IMG/VR virus record: IMGVR_UViG_3300016486_001578
Strand: one strand, 5' to 3'
DNA from: a virus
Taxonomy: Duplodnaviria; Caudoviricetes
Length of the DNA: 64,000 bases
Positions within the stretch are counted from its first letter, which is position 1. Each line of letters opens with the position of its first letter. The translations under genes and the position numbers were made by a program. Positions 1-64,000 of the stretch are shown one piece after another. The notes beneath the pieces were generated by a model, which worked only from the letters and a program-made list of their open reading frames with translations, was not told where the DNA came from and did no database searches.

Positions 1-1149
1 TTACAATTCTTACCCGAAGTTTTCGAAAAACTAGTAGATAAAAAACACATAACTTATAATAATAAGAAATTAAAAGTCGATTACATTATCGATATAATTA
101 ATTCACTAATATTGAAGTATTATTTCAAAAAAGAAAATGCCTTTTTATTAAACGCCACTATTCTAAGAGATAGATATGGATATTTGTATAATTATTATAT
201 AAATTATCTAAAAGATACAGGCACTATAATTTTAAAAGCAAATTATAGAAAAGGTATAAATTCAAGGATATATGCCTTAAATAACAATATTTTAAAAGAT
301 AAAATTACTAAATATAAAAACTACGATAAAATACTTTTACGGAAATATAAAAGTAGAACCTTTAAAACAATAGAAAATTCTGGTGAAATAGAGGGAATTG
401 ATTCAAAGATTAAAGAAAGACTTATAGTTAGCCTATTTAATATAGATATCGATTTCGATAGGTCACTATTCTTTCTAAACACATTAAAGGATAAAGACAT
501 TGACATATATAACAGAAATTTATATTCTGTTGATAGCATACGAAATAAACATATATTTTATCATTTTGATAAATATGGGCGAATGCACACAAACTATACT
601 ATATTAAGATCCTTCATAAGAAAAAATTGTCTATTAATAGATGGTGAGAAAACATTCGAGATTGATGTATCAAACTCACAACCCTTATTTCTAAGTAAAT
701 TAATATTAGAAACTCAAACAAATTGGGTAAAGGCGGATGAGTTTTCTATATTTAGGGATTTAACAAAGAATGGTAAATATTATCAGTATTTAGTTGATGT
801 CCTTGGACTAAAGGATAAAAAAGAAGCCAAGAAGCTAACATATAAAGTTCTCTTTGGTAAGAACTATAAAAACAGCAAACCAGATAGCCTATTTAAAAAG
901 GCTTTTCCTGGTATACATAATTTCATATGTCTATATAAAAAAGAACATGGTGGGTATAAGATTCTATCACACCATTTACAAAAAATGGAATCTAATCTAA
1001 TCTATAACAAAATAATCGGAAGGATATTATCAAGATATCCAGAAATGGATATAATAACTATACATGATAGTATAATCGTTAAAGAGAAATATAAAGATGA
1101 TGTATCTTCTATATTTAATTCGGAGTTATTATCAGAATTTGATTTTTAA
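1..1149 (+). CDS. Family-A (PolA/T7-like) palm polymerase-like protein, 5' partial
   Basis: Frame 1 is open from base 1. GRMHT, motif A-like EIDVSNSQP, motif B-like KKEAKKLTYKVLFG, LQKMES and motif C-like TIHDSI occur in the expected order. No exonuclease motifs are visible. Confidence 0.6.
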   Translation, partial: LQFLPEVFEKLVDKKHITYNNKKLKVDYIIDIINSLILKYYFKKENAFLLNATILRDRYGYLYNYYINYLKDTGTIILKANYRKGINSRIYALNNNILKDKITKYKNYDKILLRKYKSRTFKTIENSGEIEGIDSKIKERLIVSLFNIDIDFDRSLFFLNTLKDKDIDIYNRNLYSVDSIRNKHIFYHFDKYGRMHTNYTILRSFIRKNCLLIDGEKTFEIDVSNSQPLFLSKLILETQTNWVKADEFSIFRDLTKNGKYYQYLVDVLGLKDKKEAKKLTYKVLFGKNYKNSKPDSLFKKAFPGIHNFICLYKKEHGGYKILSHHLQKMESNLIYNKIIGRILSRYPEMDIITIHDSIIVKEKYKDDVSSIFNSELLSEFDF

Positions 1150-1160
1150 TATATATTTAC

Positions 1161-2495
1161 ATGAACTTAATTGATAAATCATCTTCTTATATGTTAATAT
1201 CATCAGATAAGATAGATGATATAACTTCTGTACTTTGGTCTAGGAATTTTAGCATCATAGATATTAAATCACACAAAAATGGATTAAAAGAAGATTGTAT
1301 TATAGCATATCCAAATAAAATAGATAATAATTCTATAAGAGAGGATAGTATATTTCTTATGGATAGATTTTTCGAAAAGGATATAATAGTTAAATATTCT
1401 GGTGAGGATCACTTTACGAAAATATCAACAGATGGTTCTGAAGATTTATTAGAAATGATATTATATGATACTGATTATGAGAATAGAACTTCATATTTAT
1501 ATGAGGGCCTATCCTTTTCTTTTAAAGAAAAAATTAGATACTCTAAACCCAAATCAAAAGATGATTTAAAGATTGGGATGATAGTTGAATATCAGAACAA
1601 AGGAAAATGGGTTGGTTACGAAATAAAAAACCCACAAGAAGACTACGATAAGTTATTTAAGTTATTGATAAAATATGACAAAGTTAGGATCAATGAAAAT
1701 GAATACACTAAATTAGCTACTCATTTTATGGATGATATGGATAAGGAGTTTAAATTCTTTAGCCCAAATGATGATATAAGGTTAATTTATTGTAATATAA
1801 CCTTTCCTGATGGTGTTAAGATGAGATTTAGTTGTCGTGAAAATCTTCACTCTGATACCGAAACATTCACTTTATCTAAAATATCAGGCAATGAGAGAAA
1901 TGATTATAACACCTATCTTACTCAACAAAAGTATTTAAACTTATATGGAGATAAAATACAATTTGATAATTTTAATACCTATAGAAGAATAAGACTATAT
2001 ATGAATAGACAAGATTTATTCGGAACTAATTTTGATGGCTATATATATGATTCTAATAAACTAGGAAATATACCGGTTGTAATTGAATTTGATAAATCAA
2101 ACCAAACTGGTTTGATTCCTAGAGCTTTTTTAAAAAGAGGAATTTTCAAACAAGCGAATGATTCATTTATAGCTTATATTTTAGACCAGGCTTCTTTATT
2201 TTTTAAAAATGATGAATATCTAACTAAATTTAGAGATATAAAAGAATCACTGGTTCATGATTTTTTAGAAGCTTTAGAAAACGAACAACAAGATAGATTT
2301 CTAATATGTGATGTTAGATTAAATGAACCAAATAAAAACATAGATAGACAACTTAGATTAATAAGCTATTTGTATCTTTATTGTATATTTTATAAAACAA
2401 ATGATGATGTATTGGAAATTATTACAAACCCAGGATCATCATTTGATAGGGAGTCTCTAATAGTTCTTTTATATGGTTTAGATTACCTTAAATAA
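1161..2495 (+). CDS. Hypothetical protein
   Basis: 444-aa ORF preceded by a TAATATATA motif; no recognised domain. Confidence 0.6.
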   Translation: MNLIDKSSSYMLISSDKIDDITSVLWSRNFSIIDIKSHKNGLKEDCIIAYPNKIDNNSIREDSIFLMDRFFEKDIIVKYSGEDHFTKISTDGSEDLLEMILYDTDYENRTSYLYEGLSFSFKEKIRYSKPKSKDDLKIGMIVEYQNKGKWVGYEIKNPQEDYDKLFKLLIKYDKVRINENEYTKLATHFMDDMDKEFKFFSPNDDIRLIYCNITFPDGVKMRFSCRENLHSDTETFTLSKISGNERNDYNTYLTQQKYLNLYGDKIQFDNFNTYRRIRLYMNRQDLFGTNFDGYIYDSNKLGNIPVVIEFDKSNQTGLIPRAFLKRGIFKQANDSFIAYILDQASLFFKNDEYLTKFRDIKESLVHDFLEALENEQQDRFLICDVRLNEPNKNIDRQLRLISYLYLYCIFYKTNDDVLEIITNPGSSFDRESLIVLLYGLDYLK

Positions 2496-2499
2496 AATT

Positions 2500-2976
2500 T
2501 TAATTGGTTTTATACAATCCAATTTCTAGAGAATCTGGTTTATATTCTCCATTATAATATACTAACTCAATATCATCTATACTATTTAAATCTATTTCCT
2601 GAGACCTAGTTTTATATGATCGATGAGATACGCTCTTCATCACTAATTTATGATTATCACTTCCTTCAATAAAATCAAATATTCTTTTTATATATCCTAT
2701 TAATATAGGATTCAATTTAAAGCTTTTACTATACTCATTATTAGGTAATATTTCGGAAGTTTTAATTTCATCATCTATTGATATATAGATTATCATAATT
2801 AAACCATCTTGATCCCATCGACTTCCTGATGAATCCTGATATACATATAAATATTCTGTATTGGTCTCTAATACCATAGGAGATATGTTAATATCATTAA
2901 CATCTAATAGTATATCTTTTATCTCTTCTATAACAGAATTATTCTTATTTTCATTGAATAGTTTTAAGTATCTCAT
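2500..2976 (-). CDS. Hypothetical protein with MRYLKLFNE-type N-terminus
   Basis: ORF with the N-terminal motif shared by many ORFs in the window. Confidence 0.6.
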   Translation of the reverse strand: MRYLKLFNENKNNSVIEEIKDILLDVNDINISPMVLETNTEYLYVYQDSSGSRWDQDGLIMIIYISIDDEIKTSEILPNNEYSKSFKLNPILIGYIKRIFDFIEGSDNHKLVMKSVSHRSYKTRSQEIDLNSIDDIELVYYNGEYKPDSLEIGLYKTN

Positions 2977-2992
2977 GTTATTAAATTAATTA

Positions 2993-3610
2993 TTAGATTA
3001 ATTTTAAATAAAATTGATTATAATTTTTTTCACAATCCTTTGATTTGTTTAGATAAAATCTTTTATTTTTAGAATCTACTATTAAGTTTATTCCTGGTTG
3101 ACTAAATTCATCAACTAAGCATATTATTACCTTATTAATATCAATTAATCTATCATATATAATATTTATATTAATTGATAGTTTATCGAGCTCTCTTTTA
3201 AGATAGATATTATCTACCGGGTTAGTAGACGGGCCAAATATTATTGTGGTTGTTTCATATATTGATGCAATTCTCATATATAATATATTTTTTATTAACT
3301 TATCGATATACTCTCTATCATTACTAACTTTAATTACTTTTTTACACTCGAAATTAGTTATTATTTCCATCACACTTTCATAAATAGTATTTTCGTTTAT
3401 GAACCTATTACCACTAACTGTGTGTGAGGTAATTTCTCTCTTAACTTCCGATATAATTGGTTCTGGTTCATCTAATATTTTACAAATATTAGTATGTCTA
3501 TCGATTTGCTTATTTGATTTGTTCTCTATAACATATATCTGTATTATGGGCATATCAACTTCGCGCTCTTCGTAATTACATATAGATTTTACTTTATCTA
3601 TGATCTGCAT
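2993..3610 (-). CDS. Hypothetical protein
   Basis: 205-aa ORF overlapping the upstream glycosyltransferase stop. Confidence 0.55.
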   Translation of the reverse strand: MQIIDKVKSICNYEEREVDMPIIQIYVIENKSNKQIDRHTNICKILDEPEPIISEVKREITSHTVSGNRFINENTIYESVMEIITNFECKKVIKVSNDREYIDKLIKNILYMRIASIYETTTIIFGPSTNPVDNIYLKRELDKLSININIIYDRLIDINKVIICLVDEFSQPGINLIVDSKNKRFYLNKSKDCEKNYNQFYLKLI

Positions 3611-4358
3611 ATTTATTTAGCCTACCTATTTTATTTATCGATCTTTTTATCGATTTCATTAAATCATCCTTACTCATCTTAGATGTTTTATTTAATATAT
3701 CCAAGCTTCTTTGATAGAACCTTTCGTCTGGGGCTGATTTCCTGTGCCATAAATGAAAACATTTTGATTTTAATTCTGCCCATTTTAAAAAATTCTTAAC
3801 TTTCATAGTTTGGAAATCATCTTCTCCGCCCCATCCTATAAAATCTTCAGACCAACCACCTATTTTTAATATTGCGTCTCTTCTAAATATAGATATACCA
3901 CCAGATATGTTAATTTTTTGATTATCATTTTCTCCTCTTCCGGGTCTATTTATATTAATCATAGATTGTAGTGCAAAATCAGACTCTTGTGGTGTTAAAT
4001 CCACAACTGAGTTGTAGGGGCTAACCATTTCATACTCATTCATAGACCTTAAAGCATCTATAAAGTGGTTTGGATCCATTATTAGATCAGAATCACCAAA
4101 TACTATAATATCAGATTTAGCATACTTTAATCCAACATTAAAGGCCCAAGACCTATTATATGGTAGGTCACTTTTTATGAAAATATGCTGACAATTTAGA
4201 TTTATATTTGATATTTTAGAATGTGAATCTTGTTCGACTAAAATAATTTGTGAATTAGAGAAAGCATTTACCCAATCTATTGTTTTTTTAAGATTTTTTA
4301 TTCTATCTAACTTGTGTCTGTACCCAATAATAAATGTGAATGAGTGTTTATGGTTCAT
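3594..4358 (-). CDS. Glycosyltransferase (GT-A fold, GT2/GT7 galactosyltransferase-like)
   Basis: YNRSWAFNVG, DSD (DxD) and GGWSEDFIGWGGEDD motifs. Confidence 0.85.
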   Translation of the reverse strand: MNHKHSFTFIIGYRHKLDRIKNLKKTIDWVNAFSNSQIILVEQDSHSKISNINLNCQHIFIKSDLPYNRSWAFNVGLKYAKSDIIVFGDSDLIMDPNHFIDALRSMNEYEMVSPYNSVVDLTPQESDFALQSMININRPGRGENDNQKINISGGISIFRRDAILKIGGWSEDFIGWGGEDDFQTMKVKNFLKWAELKSKCFHLWHRKSAPDERFYQRSLDILNKTSKMSKDDLMKSIKRSINKIGRLNKYADHR

Positions 4359-4447
4359 GTTTTTAATTAATTTTTATAATTATTATATGATTTTTAATAT
4401 TTATGTTTAACTTTACAAACATTGATATTTATTTAAATATAATATAG

Positions 4448-4831
4448 ATGAGTAATAAACTAAAAATAGTTGGTAGATTAAAAAAAATAACAATTTCTAA
4501 TTTAAAATTAGAAATCAATGCTAAAATAGACACTGGCGCTTGGAGTAACTCATTACATGTTGATTATGTTTATATTAAAGATGGTATACTTTATATAAAA
4601 ATAGAAAATGATGAATTTGAATTTAAAAAATTCAAAGAAGTTATAATAAGAAGTTCCTTCGGAGAAGATCAAAAAAGATTTATAATAAAGATGAAAGTTA
4701 TTATAGATGATTTAAAATACAAAACATCATTTTCTTTAACAAATAGAGATAAAATGAAATATCCTTGTCTATTGGGAAGAAAATTCTTATCTAGATATAA
4801 CTTTTTAGTTGATGTTAATCAAAAAAATTAA
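4448..4831 (+). CDS. Retropepsin-like aspartic protease (RimK-associated type)
   Basis: AKIDTGA catalytic motif and LTNRDKMKYPCLLGRKFL. Confidence 0.85.
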   Translation: MSNKLKIVGRLKKITISNLKLEINAKIDTGAWSNSLHVDYVYIKDGILYIKIENDEFEFKKFKEVIIRSSFGEDQKRFIIKMKVIIDDLKYKTSFSLTNRDKMKYPCLLGRKFLSRYNFLVDVNQKN

Positions 4832-4875
4832 TAAAATATTCTTTATTTAGAATTATTCTTATTATCTTTACATTC

Positions 4876-5967
4876 ATGAGAATAGCTAGAAAATTTAAAC
4901 AACTTACAAGATACACTTACCCTTACGGAACAGAACAAGGTTTATTGCCTTATTTACCAGAGGGTTATAAAGAAGACGGATTAGGAAATTATTACTTAGA
5001 GATTGGTGATAAACCATCTACTATGTTTGCTTGTCACTTAGACACTGCTTGTTCAAAGAAAGAAAGAGTAATTCATGTTCAGAAAAGTGCAAATATAATT
5101 GGAACAGATGGTACCACTATATTGGGCGCTGATGATAAAGCTGGTATGGTAGTAATCCTTTATATGATAGAAAACAAAGTCCCTGGTCTTTATTACTTTT
5201 TTGAAGGTGAGGAAGTCGGGTGTATTGGCTCGGGTAAAGTAGCCGATGCTTGGGATAGTATGTTTTTCTCTGATTATATAAAGAAAGTAGTTTCTTTTGA
5301 TAGAAGAGGTACAGATTCTATCATAACCGACCAATTCTATGGTCGTTGTTGCTCAGATGAATTCGGTAATGATTTGGCTGAAAAATTAAATTCAACTGGA
5401 TTAGGCTTTAATTTCGATTTAGACCCAACCGGTATATTTACTGATTCTGCTAAATTCATGGAATTAGTCCCAGAATGTACAAACATTTCTGTTGGTTATT
5501 ATGATGAGCATACAAAATATGAAACACAAGACATTGAATTTTTACAAAGATTGTGTAAAGGTGTTTGTATGATAGATTGGGAATCACTACCAATCAAAAG
5601 AGATCATACAGAAGATCCATATCAAGGATATTTCTCTTCTTATGGGTCCCGTAATGTTTCAGTTGAGGATTTTGTTGGTGAAGATTTATCTTGGTCAGAG
5701 TATAATTACTCTTATTTTGATAGAAAGGGAGCTTCTGTTAAATTATACATTTCCTCTAAATATATCGAATATGAAATAAATATTATAGATGCTTGGATTA
5801 GTGGGTCTGATATGTATCCTGGTGAGAAAAATATAATTTGGAATGGAAATTCACTATACATACAAGGTGATTATGTTGGTGATAGAATAGACTTGTGTGA
5901 TTTTATTTCTGAATTAAGTACCGTTCCTGAAAAGCACCTTAGTTCTTTTCATAGTGTTTATAGTTAA
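4876..5967 (+). CDS. Zn-dependent M28/M20-family peptidase
   Basis: HLDT, GADDKAG, EEVG, DRRG and YYDEH metal-ligand motifs. Confidence 0.85.
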   Translation: MRIARKFKQLTRYTYPYGTEQGLLPYLPEGYKEDGLGNYYLEIGDKPSTMFACHLDTACSKKERVIHVQKSANIIGTDGTTILGADDKAGMVVILYMIENKVPGLYYFFEGEEVGCIGSGKVADAWDSMFFSDYIKKVVSFDRRGTDSIITDQFYGRCCSDEFGNDLAEKLNSTGLGFNFDLDPTGIFTDSAKFMELVPECTNISVGYYDEHTKYETQDIEFLQRLCKGVCMIDWESLPIKRDHTEDPYQGYFSSYGSRNVSVEDFVGEDLSWSEYNYSYFDRKGASVKLYISSKYIEYEINIIDAWISGSDMYPGEKNIIWNGNSLYIQGDYVGDRIDLCDFISELSTVPEKHLSSFHSVYS

Positions 5968-6120
5968 AACTTAGGATGCTTATAATCTTCTTTTTTGGAA
6001 ATTATAAGCATCTGATTAGTTGATATATTCTTATCATCCCAATTCATCTTCTTACAGAATTTTTTTATAAATTTTTCCCTTAATATTTTAATATTATTAT
6101 CCATAGATTATATATCTTTT

Positions 6121-6152
6121 TTTGATAATCTCGTATTTATTTTGTATCTTCG
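6121..6152 (+). promoter_or_regulatory. Bacteroidetes-type sigma70 promoter (-33 TTTG / -7 TAnnTTTG-like)
   Basis: TTTG at 6121-6124, 20-nt spacer, TATCTTCG at 6145-6152, just upstream of the ATG at 6157. Confidence 0.5.
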
Positions 6153-6156
6153 TTAA

Positions 6157-6633
6157 ATGTTTAAGATAAAAGGTAAAATACAATTCGATCCAATAGATGT
6201 AACTAAGAAGCACAAAAGTCAATCTTCTTGGAAAAAAACAGTTATTGTTAAATTTGGATGTGATTTATCTAATTATTATGCTTGGTTCTTAAAAAGGCGA
6301 TTTGGTGTTGAGTTGAATCCGCCATTAAGAGGGGCTCACTTCACAATTATAAATGATAGAATTGATGATTTAGTTTATAACGAAGCAAAAAAAATATTTA
6401 ATAACACTGATATAGAAATAATTTATGACCCAACAATAGTAAAAACTGATGCTAAAGGTCACTGGTGGATCAAAGCACACTCTCAAGATGCTCAAAACAT
6501 GAGAAATGTATTAGGACTAGATAAGCCTTATCATGGATTTCATATTACACTAGGATTAGCCACGCACTTATGGTTAGATCACTCTTTATACATTAGAGAA
6601 CAATGTAGAAGATTTAAGTTATTGGAAATATAA
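6157..6633 (+). CDS. 2H phosphoesterase-family protein
   Basis: Two HxT motifs (AHFTI, FHITL) about 68 aa apart in a 158-aa protein. Confidence 0.65.
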   Translation: MFKIKGKIQFDPIDVTKKHKSQSSWKKTVIVKFGCDLSNYYAWFLKRRFGVELNPPLRGAHFTIINDRIDDLVYNEAKKIFNNTDIEIIYDPTIVKTDAKGHWWIKAHSQDAQNMRNVLGLDKPYHGFHITLGLATHLWLDHSLYIREQCRRFKLLEI

Positions 6634-6966
6634 TATTATATATATCATGGTGTTGCAGATCTGCTAAAAAACACTAGTGTTTACTATAATGATTTCACTA
6701 CAATAATATATATGTTGTAACAAAAATAAAGCAACATTATGAAGAAGTCATTACTTACGACAATTTTTTTATCCTTTTTTATGATATTATTCTCACAAGA
6801 GAGTGGTAAAAATGATAGAATACAAAATTTATTACTTTCTCAGGAACATATTCATATATCTAATCAGTATGAATTGTTGAGAACGCCATATATGATAGGT
6901 AGATTCTTGTTTTAACTTTCTAACAATTGATATAAAATGACATTTAAAGTTTAATATATACTTTTA

Positions 6967-7166
6967 ATGAAAACAATATTTAAGTCATGTAACACAACAC
7001 ACGATAGAGATTTTAATGCGGCTAAAAATATATTAAAACAAGGTTTAAAAATATTATCTGGTTCATGGATTGAATCGGATGTAAAACAAAAACAGGTGGA
7101 GGCGTTATCGTTAGATGAGTCTATGAAACCTGAAACACATTAGTCTTTAGCTAATGTGTAGTTCAT
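6967..7166 (+). mobile_element. tnpB: Internally deleted IS200/IS605 tnpB remnant with right-end hairpin
   Basis: The 58-aa ORF 6967-7143 (MKTIFKS-CNTTHDRDFNAAKNIL...) has the TnpB C-terminal HDRDxNAAxNI motif. Hairpin ACACATTAG/CTAATGTGT is followed by GTTCA. Confidence 0.75.
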
Positions 7167-7217
7167 AGAACACAACAAAGAGATTAAACTTTGTTGTAAT
7201 TTTTCATAAAACAGTTT

Positions 7218-7946
7218 ATGAATACATTAGATAAACAATACATAAATTTACTGAAAGATATACTTGATAATGGTGTTAGTAAAGGTGATAGAACCGGAAC
7301 TGGCACCATTTCAGTTTTTGGTAGACAGATAAGACATAAAATGTCCGAGGGATTCCCTCTATTAACAACTAAAAAAATGCCATTTAAAACAATAACAACA
7401 GAACTTCTGTGGTTTTTGAGAGGTGATACTAATATTAAATACTTAGTTGATAATAATTGTAATATTTGGAATGGTGATGCTTATAAGAATTATTTTAATA
7501 AAACTAAAGATTTGACCTTAGAGACATTACATGTTCCTTTTCAACAAACACATTTATTTGGCACAATAGGTGGATCTGTTAGTAAGGGTAAATTTAGACC
7601 ATATACTATAGAAGAATTTGTAAATAAAATTAAAACAGATGATGAATTTGCTAATAAATGGGGTGATTTAGGTCCTGTTTATGGTAAACAATGGAGAAAC
7701 TGGGAAGGAGTTGACCAAATAGAGAATTTGATAAATGATCTAAAATCAAATCCTGATTCTAGGAGATTAATGGTTAATGCTTGGAACGTAGCCAATATAG
7801 ACCAAATGGTTTTACCGCCTTGTCATTATGGGTTTCAAGTTTATACTAGAGAATTAAGCTTTGATGAAAGATTTGAATTGGCTGTTGATAAAGGAAATAA
7901 CCCACTAGATATGGATAAAACAATAACAAAATCTAATGATATATAA
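7218..7946 (+). pseudogene. thyA: Thymidylate synthase, 3'-truncated copy
   Basis: [21 protein letters not shown] and PPCH are present, but the ORF ends before QRSxD and NIASY. Confidence 0.85.
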
Positions 7947-8410
7947 CCTTTTTACTTTCATCAGTAAGTAGACATCGGTTAAAGCCTTATACTCATCGAC
8001 TACTTTACTAATAGTACTCTCAAATTTAAATATACTTTCAAATTTAAATATATCATTTTCAATTGTTTTATCCATATTACCACCAATTGAAAACGATGTC
8101 TTTTTAACCTTACTACTGAACCATCCAGTTGAGAATATAAATAGATAAAAGTTTAGCTTTTTACTAAAAATATAATCCATATCTTTACCATAATAATCAA
8201 ATTCTAACTCAGAGTTAAGATGTTTTTTATATTGTATTATTAACCACTTAACATACTTACCTGGTTTAGAAAAATCTTTCTTTCTAACACTTGTAGGGTC
8301 GATATTAACCAATTTATAAAATACACCCTTATCTAAATCAGAATAATATTTTAATCTTATAGCTTCACTACCTATTGTTTTTCTTCATTAAACTTTCTTA
8401 AATATCTCAT
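7905..8410 (-). CDS. Hypothetical protein (frameshift in A-run near 8380; 3' end may be truncated)
   Basis: An [10 protein letters not shown] start at 8410 joins ORF 7905-8312 if one A is restored. Confidence 0.5.
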
Positions 8411-8485
8411 AATCTATATATAAAGACATTTTTCTATAAAAGGAATTAAGTATATACTTATATATACCATAAAAATAAACAAATT

Positions 8486-8650
8486 ATGTCAGGAATTAAA
8501 GATAAGACATTCGTATTAAGGGTATCACAAAGACTATTGGAGGAATTTAGAGAATTTTGTGATGAAAACTCTATTAATATGAGTAAGAGGTTAAGAAAAT
8601 ATATGGAAAATGATATAGAGGCTTGGAAGAAAAGAAAAAGTGAAAATTAA
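8486..8650 (+). CDS. Ribbon-helix-helix (CopG/Arc-like) DNA-binding protein, 54 aa
   Basis: MSGIKDKTFVLRVSQRLLEEFREFCDENSINMSKRLRKYMEND...; below the ORF-track cutoff. Confidence 0.65.
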   Translation: MSGIKDKTFVLRVSQRLLEEFREFCDENSINMSKRLRKYMENDIEAWKKRKSEN

Positions 8651-8685
8651 TTTAATATATACACTATATAAAAAATACACATATA

Positions 8686-9777
8686 ATGAAGCACGTAAGG
8701 TCATATAGTAATTATAAGAAACATAAAAATACACAAGAAAAATTCAATGAGAATATCTTAATTCTTAAAGATATTGAACTAAGCTCAAGTGATGAGAATT
8801 TTTTCATGGATATTTTTGAGAAAGTCTTAAATAATTATAAGATAGATGAGAGCATAAAGTTAGAAATAAGAGAATATATATCAAATGAGAGCCTTAATGA
8901 AAACTTCTTTGATAAGCTAAAAGAAAGGTTTCCAAAAGCAGCAGAAGTATCAAAACTACTATCAGATAAAGCAGAGTCTACACTTGGTAACATTCTAAAT
9001 AAGGTTAAAGACTTAGTATCTTTTGTTAATAAAATAGCAATAGGTATCAAAGAATTATTTATAATGTTTATAGAAAGTGGTAAGAAATTCTTTATGGAGC
9101 AACTTAAAATGGGCAAACTTAAAGAAAAGCTAGAAGAACTTAAACAAAGTAAAAAAGAAGGACTTGTAAAAGAACTTAAACTTATAAAAGAGATATTAAC
9201 CTTTTATAGAAAAGGCTTCGTTGAAAAAGTAACCAATACTATACAGACCAACCTTTCATCGTTCTTTGGTAGTGAACAAGAAGCAGTTGTTGAATCACTA
9301 CTACTTGAAAAAGGAAATGTACTTTCCACATTAGTTCATAAGATAGAAGCAGTTCCACCATTCTCAATATTGCATAAAATTGCATCAGGAGCTGAAAAGG
9401 GTGCTAATGTATTAATACAAGGGGCAAGTGAATTTACTAAAAAAATGGGAGGACCAGAGTTTCAGCTACCAGTGGTTGCATTGTTAGTAGGATTATCAAT
9501 TGAGTATATGGTTAAGAGTTCATCAGGACATTGGTTGCTTGATTTAGTTGGACCAACACCTCTTGGTATGGCAATAAAGGGTGTTAAAATTACGGCAACA
9601 CTTATTGCTCTACTAAGTGCTATTGACGGTATTTTCGGAACAGAACTTATTGGTAGTGCTCATCATGGTGAAGAAGTTAAAATGAAAGATAAAGTGGATG
9701 TTAATCCTGATCAAGAAGAAGTTGATGATAAAGAAAAACCGGTTGTAAATGTTCAAGCAGAAGGTAAAGAAGAATAA
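8686..9777 (+). CDS. Hypothetical protein with hydrophobic C-terminal helices (possible virion/ejected protein)
   Basis: 363-aa ORF with upstream TAATATATA. Confidence 0.6.
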   Translation: MKHVRSYSNYKKHKNTQEKFNENILILKDIELSSSDENFFMDIFEKVLNNYKIDESIKLEIREYISNESLNENFFDKLKERFPKAAEVSKLLSDKAESTLGNILNKVKDLVSFVNKIAIGIKELFIMFIESGKKFFMEQLKMGKLKEKLEELKQSKKEGLVKELKLIKEILTFYRKGFVEKVTNTIQTNLSSFFGSEQEAVVESLLLEKGNVLSTLVHKIEAVPPFSILHKIASGAEKGANVLIQGASEFTKKMGGPEFQLPVVALLVGLSIEYMVKSSSGHWLLDLVGPTPLGMAIKGVKITATLIALLSAIDGIFGTELIGSAHHGEEVKMKDKVDVNPDQEEVDDKEKPVVNVQAEGKEE

Positions 9778-9780
9778 TAA

Positions 9781-9806
9781 AAAAAGACACTTTAAGTGTC
9801 TTTTTT
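9781..9806. terminator. Bidirectional intrinsic terminator
   Basis: AAAAAGACACT-TTA-AGTGTCTTTTT between convergent genes. Confidence 0.7.
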
Positions 9807-10286
9807 ACTTTCTTTAATTCTTATTATTATTTTAAAGCTACTAATGTTAGACTTATTATCAATTTGATCAATATCAACTCTCTCATTATCTATTTTAAAT
9901 ATCAAGGAAACATCATCATAAAAGTCAGGTATTATAGTCTTAAATAATCTCACATACTCACTAATATCAGAGAATCTAAAATTTACTCTTTTTGTTATAC
10001 CAACCCTATATAAAAACTTAAAATCACCATAAGTAATTACACCGTTATTATTTATATACTCATCACTCTCTCTAAAATATAATGAAATAGTATATAAACC
10101 ATCTTCTGATTCATATATATTTTCAATATCTATTAATTTAGATATTTGATTATTATCAGCATAATTAGGTATCTCTGGTTTAGTATTCACTATAAGATTT
10201 ACTAAATCAACCACCTCAGTTTTATTCAAAATATTCACAACTTTACCATTAAACATTTCCATATAATTATATATATAAAAATACAA
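9792..10286 (-). CDS. Hypothetical protein (true start probably near 10262)
   Basis: ORF track. Confidence 0.55.
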   Translation of the reverse strand: MYFYIYNYMEMFNGKVVNILNKTEVVDLVNLIVNTKPEIPNYADNNQISKLIDIENIYESEDGLYTISLYFRESDEYINNNGVITYGDFKFLYRVGITKRVNFRFSDISEYVRLFKTIIPDFYDDVSLIFKIDNERVDIDQIDNKSNISSFKIIIRIKESKKDT

Positions 10287-10295
10287 TTATATGTT

Positions 10296-11046
10296 ATGAA
10301 AAGAATTAGACCAATTAATAAATTTATATTAATATTTATATTAATAACATCACTAATTCTATGTATATCATTTTCGTTTACTAGGTCATATAGAAGTATT
10401 GAGAAAATAAGTAGCGACATATCAATCTATAATGATACTATATTGAAGATTAAAGATGATTTTAATAAATATTTACTATATGATAGTAATATAGAATATG
10501 ATAAGAAGAAACACTTGGAGAATACCAAAAAATAACTAGATATATTAAATTATCAAACTAATATCAGAGAAAGAAGAATTAATAAATACATTTAATATTA
10601 AAAATAATAACATTAAAATAACTAATAAAAGTATTAATTATACTGATACTAAAGGATTCATTTTTAAAAGAAGTATTAATAAGAAAATTTATTACAAAAA
10701 AATAGAAGATGTTGATTTAATAAATTTCAAAAAAATAGAATTATATAATAATAAAGAGATTAAAAACTCCATTGAAGAAAATGATAGAATTAATAGAGAA
10801 ATCTCTTATAAAATAGAGAATATAGTTAAAGAGGTAGAAGAAAACCAAAAGATAAGTATTAAAAATAACCTTTCAGAAAGAAAAAATATATTTTATATAC
10901 TATCTATATTATCATTAACTTTCATAACTTTATCAATATATTTAACAATTGGACTTATTAATGATATATCTCTTATGATAAAGAGAAATGAAGTGAATAA
11001 AGTTACATTATCATTTTTAGTTGAATTTATTAAAAGTAAAAATTAA
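10296..11046 (+). CDS. Two-TM membrane protein, frameshifted
   Basis: N-terminal TM in ORF 10296-10535; a downstream frame continues to a second TM (FYILSILSLTFITLSIYLTIGLI) and stops at 11046. Confidence 0.4.
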
Positions 11047-11047
11047 T

Positions 11048-11341
11048 ATGGAATATAAAATATTAAATCAATCACTTTATATTTGTGATAGAATGGGTAA
11101 CCTTGGTAGAAGAATATCAGAGAATGTTGTATATGGTACATTCGATGATAAAACCTCTACATTTTTAGTTACTAAAATGGATGGTAAAGTGGAACTAAGA
11201 GATACTAATGGTAATCTTAGAAGAGTTGTATCAAGTGATACAATAGAAGCTAGATATTCAGGTATTGAAATTATTATTAGAAAGAAAGATGGTAGAACTT
11301 GTATAATAGATCAAATGGGAAATGTTAAGAGGTATATATGA
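11048..11341 (+). CDS. Small beta-repeat protein
   Basis: Three similar units (DRMGNLGR, DTNGNLRR, DQMGNVKR). Confidence 0.55.
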   Translation: MEYKILNQSLYICDRMGNLGRRISENVVYGTFDDKTSTFLVTKMDGKVELRDTNGNLRRVVSSDTIEARYSGIEIIIRKKDGRTCIIDQMGNVKRYI

Positions 11342-11510
11342 TATTAAAATATAAAAAATTCACAGAATCAGATAAATCAACTATAAAAGAAGACTTAATC
11401 GATAAATTGATATACTATTCTGAATATATGATAGATTATATGAGAGAATATAACAACTCTGGTGTTGGTCGGTATAAAATTATATTTACCATTTAAGAGA
11501 TAAAAATAAG

Positions 11511-12023
11511 ATGAGTATGAGAATTAGAAAGTTTAATGAAAATAATGATATGAATAGATCATTAAAAGATTATATAAGAGGTAAAATAGAATATACTAAG
11601 ATAATTAATCTTATGTATAAAAATATGGATATCTTTGATATATTAGGAGATTATATCTATAATGATATATTTTGTGGTAAGATACCAAAGAGTCTAGACT
11701 ACATAACCAAAAAGGATAAATTAGCAATTTTACTTATAAGTGAATCAGATTTAATTGTAGATAGATTAAAGGAGCTTTATGGTGAGCCAATCTATCATAA
11801 TGAATTTGGTGAAGGATTTGAGGGTAATTATAATCAAGAAACTGATGAGTATATCGAACCCGAAAATAAGAGTGGATTCGCATCATATTTTATAAATATT
11901 GAAGGTGTTGAATTACATGTTGGTTATGATCATAGGGGACTTTCCTTAGAGGTAGAAAAAAATATTGAAATAGAAAAAATATACAAGTCTCTGAAAATAT
12001 ATTTACTATATTTGTATTTATGA
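11511..12023 (+). CDS. Hypothetical protein with MRIRKFNE N-terminus
   Basis: ORF track; shared N-terminal motif. Confidence 0.55.
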   Translation: MSMRIRKFNENNDMNRSLKDYIRGKIEYTKIINLMYKNMDIFDILGDYIYNDIFCGKIPKSLDYITKKDKLAILLISESDLIVDRLKELYGEPIYHNEFGEGFEGNYNQETDEYIEPENKSGFASYFINIEGVELHVGYDHRGLSLEVEKNIEIEKIYKSLKIYLLYLYL

Positions 12024-12766
12024 AAATATATATACTCGCAGATAAAAATAATATACCATATACCGTAAATGCTTATTTAGCATATAATGGCTTTGAACAA
12101 TTGGGATATGAAGTTATCTTAATAAAGACAATCGATGATATTAAAGATAATAATCCAGAAAATATTGTATTTGCTGGTATAGGTAATGTTAAAAACTATA
12201 TTAATAATGTTTTAAAATTAGATATTGATATTGAGAATTTTGACTACCCAAGTGAACTAAGTGAATATTTAGGTCGTAATTTACATAAAGATAAGTTTAA
12301 TAAGTTTATTAGTGAATTTACTGGTGATAAACCTTTATTTATAAAACCAGTAAATGAACAAAAGCTATTCACAGGAGTTTTAATCAATGAGTATAAAGAC
12401 ATACCACCATTAAAAGAAGATATTGATATATGGGTATCAGAGCCTATTAAATTTATAACAGAATATAGATGCTTTATCTATCATAATAAAATAATAGGAT
12501 GTAAGAATTATAAAGGAAATCCCTTTAGAAGTATTGATGAAAATGTAGTCTTAGGAGCAGTTAAAGATTTTACCAAATCACCTATTTCATATTCAATCGA
12601 CTTTGGTCTAACTGATGATGGTAGAACTCTATTAGTAGAAGCTAATGACTCACATTCCTTAGGTGCTTATGGCTTGAACCCACACCTATATGCTAGAATA
12701 ATAGCAGCAAGATGGGCAGAGTTAACAAATACAAATGACTACTCCTATTATGAATTTAATATATAA
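12020..12766 (+). CDS. ATP-grasp protein (DUF4343 / R2K clade)
   Basis: DYPSELSEYLGR, FIKP, KLFTG, EYRCFI and IDFG...LVEAND motifs. Confidence 0.8.
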   Translation: MKIYILADKNNIPYTVNAYLAYNGFEQLGYEVILIKTIDDIKDNNPENIVFAGIGNVKNYINNVLKLDIDIENFDYPSELSEYLGRNLHKDKFNKFISEFTGDKPLFIKPVNEQKLFTGVLINEYKDIPPLKEDIDIWVSEPIKFITEYRCFIYHNKIIGCKNYKGNPFRSIDENVVLGAVKDFTKSPISYSIDFGLTDDGRTLLVEANDSHSLGAYGLNPHLYARIIAARWAELTNTNDYSYYEFNI

Positions 12767-12769
12767 ATA

Positions 12770-13015
12770 ATGTTTAAAATTAGAATTATAGCACAAAAAG
12801 TTTTATGCTTACTAGGTATACTAACTTCTATATTATTTATACCATATGAGTATATTATTAATAATATAGAAATTTCACCAGGTGGAACTATCGGGATGTT
12901 AGTTATATCTTTTTGTATTTTTATATTATGTATGGATGGTTTGATTGAGACAAATAATAAAGAAACAAAATATAACATATTCACAATTAATAATGATTGG
13001 AAATATAAAAGATAA
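12770..13015 (+). CDS. Small two-TM membrane protein
   Basis: Two hydrophobic segments. Confidence 0.5.
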   Translation: MFKIRIIAQKVLCLLGILTSILFIPYEYIINNIEISPGGTIGMLVISFCIFILCMDGLIETNNKETKYNIFTINNDWKYKR

Positions 13016-13018
13016 AAT

Positions 13019-13285
13019 ATGATTAAGAAGTTTGAAAATTTTGGAGAATCTAAGCTAAGTAAAGTGTGGTATTTAGAATTATATGATTTACAATATTCTC
13101 TAGTAGAGAATGATCCACTATTTATAGAGATAGAAGAATGGGTAAGTGATAATGATCATAATAATGGTTATGCATACTCTTGGAAAGTAGGAGAAGATGA
13201 TACTGCATATCCACTACTAGATAAGTATTTCATAAATAATGGGCTTATAAAAGATGATATAGTCATAGTGCATTGTCTTTGGTAA
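13019..13285 (+). CDS. Hypothetical protein with MIKKFENF N-terminus
   Basis: ORF track. Confidence 0.55.
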   Translation: MIKKFENFGESKLSKVWYLELYDLQYSLVENDPLFIEIEEWVSDNDHNNGYAYSWKVGEDDTAYPLLDKYFINNGLIKDDIVIVHCLW

Positions 13286-13510
13286 GATAAAGAATTTAAT
13301 TATTAGTATAAACGAATTTAAAACAAAAACTATGGGATATTTTATTATAACACTAATCTTTTTATTTATATGTGTGTTATTTTACAAACTTACGAATGTG
13401 AATTGGTATCATCAATTTTTAACACAAGATTTTAAAGATAAAGATTGGTTCACGAAACTTGTTAAATGGTTGGTGAATTGATTTTTTATTAAAATAAAAT
13501 AGAAAATAAA

Positions 13511-13542
13511 TTTGCAGGTATAAAAACTTTGTTATATATTTG
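13511..13542 (+). promoter_or_regulatory. Bacteroidetes sigma70-type promoter for the leader/tRNA operon
   Basis: Exact consensus: TTTG (13511-14), 20 nt, TATATTTG (13535-42). Confidence 0.7.
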
Positions 13543-13596
13543 TAGTATAATTAAAGAAAAACAAAAAGGAACAATAATAAATTAATATATAAAATT

Positions 13597-13695
13597 ATGA
13601 ACACAACAACTTTAAATACAAACTTATCACTGAGATCTCTTTTATTAAGAGAAGGGTCGGGATTTGTCTTATTTGAACGTTGTGATAGTAAATAA
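13597..13695 (+). CDS. Leu/Arg-rich attenuator leader peptide (MNTTTLNTNLSLRSLLLREGSGFVLFERCDSK)
   Basis: 7 of 9 codons at 13624-13650 are Leu or Arg; contains GTCGGGATTTGT, complementary to the 5' arm of the downstream terminator. Confidence 0.75.
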   Translation: MNTTTLNTNLSLRSLLLREGSGFVLFERCDSK

Positions 13696-13719
13696 TTACT
13701 ATAATAATATATCTAATAC

Positions 13720-13753
13720 AAACCCGATACTCATAAAAGTATCGGGTTTTTTT
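13720..13753 (+). terminator. Attenuator terminator immediately before the tRNA array
   Basis: 12-bp stem AAACCCGATACT/AGTATCGGGTTT followed by a U-tract, ending just before the first tRNA at 13756. Confidence 0.85.
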
Positions 13754-13755
13754 AT

Positions 13756-13839
13756 GCACTTGTGGTGGAATTGGTAGACACCCTGGTCTTAGAAGCCAGT
13801 GCTCGGAAGAGCGTGAGAGTTCGATTCTCTCCAAGTGTA
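13756..13839 (+). tRNA. tRNA-Leu(UAG), long variable arm
   Basis: Cloverleaf GCACTTG/CAAGTGT; anticodon loop CTTAGAA; GTTCGA T-loop; A73; CCA not encoded. Confidence 0.92.
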
Positions 13840-13846
13840 CTATAAT

Positions 13847-13933
13847 GCGGCTATGATGAAATTGGTAGCACATGCTAGACTTAAAATCTAGTGGATAGTA
13901 ATGTCCGTGCGGGTTCGACTCCCGCTAGCCGTA
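13847..13933 (+). tRNA. tRNA-Leu(UAA), long variable arm
   Basis: GCGGCTA/TAGCCGT acceptor; CTAGA-CTTAAAA-TCTAG anticodon arm; GGTTCGACTCC. Confidence 0.92.
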
Positions 13934-13940
13934 CAAAAAT

Positions 13941-14013
13941 GGCCCTATGGTGTAACTGAATAACACACACGCCTTCTAAGCGTATATTCCAAGTTTGAAT
14001 CTTGGTAGGGTCA
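13941..14013 (+). tRNA. tRNA-Arg(UCU)
   Basis: GGCCCTA/TAGGGTC acceptor; anticodon loop CTTCTAA. Confidence 0.85.
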
Positions 14014-14026
14014 CAAAAAATTAAAT

Positions 14027-14101
14027 GCTCTGGTAGCCCAATTGGAAGAGGCAATAGTTTTAGAAACTATACAGGTGTGGGTTCAAATCCCACTCGGAGT
14101 A
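14027..14101 (+). tRNA. tRNA with UAG (Leu) anticodon and short variable loop
   Basis: GCTCTGG/TCGGAGT acceptor; ATAGT-TTTAGAA-ACTAT; only about 6 nt before the T-arm GTGGG-TTCAAAT-CCCAC; A73. Confidence 0.85.
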
Positions 14102-14105
14102 CAAT

Positions 14106-14186
14106 GTCTCAGTAGTCCCAGTTGTCTTCTAAACAACTACGGGTAATTGGATGCTGAAAATATAGGTTCGAATCCTATCTGAGACA
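14106..14186 (+). tRNA. Atypical tRNA-Arg(UCU)-like RNA lacking a canonical D-arm
   Basis: Perfect acceptor GTCTCAG/CTGAGAC, 6-bp anticodon stem with CTTCTAA loop, about 23-nt variable region, canonical T-arm. Confidence 0.7.
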
Positions 14187-14191
14187 CAAAT

Positions 14192-14242
14192 ATCTTGGTG
14201 GTGAAACCGTGTACGCTGCGGGTTCGACTCCCGTCCAAGATA
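14192..14242 (+). ncRNA. Anticodon-less tRNA-like mini-RNA (acceptor stem plus T-arm)
   Basis: ATCTTGG/CCAAGAT stem and GCGGG-TTCGACT-CCCGT T-arm separated by about 19 nt. Confidence 0.6.
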
Positions 14243-14257
14243 CAAAATGAAAGTAAA

Positions 14258-14431
14258 ATGATAATAGAGATAGATAATAAGACATATTTGGTAGAACCTT
14301 GTAAGCATTGTAAAAGAGATGATATCATTTATATAGAGAGTGATTTACCATGGAGTGATAGTAAATTTATATGTGATTTCTGTTGCTCTACCTATTCAAT
14401 ATTTGATACTAATATAGCAAATAAGATATAA
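14258..14431 (+). CDS. Small zinc-ribbon protein inside the tRNA array
   Basis: CKHC...CDFC; ATG at 14258 is in frame with track ORF 14195-14431. Confidence 0.55.
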   Translation: MIIEIDNKTYLVEPCKHCKRDDIIYIESDLPWSDSKFICDFCCSTYSIFDTNIANKI

Positions 14432-14450
14432 ATTTGAATAAGAAAAATAA

Positions 14451-14524
14451 GGCTTTGTATCATAATCGCATAATGAAATAGTTTCCTAAACTATCCTATG
14501 TGGGTTGGAATCCCTCCGAAGTCA
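14451..14524 (+). tRNA. tRNA-Arg(CCU)
   Basis: GGCTTTG/CGAAGTC acceptor; ATAGT-TTCCTAA-ACTAT; atypical TTGGAAT T-loop. Confidence 0.8.
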
Positions 14525-14542
14525 CAAATAAAAAAATAAAAT

Positions 14543-14584
14543 ATGAAAACTAAAAATACATTACTACTACTACTCAAAGAATGA
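14543..14584 (+). CDS. Leucine attenuator leader peptide (MKTKNTLLLLLKE)
   Basis: Five tandem Leu codons TTA CTA CTA CTA CTC directly upstream of a terminator and leuS. Confidence 0.85.
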   Translation: MKTKNTLLLLLKE

Positions 14585-14615
14585 TTCTTCTTTAGTATAG
14601 TAATACCTTATACTC

Positions 14616-14647
14616 AAGTCTTATCATTAATTTGATAAGACTTTTTT
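14616..14647 (+). terminator. Attenuator terminator upstream of leuS
   Basis: 11-bp stem AAGTCTTATCA/TGATAAGACTT plus U-tract. Confidence 0.85.
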
Positions 14648-14673
14648 GTTAAAAAAAATTAAAAATATAAATC

Positions 14674-16299
14674 ATGAATATAAAAGAAATAGAAAAAAAG
14701 TGGCAAAATAAATGGATAGAAGATAATTCATTTAAATTTGATGTAAACTCTAATAAAGAGAAGAAGATTATCATACCTATGTTTCCTTACCCCTCTGGTA
14801 ATATACATATGGGTCATATGAGAAATTATACAATATCGGATGTGATTGCTAGATATTGGCGAAATAAAGGATTTAACGTTTGTCATCCAATGGGTTGGGA
14901 CTCATATGGTTCACCAGCAGAAAGTGCTGCTATAAATAATAATGTACATCCAAAAGAATGGACTGATATCAATATTAAGAATATGAAAGAGCAAATGATT
15001 AGAATGGGTATGTCATTTGATTGGAGTAGAGAAATATCAACATGCGAGGTAGACTATTGGAAAAATGAACAGAAGTTCTTTATTGATATGTGGAAAAAAG
15101 GATATATTGATAAGAAGATTGGTTATGTAAACTGGGATCCAATAGATGAGAGTGTGGTTTCAAATGAACAAGTTATAGATGGTAAAGGGTGGAGAACAGG
15201 TGCTATAATAGAACAAAAAGAAATGATACAATATTACTTTAAAACAACTATGTTTAAAGATGATATGATGAATGTATCCTCTTGTGAAGAATGGCCTGAT
15301 AATATTACTAAGCAACAAGTAAACTTCATGAGTAAGGGTATAAGAAATGGTGATGATATAAACCCATTCTCAGATTGGTGTGTATCAAGACAGAAATATT
15401 GGGGAACACCAATACCTATGATCAATTGTGACAAATGTGGAACTATTCCAAATGAGAATATCCCAGTAGTAGCACCAATTGATGTTGACTTTAATGGAAA
15501 GGGTAATCCTATAAGAAATCATGCAACATGGGCGAATATAAAATGCCCAAATTGTGGTGGTGATGCTGAGAAAGAAACAGATACAATGGATACATTTGTT
15601 CAATCATCTTGGTACTTTATAAGATATATCTCAGATTTTTTTAATGGTGAGTTCGATCATGATGTTATTAAAAAAATGTTCCCAATTGATTACTATATTG
15701 GTGGCTCAGAACATGCTAATAGTCATATGATTTATTCTAGATTTTTTTGGAGAGTTTTTAAAGAAATGAATTATATACCTAAAAATACCTCAATAGAACC
15801 ATTTAAAAAAGTAATAACACAAGGTATGGTGAAAAATGGTGGGAAAAAGATGAGTAAATCAGCAGGTAATGGTATATCACCAATTGATGTAGTTGATAAA
15901 TATGGTTGTGATGTTGTAAGAATGTATATGATGTTCAGTGGACCAGTTGAACAAGATATTGATTGGAATGAAGATGGTATAAAAGGTGTGTCTAGATTTA
16001 TAACTAAAATTATAAATGCTATAACTAAAATAAAAGATAAAGATTTCATATATATTAAAAATGTAAAAAATGAACAAATATCTAAAACTAAAATAGAAGA
16101 ATTGAATAAAAGAATTGAAAATGTATATGAAGATAATATGAAATTTAATACAATAATAGCATTTTCAATGGAAACATATAATGCAATATCAAAAACAACT
16201 GATATAAATATATGGAAAGAGGGAATAGATACCATAATGCGTGGTATAGGTCCAATAATTCCACATATTTATAGTGAAAATTATGAAAATTATGAATAG
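14674..16299 (+). CDS. leuS: Minimal leucyl-tRNA synthetase (no CP1 editing domain, no C-terminal domain)
   Basis: MFPYPSG, HMGH (HIGH), DWCVSRQKYWGTPIP, TDTMDTFVQSSWY, YIGGSEHA and KMSKS; only 541 aa. Confidence 0.92.
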   Translation: MNIKEIEKKWQNKWIEDNSFKFDVNSNKEKKIIIPMFPYPSGNIHMGHMRNYTISDVIARYWRNKGFNVCHPMGWDSYGSPAESAAINNNVHPKEWTDINIKNMKEQMIRMGMSFDWSREISTCEVDYWKNEQKFFIDMWKKGYIDKKIGYVNWDPIDESVVSNEQVIDGKGWRTGAIIEQKEMIQYYFKTTMFKDDMMNVSSCEEWPDNITKQQVNFMSKGIRNGDDINPFSDWCVSRQKYWGTPIPMINCDKCGTIPNENIPVVAPIDVDFNGKGNPIRNHATWANIKCPNCGGDAEKETDTMDTFVQSSWYFIRYISDFFNGEFDHDVIKKMFPIDYYIGGSEHANSHMIYSRFFWRVFKEMNYIPKNTSIEPFKKVITQGMVKNGGKKMSKSAGNGISPIDVVDKYGCDVVRMYMMFSGPVEQDIDWNEDGIKGVSRFITKIINAITKIKDKDFIYIKNVKNEQISKTKIEELNKRIENVYEDNMKFNTIIAFSMETYNAISKTTDINIWKEGIDTIMRGIGPIIPHIYSENYENYE

Positions 16300-16309
16300 A
16301 AAACTAAAA

Positions 16310-17359
16310 ATGAATAAAGTAGATAAAAAATATTTAAAACTTCTTAAAAAAATTTTAAAAAAAGGAATAGTTAAAAAAGATAGAACCAGAACTGGGACAA
16401 TATCCTTATTTGGTCATTCGATGCGTTTTAACATGAGTGATGGCTTTCCACTATTAACGTCTAAAAAAATGTTTACAAAAGCAATAATAATTGAATTAAT
16501 ATGGTTTATAAATGGAGATACTAATATTAAATATTTAGTTGACAATGGATGTAATATCTGGAATGGAGACGCTTATAAAAATTATTGTAATAAGTATTGG
16601 ACATTAGATGAATTATGTAAAATTGAATATGGTAGCTCATATTATGATCATGAGTTAAATGAATATAATTTTGAAGTTTGGACAATTGAAAAATTTATTG
16701 AGAAAATAAAAACAGATGATGTCTTCTGTAAAAAATGGGGTGAGTTGGGACCAGTATATGGGAGACAATGGCGTGATTTTAATGGCGTTGATCAATTTAA
16801 AGATTTGTTAGAAACTCTTAAAAAAAATCCGGACTCTAGAAGAATGATGGTTAGTGCATGGGATCCATCAAAACTTAATGAAATGGTTCTACCACCTTGC
16901 CACTTTAACTTCCAATGTTATACAACAGAAATGACTTACAATGAAAGAATTAAAAGGTGGTTAAAATCTATCAATAAAGATGAATCATATTCAAAAGAAA
17001 TGACAATGGAAAAATTAGATTTACAAGGATTTCCAAAAAGAAAATTGGATATAAAATGGAGTCAACGCAGTTGCGATTTTTTCCTAGGAATTCCGTTCAA
17101 TATAGCATCCTATGGTCTCCTACTACATTTATTAGCAAAAGAAGTTAATATGATTCCTAATGATTTAATATTTTCCGGTGGAGATTGTCACATCTACCTA
17201 AATCATATAGATGTTGTTAAAGAACAATTAAAAAGTGAAACATTTAAATTATGTAATTTGGAGTTATTGAATAACTCAATATTTAATTTAAAATATGAGG
17301 ATTTTAAGATTCTAAATTATAAATCTTCCCCTGTATTAAAAGGAAAATTATCAAATTAA
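16310..17359 (+). CDS. thyA: Thymidylate synthase (complete)
   Basis: PPCH, QRSCDFFLGIPFNIASY and DCHIY; likely start MNKVD at 16310. Confidence 0.95.
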   Translation: MNKVDKKYLKLLKKILKKGIVKKDRTRTGTISLFGHSMRFNMSDGFPLLTSKKMFTKAIIIELIWFINGDTNIKYLVDNGCNIWNGDAYKNYCNKYWTLDELCKIEYGSSYYDHELNEYNFEVWTIEKFIEKIKTDDVFCKKWGELGPVYGRQWRDFNGVDQFKDLLETLKKNPDSRRMMVSAWDPSKLNEMVLPPCHFNFQCYTTEMTYNERIKRWLKSINKDESYSKEMTMEKLDLQGFPKRKLDIKWSQRSCDFFLGIPFNIASYGLLLHLLAKEVNMIPNDLIFSGGDCHIYLNHIDVVKEQLKSETFKLCNLELLNNSIFNLKYEDFKILNYKSSPVLKGKLSN

Positions 17360-18160
17360 AATATAATTAATAAACCTAGGATTATCTGACAAACATCTCC
17401 ATCTAATTGTCACCACAGGTAATCCTATATCTTTTGATGCATCATGATAGGATTCATAAATTATTCCATCAACTGATAATTTAATTCTATTTATGGGCTT
17501 TTTACCAATTCTTTTTTGTCTAATTTTATCCTTGCTTTCCTCACTATGTTTTTTCCCATAAAAGTGATTTTTATCACCTATTCTTTCAGATGCACTTTTT
17601 GATAATTTATCACTTATAATATTTGCTCTTTCTAAACCATATAATTCAATATTAGTCTTTCCCTTATTAATTGGCTCTATTCCAATTCTTCTCAAAGATG
17701 CAATTTCTCTCATCTCATCATTCCACCTTTTACCATAATTTGGATTTGACTCACCAGATTTACCCCATTTTTCTACCCTTTCTTCCTTTGACATATTAGA
17801 TATTTTATTATTTAAAGTCTCTGTAATTCGTTTAATTATATCTTCTCTATTTGGATTATTAGTCAAATTATCACCACCTGATGCGTTTTTACCTATATTG
17901 AAACCATTATTATTAAATGGTTGAAACTCATCAATAAAATATTAATCTCTTATAAGTAGTTGATCTATTTCACATAATTCTAAAATTTCAAACTTAAAAT
18001 TGTTTATACCATATTTATCAAATGCTCTTTGTAAATGTATATTTATGTGTTTATTCCCATTTAGGTCATTTATATGCCTCCTCCATCTTTTTCTAATATT
18101 ATTTGATGAGCCTATGTAAAGTTTATCATTACAAGTTATTTTATATATTCCTATTTCCAT
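17351..18160 (-). pseudogene. GIY-YIG homing endonuclease with NUMOD3 motif, in-frame TAA at 17942-17944
   Basis: GIYKIT...LYIGSS. Track ORFs 17942-18160 and 17351-17866 are in one frame separated by GAT-TAA, where the paralog has Glu-Gln. Confidence 0.85.
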
Positions 18161-18184
18161 AACTTATATATTAATAGTTGGGTC

Positions 18185-18415
18185 TTATTAGCAAGGGAAG
18201 CTAACATGATACCAGATGAATTAATAGGAAATTTAGGAGATTGTCATATATATTTAAATCAAATAGATCCTATTCAAGAACAACTTAATAATAAATCATA
18301 TAAATTACCAGAATTAAAATTATCAAATAATTCAATCTTTGATATAAAAATAGAAGAAATTTCTATTATAGGTTATAAATCATCTAAAAGAGTTAATTAT
18401 AAATTATCAAATTAA
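18185..18415 (+). pseudogene. thyA: Orphan 3' fragment of thymidylate synthase
   Basis: LLAREANMIPDELIGNLGDCHIYLNQ...KLSN aligns with the last about 76 aa of the full ThyA. Confidence 0.85.
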
Positions 18416-19228
18416 AATATAATTATCAAATTTTTTATTTTTTGATAAACATCGCCACCTAATTGTAACAACTGGTATTTCTTTATCTTTTGAAGCATCA
18501 CCATAGGAATCATATATTTTTCCATCTATTGAGAGTTTAACTCTATTTGACGGCTTTATACCCATTCTTTTTTTACTAATTTTATTTTTAGTTTCATCAC
18601 TATGTTTTTTACCATAGAATCCATTTTTTTCACCTATTCTTTGTGAAGCTAAAAAAGATAGCTTCTCACTTATTCTTTTTGATATTTCTTCGCCATATAA
18701 TTCAGTGTTTGTTTTTCCAAACCTATTTCTTAGTCCATTTTTCAAATTAGATTTTTGATAATTTGAAAAATCTAATTTCATTTTATCAGACCATCTATTG
18801 CCATAATTTGGATTTAATTTACCTATTTTGCCCCATTTTTCTTTTTTTCCTTTTGTTGTCATATTTGATATGTTATAATTAACAGACTCTTTAATTCTAT
18901 TTATTATATCTATTCTTTTTGGATTATTTGTTAGGTTATCTCCACCAGAAGCACCAGTGCTTATATTTAATACATTTTCATTAAATGGTAAAATACTTTT
19001 CAAATATTTTTGCTCTGTTATTAATAATTCTTTTACTTTACATAATTCTATAACCTCAAATTTAAAATTATCTAATCCATATTTATTAAAAACTCTTTGT
19101 AATTTTATATTTATGTGTTTATTTTTATTTAAATCATCTATATGTCTTTTCCACCTTTTTTCTATATTTTTTGATGATCCTATGTAGAATTTTTCACCAC
19201 AACTAATTTTATATATTCCTGAACTCAT
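18407..19228 (-). CDS. GIY-YIG homing endonuclease (intact, NUMOD3 motif)
   Basis: SGIYKI...FYIGSS...RWKRH...EQ and FYGKKHSDETKNKISK. Confidence 0.9.
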   Translation of the reverse strand: MSSGIYKISCGEKFYIGSSKNIEKRWKRHIDDLNKNKHINIKLQRVFNKYGLDNFKFEVIELCKVKELLITEQKYLKSILPFNENVLNISTGASGGDNLTNNPKRIDIINRIKESVNYNISNMTTKGKKEKWGKIGKLNPNYGNRWSDKMKLDFSNYQKSNLKNGLRNRFGKTNTELYGEEISKRISEKLSFLASQRIGEKNGFYGKKHSDETKNKISKKRMGIKPSNRVKLSIDGKIYDSYGDASKDKEIPVVTIRWRCLSKNKKFDNYILI

Positions 19229-19311
19229 ATATTATTTATTAAATAGTTAGATGTCCCCTTTAGTAAACTAATGAAATTTATTTTTATATAAAAATAAATA
19301 ATTAAAAACAA

Positions 19312-19803
19312 ATGAACAACGAAACTAATTACCGAGAAAAAATATTAGAGAGCATAAGAGAGATTAAAAACGATGATATTAAAAAAATGAATTTTGATCA
19401 AAAATCTGGACCAATAACTAATATAATTGAAGAACAAAAAGTATATTTCTGGATAAGATTATATTTAAATGAAGAAAATGCCATTAATATTGGTGAAAAA
19501 ATAATAATTAAGTGGAAACAAAGTGGTGAAGAGTTAGAAACACAATTCATGGCTTATGGCAAAGAAGGACTTAATAGAGACAGGGCCGAAGATTTAGTAA
19601 ATTATGTTCTAGAAGATGATAAAAAAGTATTAACACTAATGGTTGATACCAAAGAAGTAGATATGAGTGATGATATTCCTTTTATAAGAACCCTATTCAA
19701 AACTAGCCGCCATTATGAATATAGATTAGTAAAAAGAATAGACTTAGTTTTTATAAATAAAGAAACCGGTGAAGAATTGGATTATTATGATTGTGATTTT
19801 TAA
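19312..19803 (+). CDS. Hypothetical protein
   Basis: ORF preceded by AAAC-N18-TATAA. Confidence 0.6.
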   Translation: MNNETNYREKILESIREIKNDDIKKMNFDQKSGPITNIIEEQKVYFWIRLYLNEENAINIGEKIIIKWKQSGEELETQFMAYGKEGLNRDRAEDLVNYVLEDDKKVLTLMVDTKEVDMSDDIPFIRTLFKTSRHYEYRLVKRIDLVFINKETGEELDYYDCDF

Positions 19804-19848
19804 CTAAATTGTGTTAACTTTACTAAATATATAAAAATAAAAAATAAA

Positions 19849-20445
19849 ATGACAAGAACTATACACCCAACGATTATACAAAAGGTAGTAGAAAAAGAAG
19901 ACCATTGGTTAGTTTCCATTAAAGAGGGGGATATAAAATTACTAAAATCAACACACATAAAAGCACCAATCGTTAGATATGTTTACTCATTTGAGTGCAA
20001 GGGTGATGTAATCACAAAAATAATGATGCTAACTGCTGATATTTGTGTTTTCTCTGGTGATTATGTTTTGTTAATAACAAGAAAATCAAACCCATTTAGA
20101 GGAATGAAAGCCTTACCGGGCGGAATAATAGATCCAGGAGAGACCCCTATCATAGCCGCTAAAAGAGAATTGAAAGAAGAAACTAATTTAGATTGTGATA
20201 TCAAAGATCTAATAGGAATTGGTATTTTTGATGATCCAAATAGAGACCCAAGAAACAGACATGTTATATCTTATGTATTCTCATTTATTGCTCCAGATTC
20301 ACAAGAATTTAGAGATATAGCAGAGGGATTAGATGATGCTGAAGAGGCTCATTGGGAAAAAATAGAAGAGGCTAGGGAATTTGAATTAGCATTCGACCAT
20401 AGTAATATCCTTAAAGAAGCAATATCTAAAAATTATTTTAAATAG
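19849..20445 (+). CDS. Nudix hydrolase (ADP-ribose pyrophosphatase-like)
   Basis: Nudix box GGIIDPGETPIIAAKRELKEETNL, plus RDPR and LAFDH. Confidence 0.9.
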   Translation: MTRTIHPTIIQKVVEKEDHWLVSIKEGDIKLLKSTHIKAPIVRYVYSFECKGDVITKIMMLTADICVFSGDYVLLITRKSNPFRGMKALPGGIIDPGETPIIAAKRELKEETNLDCDIKDLIGIGIFDDPNRDPRNRHVISYVFSFIAPDSQEFRDIAEGLDDAEEAHWEKIEEAREFELAFDHSNILKEAISKNYFK

Positions 20446-20653
20446 TCTTATAACCCGATACCCAGGCTATTTCTCTTTTTCCTATATCTGATAAAAAAGA
20501 ATTAAACCTATCTAGTATAATTGCTGGCTCTCCATCCACATATCTGATAATATCACTAACCCATTTTCTATTGTATAATCTTCTATACGATGTTTTTTAC
20601 ACATTCTATGTATATTAAAAACAGTAGAAATACTTTGTATATTTTTAGTATAT

Positions 20654-20983
20654 TTGTATATGTTTAATAAGATAAAAGGAAAAGGAAATCATATGGGTTA
20701 TTCAAGATATAAGGGACAAACTAAATCTGAATTTAATAAGAATTATAAAAGAGTTAATGATATAATTGATAAATCACTTGGTGATGTTGACAAAGAAACT
20801 TCTTTGGCCCGTAGACAAGCCAATCTAATTAAAGACGAACACAAAGCTATAAACAGAGCAATGGCCGCAAAAGAAATTGGGAACATTCCTATATTTGAGG
20901 TTTTCTTTAAAAGAGCACACGAACTCGGTAGTGTATCCACACAAGATTATAGAAGTTATAGATTACAAAAATTAGGAATCTAA
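20654..20983 (+). CDS. Hypothetical protein
   Basis: ORF with TATATTTG (-7-like) at its start. Confidence 0.55.
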   Translation: MYMFNKIKGKGNHMGYSRYKGQTKSEFNKNYKRVNDIIDKSLGDVDKETSLARRQANLIKDEHKAINRAMAAKEIGNIPIFEVFFKRAHELGSVSTQDYRSYRLQKLGI

Positions 20984-20990
20984 TAGCTAA

Positions 20991-22964
20991 CTAAGTATAT
21001 AAGAATAGTTCATACTTTATTTTACCACAATCCCATATTCTATATAAACCAATGGATCTCATATAAGTGCTCTCAGTTATTTTCGACCCTTTTATCCCTA
21101 GTTTACTTTTTTTAAACCTAGATTTATGGACCCTTTTGTTTTCTGTGATGTATTTATAATCAGGATTAGACATACTCACTAATTTAAATTTTAAATTCAG
21201 ATAAAGATTACCAAGTGACCAATCTCTATCTGCATAACTAATTACCCTAGTTGGGTTGTAATTTTTGATAAAGAAATTTAATAATTTACTAGCCCCACCA
21301 ACAACAGACATATTTAATTTATTGCAAAATCTTGATAAATTCCAACCACTTTCTTCCATCTTCTTCCGACCTTCATTTTTATCAAAGGTCATAATAGATA
21401 TTAGTTCTTTTTTGTAGAATAAACCAATTGATACTTTGTTATTTGAAGAACCTCCTTGTATGTGATTATCATTTAAAAATTCATTAATGGTTTTATAATC
21501 CTTTATTTCTTTAACAACACAATTTCTGGCATATATCCTTTCGTTGGTTAATCCCAACCAATTTATAATTTGACTTTCTAGTATATTTCTTTTGAATGTC
21601 CAATCATCTTCCCAGATATGAATAATCCTTATTCCTTTTTCTTCAAAGTGTCTACTCTTATTTAAATGATAGTTTTTATCTTTAAATTCTTCTGAGTGCC
21701 AATATAACCCATTTAATTCAAATCCTATTTTTAATTCCGGTAAATAAATATCAATTTCTAAACCATCACGATATGATTGAATTATTTTACCATCATATAT
21801 TGAATCTATAAAATTAAATAGTTCTTTTTCTTTTATTGAAACTGAATCACCAATTGGATTACAAACGGTACATAGAGGGATATTTGATTTTTTTCTCTTT
21901 GTGTAATTATCAATATCTATATCAAACTCATGTGGAAGGTCATAATCACAAGAAAATAAAGAAATTCCATTATTTTTGTACTCTATATAATACATGTCAT
22001 TGGTTATTCTATATTTTAGCCTATATTCTATATTTTTACTTATATGCTCCTCATTATATTTTTCAATATTTGTCTTTTTGATTTTATCTGATATCTCTTT
22101 TATTGAATTCAAGTTGAGCGTTCCGTATTTTTTTATTATTGAACTTCTTATCTTATTCTTTACCCTATCTGATTTTGATGGATTATCAACTCCATATCTG
22201 TCTATATTTGTTGATTTTATTTTATTTTTTATATCAATATTCTGTATTGGAAATTCTACTCCCAATTTTTTAAAATTAGTTTTTTTTAGTTTAGTTATAA
22301 AATCTTTGTTCTGTAAAGCATACTCAACTCCATATCTTTCTAACATAGTTTCTTTTGTCTTTTTCTTAAACTCGTCCAATTTTAGTGGATTATCAACCCC
22401 ATATTTTTCTAAGAAGTAGGATCTTAATTTGCTCTTTATTTCCTCTGAATGCATAGCATACTCAACTCCATATCTTTCTAACATAGTTTCTTTTGCCTTT
22501 TTCCTTATACTATCAACCCTTGATGGATTATCAACCCCATATTTATTGATGTTAGTTTTCTTTGTCTTTTTGATGATAGATATATTTTGTGTTGCCCAAT
22601 CATGTCCAAATTTTTTGTTATTTGTGGCTTTTACTCTATCCTTTATACCTTTTGACTTTGATGGATTATCAACCCCATACCTTTTTAAGTTAGTTTCTCT
22701 TCTCTTTGATTTAATAGACTTGCTATTATACATACACTTTCTAGAACAAAAATTTCTAAACCCATTTATCATATCAATGAACTTAACCTTATTTCCACAA
22801 TAACAAATAGGTAGCACCTTCATATCATTTTCATATAGATAGAATTTTTCTTTAAATGTTGTATAGTCTATTTTTTTATCACTTATTGATAGCCACAAAT
22901 CATAATTTTTTTTCTTAATACCATTTTCTGATAATCTATATAACTCTGTGTTCTTTGTTTCCAT
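20991..22964 (-). CDS. Putative homing endonuclease with KYGVDNP-type repeats and a Vsr-like PD-(D/E)xK domain
   Basis: About 9 (K/R)YGV-type repeats; EIDIYLPELKIGFELNGLYWHS; IHIWEDDW; C-terminal YADRDWS...WDCG domain. Confidence 0.75.
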   Translation of the reverse strand: METKNTELYRLSENGIKKKNYDLWLSISDKKIDYTTFKEKFYLYENDMKVLPICYCGNKVKFIDMINGFRNFCSRKCMYNSKSIKSKRRETNLKRYGVDNPSKSKGIKDRVKATNNKKFGHDWATQNISIIKKTKKTNINKYGVDNPSRVDSIRKKAKETMLERYGVEYAMHSEEIKSKLRSYFLEKYGVDNPLKLDEFKKKTKETMLERYGVEYALQNKDFITKLKKTNFKKLGVEFPIQNIDIKNKIKSTNIDRYGVDNPSKSDRVKNKIRSSIIKKYGTLNLNSIKEISDKIKKTNIEKYNEEHISKNIEYRLKYRITNDMYYIEYKNNGISLFSCDYDLPHEFDIDIDNYTKRKKSNIPLCTVCNPIGDSVSIKEKELFNFIDSIYDGKIIQSYRDGLEIDIYLPELKIGFELNGLYWHSEEFKDKNYHLNKSRHFEEKGIRIIHIWEDDWTFKRNILESQIINWLGLTNERIYARNCVVKEIKDYKTINEFLNDNHIQGGSSNNKVSIGLFYKKELISIMTFDKNEGRKKMEESGWNLSRFCNKLNMSVVGGASKLLNFFIKNYNPTRVISYADRDWSLGNLYLNLKFKLVSMSNPDYKYITENKRVHKSRFKKSKLGIKGSKITESTYMRSIGLYRIWDCGKIKYELFLYT

Positions 22965-23039
22965 ATCTAGTAATTATTTAATTTATATATTAAACTATCT
23001 ATGTTATGTTTTGTATAAATATCAAATAAAATATAAAAT

Positions 23040-24743
23040 TTGTTAGTAGACACTCAATATAAAAATGGTAAGTTAATAGTCAGTTACGTGGATAAAACTG
23101 GTGGAATAAAATTAAAATATTATAATTGGGACAATCCAATGAAATATATAACTTGTGATGATGATGATAATGGTAAACATCCTAATTATAAATCATGGGA
23201 TGGTAAATCAGTAAAACAAGTAGAAGTAAATTACCCTGATAGATACGCAGTTTATGAGTTTCTGGATTCTCTCCCAGAGGAAGAAAGATTGGAGATATTT
23301 GAATTTAATACTCCTAAAATATATTTCATAGATATTGAAACAGAAATTGTTGATGGGTTTCCCGAGGCTGAAGACATCTTAGATAAAGAGGGTAATGTCA
23401 AAAAAGAAGGAGCCTGTACTAGTGTGTTATCTATATCAGTTGTTTATGATGATAAAATCATATTACTTGGTCTTAGGGATATGCCACAAGACATGCAAGA
23501 CAGAATAAAGAACAATACAAACAAATACTTCAAGAAGATAAATAATGACATAGATTATAAATTTAAATACGTTAAGTATGATGATGAATTTGATATGCTT
23601 TATAACTTTTTCTATAAGATGGTTCCTAAAATGCCTTTATTGACTGGGTGGAACTTCCTTAATTATGATTGGTTGTATTTAGTGAATAGAGCAAAGAAAT
23701 TAAAAAAATACACAAATGGTAAAGAATATGTTATAAACCCAGCAGTTTCATCTCTCACAAAGAGGTTGAATAAAAAATGGGGTTCTAATTGTGAGCTACC
23801 AGCTCATAGAATGATTTTTGATTATATGCAATTATATGAAATAGCCGATTCTTCTATTAAAGTTAAAGAAAGTTCTTCATTGGATTTTGTTTCTGGTAAA
23901 TTAGTTGGGGTTGATAAGATTAAATTCATAAATTCTATATTCAAATTAAACCAAGATTGCTCTATGAAAGGATATGATTTTAAACAAGATGAAATTTGCC
24001 GAAAAGATGGTGATGGTTATTATATGTATGTTGGTACTGATAGAATCGAATTTAGTCTATCGGAGTTTTCATCTTATAAAGACTTATTTAGAGAAGTAAA
24101 TGTTTCTAACTTACAAACATTATACAATGAGGATTTTGAGATTTATATGTACTACAATGCGGTGGATTCGGTTCTTGTTCAAAAAATACACGAATCTCGT
24201 AATTATATATCAATAATATTTGCGATATCTTCCTTAGCACAAATTAAGATAGTTGATGTAGTTTCATCAATGAATAATGCTTTGGGATCATTGGCTATTA
24301 CAGAGGGAGTTTTAAGAAATAGATTTAGAAATCAAGATAATATTGTCTTATTTAAAGAAGAAAAACATGATGCTGAATCTACCATTGCTGGTGGGTGGGT
24401 AAAAGACCCTGTTATGGGTATGAATCAGTGGGTTGTTTGTTATGATTTTGCGAGCTTGTATCCTCGCACCCAGGCGCAGTTCTTTATATCACCAGAGAAC
24501 TTTATAGGGGTTCAATCATCTTCTGATAAGACACTATGTACCAATGGTGAGTCAATACATCCAACAAATCATGTTGTTTGTGTCAATGGTGTGGTTTTTA
24601 ATAAGAGGATGTCCCCAACACTATTGATGTTAGAGGATGTCTATTCTGATAGAAAGAAAAATAAGAAGATAATGATGGATAAGAAAGAGGAACTAAATGA
24701 CGTACTTTTGGAGATAGCTAAGTTGGAATCCGATTTGGTATAA
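23040..24743 (+). CDS. Family-B DNA polymerase, N-terminal subunit (exonuclease plus motif A; T4 gp43A-like)
   Basis: DIETE (ExoI), GWNFLNYD (ExoII), YNAVD (ExoIII) and DFASLYP (motif A); stops in the fingers without KxxxNSxYG or YGDTDS. Confidence 0.9.
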   Translation: MLVDTQYKNGKLIVSYVDKTGGIKLKYYNWDNPMKYITCDDDDNGKHPNYKSWDGKSVKQVEVNYPDRYAVYEFLDSLPEEERLEIFEFNTPKIYFIDIETEIVDGFPEAEDILDKEGNVKKEGACTSVLSISVVYDDKIILLGLRDMPQDMQDRIKNNTNKYFKKINNDIDYKFKYVKYDDEFDMLYNFFYKMVPKMPLLTGWNFLNYDWLYLVNRAKKLKKYTNGKEYVINPAVSSLTKRLNKKWGSNCELPAHRMIFDYMQLYEIADSSIKVKESSSLDFVSGKLVGVDKIKFINSIFKLNQDCSMKGYDFKQDEICRKDGDGYYMYVGTDRIEFSLSEFSSYKDLFREVNVSNLQTLYNEDFEIYMYYNAVDSVLVQKIHESRNYISIIFAISSLAQIKIVDVVSSMNNALGSLAITEGVLRNRFRNQDNIVLFKEEKHDAESTIAGGWVKDPVMGMNQWVVCYDFASLYPRTQAQFFISPENFIGVQSSSDKTLCTNGESIHPTNHVVCVNGVVFNKRMSPTLLMLEDVYSDRKKNKKIMMDKKEELNDVLLEIAKLESDLV

Positions 24744-24905
24744 GGAAGCAAAGTATTTTAATATGTAGAAATCATTCCTTTCTTTGGTTCCGTTTCCAAA
24801 ATAAGAATAAGGAATTTCGAATATTTCAATTTCATCCATTATCATGCCTATTGTATCCTTTATATCATCGGACTTACTTTCAAATAATTTATTATATTGC
24901 TTCAT
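24693..24905 (-). CDS. Hypothetical small protein
   Basis: MKQYNKLFES N-terminus; coupled to the upstream HAD gene. Confidence 0.4.
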   Translation of the reverse strand: MKQYNKLFESKSDDIKDTIGMIMDEIEIFEIPYSYFGNGTKERNDFYILKYFASLYQIGFQLSYLQKYVI

Positions 24906-25537
24906 ATTACTTTTATTGTTTCGAAGTTTAAATTAGGTATCTCTCCATTAACTACTTTTTTTGCGCTTTTTATTATCTTTTTATTATCCTCATAAAATAT
25001 AGCTTTCTTGAAATTATCTTTTCTTACTATCTCTACTATTTTTTTGCCCTTCCATTGTCCAGCATTTTTTTGATACTTAGGTCTCATGTGAATCCCATAC
25101 TTAGGTTTCTCTAGTCCTAGATTATTCATCACTTCTAGTAATTTATCTCTTAAATCATCTGGTCTAGCCGTAACGATACATTTATTTTCGGTGGAGTTAT
25201 AAAATTCTGACAACTCTTTAACAGATTTTGGTGTGCTATCATCAGTATAGATAAACAAATCAGGACAAGTTATATAAACACGAGCCTTCTTTCTTACCCA
25301 GTTTCCTAATACCTTTATTTCTGAATTTGGATCTGGTATAAATATCCTACCATTATCTATTTTTAAATCTTTTATACCTTTATTGATATTAATTAATGAT
25401 TTATCTAATAAATTTTTTGCGGATAAATTTTCGTTGATATACTTAGATATAACTTCTTCAAATTTTGGCGTTTTAACTAATGTATCGTCAAAATCAAAGA
25501 TGTGTATAGTATTAAAGTCTAGATATTTTTTTACCAT
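24902..25537 (-). CDS. HAD-superfamily phosphatase
   Basis: FDFDDTL, VTAR, K and YEDN motifs. Confidence 0.8.
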   Translation of the reverse strand: MVKKYLDFNTIHIFDFDDTLVKTPKFEEVISKYINENLSAKNLLDKSLININKGIKDLKIDNGRIFIPDPNSEIKVLGNWVRKKARVYITCPDLFIYTDDSTPKSVKELSEFYNSTENKCIVTARPDDLRDKLLEVMNNLGLEKPKYGIHMRPKYQKNAGQWKGKKIVEIVRKDNFKKAIFYEDNKKIIKSAKKVVNGEIPNLNFETIKVI

Positions 25538-25562
25538 ATTTTATATATTAATATATAGGATG

Positions 25563-26324
25563 ATGAAATACCTAAAAATATTTGAAAACTTTAATTCTGA
25601 TGAGAAAATTCATGAAATTTGTAAAAAATATAATATCAAAAATTATACTATAAATCCGGATGGATCAATAGATGTTGATGGTGATGTTTATTTATATAGA
25701 AAAGGATTAACTAAAATTCCACTGAAGTTTAGAAAAGTTAGTGGATATTTTGATTGCCATGATAACCAATTAACTTCACTAGAGTTTGCTCCAACTTCAG
25801 TCGGTGGATATTTTAATTGTTCTAGTAATAAATTAACTTCATTAGAAGGTGCTCCAACTTCAGTCGGTGGCGGTTTTTATTGCCATTATAATCAAATAAC
25901 TTCACTAGAGTTTGCTCCAACTTCAGTCGGTGGTAATTTTTATTGTAATAATAATAAATTAACTTCATTAGAAGGTGCTCCAACTTCAGTCGGTGGATAT
26001 TTTTATTGCCATGATAACCGATTAACTTCATTAGAAGGTGCTCCAACTTCAGTCGGTGGAGATTTTAATTGCAATTATAATCAAATAACTTCATTAGAGG
26101 GTGCTCCTCTTTCAGTCGGTGGTAATTTTTATTGTAAAAATAATCCAGTCTATGAAGTCTGGAAATTATTTAAAGATTTGGATAAAATAGAAATTCTAAG
26201 TGATTCTGACATCTTTAGGGAGGTTGATGGAAAGCCCGGTATTATTTTAGATAGGCTAAATTCATTCTTAGAAGACATAGGAAAAGGATCGGTTAATAAA
26301 GTTGAAGGATATATTAATATATAG
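25563..26324 (+). CDS. LRR-like repeat protein, paralog 1 (6 x 21-aa repeats)
   Basis: (L/I)TSLE(G/F)APTSVGGxFxCxxN repeats; start reassigned to MKYLKIFENF. Confidence 0.85.
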   Translation: MKYLKIFENFNSDEKIHEICKKYNIKNYTINPDGSIDVDGDVYLYRKGLTKIPLKFRKVSGYFDCHDNQLTSLEFAPTSVGGYFNCSSNKLTSLEGAPTSVGGGFYCHYNQITSLEFAPTSVGGNFYCNNNKLTSLEGAPTSVGGYFYCHDNRLTSLEGAPTSVGGDFNCNYNQITSLEGAPLSVGGNFYCKNNPVYEVWKLFKDLDKIEILSDSDIFREVDGKPGIILDRLNSFLEDIGKGSVNKVEGYINI

Positions 26325-26328
26325 TTTA

Positions 26329-27342
26329 ATGAAGCACCTAAAAATATTTGAAAACTTTAATTCTGATGAGAAAATTCATGAAATTTGTAGAAAATATAAT
26401 ATCGAAAATTATACTATAAATCCGGATGGATCAATAGATGTTGATGGTGATGTTTATTTATATAGAAAAGGATTAACTAAAATTCCACTGAAGTTTAGAA
26501 AAGTTAGTGGTCATTTTTATTGCCATAATAACAAATTAACTTCATTAGAGGGCTCTCCAACTTCAGTCGGTGGTGATTTTAGTTGTGATGATAATAAATT
26601 AACTTCATTAGAAGGTGCTCCAAAGTCGATCGGTGGAGATTTTAATTGCAATTATAACCAATTAACTTCATTAGAAGGTGCTCCAACTTCAGTTGGTGGT
26701 AAATTTAATTGCGGTGGTAACCAATTAACTTCATTAGAAGGTTCTCCAACTTCAGTCGGTGGATATTTTTATTGCCATGATAACCGATTAACTTCATTAG
26801 AGTTTGCTCCAACTTCAGTCGGTGGTAATTTTGATTGTCATAATAACAAATTAACTTCACTAGAGTTTGCTCCAACTTCAGTCGGTGGAGGTTTTTATTG
26901 TCATAATAGCAAATTAACTTCATTAGAAGGTGCTCCAACTTCAGTCGGTGGTGATTTTTATTGCCATTATAACCGATTAACTTCATTAGAGGGCTCTCCA
27001 ACTTCAGTCGGTGGTGATTTTTATTGTGATAATAATCAATTAACTTCATTAGAAGGTGCTCCAACTTCAGTTGGTGGTAAATTTAATTGCCATGATAATC
27101 AAATAACTTCATTAGAAGGTTCTCCTCTTTCAGTCGGTGGCCATTTTTATTGTTATAATAATCCAGTCTATGAGGTATACAATCTATTCAATGATAAAGA
27201 CAAAATAGAACTTCTAAACGACTATGACATCTTTAGAAAGGTTAATGGAAACCCAGCTATTATTTTAGATAGGCTAAATTCATTCCTAGAAGACATAGGA
27301 AAAGAATCGGTTACTGAAGTTAAAGGATATATTAATATATAG
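26329..27342 (+). CDS. LRR-like repeat protein, paralog 2 (10 repeats)
   Basis: Same N-cap and repeats; divergent C-cap. Confidence 0.85.
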   Translation: MKHLKIFENFNSDEKIHEICRKYNIENYTINPDGSIDVDGDVYLYRKGLTKIPLKFRKVSGHFYCHNNKLTSLEGSPTSVGGDFSCDDNKLTSLEGAPKSIGGDFNCNYNQLTSLEGAPTSVGGKFNCGGNQLTSLEGSPTSVGGYFYCHDNRLTSLEFAPTSVGGNFDCHNNKLTSLEFAPTSVGGGFYCHNSKLTSLEGAPTSVGGDFYCHYNRLTSLEGSPTSVGGDFYCDNNQLTSLEGAPTSVGGKFNCHDNQITSLEGSPLSVGGHFYCYNNPVYEVYNLFNDKDKIELLNDYDIFRKVNGNPAIILDRLNSFLEDIGKESVTEVKGYINI

Positions 27343-27346
27343 TTTA

Positions 27347-28045
27347 ATGAAACACCTAAAAATATTTGAAAACTTTAATTCTGATGAGAAAATTCATGAA
27401 ATTTGTAAAAAATATAATATCGAAAATTATACTATAAATCCGGATGGATCAATAGATGTTGATGGTGATGTTTATTTAGATGAAGAATCATTAACTAAAA
27501 TTCCACTGAAGTTTAGAAAAGTTAGTGGTCATTTTTATTGCAATTATAACCGATTAACTTCATTAGAAGGTTCTCCAACTTCAGTCGGTGGAGGTTTTTA
27601 TTGCCATGATAACCAATTAACTTCATTAGAAGGTGCTCCAACTTCAGTTGGTGGAGGTTTTTATTGCCATAATAATCAAATAACTTCATTAGAAGGTGCT
27701 CCAACTTCAGTCGGTGGTGATTTTTATTGCCATAATAACCAATTAACTTCATTAGAAGGTGCTCCTCTTTCAGTCGGTGGCCATTTTCATTGCCATTATA
27801 ATCAAATAACTTCATTAGAGGGTGCTCCTCTTTCAGTCGGTGGTAATTTTTATTGTAAAAATAATCCAGTCTATGAAGTCTGGAAATTATTTAAAGATTT
27901 GGATAAAATAGAAATTCTAAGTGATTCTGACATCTTTAGGGAGGTTGATGGAAAGCCCGGTATTATTTTAGATAGGCTAAATTCATTCCTAGAAGACATA
28001 GGAAAAGAATCGGTTAATAAAGTTGAAGGATATATTAATATTTAG
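27347..28045 (+). CDS. LRR-like repeat protein, paralog 3 (5 repeats)
   Basis: Same architecture; C-cap nearly identical to paralog 1. Confidence 0.85.
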   Translation: MKHLKIFENFNSDEKIHEICKKYNIENYTINPDGSIDVDGDVYLDEESLTKIPLKFRKVSGHFYCNYNRLTSLEGSPTSVGGGFYCHDNQLTSLEGAPTSVGGGFYCHNNQITSLEGAPTSVGGDFYCHNNQLTSLEGAPLSVGGHFHCHYNQITSLEGAPLSVGGNFYCKNNPVYEVWKLFKDLDKIEILSDSDIFREVDGKPGIILDRLNSFLEDIGKESVNKVEGYINI

Positions 28046-28103
28046 ATTATTAATTAAACTATATTCCTTATATTCTGTATAACTCATAAATAATAATACC
28101 TAT

Positions 28104-28937
28104 ATGTCATTTAAGAAAGATTTGTTAAAATTTAAACCGAGGAAAACTCAAAGAGATACAATGGAGTTTATAGATCAAAGGTATAAAGAAAATCCATTGA
28201 GTAAGTTTTTCTTACTAAATTTGCCCGTTGGTAGTGGCAAATCACACTTGGCTATAATGATTACTGATTGGTATAGAAAGAATGTGAATAGAACAGCCAA
28301 AATAGATGTTATCACAAACAGCAAATTATTACAAGATCAATACTCCGACACATATGATTCTATTTCTGATTTGAAAGGAAAGGATAACTATGATTGTAAG
28401 AACTATTCTTGTTCTTGCGCACAAGGTTCTGAATTCAATAGACTCAATAAAACCAAATGTGATGATTGTCCTTATACGTATGCCAGGGAGGGATTTATGA
28501 GTGGTGGTATATCACTTACTAATTTTTATTTGTATATTTTATATTCGATGTATAATCAAAAATTAATGGAGAGTAGGGGAGCCAAAGTACTTATTGTTGA
28601 TGAATGTCTACACCCATCAACTTTGATAACAATGAGTGATGGCACCAAAAAGAGAATAGATTGTGTATCTATTGGTGATAGCCTATTGACTATTAATGAA
28701 TCTACAAAAAAAATAGAAGAAAAAAAAGTCAAAAAATTACACAAAAATTTAAATAAAGGGACACAAATGTATGAGGTTGTTATGGAAAATGGTGATCTTT
28801 TAAAGATAACAGGCAATCATAAAGTAAAATTAATAAATGGCGATTGGAAAAAGGTAGAGGATCTAAATAGAAGTGATGAAATTTTATATATAAAAGAAAC
28901 CGAATCCCATGACTTTGACAACAACGGAGATAGATGA
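28104..28937 (+). CDS. DinG/YoaA-like SF2 helicase N-fragment fused to split-intein IntN (Cys1 at 28605, 110 aa)
   Basis: Q motif, PVGSGKS Walker A, Cys cluster, IVDE|CLHPST and TGNH block B. Confidence 0.88.
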   Translation: MSFKKDLLKFKPRKTQRDTMEFIDQRYKENPLSKFFLLNLPVGSGKSHLAIMITDWYRKNVNRTAKIDVITNSKLLQDQYSDTYDSISDLKGKDNYDCKNYSCSCAQGSEFNRLNKTKCDDCPYTYAREGFMSGGISLTNFYLYILYSMYNQKLMESRGAKVLIVDECLHPSTLITMSDGTKKRIDCVSIGDSLLTINESTKKIEEKKVKKLHKNLNKGTQMYEVVMENGDLLKITGNHKVKLINGDWKKVEDLNRSDEILYIKETESHDFDNNGDR

Positions 28938-29786
28938 TATATATGATTTTATAGTATCTAATAAAAGTAAATTTATTTATAAAAAATTTAATAAATTAAA
29001 AGCCTTGAATAATTTGGTGGCCGATTTTGGTATATCATTTAAATCAATAGATCATTGCTTTGATTATCTAACTAACCACTGGGATAAAAAGTGTAAATAT
29101 CATAAATGTAACATAGATAGAAAAATAATTGGTTTCGTAGATAGAAAAGAGTTCAATGATTGTGTTATAAAATATGGTATTTATAAACATTGTGGGATGG
29201 GTTGTAGTAGAAAAAATATGTCAGAATCACAGATGGGTTTGGGTAATACATCACATAGGATGTCCAAGGAGACTAGATTAATATCTCATAAAAAACAATC
29301 TATTAAGATGAAAGAAAATATAAGGACGGGTAAATTTATTCCAAGTATAACTAATAGTTGGTCTAATTCAAGATGTAGTATATCCTTTATTAGAAAAGGT
29401 ATAAAAATAAATATAAAAACAAGATCGAGTTTGGAAGCATATTTCCAATTAATTAATACTGATTTTTTATACGAGAAATTAGTAATACAATATAAACTCA
29501 ATGGTATAAAATATAATTATATTATTGATTTTGTCGACCATATAAATAAAAATATTTATGAAATAAAACCAGATTCTGAAATAAGTACAAAAAAAATAAA
29601 GCAAAATTTAGATGGGCCAGAAAATGGGCCAAAACCAATGGTTATAATTTTACTATAATAGGTAATAAATGGTTTTATGATAATTATAGACAAGATATAG
29701 TTATTGATCAACCATGTGAAGATAAGTTAATTAAAAATTTAAAACAATTTAATGAAAATAAGAAGTATAAAAAAGATAGATTATAA
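28909..29786 (+). CDS. Free-standing TnsA-like PD-(D/E)xK endonuclease between intein halves (frameshift near 29600)
   Basis: RSSLE...YIIDF...IYEIKP; the shifted frame continues AKFRWARKWAKTNGYNF to a stop at 29786. Confidence 0.7.
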
Positions 29787-31016
29787 TGAAGATGTTTATA
29801 ATCTACATGTAGAGGATAATCATAATTATTTTGCAAATAACCATTGTGTTAGTAATTGTCACACCTTTGATGATGTTATGTCTAGTTTTATATCAATAAA
29901 TATTTCAAAGAACTTAATAAAGAAGTTTAAATTTTCTAATGAATATGATATTCTGAAGGGTTTGTCCGCAATAAATAATATAACAGATGCTTCTAATTTT
30001 TTGAAATATTTAAATAGTGAGATATTACAAACTATGGATGATATGGAAAATGGATTACATAGTGTTAAGAGAATGTGGCAGAAACCAAAAGAGATTTAAA
30101 AATATCAAATTTAATAAAATCTAAAAACTCTGATGTAAAAGATTATGCAATTAATAACTGATCTTAAGCAATTTCACTTAAAAATAGAAGTCTTCTTAAA
30201 AGAATTTAAAGATAATCCAAATAATTGGGTTGTTGAGAAATCATATAATAATAAAACAAGACAGAGTGAATTTTCAATTGAACCAATTTGGGCTTATGAT
30301 TATTTAGATAAATATGTATTTAGTAACTATGATATGGTATTTTTGATGTCTGGTACTATCCTTGATAAAAATCTTTTTTGTCAATTAAATGGATTGGATG
30401 CTTCTAAGTCTGTATACTATTCTATACCATCACCATTTAATGTAAAACATAGGCCAATTTTTTATATGCCATTAGGTAAGATGTCCTATAAGAAAAAGGA
30501 AGATACATTTAAAACATATATTCCTTATATAAAAAATTATTATCAAAATATAAAGGTAAAAAGGGAATAATACACACAAACTCATTTGAGTTATCTAATT
30601 GGATAGAAAAGAGTATAAAAGACCCAAGGTTAGTATTTCATGATTCGTCTAATAAAGATGAAATTTTAAAAATGCACAAAGAATCAGACGAAGATACCGT
30701 TATAGTTTCTCCCTCTATGAATACTGGTGTGTCTTTTGATGATGATACTGCTAGGTTCCAAATTATTGCTAAGGTTCCTTATCCATCATTAGCTTCACAA
30801 AAGAATAAATTGAGACAAAAGAATAATCCAGAGTGGTATTCTTGGAAAACATCCTCTGTACTACAACAATCTTGTGGAAGAATAGTTAGGTCCGGTTTAG
30901 ATTATGGTGATACTATAATTATAGATGAATCTTTTGGTGATGTTATCAGATATAGCTCACATTTTTTACCTGAATGGTTCCAAGAATCTATTAAGTCTGT
31001 AAAGGTTAAGAAATAA
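29752..31016 (+). CDS. IntC (35 aa) plus DinG-like helicase C-fragment (apparent frameshifts near 30080 and 30540)
   Basis: VYNLHVEDNHNYFANNHCVSN|CH restores DECH; MSGT, GVSF...KVPYP and QSCGRIVR. Confidence 0.85.
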
Positions 31017-31481
31017 TTATTTTTTAACCTCAAAGGTTAAATCAATTGAAGACATCCAACTAATCGATTCTTTGGATAGTGTCTTTATATAACTACTCAT
31101 AACATCAACATTTTTTAACCAGACCCCATTATTTTTGTGTATATAAATATTAGATAGTAAACATTTATTTCTATTTTCAAAATGATTAATTGCGAATTCT
31201 AATTCTTCATAAAAATCATCACCAAAGTTAAATTCTGTGTTTTTGGTCGGCTCCCTTCTAATTTCTAGACTTATTTTTATACCATTATATGGTTTTCTAG
31301 GGTCAGTTTGTGTTTTCTGTAGATACTTTGGATCTTTTATTATATTTTTATCACCCATGGATAAAGCATTTATCAAGTTTATGTTATGAAACATCAAACC
31401 AAAATCTTGTATAGTTAAAAATATATCTTTAACATCATCAAAGTTCATATTAAAATTTTCAAATAATTTAATATATTTCAT
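31017..31481 (-). CDS. Hypothetical protein with MKYIKLFENF N-terminus
   Basis: ORF track. Confidence 0.6.
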   Translation of the reverse strand: MKYIKLFENFNMNFDDVKDIFLTIQDFGLMFHNINLINALSMGDKNIIKDPKYLQKTQTDPRKPYNGIKISLEIRREPTKNTEFNFGDDFYEELEFAINHFENRNKCLLSNIYIHKNNGVWLKNVDVMSSYIKTLSKESISWMSSIDLTFEVKK

Positions 31482-31681
31482 TATTCAACTAAATCATCGC
31501 CCCAGATTTTCTTTTTCATTTCTGTGTCGTTTCCCTCTTCATCTGTTGAATCATCTTCGATCTCCTCATCTGAATTTTCGATATCCTCTATGTGATTAAA
31601 ATCATCTATACCTTCCTCATTTTCATCATCTTCGGAAAAATTTCCTAAGTCAAATTTTTCAAATCTTTTAAGGTATCGCAT
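31481..31681 (-). CDS. Small acidic protein with MRYLKRFE N-terminus
   Basis: D/E-rich 66-aa ORF with upstream TAATATATA on the minus strand. Confidence 0.6.
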   Translation of the reverse strand: MRYLKRFEKFDLGNFSEDDENEEGIDDFNHIEDIENSDEEIEDDSTDEEGNDTEMKKKIWGDDLVE

Positions 31682-31755
31682 GGTCTTTTTGGGCTTTTTT
31701 ATTATATATTAAATAAAAAAAGATTTTTTCAAGTTTTGTGATAAATATATAGTAT

Positions 31756-32550
31756 ATGGATAATAAAATTTACAAAACAGAAGATTATTTTAGATATAAT
31801 AAAATATCTCAAGAATTTATAGAATCATTAGACTCTTATATAATAAAAGAATCCAAAGAAAATGTTAGTAAGTCTGTAATAGAAAAAGTTATTAGTGATT
31901 TAAAACTTAATCTAAATTTGGTTGGTGTCTTTGGTAGTGGCATTGGTGCTTTTTATCCAATTGTTGATGCTTTAATAAAAGGTATTAATATAGATGCGAA
32001 TGAAGATACTATTGTATTAATGACAGTTTGTGCTATGACGATAATATATTTTGAAGAGAAGAAATTAAAACAGGAGGATCAAGATAAGATAGTTAAAGAT
32101 TCTAAATATATGTTAGAAGAACTTAAACTAAAAGGTGTTGGTAATGGTATAATGAAAAAGTTAGTAAAGGCTTTTCAGTCTATAAAAAACATATTTTCTA
32201 TTATATCTAAGCACTTAGGAGCTGTGTTTGGTGGATTTGTTGATATGTTTTCTTATACAGCTATATTAATTCCTATAATGAATTCTATATTTTTTGTTGT
32301 TGGTAAATATAATATGAACTTAGATAATTTAATAGAAAATTTCTTAGGATTATCCATTGGAGTTGGGACTATTTTTGCTAAACATGCAATGGTTGATGTT
32401 ATCGATAGATTAAAAACGAAGTTCTCAATAAAGAAAAGAGTATTAGATGAGATTGGGACACCAATGGCCAAAAAGTTTGGAGATAAGACCTATGGTCTAA
32501 AAAATGAACCAGAAATGCCCGAAGGTACGGAAATAATACAAGAACAATAA
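31756..32550 (+). CDS. Hypothetical membrane-associated protein
   Basis: Several hydrophobic helices. Confidence 0.6.
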   Translation: MDNKIYKTEDYFRYNKISQEFIESLDSYIIKESKENVSKSVIEKVISDLKLNLNLVGVFGSGIGAFYPIVDALIKGINIDANEDTIVLMTVCAMTIIYFEEKKLKQEDQDKIVKDSKYMLEELKLKGVGNGIMKKLVKAFQSIKNIFSIISKHLGAVFGGFVDMFSYTAILIPIMNSIFFVVGKYNMNLDNLIENFLGLSIGVGTIFAKHAMVDVIDRLKTKFSIKKRVLDEIGTPMAKKFGDKTYGLKNEPEMPEGTEIIQEQ

Positions 32551-32598
32551 ACTTAGATGCTATTATTTATATAATATCTAAATAAATTGTTACCGTAA

Positions 32599-33324
32599 AT
32601 GACCCCACAACTAGAAAAAGTTTTCTTTAATTATATATTAAGGAATAAAAAATATTTCACAATAGTAAGTCCATTTTTCTTTCGAAATCCGGAGATACAG
32701 TTTGTTTATGGGGTTATGATGAATTATATGAATAAATCATCTGAATCAAAAATACCAACACCAAGACAAATATTAGATATGGTGTCTCTGGAGGATAAGG
32801 AGGGAAATGTAACAAAGGAGATATTAAAGTCCATACTTAAAATAGATCTAGAAGAATATAGTGAGAAAGATTTTATCTTACCTAAATTTAATGCTTGGGT
32901 TTTATCAAATAGATTAAAAACAGGAACGGTTGATATAATAGAAGAAACTAGAAATTTAGAAAATATATCAGATTTCGATAAGGCGGTAGAAGCCGCAAAT
33001 AGAATAAAGGCTATTGTCGATGATATGTCTTCTACTAATTTTGTACAAGATGATGATTTAGGTTCTGATTTTGATGATCCAGATCATCATATGCAAGATT
33101 CTTCAAAATATAAAGTTCCTTGTGGATTTGAAACAATAGACCATATGCTAGGTGGTGGCTGGGATATACAAACATTGAACGTAATTATGGCTCAAACAAA
33201 CGGAGGAAAATGTTTTTTTAGTGATGGTGAGATAAATACTAGGAATATAAGCAATAAGGAAATAAAATCAATTAAAATAGGTAAAATTTTTACCAACATT
33301 AGCAAGGGACATACTAACATTTAA
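32599..33324 (+). CDS. T4 gp41/DnaB-like replicative helicase N-fragment plus 37-aa IntN (Cys1 at 33211)
   Basis: VPCGFETIDHMLGGG...AQTNGGK|CFFSDGEI; Walker A is interrupted. Confidence 0.9.
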   Translation: MTPQLEKVFFNYILRNKKYFTIVSPFFFRNPEIQFVYGVMMNYMNKSSESKIPTPRQILDMVSLEDKEGNVTKEILKSILKIDLEEYSEKDFILPKFNAWVLSNRLKTGTVDIIEETRNLENISDFDKAVEAANRIKAIVDDMSSTNFVQDDDLGSDFDDPDHHMQDSSKYKVPCGFETIDHMLGGGWDIQTLNVIMAQTNGGKCFFSDGEINTRNISNKEIKSIKIGKIFTNISKGHTNI

Positions 33325-33335
33325 TATATATTTAT

Positions 33336-34490
33336 ATGAATGCAAAGAAAAGATACAAGGATATAAATCTACCATTTATTTGTCCCATAAATAATAGGTC
33401 ATTTAACTCAACAAAAGGATTATCTGTTTATTTAACTAAAACACTAAAGACAGATCATAGTTTATATTATGATAAATATATAAACCACCGAGATTCTTCT
33501 TGTTTTTTCTGTGGAGAAAAAGGAAAGTTTATGTCGGCCGGTAAGGGATATAGAAATTTATGTAAAAACAAAGATTGTTTGAAAAAATCTATGAAATCAC
33601 ATTCGGTTGAGGGATTTATGTATAGAAACCTATGTTCTAAAGAAGAGGCCAAGATTTTGTTTGATGTTGAAAACGAAAGACAATTAAAGAAAAGGACAAA
33701 AACTGCTAATAAATTAAGAAAAAAAGATCCATTATGGGATAAAAAGAGAAGTAGAAATTGTAAAGAATTTTGGATAGAAAAGGGACTAACAGAAGAAGAA
33801 TCTATTATAAAAGCTAAAGAATCTATGGATGATATACACAAAAAAACATCTATTATTTTTGAATCAAATCCAAAGAAATATGCTTCTAAATATAACACAA
33901 AGATAGAATATTATTTAAAGAGAGGTCACTCTGAGGAAGAATCTTTGAATATTTTATCCGAGAGACAATCTACATTTTCTTTAAATAAATGTATAAAAGG
34001 ACATGGTGATAAAGTAGGAACCAAAATTTGGTTAAAAAGACAAGAAAAATGGCAAAAATCATTATCTGAAAATGGTAATATAAAAGGTGGTTATTCGAAA
34101 ATAAGTCAAATATTATTTTATGATATTTTAAAACATTTTGAGATAATAGAAAGAGACTCTATATTCTTTTGGACAAAGAATAAAGAACACCTTATAAAGT
34201 CTGATAAAAAAATATATTTATATGATTATACTGATACTAATAGAAAAAAAATAATAGAGTATAATGGTGATCAATATCACGCAAATCCGAGTATATACGA
34301 AGCCAATAGTTATCCGCATCCATATCACAAGAGTAATAAATATAGAGCAGTTGATATATGGGAAAGAGATAGAAATAAAATAAAATTAGCAGAAAATAAT
34401 GGATATGAAGTACTCGTTGTGTGGGATTCGGATTATAGAAAAAATAAAAAAGAAATAGTACAAAAATGCTTAAACTTTTTAAACAGTTAA
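33336..34490 (+). CDS. Free-standing Vsr-like homing endonuclease between helicase halves
   Basis: YDY...IIEYNGDQYHANP...VLVVWDSD; own TAATATATA promoter. Confidence 0.8.
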   Translation: MNAKKRYKDINLPFICPINNRSFNSTKGLSVYLTKTLKTDHSLYYDKYINHRDSSCFFCGEKGKFMSAGKGYRNLCKNKDCLKKSMKSHSVEGFMYRNLCSKEEAKILFDVENERQLKKRTKTANKLRKKDPLWDKKRSRNCKEFWIEKGLTEEESIIKAKESMDDIHKKTSIIFESNPKKYASKYNTKIEYYLKRGHSEEESLNILSERQSTFSLNKCIKGHGDKVGTKIWLKRQEKWQKSLSENGNIKGGYSKISQILFYDILKHFEIIERDSIFFWTKNKEHLIKSDKKIYLYDYTDTNRKKIIEYNGDQYHANPSIYEANSYPHPYHKSNKYRAVDIWERDRNKIKLAENNGYEVLVVWDSDYRKNKKEIVQKCLNFLNS

Positions 34491-34493
34491 ATA

Positions 34494-34528
34494 AAAAAAG
34501 AGACAAATATAAAATTTGTCTCTTTTTA
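34494..34528. terminator. Bidirectional terminator
   Basis: AAAAAGAGACAAAT-ATAAA-ATTTGTCTCTTTTT. Confidence 0.7.
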
Positions 34529-34536
34529 TTATTTAC

Positions 34537-34737
34537 TTATTTATCTAATTTATTCAAAATAAAGGGAGTTGCTATCAATAATGCTATTGTAGATGGTATA
34601 GTAAACCACATAGCAATTGGGAAATCTAAAACACTCTCTGAGCTAATTATTGTTGTTATTGTTAACAAACAGGCTATTAGTAAAATAGTGTATAGTACAT
34701 TTTTTTGAAAACTAAGGAATTCTTTTAACTTTTTCAT
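34537..34737 (-). CDS. Small two-TM membrane protein
   Basis: Two hydrophobic helices; TAATATATA upstream on the minus strand. Confidence 0.6.
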   Translation of the reverse strand: MKKLKEFLSFQKNVLYTILLIACLLTITTIISSESVLDFPIAMWFTIPSTIALLIATPFILNKLDK

Positions 34738-34811
34738 ATCTTTAATATTTATTTTCTTTATATATTAAAAATTATAATCAAACAAATTATTAATATATTA
34801 TATAAATTAAT

Positions 34812-35981
34812 ATGTTAGATAATTATGAAATAATAGAAGCAGATTCTCTATTAGAAGGAAAATATGATAGACCACTATATGATAAATTTATTGAAGCTTA
34901 TGAAGTAGACAACTTAGAGGTTGATACACCAAATGGTTGGATAAAGATAGAAGGAATTGGTAAAACTATTGAATTTTATGAATGGGAAATACAAACATCT
35001 GGTGGAAAACATCTAATATGTGCAGATAAACATCTATTATATAGGTGTGATAATATGAATTTTTATAATAAAAAATGTGACATAACAGAAATATACTGCC
35101 AAGATTTGAATATAGGTGATTTTATAATGACTAAGGATGGTCCTGAGATGTTGATGGATATTTATAAAAATGGTAATAAATCGAATATGTATGATTTACA
35201 ATTATCAGAAGGCTCTAATAAACAATACTACACAAATGATATACTTAGTCATAATTCACTTTGGATGCAAAACTTTGCAGTTAGGTCTGCTGATCTTGGC
35301 TATAATGTACTTTACATTACGTTGGAAATGAATGAGCGAAAAGTTATGAAAAGGCTTGGTGCTATGAGATTGAAGATTCCTATAAATGATTATGATAAAA
35401 TGTCTAAAGATAGAGAATTTATAAAAAAGAGAATAAATTCACTTACTAAAAAAACTGGCGCAGTTGGTGGTGATTTGTTTGATAAAAAAATAGGTAAGAT
35501 AATTAGTAAATTCTGGGCTGCAGGAACTGCTAATATATCAGATTTTGATAATTACATTCAAGCACTAAAAGATAAGAGAGATATAAAAATAGATGTTATA
35601 ATAGTTGATTATATCGCTTTAATAGCACCAATTAAAGGTATTGGTTCTGATAGTCTTTATACTAAAGGGAAACAATTAGCAGAGGGTCTAAGAGCACTTG
35701 GTTCTAAATATATGTGTCCTGTTATAACTGGTGTGCAAGTGGCTAAGGATGCTTGGAACTCATCAGATATAACACTTGAGAGCGTACCTGAATCAAAAGC
35801 AATTGCAGAAACAGCAGATACATTCTTTTGTATAATAAGAACAGAAGAAATGAAAAGACAAAACTTATATAGATTTAAACTACTAAAACAAAGAGATGGT
35901 GATTTTTTAAGATCACAAATAAAATTAAACCTTAATCCAACCTTTTTGACTTTAGAGAAGGACGAATTTATAGATCAATAA
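34812..35981 (+). CDS. 148-aa IntC plus gp41/DnaB helicase C-fragment
   Basis: CADKH block B; MYDL...ILSHN|SLW; YITLEM, IVDY, TGVQ and ESKAIAETAD. Confidence 0.9.
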   Translation: MLDNYEIIEADSLLEGKYDRPLYDKFIEAYEVDNLEVDTPNGWIKIEGIGKTIEFYEWEIQTSGGKHLICADKHLLYRCDNMNFYNKKCDITEIYCQDLNIGDFIMTKDGPEMLMDIYKNGNKSNMYDLQLSEGSNKQYYTNDILSHNSLWMQNFAVRSADLGYNVLYITLEMNERKVMKRLGAMRLKIPINDYDKMSKDREFIKKRINSLTKKTGAVGGDLFDKKIGKIISKFWAAGTANISDFDNYIQALKDKRDIKIDVIIVDYIALIAPIKGIGSDSLYTKGKQLAEGLRALGSKYMCPVITGVQVAKDAWNSSDITLESVPESKAIAETADTFFCIIRTEEMKRQNLYRFKLLKQRDGDFLRSQIKLNLNPTFLTLEKDEFIDQ

Positions 35982-35998
35982 AAAATAAAATAGAATAT

Positions 35999-36895
<897 letters not shown>

Positions 36896-36987
36896 TCATA
36901 AAAAACCAATTAAAAACAAAAAACAACTATATCGGCTTATATTTTGAGTCAATATATATAGAACAAAAAAAATATAAAATATAAAAT

Positions 36988-38184
36988 ATGATAAAAGTTA
37001 TAAAGAGAAATGGTAAGAAGGAACCAGTTATGTTGGATAAAATCCTAGATAGAATAACACAACAAACATATGCGCTAGACAATAAATGGATTAGCCCATT
37101 TGATGTTGCACAAAAAGTTATAGCAGGAGTAGCTCCCAATATAAAAACATCTGTTTTGGATCAATTAGCAATGGAGACTGCTGCTTCTTTGGCTACCAAA
37201 CACCCAGATTATTCAATATTGGCCGCTAGATTGGCTATCACCGCATTACATAAAGAAACTAAAAAAAGCTTTTCTGATACGGTTAAGGATTTATATAAAT
37301 ACACAAATCCAATAACAGGCAAGAAAGCACCGATTGTGTCTAGGGAGTTTTATGAATTAGTAAAAGACAACAAAGATGAGTTAGATTCTGCTATCGTCCA
37401 TTCGAGAGACCATAATTTTGATTATTTTGGATACAAAACACTTGAGAAGTCCTATTTACTTAAAACAAACGGTAAAGTAGTTGAGAGACCACAATATATG
37501 TATATGAGAACTGCTTTACAAATATGGGGTGATAATTTAGAAAAAGTTAAATCGACTTATAACTTATTATCAGAGGGGTATTACACACATGCAACACCTA
37601 CTTTGTTTAATTCGGGCACCAATAGGCAACAATTATCTTCTTGTTTTTTATTAGATACAGAATCTGATTCTATTGAGGGTATTTTTAATACACTAAAAGA
37701 ATCTGCTCAAATATCTAAAAATGCTGGAGGAATTGGAATTTCTTTTAATAAAGTTAGAGCAAAGGGAACATATATTGCTGGTACTAATGGCTCATCAAAT
37801 GGTGTTATACCATTCTTGAAGATTTTTAATGAAACTGCTAGAGCGGTTGATCAATGCTTCACACCTGAGTCAAAAGTCATGACAGATAATGGTTTAGTAA
37901 ATATTGATGAAATTAAGAAAGGTGATTCCGTATTAACATCTGATGGTAAGTTTAATAAGGTTTTAGAAAGAAAAGAATTTATAAAAGATGAGGATTTTGT
38001 AGTAATTAAAACAAATAGTGGATTAAATAGGGTAACAAAAGAACACCAAATATTAGTTATTAGAAATCTATCAAAAGATATTGAAGACTCGGCTATTATA
38101 TTAGGTATAAAAAGTGGTGTATATAACATAGAATGGATATCTGCAAATGAACTATTAAAAAGTGATAAAATAGTAAAATATTAA
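36988..38184 (+). CDS. nrdA: Class Ia ribonucleotide reductase alpha, fragment 1 (ATP-cone) plus IntN1 (Cys1 at 37855, 109 aa)
   Basis: VIKRNG ATP-cone, ERPQ, HATPTLFN, LSSC, GGIG and AVDQ|CFTPES. Confidence 0.93.
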   Translation: MIKVIKRNGKKEPVMLDKILDRITQQTYALDNKWISPFDVAQKVIAGVAPNIKTSVLDQLAMETAASLATKHPDYSILAARLAITALHKETKKSFSDTVKDLYKYTNPITGKKAPIVSREFYELVKDNKDELDSAIVHSRDHNFDYFGYKTLEKSYLLKTNGKVVERPQYMYMRTALQIWGDNLEKVKSTYNLLSEGYYTHATPTLFNSGTNRQQLSSCFLLDTESDSIEGIFNTLKESAQISKNAGGIGISFNKVRAKGTYIAGTNGSSNGVIPFLKIFNETARAVDQCFTPESKVMTDNGLVNIDEIKKGDSVLTSDGKFNKVLERKEFIKDEDFVVIKTNSGLNRVTKEHQILVIRNLSKDIEDSAIILGIKSGVYNIEWISANELLKSDKIVKY

Positions 38185-38245
38185 TTTAATATATAGTAAT
38201 ATATACTTAGGTATATCCAAAATATATTAAATACTATTAAATAGA

Positions 38246-39148
38246 ATGATAAAGTTAACAAATGATATAGTTATAGAAAAGTTTATAAAAAAGCATGGAA
38301 ATAAATATATTTATAATTTAGTTGATTATAAAGGTGCAATTACTAAGGTTAGTATAATATGTAGAAAACATGGTTTATTTAAAATAACTCCAAATAGTCA
38401 TCTAAATGGAAGTGGATGTTATGAGTGTGGTAGAGAAAAAGTAAATGTATCAAGATTAACAAATAATGATAATTTTATAAGTAAATGTAAAATAATTCAT
38501 AATGATATTTATGACTATTCAAAAGTTGAATATAAAGGAATAAAAGAGTATGTTGTTATAATATGTAAAAGACACGGTGAATTTAAACAAAAGTCAGCAA
38601 AGCATCTACAGGGACAAGGTTGTAAAAGATGTAGTAATGAGAAAATGTTTGTTAATTTTGAAAAGATGTGTTTAGATAAATATTTAGGATACTCATATGG
38701 TGAAATGATATACAATGGTATGTATAATAAAATCATAATAACTTGTGAGAAACATGGTAATTTTGAAAAGACACCTATAGATTTTTATCACAAAGAAAGA
38801 CTTTGTCCAAAGTGTATAAATAGATGTAAGTCAAATGATGAAACAAAATGGTTAGATGAATTAAATATACCAATTGATAACAGAAATATCTATATAAAAT
38901 TTGGTAAAAAAACATTTTGTGTTGATGGAATAGACTATGATAATAAAGTAATATATGAATTCTATGGAGACTTCTTTCATGGGAATCCAAATGTTTATAA
39001 GAAAGATGACACTAATCCACTATTAAAGGAAACTTATGGTGAATTATATGATAAAACAATGAAGAAAGAAAAAATGATATTAGATAGTGGTTATAAGTTA
39101 GAAACTATCTGGGAAAGTGAATATAAAAAAGAAAAAAGAAAAATATGA
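38246..39148 (+). CDS. Free-standing homing endonuclease (CxxHG...CxxC repeats plus Vsr-like domain)
   Basis: Three ICxKHG repeats; VDG...YEFYGDFFHG...IWESE. Confidence 0.8.
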   Translation: MIKLTNDIVIEKFIKKHGNKYIYNLVDYKGAITKVSIICRKHGLFKITPNSHLNGSGCYECGREKVNVSRLTNNDNFISKCKIIHNDIYDYSKVEYKGIKEYVVIICKRHGEFKQKSAKHLQGQGCKRCSNEKMFVNFEKMCLDKYLGYSYGEMIYNGMYNKIIITCEKHGNFEKTPIDFYHKERLCPKCINRCKSNDETKWLDELNIPIDNRNIYIKFGKKTFCVDGIDYDNKVIYEFYGDFFHGNPNVYKKDDTNPLLKETYGELYDKTMKKEKMILDSGYKLETIWESEYKKEKRKI

Positions 39149-40408
39149 GAGATGTAATTGAAAGTGGTACTGAGTGGATTGAAGATCCAGTAGATCTTAA
39201 CTTAGATATAGACAAATTAAGATTTGAAACTATTGAAGATTTAACAATAGAAGAAATAAAAAATCAAAAAGTATATGATTTGGAGGTTGAAAACCAACAT
39301 AATTATATTGTTGATGGACTTGGATTAGTTCACAACGGTGGAGGTAAATAAGCGTCTGCTTCCACTTTAAAAAATCTGGAGGATTGCTGGGAGTTCCTTA
39401 GAGTTATTAATACTACAACGTAAAGAGTGATCTTATGCGTGAATGTTTGAAAAATTAATAAATTGGATAATCAGCAGCCGAGCATCTTAGGGATAAGATG
39501 AAGGTTCAACGACTAATGTTAGTAATGTAGAAAACAAGAAAACAACACGAGTACCAGACACATATTTTATGTGAAGATATAGTCTAAACTTATATGAAAG
39601 TATAAGAGAATAGGATAAAGAGCCTATTGTTAATACACAAATGAAACGCAAAGGAAGTATTGCTATTTATTTAGAGCCTTGGCACGCAGATGTTATGGAC
39701 TTTTTGGACCTTCGTAAAAACCAAGGTAAAGAAGAATTAAGAGCAAGAGATTTATTTTTGGCTATGTGGGTTAATGATCTATTTATGGAGAGAGTTGATT
39801 TAGATGAAGATTGGGCTTTGATGTGTCCGAATGAGTGTGATGGCCTTAATGAAACATATGGTGAAGAATTTAGAGAACTTTATATGAAATATGAAAGTGA
39901 AGGAAGATATAAAAAGGTAGTAAAGGCTAGGGATGTTTGGAATAAAATATTAGAATCACAAATTGAAACTGGTACTCCTTATATGTTATATAAAGATTCT
40001 ATTAACAGAAAATCAAACCAAAAAAACATAGGAATTATTAGAAGTTCTAATCTTTGTTTAGATGGTGATACTATAGTAGAATGTAGAGTCAATGGACTTG
40101 AAAGTGAATTAACAATGGTACAAATTGATGAAATCTTTAAATCTGGGCAAGAGATAGAAGTCTTAAGTATGGATGTTGCGACTGGTTTAAATGAATGGTG
40201 TTTAGTTGATAATTCAGGAATGACCAACAATGATGCTGAAACTATTAAAATAACCGATGAAGAAAATAACACTATTATATGCACACCAGAACATAAAGTA
40301 TGGACTAGTAATAGAGGTTATGTTATGGCTAAAAATTTAGTAGAGACAGATGAGTTAAAAATCAATAAAAAGTCGATTGTTGACAAAGGGTTATATACCT
40401 ATCTATAA
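39145..40408 (+). CDS. nrdA: NrdA fragment 2: IntC1 (64 aa), GGG^KRKGS...SSNL, IntN2; exons 39145-39345 and 39644-40408
   Basis: VYDLEV...LVHN|GGG; intron removal restores [17 protein letters not shown]; ETGTPY; SSNL|CLDG (Cys1 at 40055); TPEH. Confidence 0.9.
39346..39643 (+). ncRNA. Group I self-splicing intron (298 nt, no ORF)
   Basis: The 5' exon ends in U and pairs with IGS GCTTCCAC (U-G wobble). P ATTGCTGGGA, Q AATCAGCAG, R GTTCAACGACTA and S AAGATATAGTCT are present, with terminal G at 39643. Splicing restores the conserved motif in frame. Confidence 0.92.
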
Positions 40409-40515
40409 AGAAGATTGGGAAAATAAATTTAAAAACAAAAAGGAAGAAATAATAAAGTTTCTTAAAAATTATAAAATTGTAAAAAATCAATATACAAAAA
40501 AAAATAAAGAATAGC

Positions 40516-41883
40516 ATGTTAAAAATAGAAAAAGTAAAAAATAGACCGGTTTATGATATAACCGTTAATAAAAATCATAACTTTTATGCTAACGATATAC
40601 TAGTACATAACTGTGCTGAGATTGTAGAAGCAACTGGAATTACTAAATCACAAAAAGATATTCTTAATAATAAGGAGTTATTAGATAGCTTGGGGTTGTC
40701 TGAATTTTATGGAAGAGAATCAGTTAATGAGACTGCGGTTTGTAACTTAGCATCTATTGCACTTCCTAAGTTTGTTAATAAAAACAAAACATATAACTTT
40801 AAGAAATTATATGATGTTGCTTATAATGCGGTTATTAATTTAAATAATGTTATTGATACAAATTATTATCCATCAGAATCTGCTAAATTTTCTAATATAT
40901 TACATAGACCAATTGGATTAGGAGTTCAAGGACTATCAGATGTTTTCTTTATGAGTGGATTTGCTTATGATTCTGAACAAGCCAAACATTTAAATAAAGA
41001 AATATTCGAAACGATATATTATGCATCCATTAAGGCTTCTTGTGACTTAGCAAAAGTTGATGGTGCTTATACAACATATGAAGGTTCTCCTATGTCGGAG
41101 GGTAAGTTCCAATTTGATTTATGGAATGTTACTCCAACTAAGAGGTGGGATTGGGATAAACTTAGACTAGAAGTTTTAGAATATGGTGTTAGAAATTCAC
41201 TAACTGGTTGTATTATGCCAACTGCATCAACTGCTAATATACTTGGTAATGAGGCCTCTTGTGAAGTACAGACATCAAATATGTATACAAGAGGTGTCTT
41301 ATCTGGAACTTTTATTTTAGTTAATAAATACTTAGTTAAAGAATTAGTTAAATTAGGAATATGGGATGATAATATTAGAAGAAAGATAATTTCTGAAAAT
41401 GGATCGGTACAGAATATTCCAGAAATACCAACGAATTTAAAGGAAGTATTTAAAACGGCATATGAAATAAAACAAAAAAATGTTATTGATATGGCGGCTG
41501 ATAGAGGAGCATTTGTTGATCAAACACAATCTATGAATATTTTCATGGATTCTCCAAACTTTGCTAAATTAACTGCTATGCATTTCCATGGTTGGGGTAG
41601 AAGAAGTTTTATGAGAGCTGATGATGGTTCTCCTATTTTGCCTAAAAACAAGGATATAAAGGTAGTTTATGATAAAGATGGAAATCCTAGATTTTATAAA
41701 GATGAGAGAAATTCATTAAAAACTGGTATGTATTATCTTAGAAATAAAGCTAAATCTGATGCTGTTAAATTTACGGTTCAAGATGATAAAAACGTTGAAG
41801 ACCAAGTTTCTGATCTAGAAACACAGATGTCTGATATTGCTTGTAGCCTTGATGATGAAGATTGTCTTGCTTGTGGGTCATAA
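40516..41883 (+). CDS. nrdA: NrdA fragment 3: IntC2 (32 aa) plus C-terminal part
   Basis: VYDITV...ILVHN|CAEI, VCNLAS, RPIGLG, MPTAST, DQTQS, KTGMYY and terminal CLAC. Confidence 0.93.
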   Translation: MLKIEKVKNRPVYDITVNKNHNFYANDILVHNCAEIVEATGITKSQKDILNNKELLDSLGLSEFYGRESVNETAVCNLASIALPKFVNKNKTYNFKKLYDVAYNAVINLNNVIDTNYYPSESAKFSNILHRPIGLGVQGLSDVFFMSGFAYDSEQAKHLNKEIFETIYYASIKASCDLAKVDGAYTTYEGSPMSEGKFQFDLWNVTPTKRWDWDKLRLEVLEYGVRNSLTGCIMPTASTANILGNEASCEVQTSNMYTRGVLSGTFILVNKYLVKELVKLGIWDDNIRRKIISENGSVQNIPEIPTNLKEVFKTAYEIKQKNVIDMAADRGAFVDQTQSMNIFMDSPNFAKLTAMHFHGWGRRSFMRADDGSPILPKNKDIKVVYDKDGNPRFYKDERNSLKTGMYYLRNKAKSDAVKFTVQDDKNVEDQVSDLETQMSDIACSLDDEDCLACGS

Positions 41884-41899
41884 TCCACTAAAAAATTAT

Positions 41900-41938
41900 A
41901 AAAATCCCCATTATTCAATCAATAATGTGGATTTTTTA
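41900..41938 (+). terminator. Intrinsic terminator after nrdA
   Basis: AAAAATCC-CATTATT...AATAATG-TGGATTTTT imperfect hairpin. Confidence 0.55.
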
Positions 41939-42063
41939 TATAATTTAAAACCTTTATATAAAAAATCCACCTTTGAAAAAAACGAAATTTGAAAGATTAT
42001 AAATATAAACACATGAAATTAAAACTTTGTGTAAAAAAATAATAGAACATAAAACTAAAATAA

Positions 42064-42410
42064 TCAGTAGTTATTTAGAGGGTTACTTCGTATGCAATTG
42101 AAAAAAACACCCACTAGAAATTTTCTCTGGTCTTTATAAAGTTTTAAAGTAACATAGTAATATTCTGAGATACTTCGTATATTAGAACGGTAGTAAGAGA
42201 CTTGCCTTATCAGTGAGCCCCTAAAATTTGAGTTGAGAAATTCAAAAAATGGATCAAGATTGAGGAAAAATCTACTTCCTTTAAATAAAAAGATAGGGAA
42301 ACATCTACTTCCCTTAAATAAAAAGATAAGATGGACTATACTTTAAAAAAGTCACCAAAAATTTCTAGGAAATATTTGGGTTGCTTAGATTAGCCTTTCT
42401 TGTTACTGAG
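42064..42410 (+). ncRNA. Putative structured ncRNA region (Y-RNA-like?) upstream of a TROVE/Ro60 start
   Basis: Non-coding and GC-richer than the flanks; recurring TACTTC motif; terminal complementarity; 26-nt direct repeat. Confidence 0.4.
42270..42328 (+). repeat. 26-nt direct repeat x2
   Basis: ATCTACTTCC(T/C)TTAAATAAAAAGATA at 42270-42295 and 42303-42328. Confidence 0.85.
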
Positions 42411-42414
42411 AAAC

Positions 42415-42467
42415 AAAAAATAGACCAGGATTTTGAGAAACCTCAAAATTACTGGTCTATTTTTTTT
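42415..42467 (+). terminator. Long hairpin terminator
   Basis: AATAGACCAG-GATTTTGAG-AAAC-CTCAAAATT-ACTGGTCTATT plus U-tract. Confidence 0.75.
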
Positions 42468-42485
42468 AATAATAAAATAAAAAAT

Positions 42486-42632
42486 ATGTCAAAATTTAAC
42501 ACAACAACAAAAAAGCAAAAAACACTAACTGAAAATTTAGCTGGTGGTCAAGCATATACTCAATCATTAGTGATTGCGTTTGATTCAGCACCGACTGATG
42601 GGAAATTAAACATGGTAGGCAGCTATGTCTAA
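42486..42632 (+). pseudogene. N-terminal stub of a TROVE/Ro60-like protein fused to an unrelated tail
   Basis: MSKFNTT...TENLAGGQAYTQS resembles bacterial Ro60 N-termini; the sequence changes character after about 42566. Confidence 0.5.
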
Positions 42633-44810
42633 GATATTCTACATATTGAAGTCAGCTTTTAAGTCTGTTGTTGATTATTTCAAGAACATAAAATCTTTAG
42701 AACTCAATGGAATTAATCAGTATGTAGATTGTGGTGATGATGATATATTCTCATTTGGTGATGGAGTTACTGATAGTCCTTTTAGTTTTAGTGGGTGGAT
42801 TTATTATAGTGAAGAGAATATAAGACTATGTTCTAAGTTTTTGGGAAGTACACAAAGAGAGTATCAAGTATATATTGAGAATAATTGGTTAACATTTGCT
42901 CTTTATGGACAAGGTTCTAGTGCTAATAGACTTAGTATGATTTTTAATACAACAAGTTTAGTATTGAATAAGTGGTATCATATAACTGTAACTTGTAATG
43001 GTAATGGGTTGAATTCGGGTATGAAAGGTTTTTTAAATGGTATTGAGTTAAGTGGTTATGGTTCAAATACTGGTACTTATATAGCTATGTCACCACAAGT
43101 TTCTACATTTAAAATTGGTACAGAAGGAACAATTTTTAGTACTGCTAATATAGACCAAATGTGTGTTTGGAATAAAGAATTAAGTTTAGAAGAAATACGT
43201 GAAGCGATTCAATTAAATAGCTTAGAACAACATTCAGCTTATGCTAATTTAATCTCATGGTATGAATTTGAAGATGCAGAAATAGTTGGTACTACTTTAA
43301 TGAATAGAATTAGTGGTGCTCCTAATGCTACACTTTATAATGGAGCAACTAACTCAAAGGATATAAACTACCCTAGAACGTATCAATTAGAACCTAATGA
43401 CAATACTCCTTATGCAGAGAATGATACTGGCTGGGCATTGGACTTTGATGGCACGAATGAGTATGTAAATATACCTGATGCTGATGAGTTAAGCTTCGGT
43501 GCAAATCCTTTTAGTGTGTCAGTTTGGTTAAATAGAGACGAAATCAGAAATAAGTTTATAATAGAGAAAAAGATGAATATGATTTCAGAGGCAGTAACGC
43601 TACTAGATACTTCTTCACTTGCTATGATACAAATACAAGTAATTATATTAGAGTTACTTCTACTGCAACTGATGCTCCTGCTGGAGAATGGATTAATGTA
43701 ACAGTAACAGGTGATGGCTCAGGATTGGCCTCAGGATTAACTCTATATCAAAACGGAGTGTTAATAAGTTCAACGAATGTAACTGTAGGTACTTACGTTC
43801 AAATGCAAAATACTACATCTGATCTAACTCTTGGAAGAACCTCTGCCGCTTATGAAGGTTTGATGGATAATGTGTGTTTATTTGAGAAGGAATTAACCCA
43901 AGCCGAGGTTCTGCAGATTGTGAATGAACATCAAGTAAGAAACGAAACAGAGTTTAGTTTAGTATCTAATTTAGTTGGTTATTGGAGAGGTGTTAATTCT
44001 AGAACCGGTACTGATGGAGTAATCGATCAGTCAGGTAATGGGAATCATGGAACTATGACAAACATGACCGACAGTGATGTTGTTCTTTCAAGTCCTAGGC
44101 CTATATTCAACGAAGCTACAAAAGGTAGTACTATATTTGAGAGTGGTGATAATATAACAGTACCAAGTAATGCAGATTTTTCTTTTAGTTCAGGTGGCGT
44201 AGATAGACCGATTACTATTTGTTTTAATATACACCCAACTAGTACAGGTTTCAGAAATTTACGTGGACCGAATAAACCTGGAGAGTGGCAATTAAATGGA
44301 TATACCCTTACACAACCTCGTTTTATTTTATTTGGAACTGGTGGAAATTTATTTGTGGTATCTCCTACAAGACTTTTAGATGATATTTGGTATCAGATTT
44401 GTATTGTGTATGATGGTACTGGTGCAACTAATTCAGTTAATGCTTTTAAAATATATGTGAATGGTGTAGATGTTCCAGTAACCAATAATGGATCGGGAGC
44501 ATATACTGGAGCAATAACAAATAGTAATGATTTACAGTTTAATGATACTATGGAAAATAATATGACTGATTTTTGTGTAATTCATAAAGCATTAACACCA
44601 CCAGAAGTAGACGAATTGTACAACGACGGTTCACCTCCAGATTTAACAGAAGTAACATTTGCCTCTGACGTAAAACATTGGTGGAAACTTGATACAACCG
44701 AAGACCTAACAGTTATTGGTGGTGTTATAGACCAAATAGGAACCTCTGATGGTACCGCAATTAACATGACGATAGCAAACACAGACCTAACAGACTACCC
44801 AATAAATTAA
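42625..44810 (+). CDS. Multi-LamG (concanavalin-like) domain virion/receptor-binding protein (frameshift near 43570)
   Basis: Repeated L(D/E)FxG.NxYV...FSxSxW...W(Y)HI...WNKELS units; the two track ORFs join across an A-run. Confidence 0.75.
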
Positions 44811-44820
44811 AATAAACATT

Positions 44821-45348
44821 ATGAAGTATTATATAATAGAACAAGAAAAAATAACAAAGTACCTTCCTTTAATGGAGCAGAGCTTTGGTCATCCTAATAT
44901 TAGTGTAAAATTAAACTTAGATGAGAGTAAAGGAATTATGCAATTCACAGATGAGTTAGCCCCAAAGGGATATACCTCTTATACTAATAAAGAGATTCAA
45001 GATATTCTTAGAAACTCTCAATGGTCAGAGCAACCTACTTTAACAGATGAAGAGAAGATTTATATACTAATAAAATATGGTAAAGAGTTAGTTGTTAAAT
45101 TTCAAATAGATAATACCGCTTTAATAAGAGAAGGAAGTATCACTGAGATAGAAGCCGCTCAATTAATATATGACCAAGATGTTCAAGCAGTTACAACAGC
45201 TTTACTTGCTGGTACTTTAAGAGGTGCCGCTTTTCTTATTCAAACGAGATTCTTAGATGCTAGTGGTGAGAGCGTAAAGCCTTGGGTAACTAAAGAAAGA
45301 ATAGTAGAATATTTAACTACGATAAATAATATAATTAGTAATATATAA
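44821..45348 (+). CDS. Hypothetical protein (possible fibre chaperone)
   Basis: Follows the LamG gene. Confidence 0.55.
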   Translation: MKYYIIEQEKITKYLPLMEQSFGHPNISVKLNLDESKGIMQFTDELAPKGYTSYTNKEIQDILRNSQWSEQPTLTDEEKIYILIKYGKELVVKFQIDNTALIREGSITEIEAAQLIYDQDVQAVTTALLAGTLRGAAFLIQTRFLDASGESVKPWVTKERIVEYLTTINNIISNI

Positions 45349-46002
45349 TGCAAGATTTAAGTAAATATAATTCGATATTAACTTTCTTTGTTAACAATTT
45401 AATGTTAGATTTAGAGACTTTATAACCGAGAGAGATCACATAGATACAGGAGCAATGTATGCGTCTGTTAGGTTTGATATATCATCACAACAAAACACTT
45501 TTAATATTACATTAGAAGCAGAACATTATATTGAATACTTAGATAATTATCAATTCTTAAATGATTTTTATGAATTGAGTTCAACACAATTAATATTAGA
45601 TGATATGGTTACAGACAATCTATTAGAATAGGTGTCCATTTTTATCCACGACCCCATAATTAAAAGAAATTCTTGAATGTTCCATATCCTTTATTGGTAA
45701 TAGGTTATCCATGAAAAAGTCCTTATCAATCATATAATCTTTTTCAAAATCTTTATACTCTTTAGAGAAAATAAATGATTCGTTTATTTTATTAAAATCT
45801 TTAAATCTTTTAATCATTGTTTTAGTTGTTTATTGTCATATTAGCCTTTTTCGACTAATATGACATCTATTATTATATATTAAATTTTTTTAAATTAAAA
45901 CAAAATTTGTATAATATTATATAAATAAAAAAAAGAATATATTATGGAAGAATTGAAACCTATGGAAAATGGTGGCCACTATTAAAATTATAGTGGCCTT
46001 TT

Positions 46003-46767
46003 TTATTGCCAAACTTTTTCTAGATTTATTTTTGATCTTATATCTATAACAATATCATCCTTTATTAAAGAATATCTTTGTAGTGGTAAGAATTCTTCGA
46101 CTATATAACTTATTTTCCTAAATTCATTTTCATCTATATCAAAGTTGAATATTTGTATTAGATTTAACACTTCTGATTCAGATAGTTTATTTTTATATCC
46201 TAAGAAATAAATAAAATCGTAAGAATATTCATTATAGATATTTTCACCTTCTTTCGCTTTCTTTATTAAGAACTTAGCTAGACTATCCTCTACTCCTATT
46301 GTTGGTAATGAATATTTATAATTATCTATCTCAAAATGGTACAATTCTTTATTATAATTTGCCATCATTCCTTCGCTTATTTTGGCGTAATTAAAATTAT
46401 CTGAATTAAATTTTATTAACTTTTCTTTATCCTCTATATCACAATGATAATTTAAAATAATTGGTTTGCTGTTTGTATATTTTACAATTTCTAGAAATAT
46501 AAACACCATATCAATACTTTTTATATCATCCATTGCATATCCTTTTGATAAATTTATACTTTTCCTTACCACATTTCTTATTTTATTTATAATAACTCCT
46601 ATTTCTTTTGTGTATCCATTTTCATATTCTTTTATATCTTCTATTTTACACTTCTTTATTTTTAATTTAAAATCTTTTTTATAGAATAATCCTTGTGATG
46701 GTAAAATACTAACATCCAAACTTTTCTCCGACTCTAACAACCCATTTATTATATCATATAATCCCAT
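46003..46767 (-). CDS. Possible T4 gp26-like baseplate hub protein
   Basis: LPSQGLFY N-terminal pattern and size; weak resemblance only. Confidence 0.4.
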   Translation of the reverse strand: MGLYDIINGLLESEKSLDVSILPSQGLFYKKDFKLKIKKCKIEDIKEYENGYTKEIGVIINKIRNVVRKSINLSKGYAMDDIKSIDMVFIFLEIVKYTNSKPIILNYHCDIEDKEKLIKFNSDNFNYAKISEGMMANYNKELYHFEIDNYKYSLPTIGVEDSLAKFLIKKAKEGENIYNEYSYDFIYFLGYKNKLSESEVLNLIQIFNFDIDENEFRKISYIVEEFLPLQRYSLIKDDIVIDIRSKINLEKVWQ

Positions 46768-46831
46768 ATCTAATTTTATTTTTATATATTAAAATATCTT
46801 TGGGGGAGAAACTTTAATAAATATATACTTC

Positions 46832-47554
46832 ATGGTAATTGGTGGAGATTGTTTACAAAATATTAAAAAAATTGAGGATAATTCTATTGATTTAGTATTA
46901 ATAGATCCCCCATATATAATATCAAAAAAATCCAATTTCAGAAAAGTTTCCAAAGATGCACCAGATAATATAAAAAGGAAATATGATATATCAATAGATT
47001 TTGGTGATTGGGATAAAGAAGAACTAGATTGGGATTATCTATTTAGTGAATATTATAGAGTACTTAGAAAAGGCGGAACAATTGTTATATTTTATGACTC
47101 TTGGAAATCTAATGATATCCGTTATTCTGCTGATAAGAATAAATTTAAACAACCAAGAGTTGGTATATGGGTTAAAAATAACCCAGTTCCTATTAATTCT
47201 AAATTGAATTATCTATCTAATGCAATTGAGTTTTTTTATACATTCACTAAGGTGTCTAAACCGACTTTTAATTCTTCTTATGATAATGGTATTTATAATT
47301 ACCCTATCTGTCATGGCAAAGAAAGGTATAGTCATCCAACACAAAAACCATTATCACTTATTTCTGATTTAATAGAAAAACACTCAAATATCGGAGATAC
47401 TGTTTTGGATACTTTTGCTGGAACAGGAACAACAGCGCATGCTTGTTTGGTTTTGGATAGAAAATATATAGTAATGGAAAGAGATTTAGATTATCTATCA
47501 ATAATAAATAAAAGGTTATCAGAGGTAACAGAAAAATATAAAATAAAAAAATGA
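46832..47554 (+). CDS. DNA N6A/N4C methyltransferase (beta class)
   Basis: DPPY, HPTQKP and VLDTFAGTGTT. Confidence 0.92.
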   Translation: MVIGGDCLQNIKKIEDNSIDLVLIDPPYIISKKSNFRKVSKDAPDNIKRKYDISIDFGDWDKEELDWDYLFSEYYRVLRKGGTIVIFYDSWKSNDIRYSADKNKFKQPRVGIWVKNNPVPINSKLNYLSNAIEFFYTFTKVSKPTFNSSYDNGIYNYPICHGKERYSHPTQKPLSLISDLIEKHSNIGDTVLDTFAGTGTTAHACLVLDRKYIVMERDLDYLSIINKRLSEVTEKYKIKK

Positions 47555-47949
47555 TAAAAATAAAAAATTCACAATTAAATACAGAAACAATAAATTCTAT
47601 AAATAAATTAATAGAAATGGATATAAACGCATCAATAGCTTTTAGACTAGTTAGGGTCATAAGAGAATTATCAACAATAATTGAGGATAAGATAAAGATG
47701 GAAAGAAAGATCCTGGATAAGTGGATAGAAAAGGGAGAAAATGGTGAAATAATAAGACCAACGGGTGATAATGGTGAAGTAATAAAAAATTCTGTAAAGA
47801 TAACTAATAATTCTGCTTTTAATGAAGAAATGAATTTGCTTATGCAAGTTGAGAATGAAATTGATTTTAACCAAGTTAGTTTTGATGAACTTGGGCTTAA
47901 AACTGTCAAAATAAAGGATATAATGAAAATTGATTTCCTTTTCATCTAA
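47551..47949 (+). CDS. Hypothetical protein
   Basis: 132-aa ORF coupled to the methyltransferase gene. Confidence 0.6.
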   Translation: MIKIKNSQLNTETINSINKLIEMDINASIAFRLVRVIRELSTIIEDKIKMERKILDKWIEKGENGEIIRPTGDNGEVIKNSVKITNNSAFNEEMNLLMQVENEIDFNQVSFDELGLKTVKIKDIMKIDFLFI

Positions 47950-47963
47950 AAATATTAAAAAAA

Positions 47964-48197
47964 ATGATAAATAATAAGAAAGATTACCTAATGGCGCTTA
48001 ATACTATAAACTCAAATATAGGAGATGAGAAATATGATGATTTGAAAAAAGATGTCAATGAGTATGAAAGAAAAAACTTCAAAATAAGTGGTGATATAAC
48101 ACCCAATGTGCCTCCTATCGAGGTTATTAAAATAAATATTTTTACAGTTGGTTTTAATAGAATTAAGTATTGGGTTAAATCATTTAATAGGGACTAG
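47964..48197 (+). CDS. Hypothetical protein
   Basis: ORF track. Confidence 0.45.
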   Translation: MINNKKDYLMALNTINSNIGDEKYDDLKKDVNEYERKNFKISGDITPNVPPIEVIKINIFTVGFNRIKYWVKSFNRD

Positions 48198-48257
48198 AAA
48201 TTATAAATAATGTGTAGTTCATTAGTTTAATATATAATAAAAAAGTATAAATTATAA

Positions 48258-49865
48258 ATGCCAGCTACATATAGTATATTTAATGATGAGATAACAGAGG
48301 CGACTAGAAAGCCGGATATCTATTCCGTCTTACAAGAGATACCAAATAATTCACAAAAGTTAATAAAACCAAGAGATATAAGAGATGCTTTTTTATCTTC
48401 TTGGGCTAATGCTACCTTTAAAATAACATCTAATGGATCGGATGAATATATTGGTGTGGATTCTGGTGATCCGGATAATAGAGATGTTAAGAAAAAAATA
48501 TTAATAGGTAAAAGAAGCGTAGGAACACTTGATATAATGAGTGATTCTATTATAAACTCAACAGATGCTGATATACTTTTTTATAATACAAAACCCGATA
48601 ATGTTTCACAAGATTCGACTAAAATATCATTCTTAGCTGGTACTTTTTCTAATTTATTTGCTTCGGCCCCATTCATAGAGTCGGTATCGGATGGTAGTTC
48701 GATTACGCTTAATATAGAAAATTTACAAAATTCTATTAATATATTATCATTAACTAGTAGTGTTACTATAAATAATATTTCTTTCCCAACAGTTGATGAA
48801 TCAATTAGTGATTCTGCAGTTGGTAAAATATTAAAATATTCAGGAATATTTCCTTATGGTAAATTGGTTTGGGGTGATATAACAACAGATGATACAATAA
48901 TTGGATCAACTGGATCCAATACAAATATATATGGCTCGACTGTTTCTTTAAATGGTTATCCATTAGAGTTTATAGAAGATAGATTGGTTCCTACTACTAT
49001 AGGTGGTATCGAACAAGGTATGTCTTTTTCTGCTGGGTCTTTTATAAATAATTTAGGATCAGCCTCAAATTGGCCATTGGTTGAGATAATAAGAAATATA
49101 TTGTATCCTTATATCGAGCCGGAATTATTAATATCTGTTATAAATTTAGACACAAATAATAAATATATTGAAGTAGGCGCAACTGCTAGTTTATCTATTG
49201 AGTATTCTATTACTACTTATGCTAGGGAAGATAGTGAATCTATTAGTGAATACTTTGTTAGAGATTATGGCACAAGTGGTGTTACATGGAGTGTGATAGA
49301 TAGTGGTTCTAGCCTATTGGGTGACCCAGGTGTGACTTTCTCATTTACTACAACGTACTTAGAGACAGGCACTGGATCGGTTAGTGAGGAGCGAGAATAT
49401 GCACTCTTGGTGTCCACTATAAATCCACCAACGGCATTAGATCCGAATGTTAGTAATGTTGGGTTCAGTTTTAGTGCAATTGATACATTATCTTATATAA
49501 ATCCATTTTTTATTGGCTTTTATGTAGATTTTGATATAACATCTGATATTTCATCTTTCCGTGATTTTATTTGGGACACAGAAACAACTACAATAGTTGA
49601 AGATTATCCAGGTATTGGTGGATCCATTTTTGTCCCGTACCCTGTTTTTGATCATCAGCATGTTTATTTTGCCTATCCGTCATCATATGGGTTATTGACA
49701 TCAATAAATCTAACTACTTCTTCTTCTTTTGATATTATAAACATCTTTACTTATTCGATTTTACAACCAGATTCACCATTGGATTATTATGGCGAATATT
49801 ATATATATAAAACAGAACTTGAAACTTCTATTGATGTAATTGGTAGCTTTGAATTTATATTTTAA
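48258..49865 (+). CDS. Putative virion structural protein, paralog A
   Basis: S/T/G-rich; shares IRD...SxW, YIGxDxGxP, KILIGK and NGYPLEF with the next ORF; TAATATATA upstream. Confidence 0.6.
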   Translation: MPATYSIFNDEITEATRKPDIYSVLQEIPNNSQKLIKPRDIRDAFLSSWANATFKITSNGSDEYIGVDSGDPDNRDVKKKILIGKRSVGTLDIMSDSIINSTDADILFYNTKPDNVSQDSTKISFLAGTFSNLFASAPFIESVSDGSSITLNIENLQNSINILSLTSSVTINNISFPTVDESISDSAVGKILKYSGIFPYGKLVWGDITTDDTIIGSTGSNTNIYGSTVSLNGYPLEFIEDRLVPTTIGGIEQGMSFSAGSFINNLGSASNWPLVEIIRNILYPYIEPELLISVINLDTNNKYIEVGATASLSIEYSITTYAREDSESISEYFVRDYGTSGVTWSVIDSGSSLLGDPGVTFSFTTTYLETGTGSVSEEREYALLVSTINPPTALDPNVSNVGFSFSAIDTLSYINPFFIGFYVDFDITSDISSFRDFIWDTETTTIVEDYPGIGGSIFVPYPVFDHQHVYFAYPSSYGLLTSINLTTSSSFDIINIFTYSILQPDSPLDYYGEYYIYKTELETSIDVIGSFEFIF

Positions 49866-49867
49866 TT

Positions 49868-51322
49868 ATGCAGACATATAGTTTATACATAGGAACCGAT
49901 TTAGAATCAACTAGTTATGATTTATCTGATCAATCACAGTTTAATGAAGTCTTGGATAAATTACAAGATAACGAGGTAGGTTATATTGATCCATTTGATA
50001 TAAGAGATAGTATATTATCACTATGGAGTAATTGTGTCTTTAAAGAAACAAAATCTGGATCTGATTATTACATAGGAATAGATACAGGTAATCCGAGTGA
50101 TAGGGATTTTAAGAGTAAAATTCTAATAGGTAAAGGAAATTATTATGATGATTTTTTATATACTAGTGATATGGATAATAATGATGTTGATGTATATTTT
50201 ACAAATACAAAATTAGACACCGATAATAATAATGAATTTAAATTGAGTATATTATCTGGTGATAATAGTAGCCTATTTATAAATTCACCATATATATCAG
50301 CACAATTTGTGTCTGATGTTTCTAAAATATCATTTAATATAATAAATGAATATGGTAGTATAAACATAAAATCAGATAGCGGTACAGTTTCTTTAAATAA
50401 TATATTTATACCAACAATATTGGATAGCCAATCCAATGATATAGATGGCAAATTATTACAATTATCACCATCTGGTCTAGAGTGGGGAGAAGTTTCTTCT
50501 TTCTTAGGAAACACTGCTGGTACACAAAGTGATAGCCTAGATATCTATGGTTATGTTTATGTTAATGGTTATCCATTAGAGTTCACTGATGATAGAAAAG
50601 TATCAGCACCGGTTGGTAGTGTTTTGATGGGTGAATCTTTTGATAAATTACCATTAAATGAGATGCTAAAAAGGATAGTTTATTCTTATCAATCTCCTTT
50701 ATGTAGTATATCAATACTTCCTCCATATGATTCGGGTATTATAGAAGTTGGTACAACACCCACAATAGAAATATCATATAAAATAAATAAAAAAACACTA
50801 CCAACCACAACTACTGTTTTATATAATATGATACCAAGTTCTTATCCACCAATAACAAGTAATTCATTTGAAGAAATTAATGGTATTGCTAATGGGTTGT
50901 TGATACCATCTCCTGCTTTGCCAGGAACGCAAAGTTATGAGATATCAGTTAGTGATGGATTAGAGTCTAATTCTTTTGGTATTGATTTGTCTATTGTTTA
51001 TCCATTCTTTTATGGAGTTGGTATTAATAATAACCCAAATTATAGTGGTATGTCATTTCTGATAAAACTGATAGAACTACCTTCTAATAAATCAATTGAA
51101 ATTATAGGAAGTGGTAATATTTATATAATATACCCACAAGATTATGGGACCTTGGATAAAATAATAAATGATAGTTCTGTTGATGTTATTTCTGACTTTA
51201 CACTATCTAGTATAATATACTCATCACCAGATGGTAACTGGTCATCTAAACCTTATTATTTATATAAGTCTGATAACTTATTTGTGTTCAATTCTCCTGT
51301 TATATACAGTTTTGAGTTTTAA
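49868..51322 (+). CDS. Putative virion structural protein, paralog B
   Basis: Paralogous blocks with 48258-49865. Confidence 0.6.
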   Translation: MQTYSLYIGTDLESTSYDLSDQSQFNEVLDKLQDNEVGYIDPFDIRDSILSLWSNCVFKETKSGSDYYIGIDTGNPSDRDFKSKILIGKGNYYDDFLYTSDMDNNDVDVYFTNTKLDTDNNNEFKLSILSGDNSSLFINSPYISAQFVSDVSKISFNIINEYGSINIKSDSGTVSLNNIFIPTILDSQSNDIDGKLLQLSPSGLEWGEVSSFLGNTAGTQSDSLDIYGYVYVNGYPLEFTDDRKVSAPVGSVLMGESFDKLPLNEMLKRIVYSYQSPLCSISILPPYDSGIIEVGTTPTIEISYKINKKTLPTTTTVLYNMIPSSYPPITSNSFEEINGIANGLLIPSPALPGTQSYEISVSDGLESNSFGIDLSIVYPFFYGVGINNNPNYSGMSFLIKLIELPSNKSIEIIGSGNIYIIYPQDYGTLDKIINDSSVDVISDFTLSSIIYSSPDGNWSSKPYYLYKSDNLFVFNSPVIYSFEF

Positions 51323-51340
51323 AAAAATTATATATACATT

Positions 51341-52447
51341 ATGTCAATATCAATAATAGATAATTTTGAGCTAGGTGCCGATAAACCGATGGATAATAGA
51401 TTTGTGGTTGGCCCAGGTTTGAAATATGAAACAAAAGCCAAAATAACACATAAATACACTGGATTAAAAACATGGGATATTAATGATGGGTTAGGTTACC
51501 TATGGAATGGATCATCTTGGGAATTAGACCCTAGCTCTGAGACAATAGCCGTTGGTCCTGGATCAACTAGTAGTATAGCTAAATTTACATCAAGTGGTAA
51601 TATTGGTAATTCGATTATGGTAGAATCAAGTGGTAAAATAACAGTTAGTGGTATTTTACAAGCTTCTAATTTAGTTGGAGCCGGTTCTAATATTACGAAC
51701 ATAAATGCTAATAATATATCATCAGGTGTTTTGAGTCTTTCTAGAATACAAGGTTCCACTAATAGTATAGTCGTTAGTAATGGTGTTGGGTTGGCCTCTA
51801 GTTGGTTATATCTAGATGATGTAACTGTTGGTAATTCAAATAAAGTAGAAATAACTAATTCATCAACTGGTAACCACTACTTATTATCATCACTAAGTGA
51901 TGGTAGTCAAGGATTGTATAAGAATAATTCGCTTGTTTATAAGCCATTAACTGATAGTTTGATGCTTTGTAAAACATCAATTGGAACAGATGGAGTTGCT
52001 CCGGATTATGGGCTACTAGTTAGTGGTAATGTTGTTTTAAGTGGGTTGAATTCTTATACAGAATCATCAACACAATCTTTTACTTTAGTAACAGATGGTA
52101 CTGGTGATATAAAATTAGACACAGGAATAACAATTCCTTATATGGGAATAATTCTTTGGAATGATGATGACTTACCTAGAGGATTTGGTATATGTGATGG
52201 ATCAACTTATTTAACACCACTTGGTACTGCTTCTTCTCCGGATATGAGACAGAGATTTTTATTTGGTGCTGGTAACGCAGTGGATGTTAATACACCTGGG
52301 CCTGAGTCTGTTGGTGATGAAAATAGTTACTATGGTTTAACCGGAGTAAGTGCTAGTGGTGTCACTGCTAGTGGAATGACACATAGTTATAGGTCAATGC
52401 ATTACATAATGTATGTTGGTTACCCGATAATAGCAACTAGTAGATAA
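51341..52447 (+). CDS. Putative tail-fibre/baseplate protein with C-terminal collar-like domain
   Basis: IILW...LPRGFGICDG...PDMRQRFLFGAG...HYIM tail-collar pattern. Confidence 0.65.
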   Translation: MSISIIDNFELGADKPMDNRFVVGPGLKYETKAKITHKYTGLKTWDINDGLGYLWNGSSWELDPSSETIAVGPGSTSSIAKFTSSGNIGNSIMVESSGKITVSGILQASNLVGAGSNITNINANNISSGVLSLSRIQGSTNSIVVSNGVGLASSWLYLDDVTVGNSNKVEITNSSTGNHYLLSSLSDGSQGLYKNNSLVYKPLTDSLMLCKTSIGTDGVAPDYGLLVSGNVVLSGLNSYTESSTQSFTLVTDGTGDIKLDTGITIPYMGIILWNDDDLPRGFGICDGSTYLTPLGTASSPDMRQRFLFGAGNAVDVNTPGPESVGDENSYYGLTGVSASGVTASGMTHSYRSMHYIMYVGYPIIATSR

Positions 52448-53136
52448 TGAAAAAGAATAGATTAAAAAATAAATTAATATTAGAATTTACTGAGTTTAAT
52501 GCACAGAGAATGGGCGCAACTAATGCGGATCTTGGTGCTCCTAATGTTGACAACCCTGGTTTATCAACTAATGCTTTTGATAAACACCAAGATTCTATAA
52601 GACAAGCTACTTCAAAGATTAATGATATTTTATTCAACATGAGAGGATCATCGGCATATTCTGGACTTAGAAGTAAACTAACACTAGATGAGCAGGATAT
52701 ACAAGGCATTAAAATATTAAAGATAGTTAAGGATAGTGTACATTATGATTTTTATATAACTATAATGATACAAGATATAAATTATTGGGGAAAAGTAAGT
52801 GATATATTTAGTCATGATCCAAAATTTACTTGTGAGGTTTTCAGGGATAATGATTTATATCAACCAAGAGAATGGGTAATAAAAACCAAAGGGTTGGTCA
52901 TAAAAACTATAAAAGAATGGTTAAAACCCGAGCCTGGTATTTATAAATTATTAAATAAAGAAGCTATTTGTTATTCTGTGGATATAGGTAGTCAATTAAA
53001 AATGACTGAGGGCATTGAGATTGAGTTAATAAGATCACATGATTATAAAATAATAGTTAAATTCGAAAATAAATATTATAATCTAGTAGATGATAATTAT
53101 ATTTACTTTAATTGGTGGTTTGAAAAAATAAATTAA
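52447..53136 (+). CDS. Hypothetical protein
   Basis: ORF track. Confidence 0.6.
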   Translation: MKKNRLKNKLILEFTEFNAQRMGATNADLGAPNVDNPGLSTNAFDKHQDSIRQATSKINDILFNMRGSSAYSGLRSKLTLDEQDIQGIKILKIVKDSVHYDFYITIMIQDINYWGKVSDIFSHDPKFTCEVFRDNDLYQPREWVIKTKGLVIKTIKEWLKPEPGIYKLLNKEAICYSVDIGSQLKMTEGIEIELIRSHDYKIIVKFENKYYNLVDDNYIYFNWWFEKIN

Positions 53137-53140
53137 AATT

Positions 53141-53455
53141 ATGAGAATTAGAAAATTTAATGAATCAGAAGAAGTCGAATTATCACCAGAAAGACTAGGT
53201 GAGATTGTTGAGAGTTTAAGAGAATCACTTGACCTAATCGATAGTAACAACAAAAAAATGGATGCTTATTTAAATGAATTAAATAACTATAAAAATTCTT
53301 CTAAAAAAGGAAACGACCAAATCGACGATTCTATATCAGCATTACAAATAATAAAATCTAATTTAGTTGATTCTGTTGATAAAATAGACACAGTAATAGG
53401 TAATCTTATAAATTACGAAGAAGAAGGTCGTAAACATTTATATTCTGAAGATTAA
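53141..53455 (+). CDS. Coiled-coil protein with MRIRKFNES N-terminus
   Basis: ORF track. Confidence 0.6.
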   Translation: MRIRKFNESEEVELSPERLGEIVESLRESLDLIDSNNKKMDAYLNELNNYKNSSKKGNDQIDDSISALQIIKSNLVDSVDKIDTVIGNLINYEEEGRKHLYSED

Positions 53456-53998
53456 TTACTTATTAAACTTTAATTTGTAAATAGTTTTATAAATTAAACA
53501 AACTATATTATCCAATAAGCTATGTAGATGAGTATCTTCTAAACTTATACATTTTCTTGAATGTTTTACATAATCAGATAATTCCTCGAAATATACTATT
53601 GGTTCTTTTGACCTTGTTCCGGAGGTATCAATAATATCATAACCATCAACTATTCCGTGTTGTCCTTGATAAACCTCTATTAACTCATCAACCATCTCTA
53701 ATAAACTCTCGTAATATTCATTTAATGATATATGTTTAGAATATGAACCTTCATCACCACTTACTTGTAGGTGATATATATGTGCCATTTCTCTTGATTC
53801 AAATAATTTAGAGAATAATTTAACAACATCACTACATTCTTCTCCAACTATTGGTGATTCTTCTGTTTTAATCGGATAACTAGCACTTGGACCACCCACC
53901 GGCTCTTTAGTTTCATCAGTTTGAATTTCACCTATTACTAGGTCACTATCTTCGTTTATTTTATAAATACTTGGTTTTATGTTTGAAAATTTTTTCAT
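53456..53998 (-). CDS. Ferritin/Dps-like four-helix protein
   Basis: HIYHLQ...SYSKH..LNEYYE...DELIEVYQG...YKL pattern. Confidence 0.7.
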   Translation of the reverse strand: MKKFSNIKPSIYKINEDSDLVIGEIQTDETKEPVGGPSASYPIKTEESPIVGEECSDVVKLFSKLFESREMAHIYHLQVSGDEGSYSKHISLNEYYESLLEMVDELIEVYQGQHGIVDGYDIIDTSGTRSKEPIVYFEELSDYVKHSRKCISLEDTHLHSLLDNIVCLIYKTIYKLKFNK

Positions 53999-54376
53999 TT
54001 ATTCGTCTTTATTTTTTAATTGGTCTAAGAATTTAAATATCTCTATACCATCATATCCCAGGGTTCTCATATCCGAATACCAATCCATTTCATCTTGTTT
54101 ATTTGGAGATATATCACCAAACTTCTCTTTATATTTTGATTCAATGTCTATGATATCTAATGATTCTGATATTAATGATGGGTCTATTCTTTCGTCTGTC
54201 TCACTAATGTCTAATATAGAATAAACAAACATATCATCAACGGATGATAATATTGAGTCTGATTTATAACCAGCTTCGCCAGTATTTTCCGCTTTTATTA
54301 TTAATTCAACTTCAACTTTTATCTTATAGAAGCCTTGATTTTCCGCGGTCTCTAATTTTTCGGTAAATTTTATCAT
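53999..54376 (-). CDS. Hypothetical protein
   Basis: ORF track. Confidence 0.55.
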   Translation of the reverse strand: MIKFTEKLETAENQGFYKIKVEVELIIKAENTGEAGYKSDSILSSVDDMFVYSILDISETDERIDPSLISESLDIIDIESKYKEKFGDISPNKQDEMDWYSDMRTLGYDGIEIFKFLDQLKNKDE

Positions 54377-54447
54377 ATGTTATATATTAATAGTAAAAAA
54401 TAGACTTTGGTTTTTAATATATAAATCATAGAAAAAATATAAAATTT

Positions 54448-54702
54448 ATGAGATTTATCAAAAAATTTGAATCGTTTAGAGAATCTGTTACTTTGGCTGA
54501 GCCAAAAACACAACCAGGTACTAGTCCATCTCCAAAGACAAGACCAGGTACTAGACCAACTCCTAGGCCTAATAGACCTTCGCCAATAAGAAGAGATAGA
54601 CCAGCGGTTGAACCAGCACCAAAAGCAGAAGCAAAATTAAAAAAAGCAACAATTGAGAATGTAATTGAAAAATTTGCTAAATTAACAAAACAAGATATAT
54701 AA
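54448..54702 (+). CDS. Pro-rich small protein with MRFIKKFES N-terminus
   Basis: ORF with upstream TAATATATA. Confidence 0.6.
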   Translation: MRFIKKFESFRESVTLAEPKTQPGTSPSPKTRPGTRPTPRPNRPSPIRRDRPAVEPAPKAEAKLKKATIENVIEKFAKLTKQDI

Positions 54703-54706
54703 AAAT

Positions 54707-56139
54707 ATGAAAAATTTTAATAAGTTTTTAGAAGAAGTTTCGATAAAGGGTAATCCTGGTGTTCCCGGTGAGGGAGAAAATAAAGATGGTGATAAAGAAT
54801 ATTTATCTGATGTCGAAAAAAGAGCAAAGGATAGGTTAGGAATAACAAGACGAGATCACCCTCGTCAATATGGCCCCAGACTAATGCAATTGGTGGGACA
54901 ATCACAAAGATTGACTGCTGGAAAAGAAGAGGAATTAGAGAAGTTAGCACATGACATCATAGTTTCTAATTTTGGTGATATAATATTTGATGTTAAACTT
55001 GATATAAAATTAGTTAGGTCTGGTCAGGATGTTGCCGATTTTATGGAAGATGAGGGCGGAGGAGAACCAGAAGAACTTCCTGAGTTTGTTAATATAAAGG
55101 ATAATGAATTAATAAAGAGAATACATAAAGCTAAGTTAGGAAATAATATAATACAAGGTGAATCAAAAAATACAAAACATATACTACATAGTGATGAGGT
55201 AAAGGACGGATTGAAAGAAATATTTGGTGATGATAGTTATTCTATATTTTCTATGTGGGATGAGATAAGCAAATTGGCTGATAAAATGGATTGGTTAATA
55301 CCAATTGAAATAAAATCTGATATGATGGAGCAAGCACCAGAAGGAATGGCAGGTGCTGTTAATGTTGAGTGGGAACCAAAAGAAGAAAAAGAAGAGTCTG
55401 AGGATGAAGATGGTAATAAAGAAGGATCCGAAGAAGATTTTAATACTGAGGAACCTGATGAAATGGTTCCGGTAATAAAAGCAAGAGGTATTGATTTTCC
55501 TATGCTTTTACATGAGACTGTTAAAGGTATATATGAGCTTATTGCTTCTGTATCACAACCTGGTTTAGATGCTTCTGAGGAAGAAATAAAAAAGCACAAA
55601 CAGTTAAATTAAATGTTAGCTCATTTATGGACGAAGCAGAAGATTTTAGAACTGGTCCCGAAATAGCATCAGATTTTAGAGATTTTATAAATGAAAATCC
55701 AGATTCTTCATATAGTCCAAACATAAGAGCATTTGTTTTTGGTAAAATGATGGATGAGTCTTATATGAGCCCAGAAGAATTTTTAAAATTATTCAGAGGT
55801 ATATTAAATAAAAGTGACGAAGCTAGAAATAAAGTAGACTCTATTATAACAGAAATTGTTGATGAGTTGAAGAAATATGATCTTGGTGAGGTAATTGGCC
55901 ATGATGATGTTGATGATGAATTTGAATCTCCTGAGATCGATACAAAAGAAGAAACAGAAGTAGTTGACTATTCAGAATTGAGCCAAAGAAATTTACAAAA
56001 ATTAATTGATGATGCTTTAGATGATGGTGATTTCGATGAGGTTAAAAAATTAAGCGGTTATTTAACCGAGGGTAAAGAAATTTATCTAAAAGAATTAGAG
56101 TATATCAAAGAGGGATATAACTTACATACAAAAAAATAA
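54707..56139 (+). CDS. Acidic hypothetical protein (frameshift in A-run near 55590)
   Basis: Track ORFs 54707-55612 and 55627-56139 join across an A-run. Confidence 0.6.
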
Positions 56140-56148
56140 AATATTATA

Positions 56149-58173
56149 ATGAAATTAAGTAGATATGACAATTTTTCAAATCTAAATCCAATTAATGAGA
56201 ATTTAGCAAAATCAAAGAAATTTCTTAAGAATAGATATACTTTAAGAAAGGCTGCAGAAAATTTAGGAATAATTGATGATGATTTATCATATAAAATTAA
56301 AGAGGGTGATATAAAAACATTAAGACTTTCTGATTTCCCTAGTGATAAACAAGCGGAATTGAAGTCTAAGATGAATGAAATAAGATTATCAGATGATGAA
56401 GTTAGAAATATTGAAAGAGATGATGAATTTTTAAAAATAAGGGAAGTTTTAAATAGTAACCCTGGATATTTATACCCGTTTGTTTATATGTATTATGTTG
56501 AGAAGACACCATTGGATGAAATAGAATCATTATATAAAGAAGTATTGGAGCAAAAACCGATTTTGGATAGATTAGAGTCGGAAATAGGTAAAAAATTTGA
56601 TATAAATTTTATTGATACTACTCTACCCAATGAATCTGAACACAGGACCAATTCTGAGTTATTAGTAGATGGGTTGGAAAAATTAAAGGATTATAAAAAA
56701 GTTAAAAAAATATTAAACACACTAACATCAAAACTCAAAAGAGCATATAAGGATGCTTCTGAGATGGATAAAAATGGAATGGTGGAGATAGCGGTTGCTT
56801 TTGATGATATACCAGAAACCCCAACAAAAGAAAAAGGATCAGATGGTAATTTTATAACAAAGAAAGAGAGAATTTGGAAAAATTTCTTTGGTGAGATGAA
56901 GAAAGACACTGATCCTGTATTTCCTAATGGTGAACCAAATCCTAAATTTGGTAAAATGGTTTATAAATCTAGACTTAGAAGATATGAATCTATGTCTAAT
57001 CCAATTAGGGAGTTGGTTAGATCAGCAAAAGCACATTTAGATGCCTCTATGAGTGATGGATATAATGATATGTTAGAAAAAATTGAAAAATGTAATGATA
57101 AACTTGGTATCCTAGGATGTGAAGTCAAATTTAATGAGCGTTCAATTATGATATTACAAATAAATTCATATCAAGCTAATAGAGCATTAAACTCACACAC
57201 AAACCATTGTATTGTTAATTATAATAATTATTGGGATTCTTATTTGGGTGATTATAACAAACAATATTACCTTTATAACTTTAATGTTTCTACTATGGAT
57301 GATTTATCAACAATAGGTGTTACAATAAAACCCGATAGAACTTGGCCAAGTGGTGGGTGTCAAAGTATGAGAAATAATGGAATCGGTCCTAGATTTAAAA
57401 ATATATTAAAAAATTGGGAAAAAGAATACGCCATAGAAGTTGACTTATTCGATCAATTAGAACCAATGACAGATGAGGAAATAGAAAAAAGAAAAAGAGC
57501 AAAGTTAGCGGAGAGAGAAATAGTAAAACCAGGACTTAGTATTGACCTTATAAAGCAATATGTTACTGAAGATGGTGCTGATATAAATAAAGATAACGCA
57601 GCGGCTCTAACAAACGCTGTTAACGAAGATGATTATGAAAAAGTTAAATTCTGTTTAACGCTTGGTGCTAATCCAAACTTATCTAAAAAATCAGACTCTC
57701 CAATAGCTAAGGCAAAGAATTTAGATATGATCAAATTATTGGTTACTTATAATGCCGAGATGGTTGGTCAAGTATTTGAAAATATAGTAAATGATATTGA
57801 TGCTTTAGAATATTGTTTAAAAGCAGGACTTGATCCAGATTTTGCTCAGTCTTTGCCATTTAGAAAAATCGCTAAGGGTTCTTGGAAGAGTAGAACGGAT
57901 ACCGGAATTGGATTTTTAGAACCATTTAAATTATTATTAAAATATGGAGCAAGTATAAAAGACGAGAGAGACAGAGATATGATATTAAAATGGGCAGCCG
58001 AATATAATAGAATGAATATATTAGAATATTTATTTAATGACTATGGCTATAAACCTACTAAAGATGGATTAAACGCAGCACTTAATTGGATGGCACACTC
58101 TAGAAAAATGACGGATGAAGACAAAGAAGTTATGGTTAAATATTTAAAAGATAAGATAGCAGAAATAGAATAG
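56149..58173 (+). CDS. Protein with C-terminal ankyrin-like repeats
   Basis: GADIN...ALTNAV, LGANPN, LLKYGA and LKWAAEY repeats. Confidence 0.65.
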   Translation: MKLSRYDNFSNLNPINENLAKSKKFLKNRYTLRKAAENLGIIDDDLSYKIKEGDIKTLRLSDFPSDKQAELKSKMNEIRLSDDEVRNIERDDEFLKIREVLNSNPGYLYPFVYMYYVEKTPLDEIESLYKEVLEQKPILDRLESEIGKKFDINFIDTTLPNESEHRTNSELLVDGLEKLKDYKKVKKILNTLTSKLKRAYKDASEMDKNGMVEIAVAFDDIPETPTKEKGSDGNFITKKERIWKNFFGEMKKDTDPVFPNGEPNPKFGKMVYKSRLRRYESMSNPIRELVRSAKAHLDASMSDGYNDMLEKIEKCNDKLGILGCEVKFNERSIMILQINSYQANRALNSHTNHCIVNYNNYWDSYLGDYNKQYYLYNFNVSTMDDLSTIGVTIKPDRTWPSGGCQSMRNNGIGPRFKNILKNWEKEYAIEVDLFDQLEPMTDEEIEKRKRAKLAEREIVKPGLSIDLIKQYVTEDGADINKDNAAALTNAVNEDDYEKVKFCLTLGANPNLSKKSDSPIAKAKNLDMIKLLVTYNAEMVGQVFENIVNDIDALEYCLKAGLDPDFAQSLPFRKIAKGSWKSRTDTGIGFLEPFKLLLKYGASIKDERDRDMILKWAAEYNRMNILEYLFNDYGYKPTKDGLNAALNWMAHSRKMTDEDKEVMVKYLKDKIAEIE

Positions 58174-58226
58174 CAAATTCTATAATTTTGATTTTATACA
58201 TTGGTATATTATCAACTGAAGTAATA

Positions 58227-59417
58227 TCAGGTTTTATCTATAATAGAATTAAATACTGTATAATTTTTATTTATAATAAATAAAAAATTATATCCTAATT
58301 CTATACACTTTTTCTTTTTTTCTTGATTTTTTTCATAGTATTTATTATAATAATAGCTAGATTTTATCTCAATAATTAAATTAAATTTACCAATATAAAA
58401 ATCTGGAAAATATTTTTTATTATTTCCATAAAATTGATAATCTAAACAGGGGCCTCTCTCTATTTCATTTATTATGTTTATACTACTTGAATGATCTAAG
58501 AAGTCCTTTTCGTATGTTCCTTGGTAATATAAGTTATTATTATATTTTGATATTTTTCTTGAATTTTTTTGTTGTTTACTAAAAAACTCTAATACTTGCA
58601 TAGGGTATTCAACACCATATCTATCTAAATTGGTTTGTTTTAATCTATTTTTAGATTCATCGGTCATGGAGTTAGATATGTATCCATATTTTTTCAACAT
58701 GGATTTCACCTTCTTATCCTTTATAATTTTTGATTTATTTGGACTATCAAACCCATATTTATATAAACTAGTTATTTTTGATTTTTCTCTGAAATCATTA
58801 GTATTCATATATGAGTGTTTATTATATTTATTTATACATGTATTTCGTCTATTAATCTTTACCTTTTCGCTTTTCCTAGAATCCTCAACACCATATCTCT
58901 CTAAATTGGTTTTCTTAGTTTTCTCTATTGTTAATTTAGATTGTAGAGAACACACAACACCATATCTCTCTAAATTGGTTTTCTTAGTTTTCTCCATGTT
59001 GTTGTAATTCTCATCACCATATCTTTCTAATTTAGTCTTCTTGGTCTTTTTAATATTTTGGTAATTCTCATCACCATATCTTTCTAATTTAGTCTTCTTG
59101 GTCTTTTTAATATTTTGGTAATTCTCATCACCATATCTTTCTAATTTAGTCTTCTTATTTTTGAATACAGCACAACTATTTGAGCATGAATATATATTAT
59201 ATTTTTTTATATTTTTTATATAACTATTGAATTGTAATTTCTTTATATTACCGCATATATCACATTCTACATTTACTAATATATTAGAACCTAGCCATAA
59301 ATCATTAGTGCCTATTATTACTTTGTCGCCTATTTTGGATAATATATTAATTTTTTTTAATTTAGATATTGTTACTGATGACTTAACATGTATCTCAATC
59401 CTTTTATCTAATATCAT
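58227..59417 (-). CDS. Putative homing endonuclease with ERYG-type repeats and a PD-(D/E)xK domain
   Basis: CDIC...CSNSC; KTxLERYG repeats; YFPDFYI...IEIKS. Confidence 0.75.
   Translation of the reverse strand: MILDKRIEIHVKSSVTISKLKKINILSKIGDKVIIGTNDLWLGSNILVNVECDICGNIKKLQFNSYIKNIKKYNIYSCSNSCAVFKNKKTKLERYGDENYQNIKKTKKTKLERYGDENYQNIKKTKKTKLERYGDENYNNMEKTKKTNLERYGVVCSLQSKLTIEKTKKTNLERYGVEDSRKSEKVKINRRNTCINKYNKHSYMNTNDFREKSKITSLYKYGFDSPNKSKIIKDKKVKSMLKKYGYISNSMTDESKNRLKQTNLDRYGVEYPMQVLEFFSKQQKNSRKISKYNNNLYYQGTYEKDFLDHSSSINIINEIERGPCLDYQFYGNNKKYFPDFYIGKFNLIIEIKSSYYYNKYYEKNQEKKKKCIELGYNFLFIINKNYTVFNSIIDKT
59004..59157 (-). repeat. 57-bp tandem repeat (KKTKLERYGDENYQNIKKT), about 2.7 copies
   Basis: Near-identical nucleotide units. 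Confidence 0.8.
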
Positions 59418-60160
59418 TTCTCTATTTCTTTTATTTTTACTTTACAAGCAAAAATTGAATCTATTATATCTTCAATTGGGTTAGGTATACTTTTCCTATC
59501 TAATAAATGTATATAATCTTTAAGCATTTTATTTATTGGTGTTGATATATTTCCATCTAGTATAGCTTTATACATTTCATGCTTTTTGAATGATCCACCA
59601 GCCACACCATCATTATTCGTATAAATGAGTTTTGGCTTTCTTATACCAATATCTATTGGTTTATAAGATAGTTTACATGCCTCTAATTTCAGTGAACTTG
59701 GTGATATTATACTCATTTCTAATCTTGGTATATTTTTTAATAAATAAGATCTTATTAAAGTAGAAAATGATACTATATCTAATATAGATGATGTGTTTTT
59801 TGAAAAGGAATACCCCTCAATTTGACAATATGTATTTTCATTTATATTTATATATTTATTACATTTATCCAAAATCATGGTAGCTACTTCATCATAATGT
59901 CTCAATTTTATTACTTCATTTTCTGAATAATTTTTGGATTTCCGCCTATTTATGTGCTCAAATTCAACACCATGGTTATTTAATTCTTTTATGTAAACAT
60001 TATTATCTTTTTTGTTAGTAAATGATATAATTTTCATGCCCTTATCACTTTCTATATAAATAGCAGTACTATTTATACTTATATCAATTCCTATATAATT
60101 ATTCATAATTTTAATTTTTCTTTTATATATTAAATTTGAAATATTAAAATTATAGCACAA
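59414..60160 (-). CDS. RuvC-like (RNase H fold) nuclease/resolvase
   Basis: IGIDISINST, IEGYSF and EDIIDS acidic triad; probable start MNNYIGID. Confidence 0.7.
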   Translation of the reverse strand: MCYNFNISNLIYKRKIKIMNNYIGIDISINSTAIYIESDKGMKIISFTNKKDNNVYIKELNNHGVEFEHINRRKSKNYSENEVIKLRHYDEVATMILDKCNKYININENTYCQIEGYSFSKNTSSILDIVSFSTLIRSYLLKNIPRLEMSIISPSSLKLEACKLSYKPIDIGIRKPKLIYTNNDGVAGGSFKKHEMYKAILDGNISTPINKMLKDYIHLLDRKSIPNPIEDIIDSIFACKVKIKEIEK

Positions 60161-60325
60161 TTGTTGATGAATTAATTGATATACATAAAATAAAAAATCC
60201 CCTAATTTCTTAGAGGATTTCTTAGGGCTGATAAATCAACTACCACCACTTTGTTTTAAAAAACAAAGAAAAATAAATGCTAATTAATTAACATTCCTAT
60301 TTTATAGGATAAATATCTTGGAAGT

Positions 60326-60496
60326 TTATTTTTTGCTCTCTTCAACAGATGCTTGTCTATAAGGCGTTACTAATTTTTTAATTTCACCTAATGCTTTTCT
60401 AGCTCTCGTTCCTGCTACTTTAGTAGTTCCGTTATGGTTAGATTCGAATTCTTCCCATAGTTTGCTTAATTGTTCAAAGTTTTCTTGTGTTGTCAT
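60326..60496 (-). CDS. Histone H1-like (Hc1-type) small nucleoid protein, 56 aa
   Basis: MTTQENFEQL...KVAGTRARKALGEIKKLVTPYRQASV; below the ORF-track cutoff. Confidence 0.7.
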   Translation of the reverse strand: MTTQENFEQLSKLWEEFESNHNGTTKVAGTRARKALGEIKKLVTPYRQASVEESKK

Positions 60497-60547
60497 TTTA
60501 TTTTATTTTTTTTTTATAACCACTTTTGTGTGGTTTATTTGTTTTGA

Positions 60548-61786
60548 TTATCCGAAAATATCTTCTGCGTCTGATATATCTGAAAATCCATTTGTCTCGT
60601 CTTCTTCGTCTTCTTCGATGGCTTTGTTGAAATTTTTCTCGACTTCTTCAATTTCATCGATTGATTTGAATCTGAAATAATCATTTACGATAGGTTCCAT
60701 TTTTTCTAAAACTTCTTGTGTGAATATTTCTGGTGTAAATAATTTTTTTAATGTGAATGATTTATCTAAATGTCTAACATACCATCTATTACCACCTGGT
60801 GTGAATGTAAATTCGCCTGTTTTTTTATCTACTAATGCTTTTCCTTTAGCAATTCCTATTTCTTCGAAAAACTCTGGTCTACAAAAAGCATCTAACCCAG
60901 TATATGCATTCATACCATTAGCAAATGATATATTAAATCTAATTTTTTTAGGCTTCGCTAATCTATTCTTTATTGTTTTAAACAATACACTAATTCCTGA
61001 TGATCCTAAATCCATATCATCTTCTTCTCCAGTTTTTAATTTAGATTTTGACATCATTCCTATTACTGATGAGGAATATAGAAGTCCGTTTCCTCCTTTC
61101 ATTACTGCTCTTGGAAATAAATCCATAGTTAAGTATGTATGGTTAGCTACTAATAATGGTATATCTAAAAATCCTAAGTCAGTGCTTATACTTCTAAATA
61201 GAGAACCAAATGCTTTAGCCTTCGTCATATCTTGTTTAACATCTCCTTTTAATAAATCCGCCTTTTCTTTATTGGATGCCATTTGTCCAAGTGAATCTAA
61301 AATAATCATTAATTTTGGTAATTCAAATCCGGACATTTTTTGGCTTTTTAAATCATCTATTAATTGTGATAATACCATATTTATATCTTCCACTTTATTA
61401 GATCTGATTAGTCTAAATTTATCGAGTGAATTATCAACTCCATATTTTGGTAAATCTTCCAAATCAATAGCTTGTTCTGTGTCTATGTATATTACCGAGT
61501 ATCCAGCTTTTTGTGCATGTTTGGCACAAGAATAGCACATAAATGATTTTCCTGCTCCGGACTCACCAGCAAATACACTAATTCTATTTGTTGCAACACC
61601 ACCTTTTAATAATCTACCGGACATTGCCGCATCGACTATATAAACTCCTGTTGTTATAAACTTCTTTTCTTTTATTTCCTTTTCTATTGTAATCGGTACT
61701 GATTTTGCAATATTATCCAATATTGTTCCGATTTTACTGAATTCGAATTTTTTATTTGCCTTAGTTGCTTTAGCTATTTTTGCCAT
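60548..61786 (-). CDS. uvsX: RecA/UvsX recombinase
   Basis: GESGAGKS, YIDTE, ILDSLG, NHTY and MKGG motifs; no intein. Confidence 0.92.
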   Translation of the reverse strand: MAKIAKATKANKKFEFSKIGTILDNIAKSVPITIEKEIKEKKFITTGVYIVDAAMSGRLLKGGVATNRISVFAGESGAGKSFMCYSCAKHAQKAGYSVIYIDTEQAIDLEDLPKYGVDNSLDKFRLIRSNKVEDINMVLSQLIDDLKSQKMSGFELPKLMIILDSLGQMASNKEKADLLKGDVKQDMTKAKAFGSLFRSISTDLGFLDIPLLVANHTYLTMDLFPRAVMKGGNGLLYSSSVIGMMSKSKLKTGEEDDMDLGSSGISVLFKTIKNRLAKPKKIRFNISFANGMNAYTGLDAFCRPEFFEEIGIAKGKALVDKKTGEFTFTPGGNRWYVRHLDKSFTLKKLFTPEIFTQEVLEKMEPIVNDYFRFKSIDEIEEVEKNFNKAIEEDEEDETNGFSDISDAEDIFG

Positions 61787-61888
61787 AGATTATTATTTCT
61801 TTTTACATATATATTAAGTTTTATTCCCCCCTTTCGATGTTAATTATTTAATCTTGAAAGGGGGTATAGATTTTTTATATATACCATA

Positions 61889-62605
61889 ATGACTAAAGTA
61901 GAATTCCTAAAAAGGGCAAGAAAAATACATGGATATAAGTATTATTATGTTGATTTGGTTGATAAAATAATATTAAAAGACACCATTAGTATGGTATTTG
62001 GTGGTGATTTATTCACACAGCGAGTATCTAAGCACCTTATGGGCAAATGTCCTGAGAAATCTATTAAAAAGAAGACAACCGAATCTTTTATAAAAGAATC
62101 CATATCAATATGGGGTGATAAATATGATTATTCTATTACTGAATATAATGGTTCTTTGAATAATGTTGAAATTATATACAAGGGAGTAAAATATAAACAA
62201 CGAGCTTCATCACATCTATTGGGTATGGCTCCGGAGTTTAGAAAAACCGATGAATCAAGGAGATATGATAAGATAAAAATATTTAATGAAGTCGGATATG
62301 AAGAAATAGAAGGATTCTTGAATAAGTATAATATTAATTATAAAAAGAAATTTAAAATCGACAAAATTGAATTTGATTATTATTTAATCGATAATAGAAC
62401 AATAATAGAATTTAGAGGAAGGCACCATTTTGAGCCTATTGATAATTTAGGAGGTACAAAAACATTGAGTGATATAAAGAAGTTAGATTTAGAAAAAGAA
62501 GAATGTTGTGAAGATAATTACTTGAATTTAATAAAAATTAAATATGATCAAATCGATTATGTTTATGGTATATTGTGGGATAATTTGAAAAAATTCTACA
62601 AATAA
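61889..62605 (+). CDS. Vsr/DUF559-like endonuclease (homing-type)
   Basis: Two helical repeats ending HLxG; FDYY...IIEFRGRHHF. Confidence 0.7.
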   Translation: MTKVEFLKRARKIHGYKYYYVDLVDKIILKDTISMVFGGDLFTQRVSKHLMGKCPEKSIKKKTTESFIKESISIWGDKYDYSITEYNGSLNNVEIIYKGVKYKQRASSHLLGMAPEFRKTDESRRYDKIKIFNEVGYEEIEGFLNKYNINYKKKFKIDKIEFDYYLIDNRTIIEFRGRHHFEPIDNLGGTKTLSDIKKLDLEKEECCEDNYLNLIKIKYDQIDYVYGILWDNLKKFYK

Positions 62606-62845
62606 TTATCCAAATCCAAAAAAAGAATGATCATCAGGATCTGTATTTTCTTTAATTTGTTTTATTTCTTTTTCGCTTAAATTATGTATTGCCCATTTTG
62701 CTCCATTTATGAAAGCACTTTGTTTTGTAAATGTTCCAAAATTTCTCATACTATATGCCGCGTTGCTTATTTTCAAGTTAATTTCCTTTGTTAGGTCTTC
62801 TTTTATTAGGCTAACTTCTTGGTTATATTTCTTTATATGTTTCAT
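62606..62845 (-). CDS. Hypothetical protein with MKHIKKYN N-terminus
   Basis: ORF track. Confidence 0.5.
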   Translation of the reverse strand: MKHIKKYNQEVSLIKEDLTKEINLKISNAAYSMRNFGTFTKQSAFINGAKWAIHNLSEKEIKQIKENTDPDDHSFFGFG

Positions 62846-62858
62846 TTTTTTTTTCTAT

Positions 62859-63437
62859 TTAAATTTTATTATCAATATATTCTTTTAATTTTAATAACAT
62901 ATAATCTGTTATTAAATCCCCAGTTACCAAGGAATCTATAAATTTATAATCAACCTTTACTGATTTGCTCATTTTTTCCGCCTTTGATCCACCGCCTTTG
63001 GATATTACTTCGTGATAATCTCCCTCGTTTAGTGGTATTATAAATGGATGGTATTTATTTACATGGCCTTTGCTTATAAATAATGGTTTTAGTCTGTATT
63101 CTAAAACATAATCTTCTTTTATTACTACACCAGCCTCTTCCTCTATCTCTCTAAATAATGCTCTTTCTACTTCCTCACCATCTTCGACTCCACCACTCAA
63201 AACAGTTACCCAATATTCTCTATCTTCTACATATTTAAATGTTGGTATGTATTCATATCTTATTAAAAATTGATTAGACTCTATGAAGTATAATATACAA
63301 ACAATCATATCTTTCTCTTTAGAAATTGTCCAATCTTCGAAATTTATTATTTCCATATAATCATTTGAAAATATAACTTCACCCTTCTCTTTCTTTTTGT
63401 TAGTATCTTTTGGTTTTAACTTAGAGAACTTATCCAT
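62859..63437 (-). CDS. Nudix hydrolase
   Basis: Nudix box SGGVEDGEEVERALFREIEEEAG. Confidence 0.85.
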   Translation of the reverse strand: MDKFSKLKPKDTNKKKEKGEVIFSNDYMEIINFEDWTISKEKDMIVCILYFIESNQFLIRYEYIPTFKYVEDREYWVTVLSGGVEDGEEVERALFREIEEEAGVVIKEDYVLEYRLKPLFISKGHVNKYHPFIIPLNEGDYHEVISKGGGSKAEKMSKSVKVDYKFIDSLVTGDLITDYMLLKLKEYIDNKI

Positions 63438-63517
63438 CTTTTTAAATATTTTATTTAAGTTATATATTAATATTTAATATCTTAAAAACAAATAGTGATT
63501 GGTGCGTTATAATTTAA

Positions 63518-64000
63518 GTGATTGATATTTTTGATAAGAAAAAATAGACAAAGAATTTATAGTTTGTCATTCTGGTGGGGCCGTTGGTTCTGATTCTTTT
63601 TGGGAATCAGAGGGAGCAAAATATGGAATAAAAACAAAAGCCTATTCATATAAAACAAAAATACACAACTCTATTAATAAAGTAGAGATATCAAGAGATG
63701 ATTATTTAGAGGGAATTAATGAGGTTAAATTGGCCAATAGAGTACTTTGTAGATATGGAATAGATAAATATATGAATCTGTTAGCTAGAAATTGGGCACA
63801 AGTTAAGTATTCTGATAAACTATTTGCAATTGGTTATATTATAAATCCTGGTGAGAAAAATAAAAGAGGTTACTATAATAAGAGCGAATTTCAATCCATT
63901 GATGGAGGCACGGCATATGCTTTCAGAATGGCTATAAATAATAATAAACCTGTTTATGTATTTGACCAGGGATCAAATAGTTGGTTTAGGTGGTCATATG
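63518..64000 (+). CDS. SLOG-family (DprA/YspA-like) protein, 3' partial, probable frameshift near 63540
   Basis: CHSGGAVGSD, ARN and GGTAYA motifs in the frame starting at 63541. Confidence 0.65.

What the first reader, a model, noticed from the sequence alone, without database searches (positions are those of the whole stretch)
13511..14524. Ribosome-stalling attenuator that gates a phage tRNA array using the same codons those tRNAs read
Seen in sequence: a Bacteroidetes-type promoter (13511-42) precedes a 32-aa leader ORF whose core is TTA TCA CTG AGA TCT CTT TTA TTA AGA (LSLRSLLLR). A 12-bp U-tailed terminator (13720-53) ends just before the first tRNA. The leader segment GTCGGGATTTGT (13656-67) is complementary to the terminator's 5' arm ACAAACCCGAT, giving an antiterminator. 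Bases 13634-41, over the control codons, can pair with 13647-58 as a protector. Every anticodon in the array is Leu (UAG x2, UAA) or Arg (UCU x2, CCU), matching the control codons. Established: this is trp/leu/pheM-type attenuator geometry, and phage tRNAs can rescue infection from tRNA-cleaving defences such as PARIS AriB and retron PtuAB. Inference: the phage senses loss of functional Leu/Arg tRNA in the host and only then transcribes replacement tRNAs, an inducible tRNA back-up or counter-defence sensor. I know of no described attenuator controlling tRNA genes in a phage.
Basis: partly seen in the sequence, partly recalled or inferred. Interest (0 to 1): 0.95.

Follow-up and report, generated by a model that had tools for sequence, protein, structure and literature searches.

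The report
Leader-peptide switch gating phage tRNA genes
A giant salt-lake phage puts its leucine and arginine tRNA genes, and then its leucyl-tRNA synthetase, behind tiny translated test genes rich in Leu/Arg codons and wired to switchable transcription stops, so it probably makes them only when ribosomes read those codons slowly; I found no paper describing this trp-operon-style control for tRNA genes.

Summary
The window has a Bacteroidetes-type promoter match (13511-13542) and a 32-codon ORF (13597-13695) with 7 Leu and 3 Arg codons. A 12-bp U-tailed terminator (13720-13753) ends 2 nt before a Leu/Arg-only tRNA array. ORF bases 13648-13672 can pair with the terminator's 5' arm.

The decisive evidence is comparative. 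In three related huge phages, 13 of 14 further terminator-to-tRNA units have a mini-ORF written in the amino acids of the tRNAs behind it; a further unit in Lak-A1 was seen by eye. No permutation of leaders against arrays matched the observed fit (0 of 100,000). The signal is frame-specific, and each leader best fits its own terminator arm.

A second switch lies at 14543-14647: five consecutive Leu codons and a terminator before a truncated LeuRS. It is conserved in five relatives, with synonymous Leu changes and one compensatory stem change.

Best reading: ribosome-mediated attenuation that matches tRNA and synthetase supply to decoding demand. The counter-defence purpose is untested. No orthologue of this exact leader and no RNA data were found. 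I found no publication. The scan has already reported the same design on other DNA, including other parts of this genome.

The parts
13511..13542 (+). Bacteroidetes-type promoter match: -33 TTTG (13511-14) and -7 TATATTTG (13535-42)
   Evidence: Read directly. It is the only match to the extended motif in the window, but 0.54 are expected by chance. The same -7 box followed by GTAAAAC stands before leaders in L001, L003, L006 and L009.
13597..13695 (+). Leader ORF 1: 32 codons plus stop, with 7 Leu and 3 Arg. Control codons are L6, L10, L12, R13, L15-L17 and R18 (13612-13650).
   Evidence: 10 of 31 codons are Leu/Arg against 0.11 expected, P = 1.7e-3. The other two frames give 5/30 each. 8 of the 10 are strictly decodable by the array's anticodons.
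13602..13684 (+). Protector hairpin (regions 1:2). The control codons pair with the antiterminator strand when no ribosome is present.
   Evidence: Minimum-energy folds (-23.3 kcal/mol). The z-score of the whole leader is -6.4.
13648..13672 (+). Region 2, the 5' strand of the antiterminator (core 13656-13667)
   Evidence: Duplex with 13714-13733 is -15.1 kcal/mol. It forms in constrained folds when the ribosome A site is at L10-L15 and is lost at L17-G20.
13714..13753 (+). Region 3 (13714-13731), loop (13732-13737), region 4 (13738-13749) and T-run (13747-13753): the intrinsic terminator
   Evidence: 12 pairs, 5 G-C, loop 6. The hairpin is -17.0 kcal/mol.
13756..14185 (+). tRNA array: Leu(UAG) 13756-13840, Leu(UAA) 13847-13934, Arg(UCU) 13941-14014, Leu(UAG) 14027-14102, and an atypical Arg(UCU) 14092-14185
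   Evidence: ARAGORN. Rfam tRNA hits of 53-56 bits for the first four. The fifth gets only a 24.8-bit tRNA-Sec-like hit.
14451..14525 (+). tRNA-Arg(CCU), the last tRNA of the unit. It may also be served by a promoter-like TAAATTTG at 14429-14436.
14543..14584 (+). Leader ORF 2: 13 codons with five consecutive Leu codons (14561-14575). The stop codon lies inside the antiterminator strand (14580-14592).
   Evidence: A run of 5 Leu by chance is about 3e-5. The orthologue in L022 keeps the five Leu through synonymous changes.
14616..14647 (+). Terminator 2 (11-bp stem, loop 6, T-run), 27 nt before the LeuRS start
   Evidence: L022 carries a compensatory T>C / A>G change in the stem.
14674..16299 (+). 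Truncated leucyl-tRNA synthetase (541 aa, no CP1 editing domain), the gene controlled by leader 2
   Evidence: Pfam tRNA-synt_1 at 1e-50 and no PF13603. About 45 relatives of similar length, some on huge-phage contigs.

Best explanation
This is a ribosome-mediated (leader-peptide) transcription attenuator in front of tRNA genes. Transcription starts at the promoter near 13542. A ribosome translates the 32-codon leader while RNA polymerase moves on.

If charged tRNA for the Leu (TTA, CTG, CTT) and Arg (AGA) codons at 13612-13650 is short, the ribosome lingers there. That keeps region 1 covered and leaves 13648-13672 free to pair with 13714-13733. The terminator cannot form, and polymerase reads into the Leu/Arg tRNA genes.

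If decoding is fast, the ribosome runs over region 2 while the terminator is being made, or region 2 refolds with region 1 behind it. The 12-bp terminator then forms and transcription stops 2 nt before the first tRNA.

The result is negative feedback: the phage makes these tRNAs only to the extent that their codons are decoded slowly. A second, Leu-only switch (14543-14647) applies the same logic to the phage LeuRS.

Shown here: the anatomy, the codon match, its recurrence in relatives, and the in-silico switching. Inferred: translation of the leader, coupling to polymerase, and the response in vivo.
For: 1. Anatomy in the window:
- Order is promoter, leader ORF, protector (-23.3 kcal/mol), antiterminator (-15.1) and terminator (-17.0).
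- Only 2 nt lie between the T-run and the first tRNA, and there is no TAnnTTTG box between the leader and the array.

2. Codon match in relatives:
- A survey with a fixed rule covered the window, L003, LR756501.1, LR745206.1 and Lak-A1. It found 15 terminator-to-tRNA units, and 14 have a mini-ORF enriched in the array's amino acids.
- Examples: a Y-Y-E-E-Y-E core before Glu/Tyr tRNAs (L003); a Gln-rich leader before three Gln tRNAs; an S/R leader before Arg+Ser; a K/H/F/S/W leader before Trp-His-His-Phe-Lys-Ser.
- Permuting leaders against arrays gave observed 3.16 against 0.02 +/- 0.42, with 0 of 100,000 permutations as high. Within LR756501.1 the true pairing is the best of 120. Within LR745206.1 it is the best of 5,040.
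- One more unit was seen by eye in Lak-A1 (L017, about 2064-2192): a leader rich in H, P, C, G, R and M before His, Pro, Arg, Arg, Gly, Cys and Met tRNAs.

3. Frame specificity: 35% of residues match in the ORF frame, against 19% and 13% in the other two frames.

4. Codon level: 130 of 154 control codons are strictly decodable by the detected array anticodons. The Leu leader of LR756501.1 uses all six Leu codons.

5. Antiterminator specificity: own leader against own terminator arm sums to -190.6 kcal/mol, against -130.2 +/- 9.1 for shuffled pairings, with 0 of 100,000 as low. The window's leader ranks 3rd of 20 on its own arm. The partner segment sits at ORF nt 56-92 in 13 of the 15 units.

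6. Switching in silico: when the terminator's 3' arm is not yet made, the 5' arm is held upstream while the ribosome is at any codon up to the last control codon. It is released just after that, in nearly all units.

7. The LeuRS switch: a Leu run plus terminator stands before the gene in the window, L022, L001, L003, L006 and L009. Leu changes are synonymous, the stem carries a compensatory change, and the antiterminator is predicted when a ribosome sits on the Leu codons. In four of the six it is predicted only then; in the window and L006 it also forms without a ribosome.

8. Feasibility in the host group: leader-peptide attenuation signals are reported in Flavobacterium (PMC9723704).
Against: - No orthologue of this particular Leu/Arg leader was found, so there is no covariation for this exact element. 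The closest LeuRS relative has a 248-aa gene abutting LeuRS, with no array and no leader.
- The window leader's enrichment and antiterminator are only moderately significant on their own (P = 1.7e-3; 9 of 300 shuffles).
- The stop codon lies 26 nt past region 2, unlike classical leaders. Equilibrium folds predict the antiterminator again when a ribosome sits at the stop, so tight termination needs favourable kinetics.
- In full-length equilibrium folds the terminator always wins. That is also true of the trp attenuator, from my own knowledge.
- One Arg codon (CGT) and one Leu codon (CTT) are not strictly read by the array's anticodons.
- The promoter match is not significant alone.
- There is no direct evidence on transcription, translation or termination.
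Confidence: 0.8

Rival explanations
1. Same attenuator, but with a specific purpose: an inducible counter-defence. The phage transcribes replacement Leu/Arg tRNAs only when a host anticodon nuclease (PrrC, RloC, PARIS or retron-PtuAB type) has destroyed the host's tRNAs.
For: The mechanism reports any shortage of functional charged tRNA, so nuclease damage would trigger it. Phage tRNAs are known to rescue infection from tRNA-cleaving defences (from my own knowledge, not checked here). Related phages gate nearly every tRNA block this way.
Against: Nothing here points to nucleases. The design covers arrays for essentially all amino acids in relatives, not known nuclease targets alone. The array's anticodons match the phage's own dominant AT-rich codons, and a simple supply/demand homeostat explains that. 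No defence or anti-defence gene was identified next to the unit.
Confidence: 0.2
2. Coincidence. The mini-ORF is an untranslated or unrelated small gene or sRNA with its own terminator. The tRNAs are made by constitutive leaky read-through or from an unrecognised phage promoter.
For: The window leader alone is only moderately enriched (P = 1.7e-3). The promoter motif is common in AT-rich DNA, with 91 TAnnTTTG boxes in the window. The terminator is thermodynamically dominant. No RNA data exist.
Against: 14 of 15 surveyed units in four phages show the same amino-acid match, with 0 of 100,000 permutations as good. The signal is frame-specific. Antiterminators fit their own terminators. Ribosome-position-dependent switching ends at the last control codon. 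Only 2 nt separate the T-run from the tRNA.
Confidence: 0.06
3. A ribosome-independent RNA switch: a T-box-like element that binds uncharged tRNA, or a protein-binding leader.
For: The leader is strongly structured (z = -6.4). T-boxes also gate translation genes by termination and antitermination.
Against: No Rfam family, T-box included, matches even at E <= 1. Leaders in relatives track up to seven amino acids at once, and only in the ORF frame. One specifier codon cannot do that.
Confidence: 0.02
4. The hairpin merely ends the upstream gene cluster (ORFs up to 13481), and the 13511-13542 promoter match is spurious. The tRNA array is then expressed by processing of long read-through transcripts.
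For: The promoter match is not significant by itself. All upstream genes are on the same strand.
Against: This does not explain the codon match or the antiterminator. The same -7 box stands before leaders in four relatives. About 240 nt separate the last upstream ORF from the hairpin, and the leader ORF sits between them.
Confidence: 0.04

Closest known systems
Multivalent leader-peptide attenuators of enterobacterial amino-acid operons (thrL sensing Thr+Ile; the ilvGMEDA leader sensing Ile/Leu/Val), and trpL, hisL, leuL, pheL (from my own knowledge)
   Same: A short translated ORF rich in control codons. Protector, antiterminator and terminator are alternative hairpins. Ribosome position decides termination. 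One leader senses several amino acids.
   Different: The controlled genes are tRNA genes, not biosynthetic enzymes. The element is in a phage with Bacteroidetes-type signals. There is no sequence relation, and no Rfam leader family matches. The stop codon lies well past region 2. The output restores the sensed molecule directly, as a tRNA supply loop.
pheM leader attenuator of E. coli pheST (phenylalanyl-tRNA synthetase) (from my own knowledge)
   Same: A leader peptide with a run of cognate codons plus a terminator controls an aminoacyl-tRNA synthetase. This is exactly the logic of the second switch (14543-14647) before LeuRS.
   Different: Leu instead of Phe. The gene is a phage-encoded, editing-domain-less LeuRS. 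The switch stands in tandem behind a tRNA-array attenuator.
T-box riboswitches of Firmicutes
   Same: They gate translation-supply genes (aaRS, transporters) by termination or antitermination in response to tRNA charging.
   Different: T-boxes bind one uncharged tRNA directly, without a ribosome. Here there is no T-box match, the signal is frame-specific and covers several amino acids.
tRNA arrays of large phages (T4, T5, Lak and other huge phages; PMC6784885, PMC7162821)
   Same: Clustered phage tRNA genes that match phage codon usage. Huge phages also carry aaRS genes.
   Different: Those papers' main texts contain no occurrence of 'attenuat', 'leader' or 'terminator'. Regulated, demand-driven expression is the new element.

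Membership tests
Ribosome-mediated (leader-peptide) transcription attenuator | Short ORF with a start codon between the promoter and the regulated genes | tested here: met
   ORF 13597-13695 lies about 50 nt after the -7 box, with an A/T-rich 5' UTR as before leaders in relatives.
Ribosome-mediated (leader-peptide) transcription attenuator | Control codons cognate to the product of the regulated genes | tested here: met
   10 of 31 codons are Leu/Arg against 11% expected (P = 1.7e-3), and 8 of 10 are read by the array's anticodons. At family level, 0 of 100,000 permutations match the observed fit.
Ribosome-mediated (leader-peptide) transcription attenuator | Intrinsic terminator between the leader ORF and the first regulated gene | tested here: met
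   12-bp stem plus a 7-T run at 13720-13753; the tRNA starts at 13756.
Ribosome-mediated (leader-peptide) transcription attenuator | Antiterminator mutually exclusive with the terminator, formed or blocked according to ribosome position | tested here: met
   In silico only. The duplex is -15.1 kcal/mol. It is present with the A site at L10-L15 and lost at L17-G20. It returns with a ribosome at the stop codon, which is a weakness.
Ribosome-mediated (leader-peptide) transcription attenuator | Conservation in relatives, with control codons tracking the regulated genes and pairing maintained | tested here: inconclusive
   Met for the design as a family and for the LeuRS leader. No orthologue of this Leu/Arg leader was found.
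Ribosome-mediated (leader-peptide) transcription attenuator | Read-through rises when the cognate charged tRNA is limiting | not testable with these tools
   No RNA run is listed for this DNA. This needs reporter, Term-seq or in-vitro assays.
Ribosome-mediated (leader-peptide) transcription attenuator | Regulated genes are amino-acid biosynthesis or aaRS protein genes (the classical scope) | tested here: not met
   Leader 1 controls tRNA genes. This is the point of novelty. Leader 2 controls LeuRS and fits the classical scope.
T-box riboswitch / known Rfam leader families (Leu_leader, His_leader and others) | Match to the family covariance model | tested here: not met
   cmscan of 12500-15500 at E <= 1 finds only tRNAs and sub-threshold chance hits.

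The most novel reading that the evidence does not exclude
Huge phages of Bacteroidetes run a genome-wide, codon-resolved tRNA economy. Every tRNA block and some synthetases sit behind a multi-amino-acid leader peptide that audits decoding speed of exactly those codons. This makes phage tRNA output demand-driven. It would also serve as an automatic alarm that replaces host tRNAs destroyed by anticodon-nuclease defences. In this phage a Leu/Arg tRNA switch and a Leu-only synthetase switch are stacked, separating tRNA shortage from charging shortage.
Probability: 0.25. Interest if true: 0.92.

Novelty: new variant of a known kind. Interest (0 to 1): 0.85.

Why it matters
As far as I could find, leader-peptide attenuation has been described for amino-acid biosynthesis and a few synthetase genes. 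I found no published case where it controls tRNA genes.

If real, it shows three things:
- Phage tRNA arrays are regulated, self-limiting supply circuits rather than constitutive cargo.
- It gives a direct read-out of which codons a phage considers limiting in its host.
- It opens a testable route to the long-standing question of why large phages carry tRNAs: codon compensation or defence evasion.

The leaders are also compact natural sensors of decoding speed for chosen codon sets, and they could be reused as reporters. Finally, the finding implies tight transcription-translation coupling in the Bacteroidetes hosts of these phages.

Tried and rejected
- No RNA holder is listed for this DNA. 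The four DNA runs laid are contigs identical over the leader, so they show no natural variation or covariation.
- The whole genome is not held. The other attenuators that the scan noted in this genome therefore could not be checked.
- Relatives in IMG/VR: none by LeuRS peptide patterns, none by the exact terminator.
- A scan with the conserved 5'-UTR motif gave 118 loci. None carries a mini-ORF plus terminator at the match, so the motif is not specific.
- The Cys-rich ORF inside the array has no relatives in viral or metagenome contigs. The 88-aa ORF upstream has no homologues. The leader is too short for the protein search.
- Full-length equilibrium folds with ribosome footprints never give the antiterminator in the window unit. 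I switched to nascent-transcript folds, which is the kinetically relevant question.
- The sigma-70 promoter scan is at chance level (25 found against 20.9 expected).
- I considered whether the window could be a giant eukaryotic virus, because of B-family polymerase, ankyrin repeats and inteins. I rejected this: PHROG matches are to phage DNA polymerase (phrog_262, phrog_2062), UvsX-like recombinase and DnaB-like helicase, and relatives carry GreA and RNase P protein.
- No structure or complex prediction was needed.
Full report
WHAT IS THERE

The window is about 27% G+C. It comes from a contig of 548,945 bp whose DNA recurs in salt-lake metagenomes. Its genes include a phage-type B-family DNA polymerase, a UvsX-like recombinase, a DnaB-like helicase, homing endonucleases and an intein-bearing ribonucleotide reductase. 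The nearest named relatives are the uncultured huge phages LR756501.1 (735 kb) and LR745206.1 (635 kb). It is a huge phage with Bacteroidetes-type expression signals.

- A -33 TTTG and a -7 TATATTTG at 13511-13542.
- A 32-codon ORF at 13597-13695 whose core at 13624-13650 reads L-S-L-R-S-L-L-L-R.
- A 12-bp terminator (5 G-C pairs) with a 7-T run at 13720-13753.
- A first tRNA at 13756, only 2 nt after the T-run.
- An array of Leu(UAG), Leu(UAA), Arg(UCU), Leu(UAG), an atypical Arg(UCU), and further on Arg(CCU).

The unconstrained fold gives a long hairpin within the leader (13602-13684) plus the terminator, with z = -6.4 against shuffles. The proposed antiterminator is real.

IS IT MORE THAN CHANCE?

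Taken alone, this leader is suggestive but not compelling. It has 10 of 31 Leu/Arg codons against 11% expected (P = 1.7e-3). 9 of 300 shuffles give as good a partner for the 12-nt terminator arm. The promoter motif is expected 0.54 times per window. The decisive evidence is comparative.

RELATIVES

Relatives of the neighbouring LeuRS led to huge-phage contigs. On these, tRNA genes are grouped by amino acid. The sequence upstream of those arrays shows the same cassette.

In L003, a -7 box is followed by a 29-codon ORF with the core Y-Y-E-E-Y-E and a terminator. An array of Glu, Tyr, Glu, Glu, Tyr follows.

In LR756501.1, five arrays each follow a mini-ORF and a terminator, and each mini-ORF is written in the array's amino acids:
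- K/H/F/S/W before Trp-His-His-Phe-Lys-Ser.
- A Leu-rich leader that uses all six Leu codons before five Leu tRNAs.
- Y/N/D/C/I before Ile-Cys-Asp-Asn-Tyr.
- M/Q/I/E before Met-Gln-Ile(UAU)-Glu.
- T/P/A/V/R/G before Arg-Thr-Val-Ala-Gly-Pro.

LR745206.1 adds seven more units, including a Gln-only leader before three Gln tRNAs and an S/R leader before Arg+Ser.

The published Prevotella phage Lak-A1 has one unit seen by eye. It is a leader rich in H, P, C, G, R and M before His, Pro, Arg, Arg, Gly, Cys and Met tRNAs.

STATISTICAL TESTS

I applied a fixed rule: take the longest ATG ORF that ends 0-60 nt before a terminator followed by tRNAs. This gave 15 units, including the window's. 14 of them, including the window's, are enriched in the array's amino acids. 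The exception is the single automatically detected Lak-A1 unit (L018).

- Permutation of leaders against arrays: summed excess 3.16 against 0.02 +/- 0.42, with 0 of 100,000 as high. Within LR756501.1 the true pairing is the best of all 120. Within LR745206.1 it is the best of 5,040.
- Frame specificity: 35% matching residues in the ORF frame, against 19% and 13% in the other frames. This argues for translation.
- Codon level: 130 of 154 control codons are strictly readable by the detected anticodons.

STRUCTURE ACROSS THE FAMILY

The best partner of each terminator's 5' arm lies at ORF nt 56-92 in 13 of the 15 units. In LR756501.1 the leaders end in a copy of the terminator's 3' arm.

Own leader against own arm sums to -190.6 kcal/mol, against -130.2 +/- 9.1 for shuffled pairings, with 0 of 100,000 as low. 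The antiterminators therefore co-vary with their terminators across units.

In full-length equilibrium folds the terminator wins in all but two units, including the window's. The kinetically relevant state is the nascent transcript before the 3' arm exists. In that state the 5' arm is held upstream while a ribosome footprint sits on any codon up to the last control codon, and it is released just after. This holds unit after unit.

For the window:
- No ribosome: the protector forms.
- A site at L10-L15: the antiterminator forms.
- A site at L17-G20: region 2 is covered and the antiterminator is lost.

There is one weak point. The stop codon lies 26 nt beyond region 2. A ribosome parked at the stop would again permit the antiterminator, so tight termination depends on timing.

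THE SECOND SWITCH

Eighteen nt after tRNA-Arg(CCU) lies a 13-codon ORF (14543-14584) with five consecutive Leu codons. A terminator follows at 14616-14647, and then a 541-aa LeuRS without the CP1 editing domain.

The same arrangement precedes LeuRS in L022, L001, L003, L006 and L009. L022's LeuRS is 78% identical. Its leader keeps five Leu through synonymous changes, and its terminator stem carries a compensatory T>C / A>G change. In each relative the stop codon lies in or just before the antiterminator strand. In four of the six the antiterminator is predicted only with a ribosome on the Leu codons; in the window and L006 it also forms with no ribosome. This is the classical pheM-pheST logic.

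The window's own antiterminator for this switch is weak (about -4 kcal/mol as a duplex).

The locus therefore stacks two switches: a Leu+Arg switch for the tRNAs and a Leu-only switch for the synthetase. A promoter-like box at 14429-14436 may feed the second part separately.

MECHANISM AND PURPOSE

The supported reading is ribosome-mediated attenuation. Slow decoding of the control codons allows read-through into the genes that relieve the shortage, which is negative feedback on tRNA and synthetase supply.

The array's anticodons cover the phage's dominant codons: TTA is 57% and CTA 16% of Leu, AGA is 74% and AGG 17% of Arg. This fits a demand-matching homeostat for an AT-rich phage.

NOVELTY

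Seven full-text searches found no description of attenuators before tRNA genes. The main texts of the two papers that published Lak-A1 and the huge-phage clades (the latter appears to be the source of the two LR records) contain no occurrence of 'attenuat', 'leader' or 'terminator'.

This scan has already reported the same design on other DNA, and first readers noted further cassettes elsewhere in this same genome. I reached the comparative result before reading those notes.

LIMITS

- There is no orthologue of this exact leader. The closest LeuRS relative lacks the whole cassette.
- There are no RNA data.
- All switching evidence is computed.
- The units in related phages are partly orthologous to one another. 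The within-genome permutations are therefore the cleaner test.

Noticed in passing
window 14674-16299: The phage LeuRS is only 541 aa and lacks the CP1 editing domain: no PF13603, while bacterial relatives of about 810-860 aa have it. About 45 relatives of similar length exist, some on huge-phage contigs. It may be an editing-free synthetase dedicated to phage tRNA-Leu.
   Followed up: partly
window 14190-14243: A tRNA-like minihelix: a 7-bp acceptor-type stem with a canonical T-arm (GGGTTCGACTCCC) but no anticodon arm. It lies between the fifth tRNA and the small Cys-rich ORF, and neither ARAGORN nor Rfam calls it.
   Followed up: partly
window 14092-14185: An atypical 94-nt tRNA-Arg(UCU) call overlaps the previous tRNA by 11 nt. 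Rfam gives only a sub-threshold tRNA-Sec-like match at 14105-14186. It may be a long-variable-arm or intron-bearing tRNA.
   Followed up: no
window 14258-14431: A 57-aa ORF with a CxxC...CxxCC pattern (zinc-ribbon-like) lies inside the tRNA unit. No relatives were found in viral or metagenome contigs.
   Followed up: partly
window 12767-14673 versus the contig of P0003: In the closest LeuRS relative (78% identity) a 248-aa gene ends 4 nt before LeuRS. It has the same length as the window's R2K ATP-grasp gene at 12020-12766. The small ORFs, both leaders and the tRNA array therefore look like an insertion or deletion of about 1.9 kb.
   Followed up: partly
L011/L012 (LR756501.1), upstream of each leader: All five leaders of the 735-kb phage are preceded by a shared motif: GAC-T6, then a few bases, then AATATATAA. 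This differs from the TAnnTTTG box of the window and may be a phage-specific promoter.
   Followed up: no
L017 about 2064-2270 (Lak-A1, MK250015.1 about 108.06-108.27 kb): The published Prevotella megaphage Lak-A1 has a 42-codon leader rich in H, P, C, G, R and M, followed by a long-loop terminator. Behind it lies a dispersed series of His, Pro, Arg, Arg, Gly, Cys and Met tRNAs separated by spacers of roughly 0.3-1.1 kb.
   Followed up: partly
window 36988-38184 and 40516-41883; 20991-22964 and 58227-59417: The ribonucleotide reductase large subunit is interrupted by a Hint/intein module and split over two ORFs. Two large DUF7487 homing-endonuclease-like genes are present. The B-family DNA polymerase ORF (23040-24743) matches only part of the family model, so it may also be split.
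   Followed up: no
L014 (LR756501.1) and L019 (Lak-A1): Pairs of suppressor tRNAs with anticodon CUA are present, consistent with the TAG recoding reported for Lak phages. The LeuRS leader of L003 ends in TAG, with TGA two codons later, so recoding would lengthen that leader slightly.
   Followed up: no

Follow-up and report, generated by a model that had tools for sequence, protein, structure and literature searches.

A minimal, nearly leucine-free LeuRS encoded behind a tRNA-Leu array and a leucine-codon leader in a huge phage

The locus described here lies within a window of 64,000 nucleotides (the whole stretch of DNA that was analysed; IMG/VR record IMGVR_UViG_3300016486_001578, Caudoviricetes), and all of its features are on the plus strand. 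A terminator-like hairpin (13720–13749; a stem of 12 bp, then a T run) stands just before a tRNA array, in which ARAGORN and Rfam agree on five genes. The first two are tRNA-Leu genes with ordinary long variable arms (type II), tRNA-Leu(UAG) of 85 nt at 13756–13840 and tRNA-Leu(UAA) of 88 nt at 13847–13934 (Rfam tRNA scores 54.2 and 55.7 bits, respectively), followed by tRNA-Arg(UCU) at 13941–14014 (54.2 bits). The fourth, at 14027–14101 (52.9 bits), is a short-arm (type I) tRNA-Leu with a G1-U72 wobble, whose cloverleaf is recovered in the minimum free energy (MFE) fold. The initial annotation had read UAG as the anticodon of this tRNA and noted its A73 and short variable loop; ARAGORN and Rfam bear this out, placing its ends at 14027 and 14101/2 with a variable loop of 5–6 nt. 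The same annotation omitted the two long-arm tRNA-Leu genes of the array and, in the neighbouring synthetase, the loss of the leucine-specific domain and the presence of only one leucine. An aberrant tRNA-like element, whose anticodon hairpin carries UCU, follows at 14105–14186, reported by ARAGORN as an overlapping 94-nt tRNA-Arg and by Rfam as a sub-threshold tRNA-Sec match (24.8 bits), and the last gene of the array is tRNA-Arg(CCU) at 14451–14525 (46.5 bits).

The open reading frame at 14674–16299 encodes a protein of 541 residues which we assign to the bacterial-type LeuRS family, as it scores above the cut-off of the TIGR00396 leuS_bact profile (588.6 bits over three stretches; cut-off 548.4). 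The HMGH form of the HIGH signature is located at residues 45–48 (14806–14817) and the KMSKS signature at residues 392–396 (15847–15861). In an alignment of 30 clade members with a mean column identity of 75%, H45, G47 and H48, the KMSKS motif and the four zinc-binding cysteines are invariant; conservation extends to every catalytic motif and to the anticodon-binding bundle. An AF2 model of the protein (pLDDT 88.3, pTM 0.89) superposes on solved LeuRS structures with a query-normalised TM-score of 0.91 (Foldseek). Judged from the alignment and the model, the protein keeps the catalytic Rossmann core with LeuRS topology; the zinc modules are retained too, as is the helical bundle that binds the anticodon, in a shortened form. 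Its catalytic activity is inferred.

The missing parts were mapped by alignment with the LeuRS of N. gonorrhoeae (877 aa) and by a pairwise MAFFT alignment to an 877-aa LeuRS. The initial annotation had proposed, from the near-direct passage of ITKQQVNF into DWCVSRQ and from the near-terminal PIIPHI (all present in the protein), that the CP1 editing domain and the C-terminal domain are absent, and both proposals stand. At CP1, query residues 222 to 232 span reference residues 228 to 430, such that approximately 195 residues are missing; at the C-terminus the N. gonorrhoeae alignment stops at residue 788 of 877, with approximately 88 residues missing. The MAFFT pair returns three gaps alike, at reference residues 228–432, 585–627 and 786–877, and the leucine-specific domain is also absent. 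The CP1 insertion site carries a nine-residue linker, IRNGDDINP (15340–15366), and the leucine-specific domain is replaced by four residues, KNGG (15832–15843; clade consensus KKDG), in both alignments. The profile search gave no PF13603 match in the protein. A tblastn search with eight full-length LeuRS sequences found no separate copy of CP1 or of the C-terminal domain elsewhere in the window, and none was found in the 735-kb genome LR756501 of Al-Shayeb et al. (2020; PMC7162821), which is the closest DNA relative (LeuRS 64% identical); nor did either sequence reveal a partner compensating for the loss of the C-terminal domain. Sister forms of 645–647 aa keep a CP1 remnant of approximately 113 aa, with the leucine-specific and C-terminal domains already gone.

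The linker layout is that of the LeuRS of Mycoplasma mobile (PDB 3ZIU; PMC3643597), likewise bacterial-type, in which CP1 is replaced by a nonapeptide and the leucine-specific domain by the tetrapeptide GKDG. The linkers of the phage protein (9 and 4 residues) are colinear with those of 3ZIU, which are known to work (PMC3643597), and without CP1 the phage protein has no site for post-transfer editing, which is also the case for M. mobile LeuRS. In a phmmer comparison, query residues 2–537 match residues 10–552 of the 3ZIU chain in one stretch, at which point the query ends; the target-normalised TM-score against M. mobile LeuRS is 0.76–0.82 (Foldseek). The M. mobile protein differs in being a cellular housekeeping enzyme of 637 aa that keeps its C-terminal tRNA-binding domain. 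In the loss of this domain the phage protein is unlike any LeuRS described in the literature found. If it is active, a bacterial-type LeuRS can work without CP1, the leucine-specific domain and the C-terminal domain, all modules thought to matter for tRNA handling, and the minimal LeuRS would be redefined.

So small a protein might be the remnant of a captured leuS, left by decay or by faulty assembly; its size is the one point in favour of this reading, to which we attach next to no probability. The same architecture recurs in approximately 45 protein clusters (537–547 aa, 57–78% identity, on contigs of up to 549 kb) from many samples, with length and ends conserved, the fold is predicted with confidence, the catalytic motifs are invariant, and the systematic loss of leucine described below is not attainable by decay. 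A frameshift concealing a C-terminal domain is contradicted by the start of thyA at 16274, which overlaps the LeuRS stop codon, by the common C-terminal end point of the approximately 45 relatives, and by the blank tblastn result. With one architecture common to these clusters and a confident AF2 model, the gene is a real one under selection, a minimal LeuRS of a phage lineage and not a decayed one.

The protein contains one leucine in 541 residues (a TTG codon at 16102–16104, residue 477). The pooled ORFs of the window contain 8.2% leucine (P(≤1) = 3e-19), and the next-lowest ORF contains 5.3%. Leucine is wholly absent from 41 of 47 clade members and occurs once in a further 5; bacterial LeuRS used for comparison have 59–72 leucines (7–9%), and CP1-less LeuRS of the M. 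mobile size class, which retain the C-terminal domain, have 6.5–9.8%, in contrast to the phage enzyme with almost none and no C-terminal domain. The 23 columns where at least 70% of bacterial LeuRS have leucine are filled by I, M, V or F in the phage clade. The LeuRS of the complete 735-kb relative has no leucine (p = 7e-18) and is the sole ORF of 398 to lack any one common amino acid. A clade of minimal LeuRS of 405–445 aa is not leucine-free (4–9%), which shows that domains can be lost without a purge of leucine.

A scan of 497 distinct ORFs of at least 300 aa for the absence of any common amino acid gave 17 matches, 12 of which are synthetases without their own substrate residue: nine LeuRS, a ValRS without valine (509 aa), a ProRS without proline (368 aa) and an AspRS without aspartate. 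The latter three belong to other huge phages, and editing inserts are absent from both the ValRS and the ProRS. The total loss of the cognate amino acid from a synthetase is, to our knowledge, an undescribed principle. It is reminiscent of the low cognate bias of biosynthetic enzymes, whereby a protein that relieves a shortage of X should hold little X (Alves and Savageau 2005; PMC4209129). That bias is a statistical trend among biosynthetic enzymes, in a paper that does not discuss synthetases, whereas in the phage LeuRS the removal is complete or nearly so, affects a synthetase and is conserved across the clade. Since leucine has been purged from it, the LeuRS mRNA would be translatable without any Leu-tRNA-Leu, and the protein can probably be made once charged leucine tRNA has run out. 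A cognate-free synthetase could thus be made while its own product is missing, which points to a specific stress in huge-phage infection, the collapse of one charged-tRNA pool.

Leucine might instead have been removed as a safeguard against the enzyme's own mistakes, for reasons unrelated to manufacture during a shortage: an editing-free LeuRS would make Leu codons ambiguous (with Ile, Met or norvaline inserted), and a gene without such codons would escape the error feedback loop. LeuRS of the M. mobile type is regarded as error-prone, and the absence of CP1 from the window LeuRS and of editing inserts from the Val-free ValRS and Pro-free ProRS is in keeping with this idea. We nevertheless give it little credence, as leucine content is normal in the M. 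mobile-like CP1-less LeuRS and 4–9% in the editing-free phage clade of approximately 420 aa, and as the Asp-free AspRS comes from a family that has no editing domain. The leader described next also argues for the sensing of charged tRNA.

Upstream of the LeuRS gene is a short leader ORF, MKTKNTLLLLLKE (14543–14584), with five consecutive Leu codons (TTA CTA CTA CTA CTC). These codons lie in the 5′ arm of a hairpin predicted at 14560–14604, and the MFE structure of 14536–14660 has an energy of -23.4 kcal/mol (z = -4.5 against shuffles). An intrinsic terminator with an 11-bp stem and a T run (14616–14643) ends 30 nt before the LeuRS start codon. A leader ORF with a run of regulatory codons followed by a terminator is the layout of an attenuator, and the window sequence has it. 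In the enterobacterial leu operon leader, too, a string of Leu codons in a short ORF precedes a hairpin and then an intrinsic terminator, all upstream of a leucine-related gene, and the leuS attenuators predicted in Streptomyces are of a comparable leader-peptide type. The window copy differs from these in residing in a phage, in preceding a synthetase itself almost free of Leu codons, and in that an antiterminator is not evident.

Leader ORFs with runs of 3–5 leucines, together with a terminator, occur at the same upstream position at L004/L225, L228, L231, L232 and L233; as L004 and L225 share one leader, this amounts to the window and five further distinct relatives, with leaders of differing sequence. 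The leader is absent upstream of LeuRS at L001, L003 and L005 (3 of 10 distinct clade loci), where the gene is directly behind tRNAs or a homing endonuclease, and also at L230. Leader segment 2 shows significant complementarity to the 5′ arm of the terminator in five relatives (z from -1.9 to -5.4); for the window no convincing antiterminator pairing was found (2:3 duplex -1.0 kcal/mol, z = +0.5), and masking the leader in MFE folds melted the terminator at no locus. A Leu-codon leader joined to a Leu-free enzyme constitutes a directly testable circuit of sensor and effector.

We consider it most probable, at roughly 60%, that the gene encodes a depletion-proof LeuRS which restarts leucine charging, is gated by its leader and takes tRNA-Leu in general as substrate. 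Charged tRNA-Leu would become scarce through leucine starvation, through the UUA/CUA codon demand of an AT-rich phage (TTA and CTA make up 57% and 16% of Leu codons in the window, matching the UAA and UAG anticodons), or through host defence or phage take-over hitting tRNA-Leu or the host LeuRS. Ribosomes would then stall in the leader and transcription would pass through the terminator, such that leucine-free LeuRS is produced despite the shortage and recharges tRNA-Leu without proofreading. Its substrates would probably be tRNA-Leu generally, from long-arm and short-arm phage tRNAs to those of the host, with no private short-arm partner.

Deletion of the C-terminal domain abolishes aminoacylation by the LeuRS of E. 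coli and T. thermophilus (PMC3561953), and therefore the activity of a natural enzyme without it is not assured. The protein might only activate leucine or bind tRNA and serve another role, for example as a sensor of leucine or Leu-AMP, a decoy for a toxin or inhibitor directed at LeuRS, or a regulator. A precedent is set by two extra LeuRS copies, LeuRS-I of Sulfolobaceae and LeuRS2 of Halobacteria, in which the editing domain and the C-terminus are altered and charging is weak or absent; LeuRS-I makes Leu-AMP and binds tRNA without aminoacylation (PMC9437257). They differ in being full-size cellular paralogues of archaeal type, for which no cognate-residue purge is described (PMC9437257). 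A non-charging protein is, in our view, improbable. The purge and the Leu-codon leader best fit a product that makes good a lack of Leu-tRNA-Leu, and the gene is clustered with tRNA-Leu genes. Of 243 distinct tRNAs no more than 8 kb from a minimal LeuRS gene, 78 (32%) have Leu anticodons, compared with 5 of 58 and 4 of 54 across whole genomes, and the five tRNA-Leu genes of the 735-kb genome all lie in one array adjoining the LeuRS gene. Neither the catalytic motifs nor the anticodon-binding bundle has been lost in the clade, and the parallel cases of synthetases free of Val, Pro or Asp suggest that the logic of charging is a general one.

The short-arm tRNA itself belongs to a separate lineage, widespread in phages. 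Its D-arm is identical to that of tRNA-Leu(UAG) from Salmonella phage Sl26, and an IMG/VR scan for the D-arm pattern, blind to the anticodon, returned Leu anticodons on 104 of 104 distinct tRNA sequences, from both codon boxes (UAG 42, UAA 27, CAA 22, AAG 8, CAG 3 and GAG 2). This tRNA body thus seems tied to leucine whatever the anticodon, and in 32 of 35 cases the nearest neighbour of a short-arm Leu tRNA was another. Leucine identity is likewise independent of the anticodon in Streptomyces coelicolor and in human mitochondria, which also have type I tRNA-Leu (PMC6614811). [quoted passage not shown]

The initial annotation had suggested a possible co-evolved orthogonal pair, in which a LeuRS without its C-terminal domain charges short-arm phage tRNA-Leu that escapes recognition by the LeuRS or the nucleases of the host. 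Such an enzyme, specific for the short-arm tRNA, would give the phage an insulated leucine channel. The domain losses behind this proposal are real and conserved, and short-arm tRNAs with Leu anticodons adjoin minimal LeuRS genes of huge phages at 13 loci (the window, L001, L003, L005, L012, L017, L018, L021, L027, L029, L031, L035 and L037), including all four clade loci with nearby tRNAs. E. coli LeuRS cannot charge the type I tRNA-Leu of S. coelicolor, and the stability of the elbow is less important for type I (PMC6614811), the elbow being what the C-terminal domain binds (PMC3561953).

Exclusivity, however, did not hold up, as long-arm and short-arm tRNA-Leu both cluster beside minimal LeuRS in the same arrays, including that of the window, and the enzyme and the short-arm tRNA are not always found together. 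The short-arm family occurs in phages in which no LeuRS was found: 96 cultured-phage records (Felixounavirus, Streptomyces, Mycobacterium and Vibrio phages, 77–196 kb) and at least 120 IMG/VR contigs without LeuRS in the fetched flanks. Conversely, long-arm tRNA-Leu is the only kind in G001 and G002, which have a more distant minimal LeuRS; in a complete 482-kb genome with an enzyme of this more distant kind, four long-arm tRNA-Leu and no short-arm one are present; and at seven distinct clade loci tRNA-Leu is absent from the 8–10 kb around LeuRS. The clade member G004 (185 kb, 86% complete), with a Leu-free LeuRS, carries no tRNA gene at all, which suggests that its LeuRS uses host tRNA-Leu. 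The proposal is thus supported only in part, and an exclusive pair is a possible but unlikely reading.

A combination of the two ideas is doubtful. It would hold that huge phages carry bootstrap synthetases (minimal, editing-free, purged of the cognate residue and gated by a cognate-codon leader) and also that LeuRS without the C-terminal domain prefers phage short-arm tRNA-Leu, forming an insulated leucine-decoding channel that would outlast a host LeuRS or long-arm pool disabled by defence or by the phage. The breadth of the short-arm family raises the question of which enzyme charges these tRNAs in E. coli, Salmonella and Mycobacterium, as the rejection by E. coli LeuRS cited above is the only published test.

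Genomes of huge phages encode up to 15 synthetases and 67 tRNAs, and Al-Shayeb et al. (2020; PMC7162821) suggest that the synthetases charge phage tRNA variants; domain-stripped LeuRS, short-arm tRNA-Leu and the absence of cognate residues are not mentioned in the searched passages of that paper. The leader and the Leu-free enzyme may supply natural components for work on cell-free and orthogonal translation.

The ORF at 14674–16299 (+) encodes a minimal bacterial-type leucyl-tRNA synthetase (LeuRS) of 541 residues, which scores 588.6 bits against the bacterial LeuRS equivalog TIGR00396 (cut-off 548.4). Alignment to solved LeuRS structures proceeds in three blocks with three segments skipped: CP1 (query 222→232, N. 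gonorrhoeae LeuRS 228→430), the leucine-specific domain (at about 588→625 of that LeuRS) and the C-terminal domain (CTD; nothing aligned beyond residue 788 of 877). Pairwise alignment with an 877-aa LeuRS gives the identical three gaps. The losses of CP1 and the CTD claimed in the initial annotation, whose quoted motifs are found in this ORF, are thus borne out, and the leucine-specific domain is a further missing domain; HMGH and KMSKS are preserved, as are two CxxC pairs. A frameshift hiding a CTD is excluded, since thyA starts at 16274, before the LeuRS end at 16299, and no separate CP1- or CTD-like coding sequence lies elsewhere in the 64-kb window. The same search was negative throughout the complete 735-kb huge phage LR756501 (Al-Shayeb et al. 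2020, PMC7162821), which is the nearest public DNA (LeuRS protein identity 64%), and a neighbour search found no conserved neighbour able to stand in for the CTD in the window's clade. A protein search located the window's LeuRS protein on a 549-kb contig.

The window is AT-rich (27.9% GC), and thyA is followed by two antisense GIY-YIG endonuclease genes (17351–17866 with 17942–18160, and 18407–19228) and, at 18206–18415, by a detached copy of its own 3′-end. Between the tRNA-Leu array and LeuRS, the 735-kb relative carries an ORF resembling GIY-YIG homing endonucleases (L001:5258–6028), and a TAA stop splits the first ~19 codons of LeuRS from the remainder.

The window's LeuRS contains a single leucine in 541 residues (residue 477, a TTG codon), whilst the window's ORFs have a mean of 8.2% Leu and the next-lowest has 5.3% (P(≤1 Leu) = 3e-19 for LeuRS). 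Amongst 47 clade proteins, CP1-remnant forms included, 41 have no Leu and five have one; bacterial LeuRS have 59–72 each. The clade has I, M, V or F at 23 positions where at least 70% of bacterial LeuRS carry Leu. In the 735-kb relative, once giant low-complexity ORFs had been filtered out, LeuRS (0 Leu; p = 7e-18) is the sole ORF of 398 entirely without one common amino acid; two weaker candidates in that genome, one Ser-poor and one Gly-poor, are not synthetases and were set aside. A rival account of this composition is a leucine purge driven by avoidance of self-mistranslation; CP1-less LeuRS that retain the CTD have 6.5–9.8% Leu, and a smaller phage LeuRS clade (the 420-aa clade) has 4–9%.

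A search of 5.8 billion proteins returned about 45 clusters of window-type LeuRS (537–547 aa, 57–78% identity), and an alignment of 30 members showed no variation in the catalytic signatures or the zinc ligands, at a mean column identity of 75%. On this sequence evidence the window's LeuRS is assigned to a conserved family, and decay of leuS, by which the ORF would be a remnant, is ruled out by the number of clusters at so narrow a length and by their invariant signatures. At 50% clustering the clade is one representative, far from all cellular LeuRS (1059 versus at most 680 bits). Sister proteins of 645–647 aa keep a CP1 remnant of ~113 residues, with the leucine-specific domain and CTD already gone. 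About 55 loci of the smaller LeuRS-like clade (405–445 aa, 31–36% identity) were found in IMG/VR; related loci were retrieved with an alignment as the query, a single-protein query having matched nothing. In ten loci of the 420-aa clade, among them L008 (9236–9523), a conserved Cys/His-rich ORF of 78–115 aa lies directly 3′ of the small LeuRS; it is a possible partner.

The AF2 model of the window's LeuRS is confident (pLDDT 88.3, pTM 0.89) and matches LeuRS structures with a query-normalised TM-score of 0.91; by target coverage the best match is M. mobile LeuRS. The 9-residue linker at the CP1 site and the 4-residue linker at the leucine-specific domain site mirror the nonapeptide and GKDG linkers of the M. 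mobile enzyme, both of which support charging by experiment (PMC3643597). Deletion of the CTD abolishes charging in the E. coli and T. thermophilus enzymes (PMC3561953), and our literature search, whose coverage was incomplete, found neither a natural precedent for a CTD-less LeuRS nor a published account of one in a phage. A role other than charging is a rival reading of the minimal enzyme.

Upstream of LeuRS, a 13-codon leader ORF (14543–14584) contains five consecutive Leu codons, which are included in a hairpin followed by an 11-bp terminator 30 nt 5′ of the LeuRS start codon. Equivalent leaders with runs of 3–5 Leu, otherwise differing in sequence and each followed by a terminator, precede LeuRS at L004/L225, L228, L231, L232 and L233, and in five of these relatives the post-leader segment shows significant complementarity to the 5′ arm of the terminator. 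For the window's own leader the 2:3 pairing was not significant, and when the leader was masked, mimicking a stalled ribosome, the terminator persisted in the MFE folds. The comparison supports the Leu-codon leader as a putative sensor, with read-through as the proposed mechanism.

The best reading is that the window encodes a predicted depletion-proof LeuRS. In a shortage of Leu-tRNA-Leu, transcription would be allowed past the terminator by the leader; the LeuRS mRNA would be translatable without leucine, hence the enzyme could be made in shortage; and the leucine-free LeuRS would then recharge tRNA-Leu without editing. The pool might be depleted by starvation, codon demand, defence or take-over. 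The window's Leu codons are 57% TTA and 16% CTA, matching the UAA and UAG tRNAs encoded beside LeuRS.

The tRNA at 14027–14101 (52.9 bits) was confirmed to have the UAG anticodon, A73 and short variable loop described in the initial annotation, which had suggested that this short-arm (type I) tRNA-Leu and the minimal LeuRS form an orthogonal pair. The adjacency is general, as 73–78 nt Leu-anticodon tRNAs adjoin minimal LeuRS in 13 loci of both clades (ARAGORN, all loci gathered), and the one type I tRNA-Leu tried with E. coli LeuRS was not accepted (PMC6614811). The rival account of a private pair nevertheless fails on exclusivity, by the genomic evidence. The window's array also holds two long-arm (type II) tRNA-Leu (UAG, UAA), with two tRNA-Arg and one aberrant tRNA-like element, and long-arm tRNA-Leu share arrays with short-arm ones beside minimal LeuRS. 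The expected co-occurrence of short-arm tRNA-Leu with truncated leuS did not hold, each also occurring without the other in the stretches compared: a 185-kb record (G004, 86% complete) has a 542-aa Leu-free LeuRS and zero tRNA genes; the complete 482-kb genome G001, whose minimal LeuRS is more distant, has 54–62 tRNAs, of which four are long-arm tRNA-Leu and none is a short-arm one; and in seven distinct clade loci tRNA-Leu is absent from the 8–10 kb around LeuRS. The LeuRS/short-arm pair is not exclusive, and the link of minimal LeuRS to tRNA-Leu extends beyond the short-arm form. Near minimal LeuRS, tRNA-Leu are enriched, making up 78 of 243 distinct tRNAs (32%), versus 5/58 and 4/54 genome-wide, and in the 735-kb genome all five (three long, two short) lie in a single array beside LeuRS, so that a LeuRS and tRNA-Leu module is real.

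A BLAST search with the window's short tRNA found tRNA-Leu annotations in 96 records of cultured phages (Felixounavirus and phages of Streptomyces, Mycobacterium and Vibrio), and short arms were confirmed in Salmonella phage Sl26 (L083), whose tRNA has an identical D-arm, and Streptomyces phage Daubenski (L084). An anticodon-blind IMG/VR scan with the window/Sl26 D-arm pattern gave matches on at least 120 contigs; among the matches listed, every one of the 104 distinct tRNAs has a Leu anticodon, with both codon boxes represented; they are 74–78 nt long (one up to 84), and no LeuRS lies in their flanks. Since recognition is anticodon-independent, as expected for LeuRS, the short-arm body reads as a leucine tRNA. 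The family reads as a general phage feature. In the D-arm-selected IMG/VR loci (L105–L224), among the matches listed, tRNA-Leu are 147 short versus 26 long, and tRNA-Ser 58 long versus 1; near minimal LeuRS, tRNA-Ser are long in all loci (ARAGORN). No published phage type I tRNA-Leu was found in the literature search, whose coverage was incomplete. A phage origin of the strain-variable type I tRNA-Leu found in Streptomyces is only an idea. A specifically Leu-like D-arm of the short-arm tRNA, inherited from long-arm tRNA-Leu, was considered and dropped, as other class I tRNAs resemble this arm equally well or better (mean identity 0.76 versus 0.81; type II was nearer in just 7 of 35).

In the tRNA-like element (14105–14186) the acceptor and T arms are perfect and the anticodon hairpin carries UCU, but a normal D-arm is missing; the element matches tRNA-Sec only below threshold (24.8 bits). 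By inspection, an acceptor-stem-like inverted repeat around the T-arm-like GCGGGTTCGACTCCCGT at 14190–14250 resembles a tRNA minihelix or fragment. In a 343-kb genome (G003; L101–L104, L032) that also encodes a 427-aa LeuRS, the tRNA set is nearly all tRNA-Leu (five long-arm, three short-arm), plus two tRNA-Phe. Pairs of tRNAs with a CUA anticodon, of amber-suppressor type and labelled Pyl by ARAGORN, occur in L241 (LR756501 690585–690737) and G001, and hint at TAG recoding in part of these genomes. Many 84–92 nt tRNAs other than Leu and Ser (Asn, Met, Lys, Glu, Gln, Trp, His, Thr, Val, Cys) occur in G001 (L088, L089, L092, L095) and G002 (L100), and may carry introns or extra arms.

A scan of all loci gathered for missing common amino acids covered 497 distinct ORFs (300 aa or longer) and gave 17 matches, 12 of which are synthetases without their own substrate, including nine LeuRS. 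Three Tyr-free ORFs and two overlapping ORFs without Ile or Phe had no family match or were chance-like. A minimal 509-aa ValRS with no Val (L069:7980–9509; NF004349, 471 bits) and a 368-aa ProRS with no Pro and no editing insert (L069:4095–5201; TIGR00409, 376 bits) lie 3 kb apart in a 508-kb record (IMGVR_UViG_3300049793_000366), with tRNA-Pro, Asp, Glu and Gln genes close by. A 459-aa AspRS of non-discriminating type with no Asp (L233:16297–17676; NF003483, 482 bits) shares a 54-kb phage contig (Logan SRR21686414) with a Leu-free LeuRS (L233:10001–11638). None of the four homologues tested (ValRS, ProRS, AspRS, TyrRS) was found in the 735-kb relative. Our incomplete literature search found no published cognate-free synthetases, the nearest concept being the low cognate bias of amino-acid biosynthetic enzymes (PMC4209129). 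At L228, the N-terminal 233 residues of an AlaRS (20935–21635) include 1 Ala, and a TyrRS (17837–18991) is only mildly Tyr-poor (6 Tyr in 385 residues); each lies beside cognate tRNA genes (tRNA-Ala, tRNA-Tyr), with an RNase P protein gene near.

What the first reader, a model, noticed from the sequence alone, without database searches (positions are those of the whole stretch)
14543..14674. Second, poly-Leu attenuator controlling the phage leuS
Seen in sequence: MKTKNTLLLLLKE (TTA CTA CTA CTA CTC). TACTACTACTCAAAGAA, over the Leu codons, pairs with TTCTTTAGTATAGTA as a protector. CTTTAGTATA can alternatively pair with TATACTCAAG, invading the base of the 11-bp terminator (14616-47). leuS starts 27 nt later. 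Established: E. coli pheST is regulated by such a leader. Inference: this is a two-tier cascade. tRNAs are released first, and LeuRS (possibly thyA too) is made only if Leu codons, especially CTA read by the phage tRNA-Leu(UAG), still stall ribosomes, meaning charging rather than tRNA supply is limiting.
Basis: partly seen in the sequence, partly recalled or inferred. Interest (0 to 1): 0.82.

Follow-up and report, generated by a model that had tools for sequence, protein, structure and literature searches.

The report
Leucine-sensing leader before phage leuS
A giant phage puts a 13-codon mini-gene with five leucine codons in a row, wired to a switchable transcription stop, in front of its own leucyl-tRNA synthetase gene, so it probably makes the enzyme only when ribosomes read leucine codons slowly; the switch is the textbook trp/pheST type, but it is conserved across a whole clade of huge phages, where I found no paper describing it.

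Summary
ORF 14543-14584 reads MKTKNTLLLLLKE. An 11-bp U-tailed terminator (14616-14647) follows, and leuS starts at 14674.

In this 28% GC window a Leu run alone is weak evidence. Conservation decides it. Of 13 distinct loci encoding the same ~540-aa editing-domain-less LeuRS (57-78% identical), 11 carry a short ORF with at least 3 consecutive Leu. It starts 125-146 nt before the downstream gene, and a hairpin over the Leu codons and a strong terminator follow it. Upstream context differs between loci. The same configuration is found at 0 of 70 bacterial-type leuS loci and at 1 of 55 long ORFs in the window (leuS itself).

Co-transcriptional folds give the classical three states:
- No stall: hairpin 1:2 forms.
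- Stall on Leu codons: region 2 pairs with the terminator's 5' arm.
- Ribosome at the stop codon: the terminator arm stays free.

Nothing here shows expression, so regulation is inferred.

The "two-tier cascade" is unproven. A candidate promoter lies between the two attenuators, and in 7 relatives the leuS leader has its own promoter. The emphasis on CTA is not conserved.

This scan noted similar attenuators in other huge-phage genomes. I class it as a new member of a known kind.

The parts
14402..14436 (+). Candidate Bacteroidetes-type promoter (TTTG-N23-TAAATTTG) upstream of tRNA-Arg(CCU). Uncertain.
   Evidence: Pattern match: 9 matches in the window against 5 expected. Consensus taken from PMC7366714. 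The motif alone is frequent: 91 TAnnTTTG in the window.
14451..14525 (+). tRNA-Arg(CCU), the last tRNA of the array. It ends 17 nt before the leader ATG.
   Evidence: ARAGORN; Rfam tRNA, 46.5 bits.
14543..14584 (+). Leader ORF MKTKNTLLLLLKE with its stop codon. The regulatory Leu codons are at 14561-14575.
   Evidence: The upstream context is A-rich and has no Shine-Dalgarno motif, like all 55 long ORFs of the window. The closest relative, L004, keeps the peptide through six synonymous codon changes, four of them in the five Leu codons.
14560..14604 (+). Hairpin 1:2 (anti-antiterminator and likely pause hairpin). The 5' arm, 14560-14581, covers the Leu codons. The stop codon lies in the loop. 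The 3' arm is 14588-14604.
   Evidence: MFE folds. An equivalent hairpin over the Leu codons is present in the nine loci folded.
14580..14628 (+). Predicted antiterminator 2:3. Its pairings are 14580-85 with 14623-28, 14590-92 with 14616-18, and 14594-600 with 14608-14. It takes 7 of the 11 nucleotides of the terminator's 5' arm.
   Evidence: Truncated fold with the ribosome masked on the Leu codons: -10.4 kcal/mol. Shuffles of region 2 give -4.0 +/- 2.3, and 4 of 300 reach the observed value.
14616..14647 (+). Intrinsic terminator 3:4: an 11-bp stem, a 6-nt loop and a T-run.
   Evidence: (-12.8 kcal/mol). There is a compensatory T:A to C:G change against L004. 7 of 10 consensus pairs show double changes across nine loci.
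14648..14673 (+). A-rich spacer, the leuS translation-initiation region. The motif AAAAAATTAAAAATA is conserved in relatives. No promoter box is present.
   Evidence: Alignment A2. No TAnnTTTG lies between 14437 and 14732.
14674..16299 (+). leuS: a 541-aa bacterial-type LeuRS without the CP1 editing domain or the C-terminal domain. This is the regulated gene.
   Evidence: TIGR00396: 588.6 bits against a cut-off of 548.4. It aligns end to end with Mycoplasma mobile LeuRS, 3ziu.
16310..17359 (+). thyA. It starts 11 nt after the leuS stop codon and is probably co-transcribed.
   Evidence: Pfam Thymidylat_synt, 1e-90. No terminator lies between the two genes. The junction was read.
13511..13755 (+). 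Context: the first attenuator. It comprises a promoter at 13511-42, a 32-aa Leu/Arg leader at 13597-13695 and a terminator at 13720-49, in front of the Leu/Arg tRNA array.
   Evidence: The stalled-state antiterminator is GUCGGGAUUUGU:ACAAACCCGAU, with arm pairing of 0.58-0.88 when the ribosome is stalled at codons 6-17 and 0.10-0.13 once it reaches codon 25 or the stop codon.

Best explanation
This is a ribosome-mediated (leader-peptide) transcription attenuator that makes phage leuS, and probably thyA behind it, responsive to the supply of charged tRNA-Leu.

Shown by sequence and computation:
- A 13-codon ORF with five consecutive Leu codons.
- A hairpin (1:2) whose 5' arm is the Leu-codon tract.
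- An alternative pairing of region 2 with the terminator's 5' arm (2:3).
- An intrinsic terminator (3:4) 27 nt before leuS.
- The same architecture in 11 diverged huge-phage loci.

Inferred mechanism:
- RNA polymerase transcribes the leader while a ribosome translates it.
- If Leu-tRNA-Leu is plentiful, the ribosome runs to the UGA at 14582 and covers region 2. The terminator forms and transcription stops at about 14647.
- If charged tRNA-Leu is scarce, the ribosome stalls on the first Leu codons (14561-14569) and melts 1:2. Region 2 pairs with 14608-14628 before the terminator's 3' arm is made, and polymerase reads on into leuS-thyA.
- With no ribosome at all, 1:2 forms first and termination follows.

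The host is probably a Bacteroidetes-type bacterium. Genes lack Shine-Dalgarno motifs, their starts are A-rich, and promoters are of the TAnnTTTG type.
For: Conservation:
- Short Leu-run ORFs start 125-146 nt before the downstream gene, followed by a hairpin and a terminator, in the window and in L003, L004, L088, L089, L091, L092, L094, L097, L100 and L101. LeuRS identity to the window is 57-78%.
- Only the Leu run is conserved among the peptides. Window against L004 shows 4 of 5 Leu codons changed synonymously.
- Upstream context varies between a tRNA, a same-strand gene, a divergent gene and an own promoter. The module therefore travels with leuS.

Specificity:
- 0 of 70 bacterial-type leuS loci and 1 of 55 long ORFs of the window (leuS) show the configuration.

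Switch logic:
- Truncated folds give terminator-arm pairing of 0.50-0.83 when the ribosome is stalled on Leu. The values are 0.06-0.40 when free and 0.02-0.44 with the ribosome at the stop codon.
- Against shuffles of region 2, the mean over nine loci is 0.70 against 0.39, and the largest of 300 shuffles is 0.57.

Other points:
- The terminator shows compensatory changes.
- No promoter box lies between the terminator and leuS.
- L102 shows what an ungated leuS looks like, with a TATATTTG box 5 nt before the ATG.
- Precedents: pheST, and predicted leuS attenuators in Streptomyces (PMC1262725); three CUA codons in the Salmonella leu leader (PMC1183508); signs of leader-peptide attenuation in a flavobacterium (PMC9723704).
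Against: - There are no expression data.
- At equilibrium the terminator wins in every ribosome state, so antitermination has to be kinetic. By my recollection of published energies this is also true of trp; I did not check it here.
- In the window the helices are AU-rich and modest (about -10 kcal/mol). With no ribosome, 1:2 and 2:3 are nearly iso-energetic.
- The full antiterminator needs a stall on the first three Leu codons. This depends on an assumed ribosome footprint of 13 nt from the A site.
- For single loci the shuffle test is weak: L089, L091, and the arm-pairing measure for the window and L097.
- L002 and L102 lack the leader.
- Transcription-translation coupling in the unknown host is assumed.
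Confidence: 0.85

Rival explanations
1. The hairpin is only the terminator of the upstream tRNA operon, or a constitutive partial terminator. The mini-ORF is a chance product of AT-rich sequence, and leuS is expressed by leaky read-through or from another promoter.
For: Leu runs are common in this window: 9 six-frame runs of at least 5 Leu, and 10 of 914 short ORFs with at least 4 consecutive Leu. The equilibrium fold keeps the terminator in all ribosome states. In L102 a terminator that ends the upstream gene precedes an ungated leuS.
Against: The ORF, the Leu run, hairpin 1:2 and the terminator recur at the same spacing in 11 loci with unrelated upstream genes. Leu codons change synonymously. 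The configuration is found in 0 of 70 and 1 of 55 control loci. Complementarity between region 2 and the terminator arm exceeds shuffles. There is no promoter box after the terminator.
Confidence: 0.05
2. The switch is real, but LeuRS or an uncharged tRNA-Leu binding the leader RNA sets it (thrS-like autoregulation or a T-box-like mechanism), rather than ribosome speed.
For: Many aaRS genes are controlled this way: T-box in Firmicutes, thrS in E. coli (my own knowledge, not checked here). The 1:2 hairpin displays Leu codons that a tRNA-Leu anticodon could in principle pair with.
Against: No T-box or other Rfam family matches 14526-14680, even at E up to 10. What is conserved is an ORF with start, stop and reading frame, with synonymous Leu-codon turnover. 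RNA-protein or RNA-tRNA recognition does not predict that. No tRNA-like fold was seen.
Confidence: 0.05
3. The two attenuators act strictly in series as an AND gate. leuS is transcribed only from the promoter at 13511-42, so it needs read-through of both terminators.
For: Both elements lie on one strand, with only tRNAs and a 57-aa ORF between them. The first also shows stall-dependent antiterminator logic. L004 and L088 likewise have no promoter next to the leader.
Against: A TTTG-N23-TAAATTTG match lies at 14402-36, in front of tRNA-Arg(CCU). In 7 of 11 relatives the leuS leader has its own TAnnTTTG box. The module therefore works alone.
Confidence: 0.4

Closest known systems
E. coli pheST operon attenuator (Phe-rich leader peptide in front of phenylalanyl-tRNA synthetase genes)
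   Same: A leader-peptide attenuator that controls an aminoacyl-tRNA synthetase gene through a run of cognate codons and 1:2 / 2:3 / 3:4 pairings. PMC1262725 cites it as the precedent for aaRS genes.
   Different: There is no sequence relationship. It senses a different amino acid. It is a cellular gene with sigma-70 and Shine-Dalgarno signals, whereas this one is a huge-phage gene with Bacteroidetes-type signals. Here a tRNA gene lies 17 nt upstream, probably on the same transcript.
Predicted classical attenuators upstream of leuS in Streptomyces avermitilis and S. coelicolor (PMC1262725)
   Same: The same regulated gene (leuS) and the same logic: a Leu-codon leader ORF, an antiterminator and a terminator.
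   Different: These are high-GC actinobacterial chromosomes with a full-length LeuRS, and they are also only predicted. Nothing suggests common descent. 0 of 70 bacterial-type leuS loci sampled here had such a leader.
Enterobacterial leu operon leader (leuL)
   Same: A run of consecutive Leu codons. The Salmonella leader uses three CUA codons (PMC1183508), and the window has CTA CTA CTA CTC.
   Different: It controls leucine biosynthesis, not the synthetase. No Rfam leader family matches here. The CTA preference is not conserved in the phage relatives.
T-box riboswitches on aaRS genes of Firmicutes
   Same: The same physiological signal (uncharged against charged tRNA) and the same output (terminator read-through into an aaRS gene).
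   Different: T-boxes sense tRNA directly without translation. No T-box match was found, and here a translated ORF is what is conserved.

Membership tests
Leader-peptide (ribosome-mediated) transcription attenuators (trpL / pheST leader / leuL class) | A short ORF with start and stop codons in the 5' leader of the regulated gene | tested here: met
   ORF 14543-14584, 13 codons. ORFs of 13-20 codons sit at the same place in 10 further loci.
Leader-peptide (ribosome-mediated) transcription attenuators (trpL / pheST leader / leuL class) | Clustered regulatory codons cognate to the regulated function | tested here: met
   Five consecutive Leu codons before a LeuRS gene. At least 3 consecutive Leu occur in all 11 leaders, and this is the only conserved peptide feature. 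Leu codons turn over synonymously.
Leader-peptide (ribosome-mediated) transcription attenuators (trpL / pheST leader / leuL class) | An intrinsic terminator between the leader ORF and the gene | tested here: met
   An 11-bp stem with a T-run at 14616-14647. It is present in all 11 loci and shows compensatory changes.
Leader-peptide (ribosome-mediated) transcription attenuators (trpL / pheST leader / leuL class) | Mutually exclusive pairings 1:2, 2:3 and 3:4, with region 1 over the regulatory codons and the stop codon placed so that a terminating ribosome blocks region 2 | tested here: met
   Constrained co-transcriptional folds in nine loci and a shuffle control, 0.70 against 0.39 with 0 of 300 shuffles reaching it. 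This is computational only. The equilibrium fold favours the terminator.
Leader-peptide (ribosome-mediated) transcription attenuators (trpL / pheST leader / leuL class) | The leader is translated, and read-through rises when the cognate charged tRNA is limiting | not testable with these tools
This needs reporter assays, 3'-end mapping or ribosome profiling.
Rfam leader families and T-box (sequence and structure family membership) | A covariance-model match | tested here: not met
   cmscan of 12500-15500 at E up to 10 gave no hit between 14526 and 14680. It works like these families but is not a member of any curated one.

The most novel reading that the evidence does not exclude
The leuS leader is one half of a phage-autonomous, demand-driven leucine-decoding module. 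Two Leu-sensing attenuators in series would first release phage tRNA-Leu and tRNA-Arg. They would then release a minimal LeuRS with no editing or C-terminal domain, but only if Leu codons still stall ribosomes. This would let the phage tell tRNA shortage from charging failure, for example after host shut-off or a host defence that depletes or cleaves tRNA-Leu.
Probability: 0.2. Interest if true: 0.8.

Novelty: new member of a known kind. Interest (0 to 1): 0.6.

Why it matters
Huge phages carry many tRNA and aminoacyl-tRNA synthetase genes, but when and why they use them is an open question. A conserved Leu-codon attenuator in front of the phage LeuRS says the enzyme is made on demand, when ribosomes sense a shortage of charged tRNA-Leu, rather than all the time. 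That makes the question testable with simple reporter constructs.

It also extends leader-peptide attenuation to viruses and to Bacteroidetes-type expression signals. The search rule is simple: a short ORF with a cognate-codon run, then a terminator. That rule could annotate regulation of translation genes in uncultured phage genomes. The mechanism itself is textbook.

Tried and rejected
- IMG/VR scan with the single LeuRS protein: no relatives.
- IMG/VR scan with the alignment: 3 loci. One duplicates L097. The other two belong to the N-terminally shorter lineage, where leuS follows tRNA-Leu arrays.
- Metagenome scan: almost only bacterial full-length LeuRS. I used these as negative controls.
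- No whole genome is held for this window.
- Equilibrium folding with a masked ribosome did not open the terminator in any locus. I therefore dropped a purely thermodynamic switch in favour of a kinetic, co-transcriptional one.
- The MAFFT alignment of nine leaders is too loose to count covariation in helices 1:2 and 2:3. Only the terminator came out as consensus.
- The sigma-70 promoter scan is at chance level, 28 found against 31.6 expected, and is not relevant for this host type.
- An alternative genetic code was considered and rejected. All three stop codons are used and 78% of the window is coding under table 11.
- Four literature searches found no paper on leader-peptide control of phage aaRS genes. 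This is absence in the held library only.

Full report
**What is there.**
- The window is 27.9% GC.
- Its LeuRS protein is recorded on a single 548,945-bp contig.
- The nearest named relatives are uncultured huge phages of 635-735 kb.
- None of 55 long ORFs has a Shine-Dalgarno-like 4-mer, and gene starts sit in 51% A sequence.
- The promoter-like motifs are of the Bacteroidetes TTTG / TAnnTTTG type (consensus from PMC7366714).
- The standard genetic code fits.

The order on the + strand is as follows:

| Feature | Coordinates |
|---|---|
| Promoter match | 13511-42 |
| 32-aa Leu/Arg leader | 13597-13695 |
| First terminator | 13720-49 |
| Leu/Arg tRNA array | 13756-14186 |
| 57-aa Cys-rich ORF | 14258-14431 |
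| Second promoter match | 14402-36 |
| tRNA-Arg(CCU) | 14451-14525 |
| The finding's mini-ORF | 14543-14584 |
| Second terminator | 14616-47 |
| leuS | 14674-16299 |
| thyA | 16310-17359 |

**The observation.** The ORF reads MKTKNTLLLLLKE, with Leu codons TTA CTA CTA CTA CTC. The terminator has an 11-bp stem and a T-run, and leuS starts 27 nt later.

The z-score is -4.3. Only two terminator-like sites occur on either strand in 13200-17600, and they are the two attenuator terminators.

By itself LLLLL is not remarkable in this AT-rich DNA. There are 9 six-frame runs of at least 5 Leu, and 10 of 914 short ATG ORFs contain at least 4 consecutive Leu.

**Comparative evidence decides the case.** The 541-aa protein is a bacterial-type LeuRS: TIGR00396 scores 588.6 bits against a cut-off of 548.4. 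It lacks the CP1 editing domain and the C-terminal domain, and aligns end to end with the CP1-less Mycoplasma mobile enzyme 3ziu.

About 45 proteins of about 540 aa, 57-78% identical, form its clade. I fetched the DNA around 12 of them.

Eleven distinct loci, the window included, carry a 13-20-codon ORF with at least 3 consecutive Leu. It starts 125-146 nt before the downstream gene. A hairpin whose 5' arm is the Leu-codon tract follows it, then a strong terminator about 25-30 nt before the ATG.

The peptides are:

| Locus | Leader peptide |
|---|---|
| window | MKTKNTLLLLLKE |
| L004 | MKTNNTLLLLLRKE |
| L003 | MRTNNALLLLLNKTDNDLV |
| L088 | MKANRTSLLLLLNKQVNDLI |
| L091 | MKQNSLLLALLLDLAFVW |
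| L092 | MKFNVVNNSLLLSVMQNR |
| L094 | MNINANTLLLLTLL |
| L097 | MKFISTYSLLLSALRKC |
| L089 | MNTKTMNDNKFSLLLGSR |
| L100 | MKRLLLKYKNTVHLLW |
| L101 | MNFKSTYNLLLISS |

- Only the Leu run is common to all of them.
- Between the window and L004, four of five Leu codons differ and all changes are synonymous. The terminator carries a compensatory T:A to C:G change.
- What lies upstream differs: a tRNA in the window, a same-strand gene in L004 and L088, and an own TAnnTTTG box in L003, L089, L091, L092, L094, L097 and L100. The module belongs to leuS, not to its neighbour.
- Two loci lack it. In L002 a 248-aa ORF abuts leuS on a cut contig. In L102 the upstream gene's terminator is followed by a TATATTTG box 5 nt before leuS.
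- Controls with the same detector: 0 of 70 bacterial-type leuS loci and 1 of 55 long ORFs of the window, which is leuS itself.

**How it most likely works.** Equilibrium folds keep the terminator intact wherever the ribosome is placed. A thermodynamic switch is therefore not supported.

I then folded the nascent RNA up to the terminator loop, before the 3' arm exists. This gives the classical three states in the nine loci tested:
- With no ribosome, 1:2 forms and the terminator's 5' arm is mostly free (0.06-0.40 paired).
- With the ribosome stalled on the Leu codons, region 2 pairs with that arm (0.50-0.83 paired; -10 to -13 kcal/mol in eight loci, -5.7 in L089).
- With the ribosome at the stop codon, region 2 is covered and the arm is free again (0.02-0.44 paired).

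Shuffling region 2 lowers the mean arm pairing from 0.70 to 0.39, and the highest of 300 shuffles is 0.57. For the window alone the stalled-state energy is -10.4 against -4.0 +/- 2.3, and 4 of 300 shuffles reach it.

Together they take 7 of the 11 nucleotides of the terminator's 5' arm. The outer helix is free only if the stall is on the first three Leu codons. With a stall on the last one, only -4.7 kcal/mol remains. These numbers assume a footprint of 13 nt from the first A-site base.

The steps that are inferred, not shown, are translation of the leader, coupling to polymerase, and regulated read-through.

- Cascade: the first element also behaves as an attenuator in silico. However, a promoter match lies between the two, and most relatives run the leuS leader from its own promoter. 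Series or parallel wiring stays open; I put the strict cascade at about 0.4.
- CTA: the window's CTA CTA CTA CTC resembles the Salmonella leu leader, whose three CUA codons raise sensitivity (PMC1183508). In window genes CTA is 16% and CTC 1.5% of Leu codons. Over nine leaders, though, TTA is the commonest run codon (20 of 41). The mix of TTA and CTN fits sensing of overall leucylation rather than one isoacceptor.
- thyA: it starts 11 nt after the leuS stop with no terminator between them, so co-regulation is likely here. It is not conserved, because other loci have other downstream genes.
- Independent promoter: there is no TAnnTTTG between 14437 and 14732. The only sigma-70-like match overlaps the terminator and is at chance level.

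**Comparison with what is known.** The mechanism is that of the trp, leu and pheST leaders. Attenuators on aaRS genes are known for pheST and were predicted for leuS and trpS in Streptomyces (PMC1262725). Leader-peptide attenuation has been suggested from transcriptomes of Flavobacterium and Bacteroides (PMC9723704, PMC7366714).

No Rfam leader or T-box family matches. It works like these elements without being a member of a curated family.

Four literature searches found no description of such leaders on phage aaRS genes. Earlier unchecked notes of this scan report similar attenuators in front of tRNA arrays and some synthetases in at least eight other huge-phage genomes. First readers' notes on this genome, one from an overlapping window, describe the same stretch. 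I did not test the notes on other genomes.

**Verdict.** A Leu-sensing leader-peptide attenuator of phage leuS is well supported (0.85). The cascade and the CTA-specific reading are unproven. It is a new member of a known kind, and interest is moderate to high because it bears on when huge phages deploy their translation genes.

Noticed in passing
window 13511-13755: This is the first attenuator. It comprises a TTTG/TATATTTG promoter match, a 32-aa leader (core LSLRSLLLR, with TTA/CTG/CTT and AGA codons) and a 12-bp terminator that ends a few nt before tRNA-Leu(UAG). GUCGGGAUUUGU inside the ORF pairs with the terminator's 5' arm when the ribosome is held at codons 6-17, and is covered once the ribosome passes codon 18.
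   Followed up: partly
window 14674-16299: LeuRS has only 541 aa and lacks the CP1 editing and C-terminal domains. About 45 relatives of the same length exist in metagenomes. A second lineage (L001, L005, L007; about 508 aa) also lacks the first ~27 residues and sits directly behind tRNA-Leu arrays.
   Followed up: partly
L007:880-1057 and L001:2695-2830: In relatives where leuS follows a tRNA-Leu array, the array is itself preceded by a Leu-rich leader and a terminator. The leaders are MKNNINTLVLLLNNLLLQSNRTGRVIQMC in L007 and MNNILHINLLNSLCLLGIKLIG in L001.
   Followed up: partly
L001:2855-3000 and L005:1940-2080: A conserved element lies between the leader terminator and the first tRNA-Leu. 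It is bracketed by a long-range stem (AGATTGCTT ... AAGCAATCT) and contains a T-arm-like GGTTCGA(A/G)TCCAACC. ARAGORN did not call it. It may be a tRNA-like or permuted tRNA gene.
   Followed up: no
window 14258-14431: A 57-aa ORF with CxxC ... CxxCC (zinc-ribbon-like) is embedded between tRNA genes. It has no Pfam hit when read as the longer TTG-start ORF. The second promoter match lies in its 3' end.
   Followed up: no
window 14092-14186: ARAGORN calls a 94-nt 'tRNA-Arg(UCU)' that overlaps the end of tRNA-Leu(UAG). Rfam gives only a sub-threshold tRNA-Sec-like hit of 24.8 bits at 14105-14186. This is an atypical tRNA-like gene.
   Followed up: no
L001:3605-4375: In the 735-kb phage LR756501, a 256-aa ORF lies between the tRNA-Leu array and leuS. 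By eye its N-terminus looks GIY-YIG-like, which I did not test. It may be a homing-endonuclease insertion that separates leuS from its upstream signals. The 248-aa ORF abutting leuS in L002 may be similar.
   Followed up: no
L089:1605-1625, L094:1845-1868 and L102:1180-1203: TATATTTG boxes lie only 4-5 nt before the ATG of the leader ORF (L089, L094) or of leuS (L102). This implies leaderless or nearly leaderless mRNAs in these phages.
   Followed up: no
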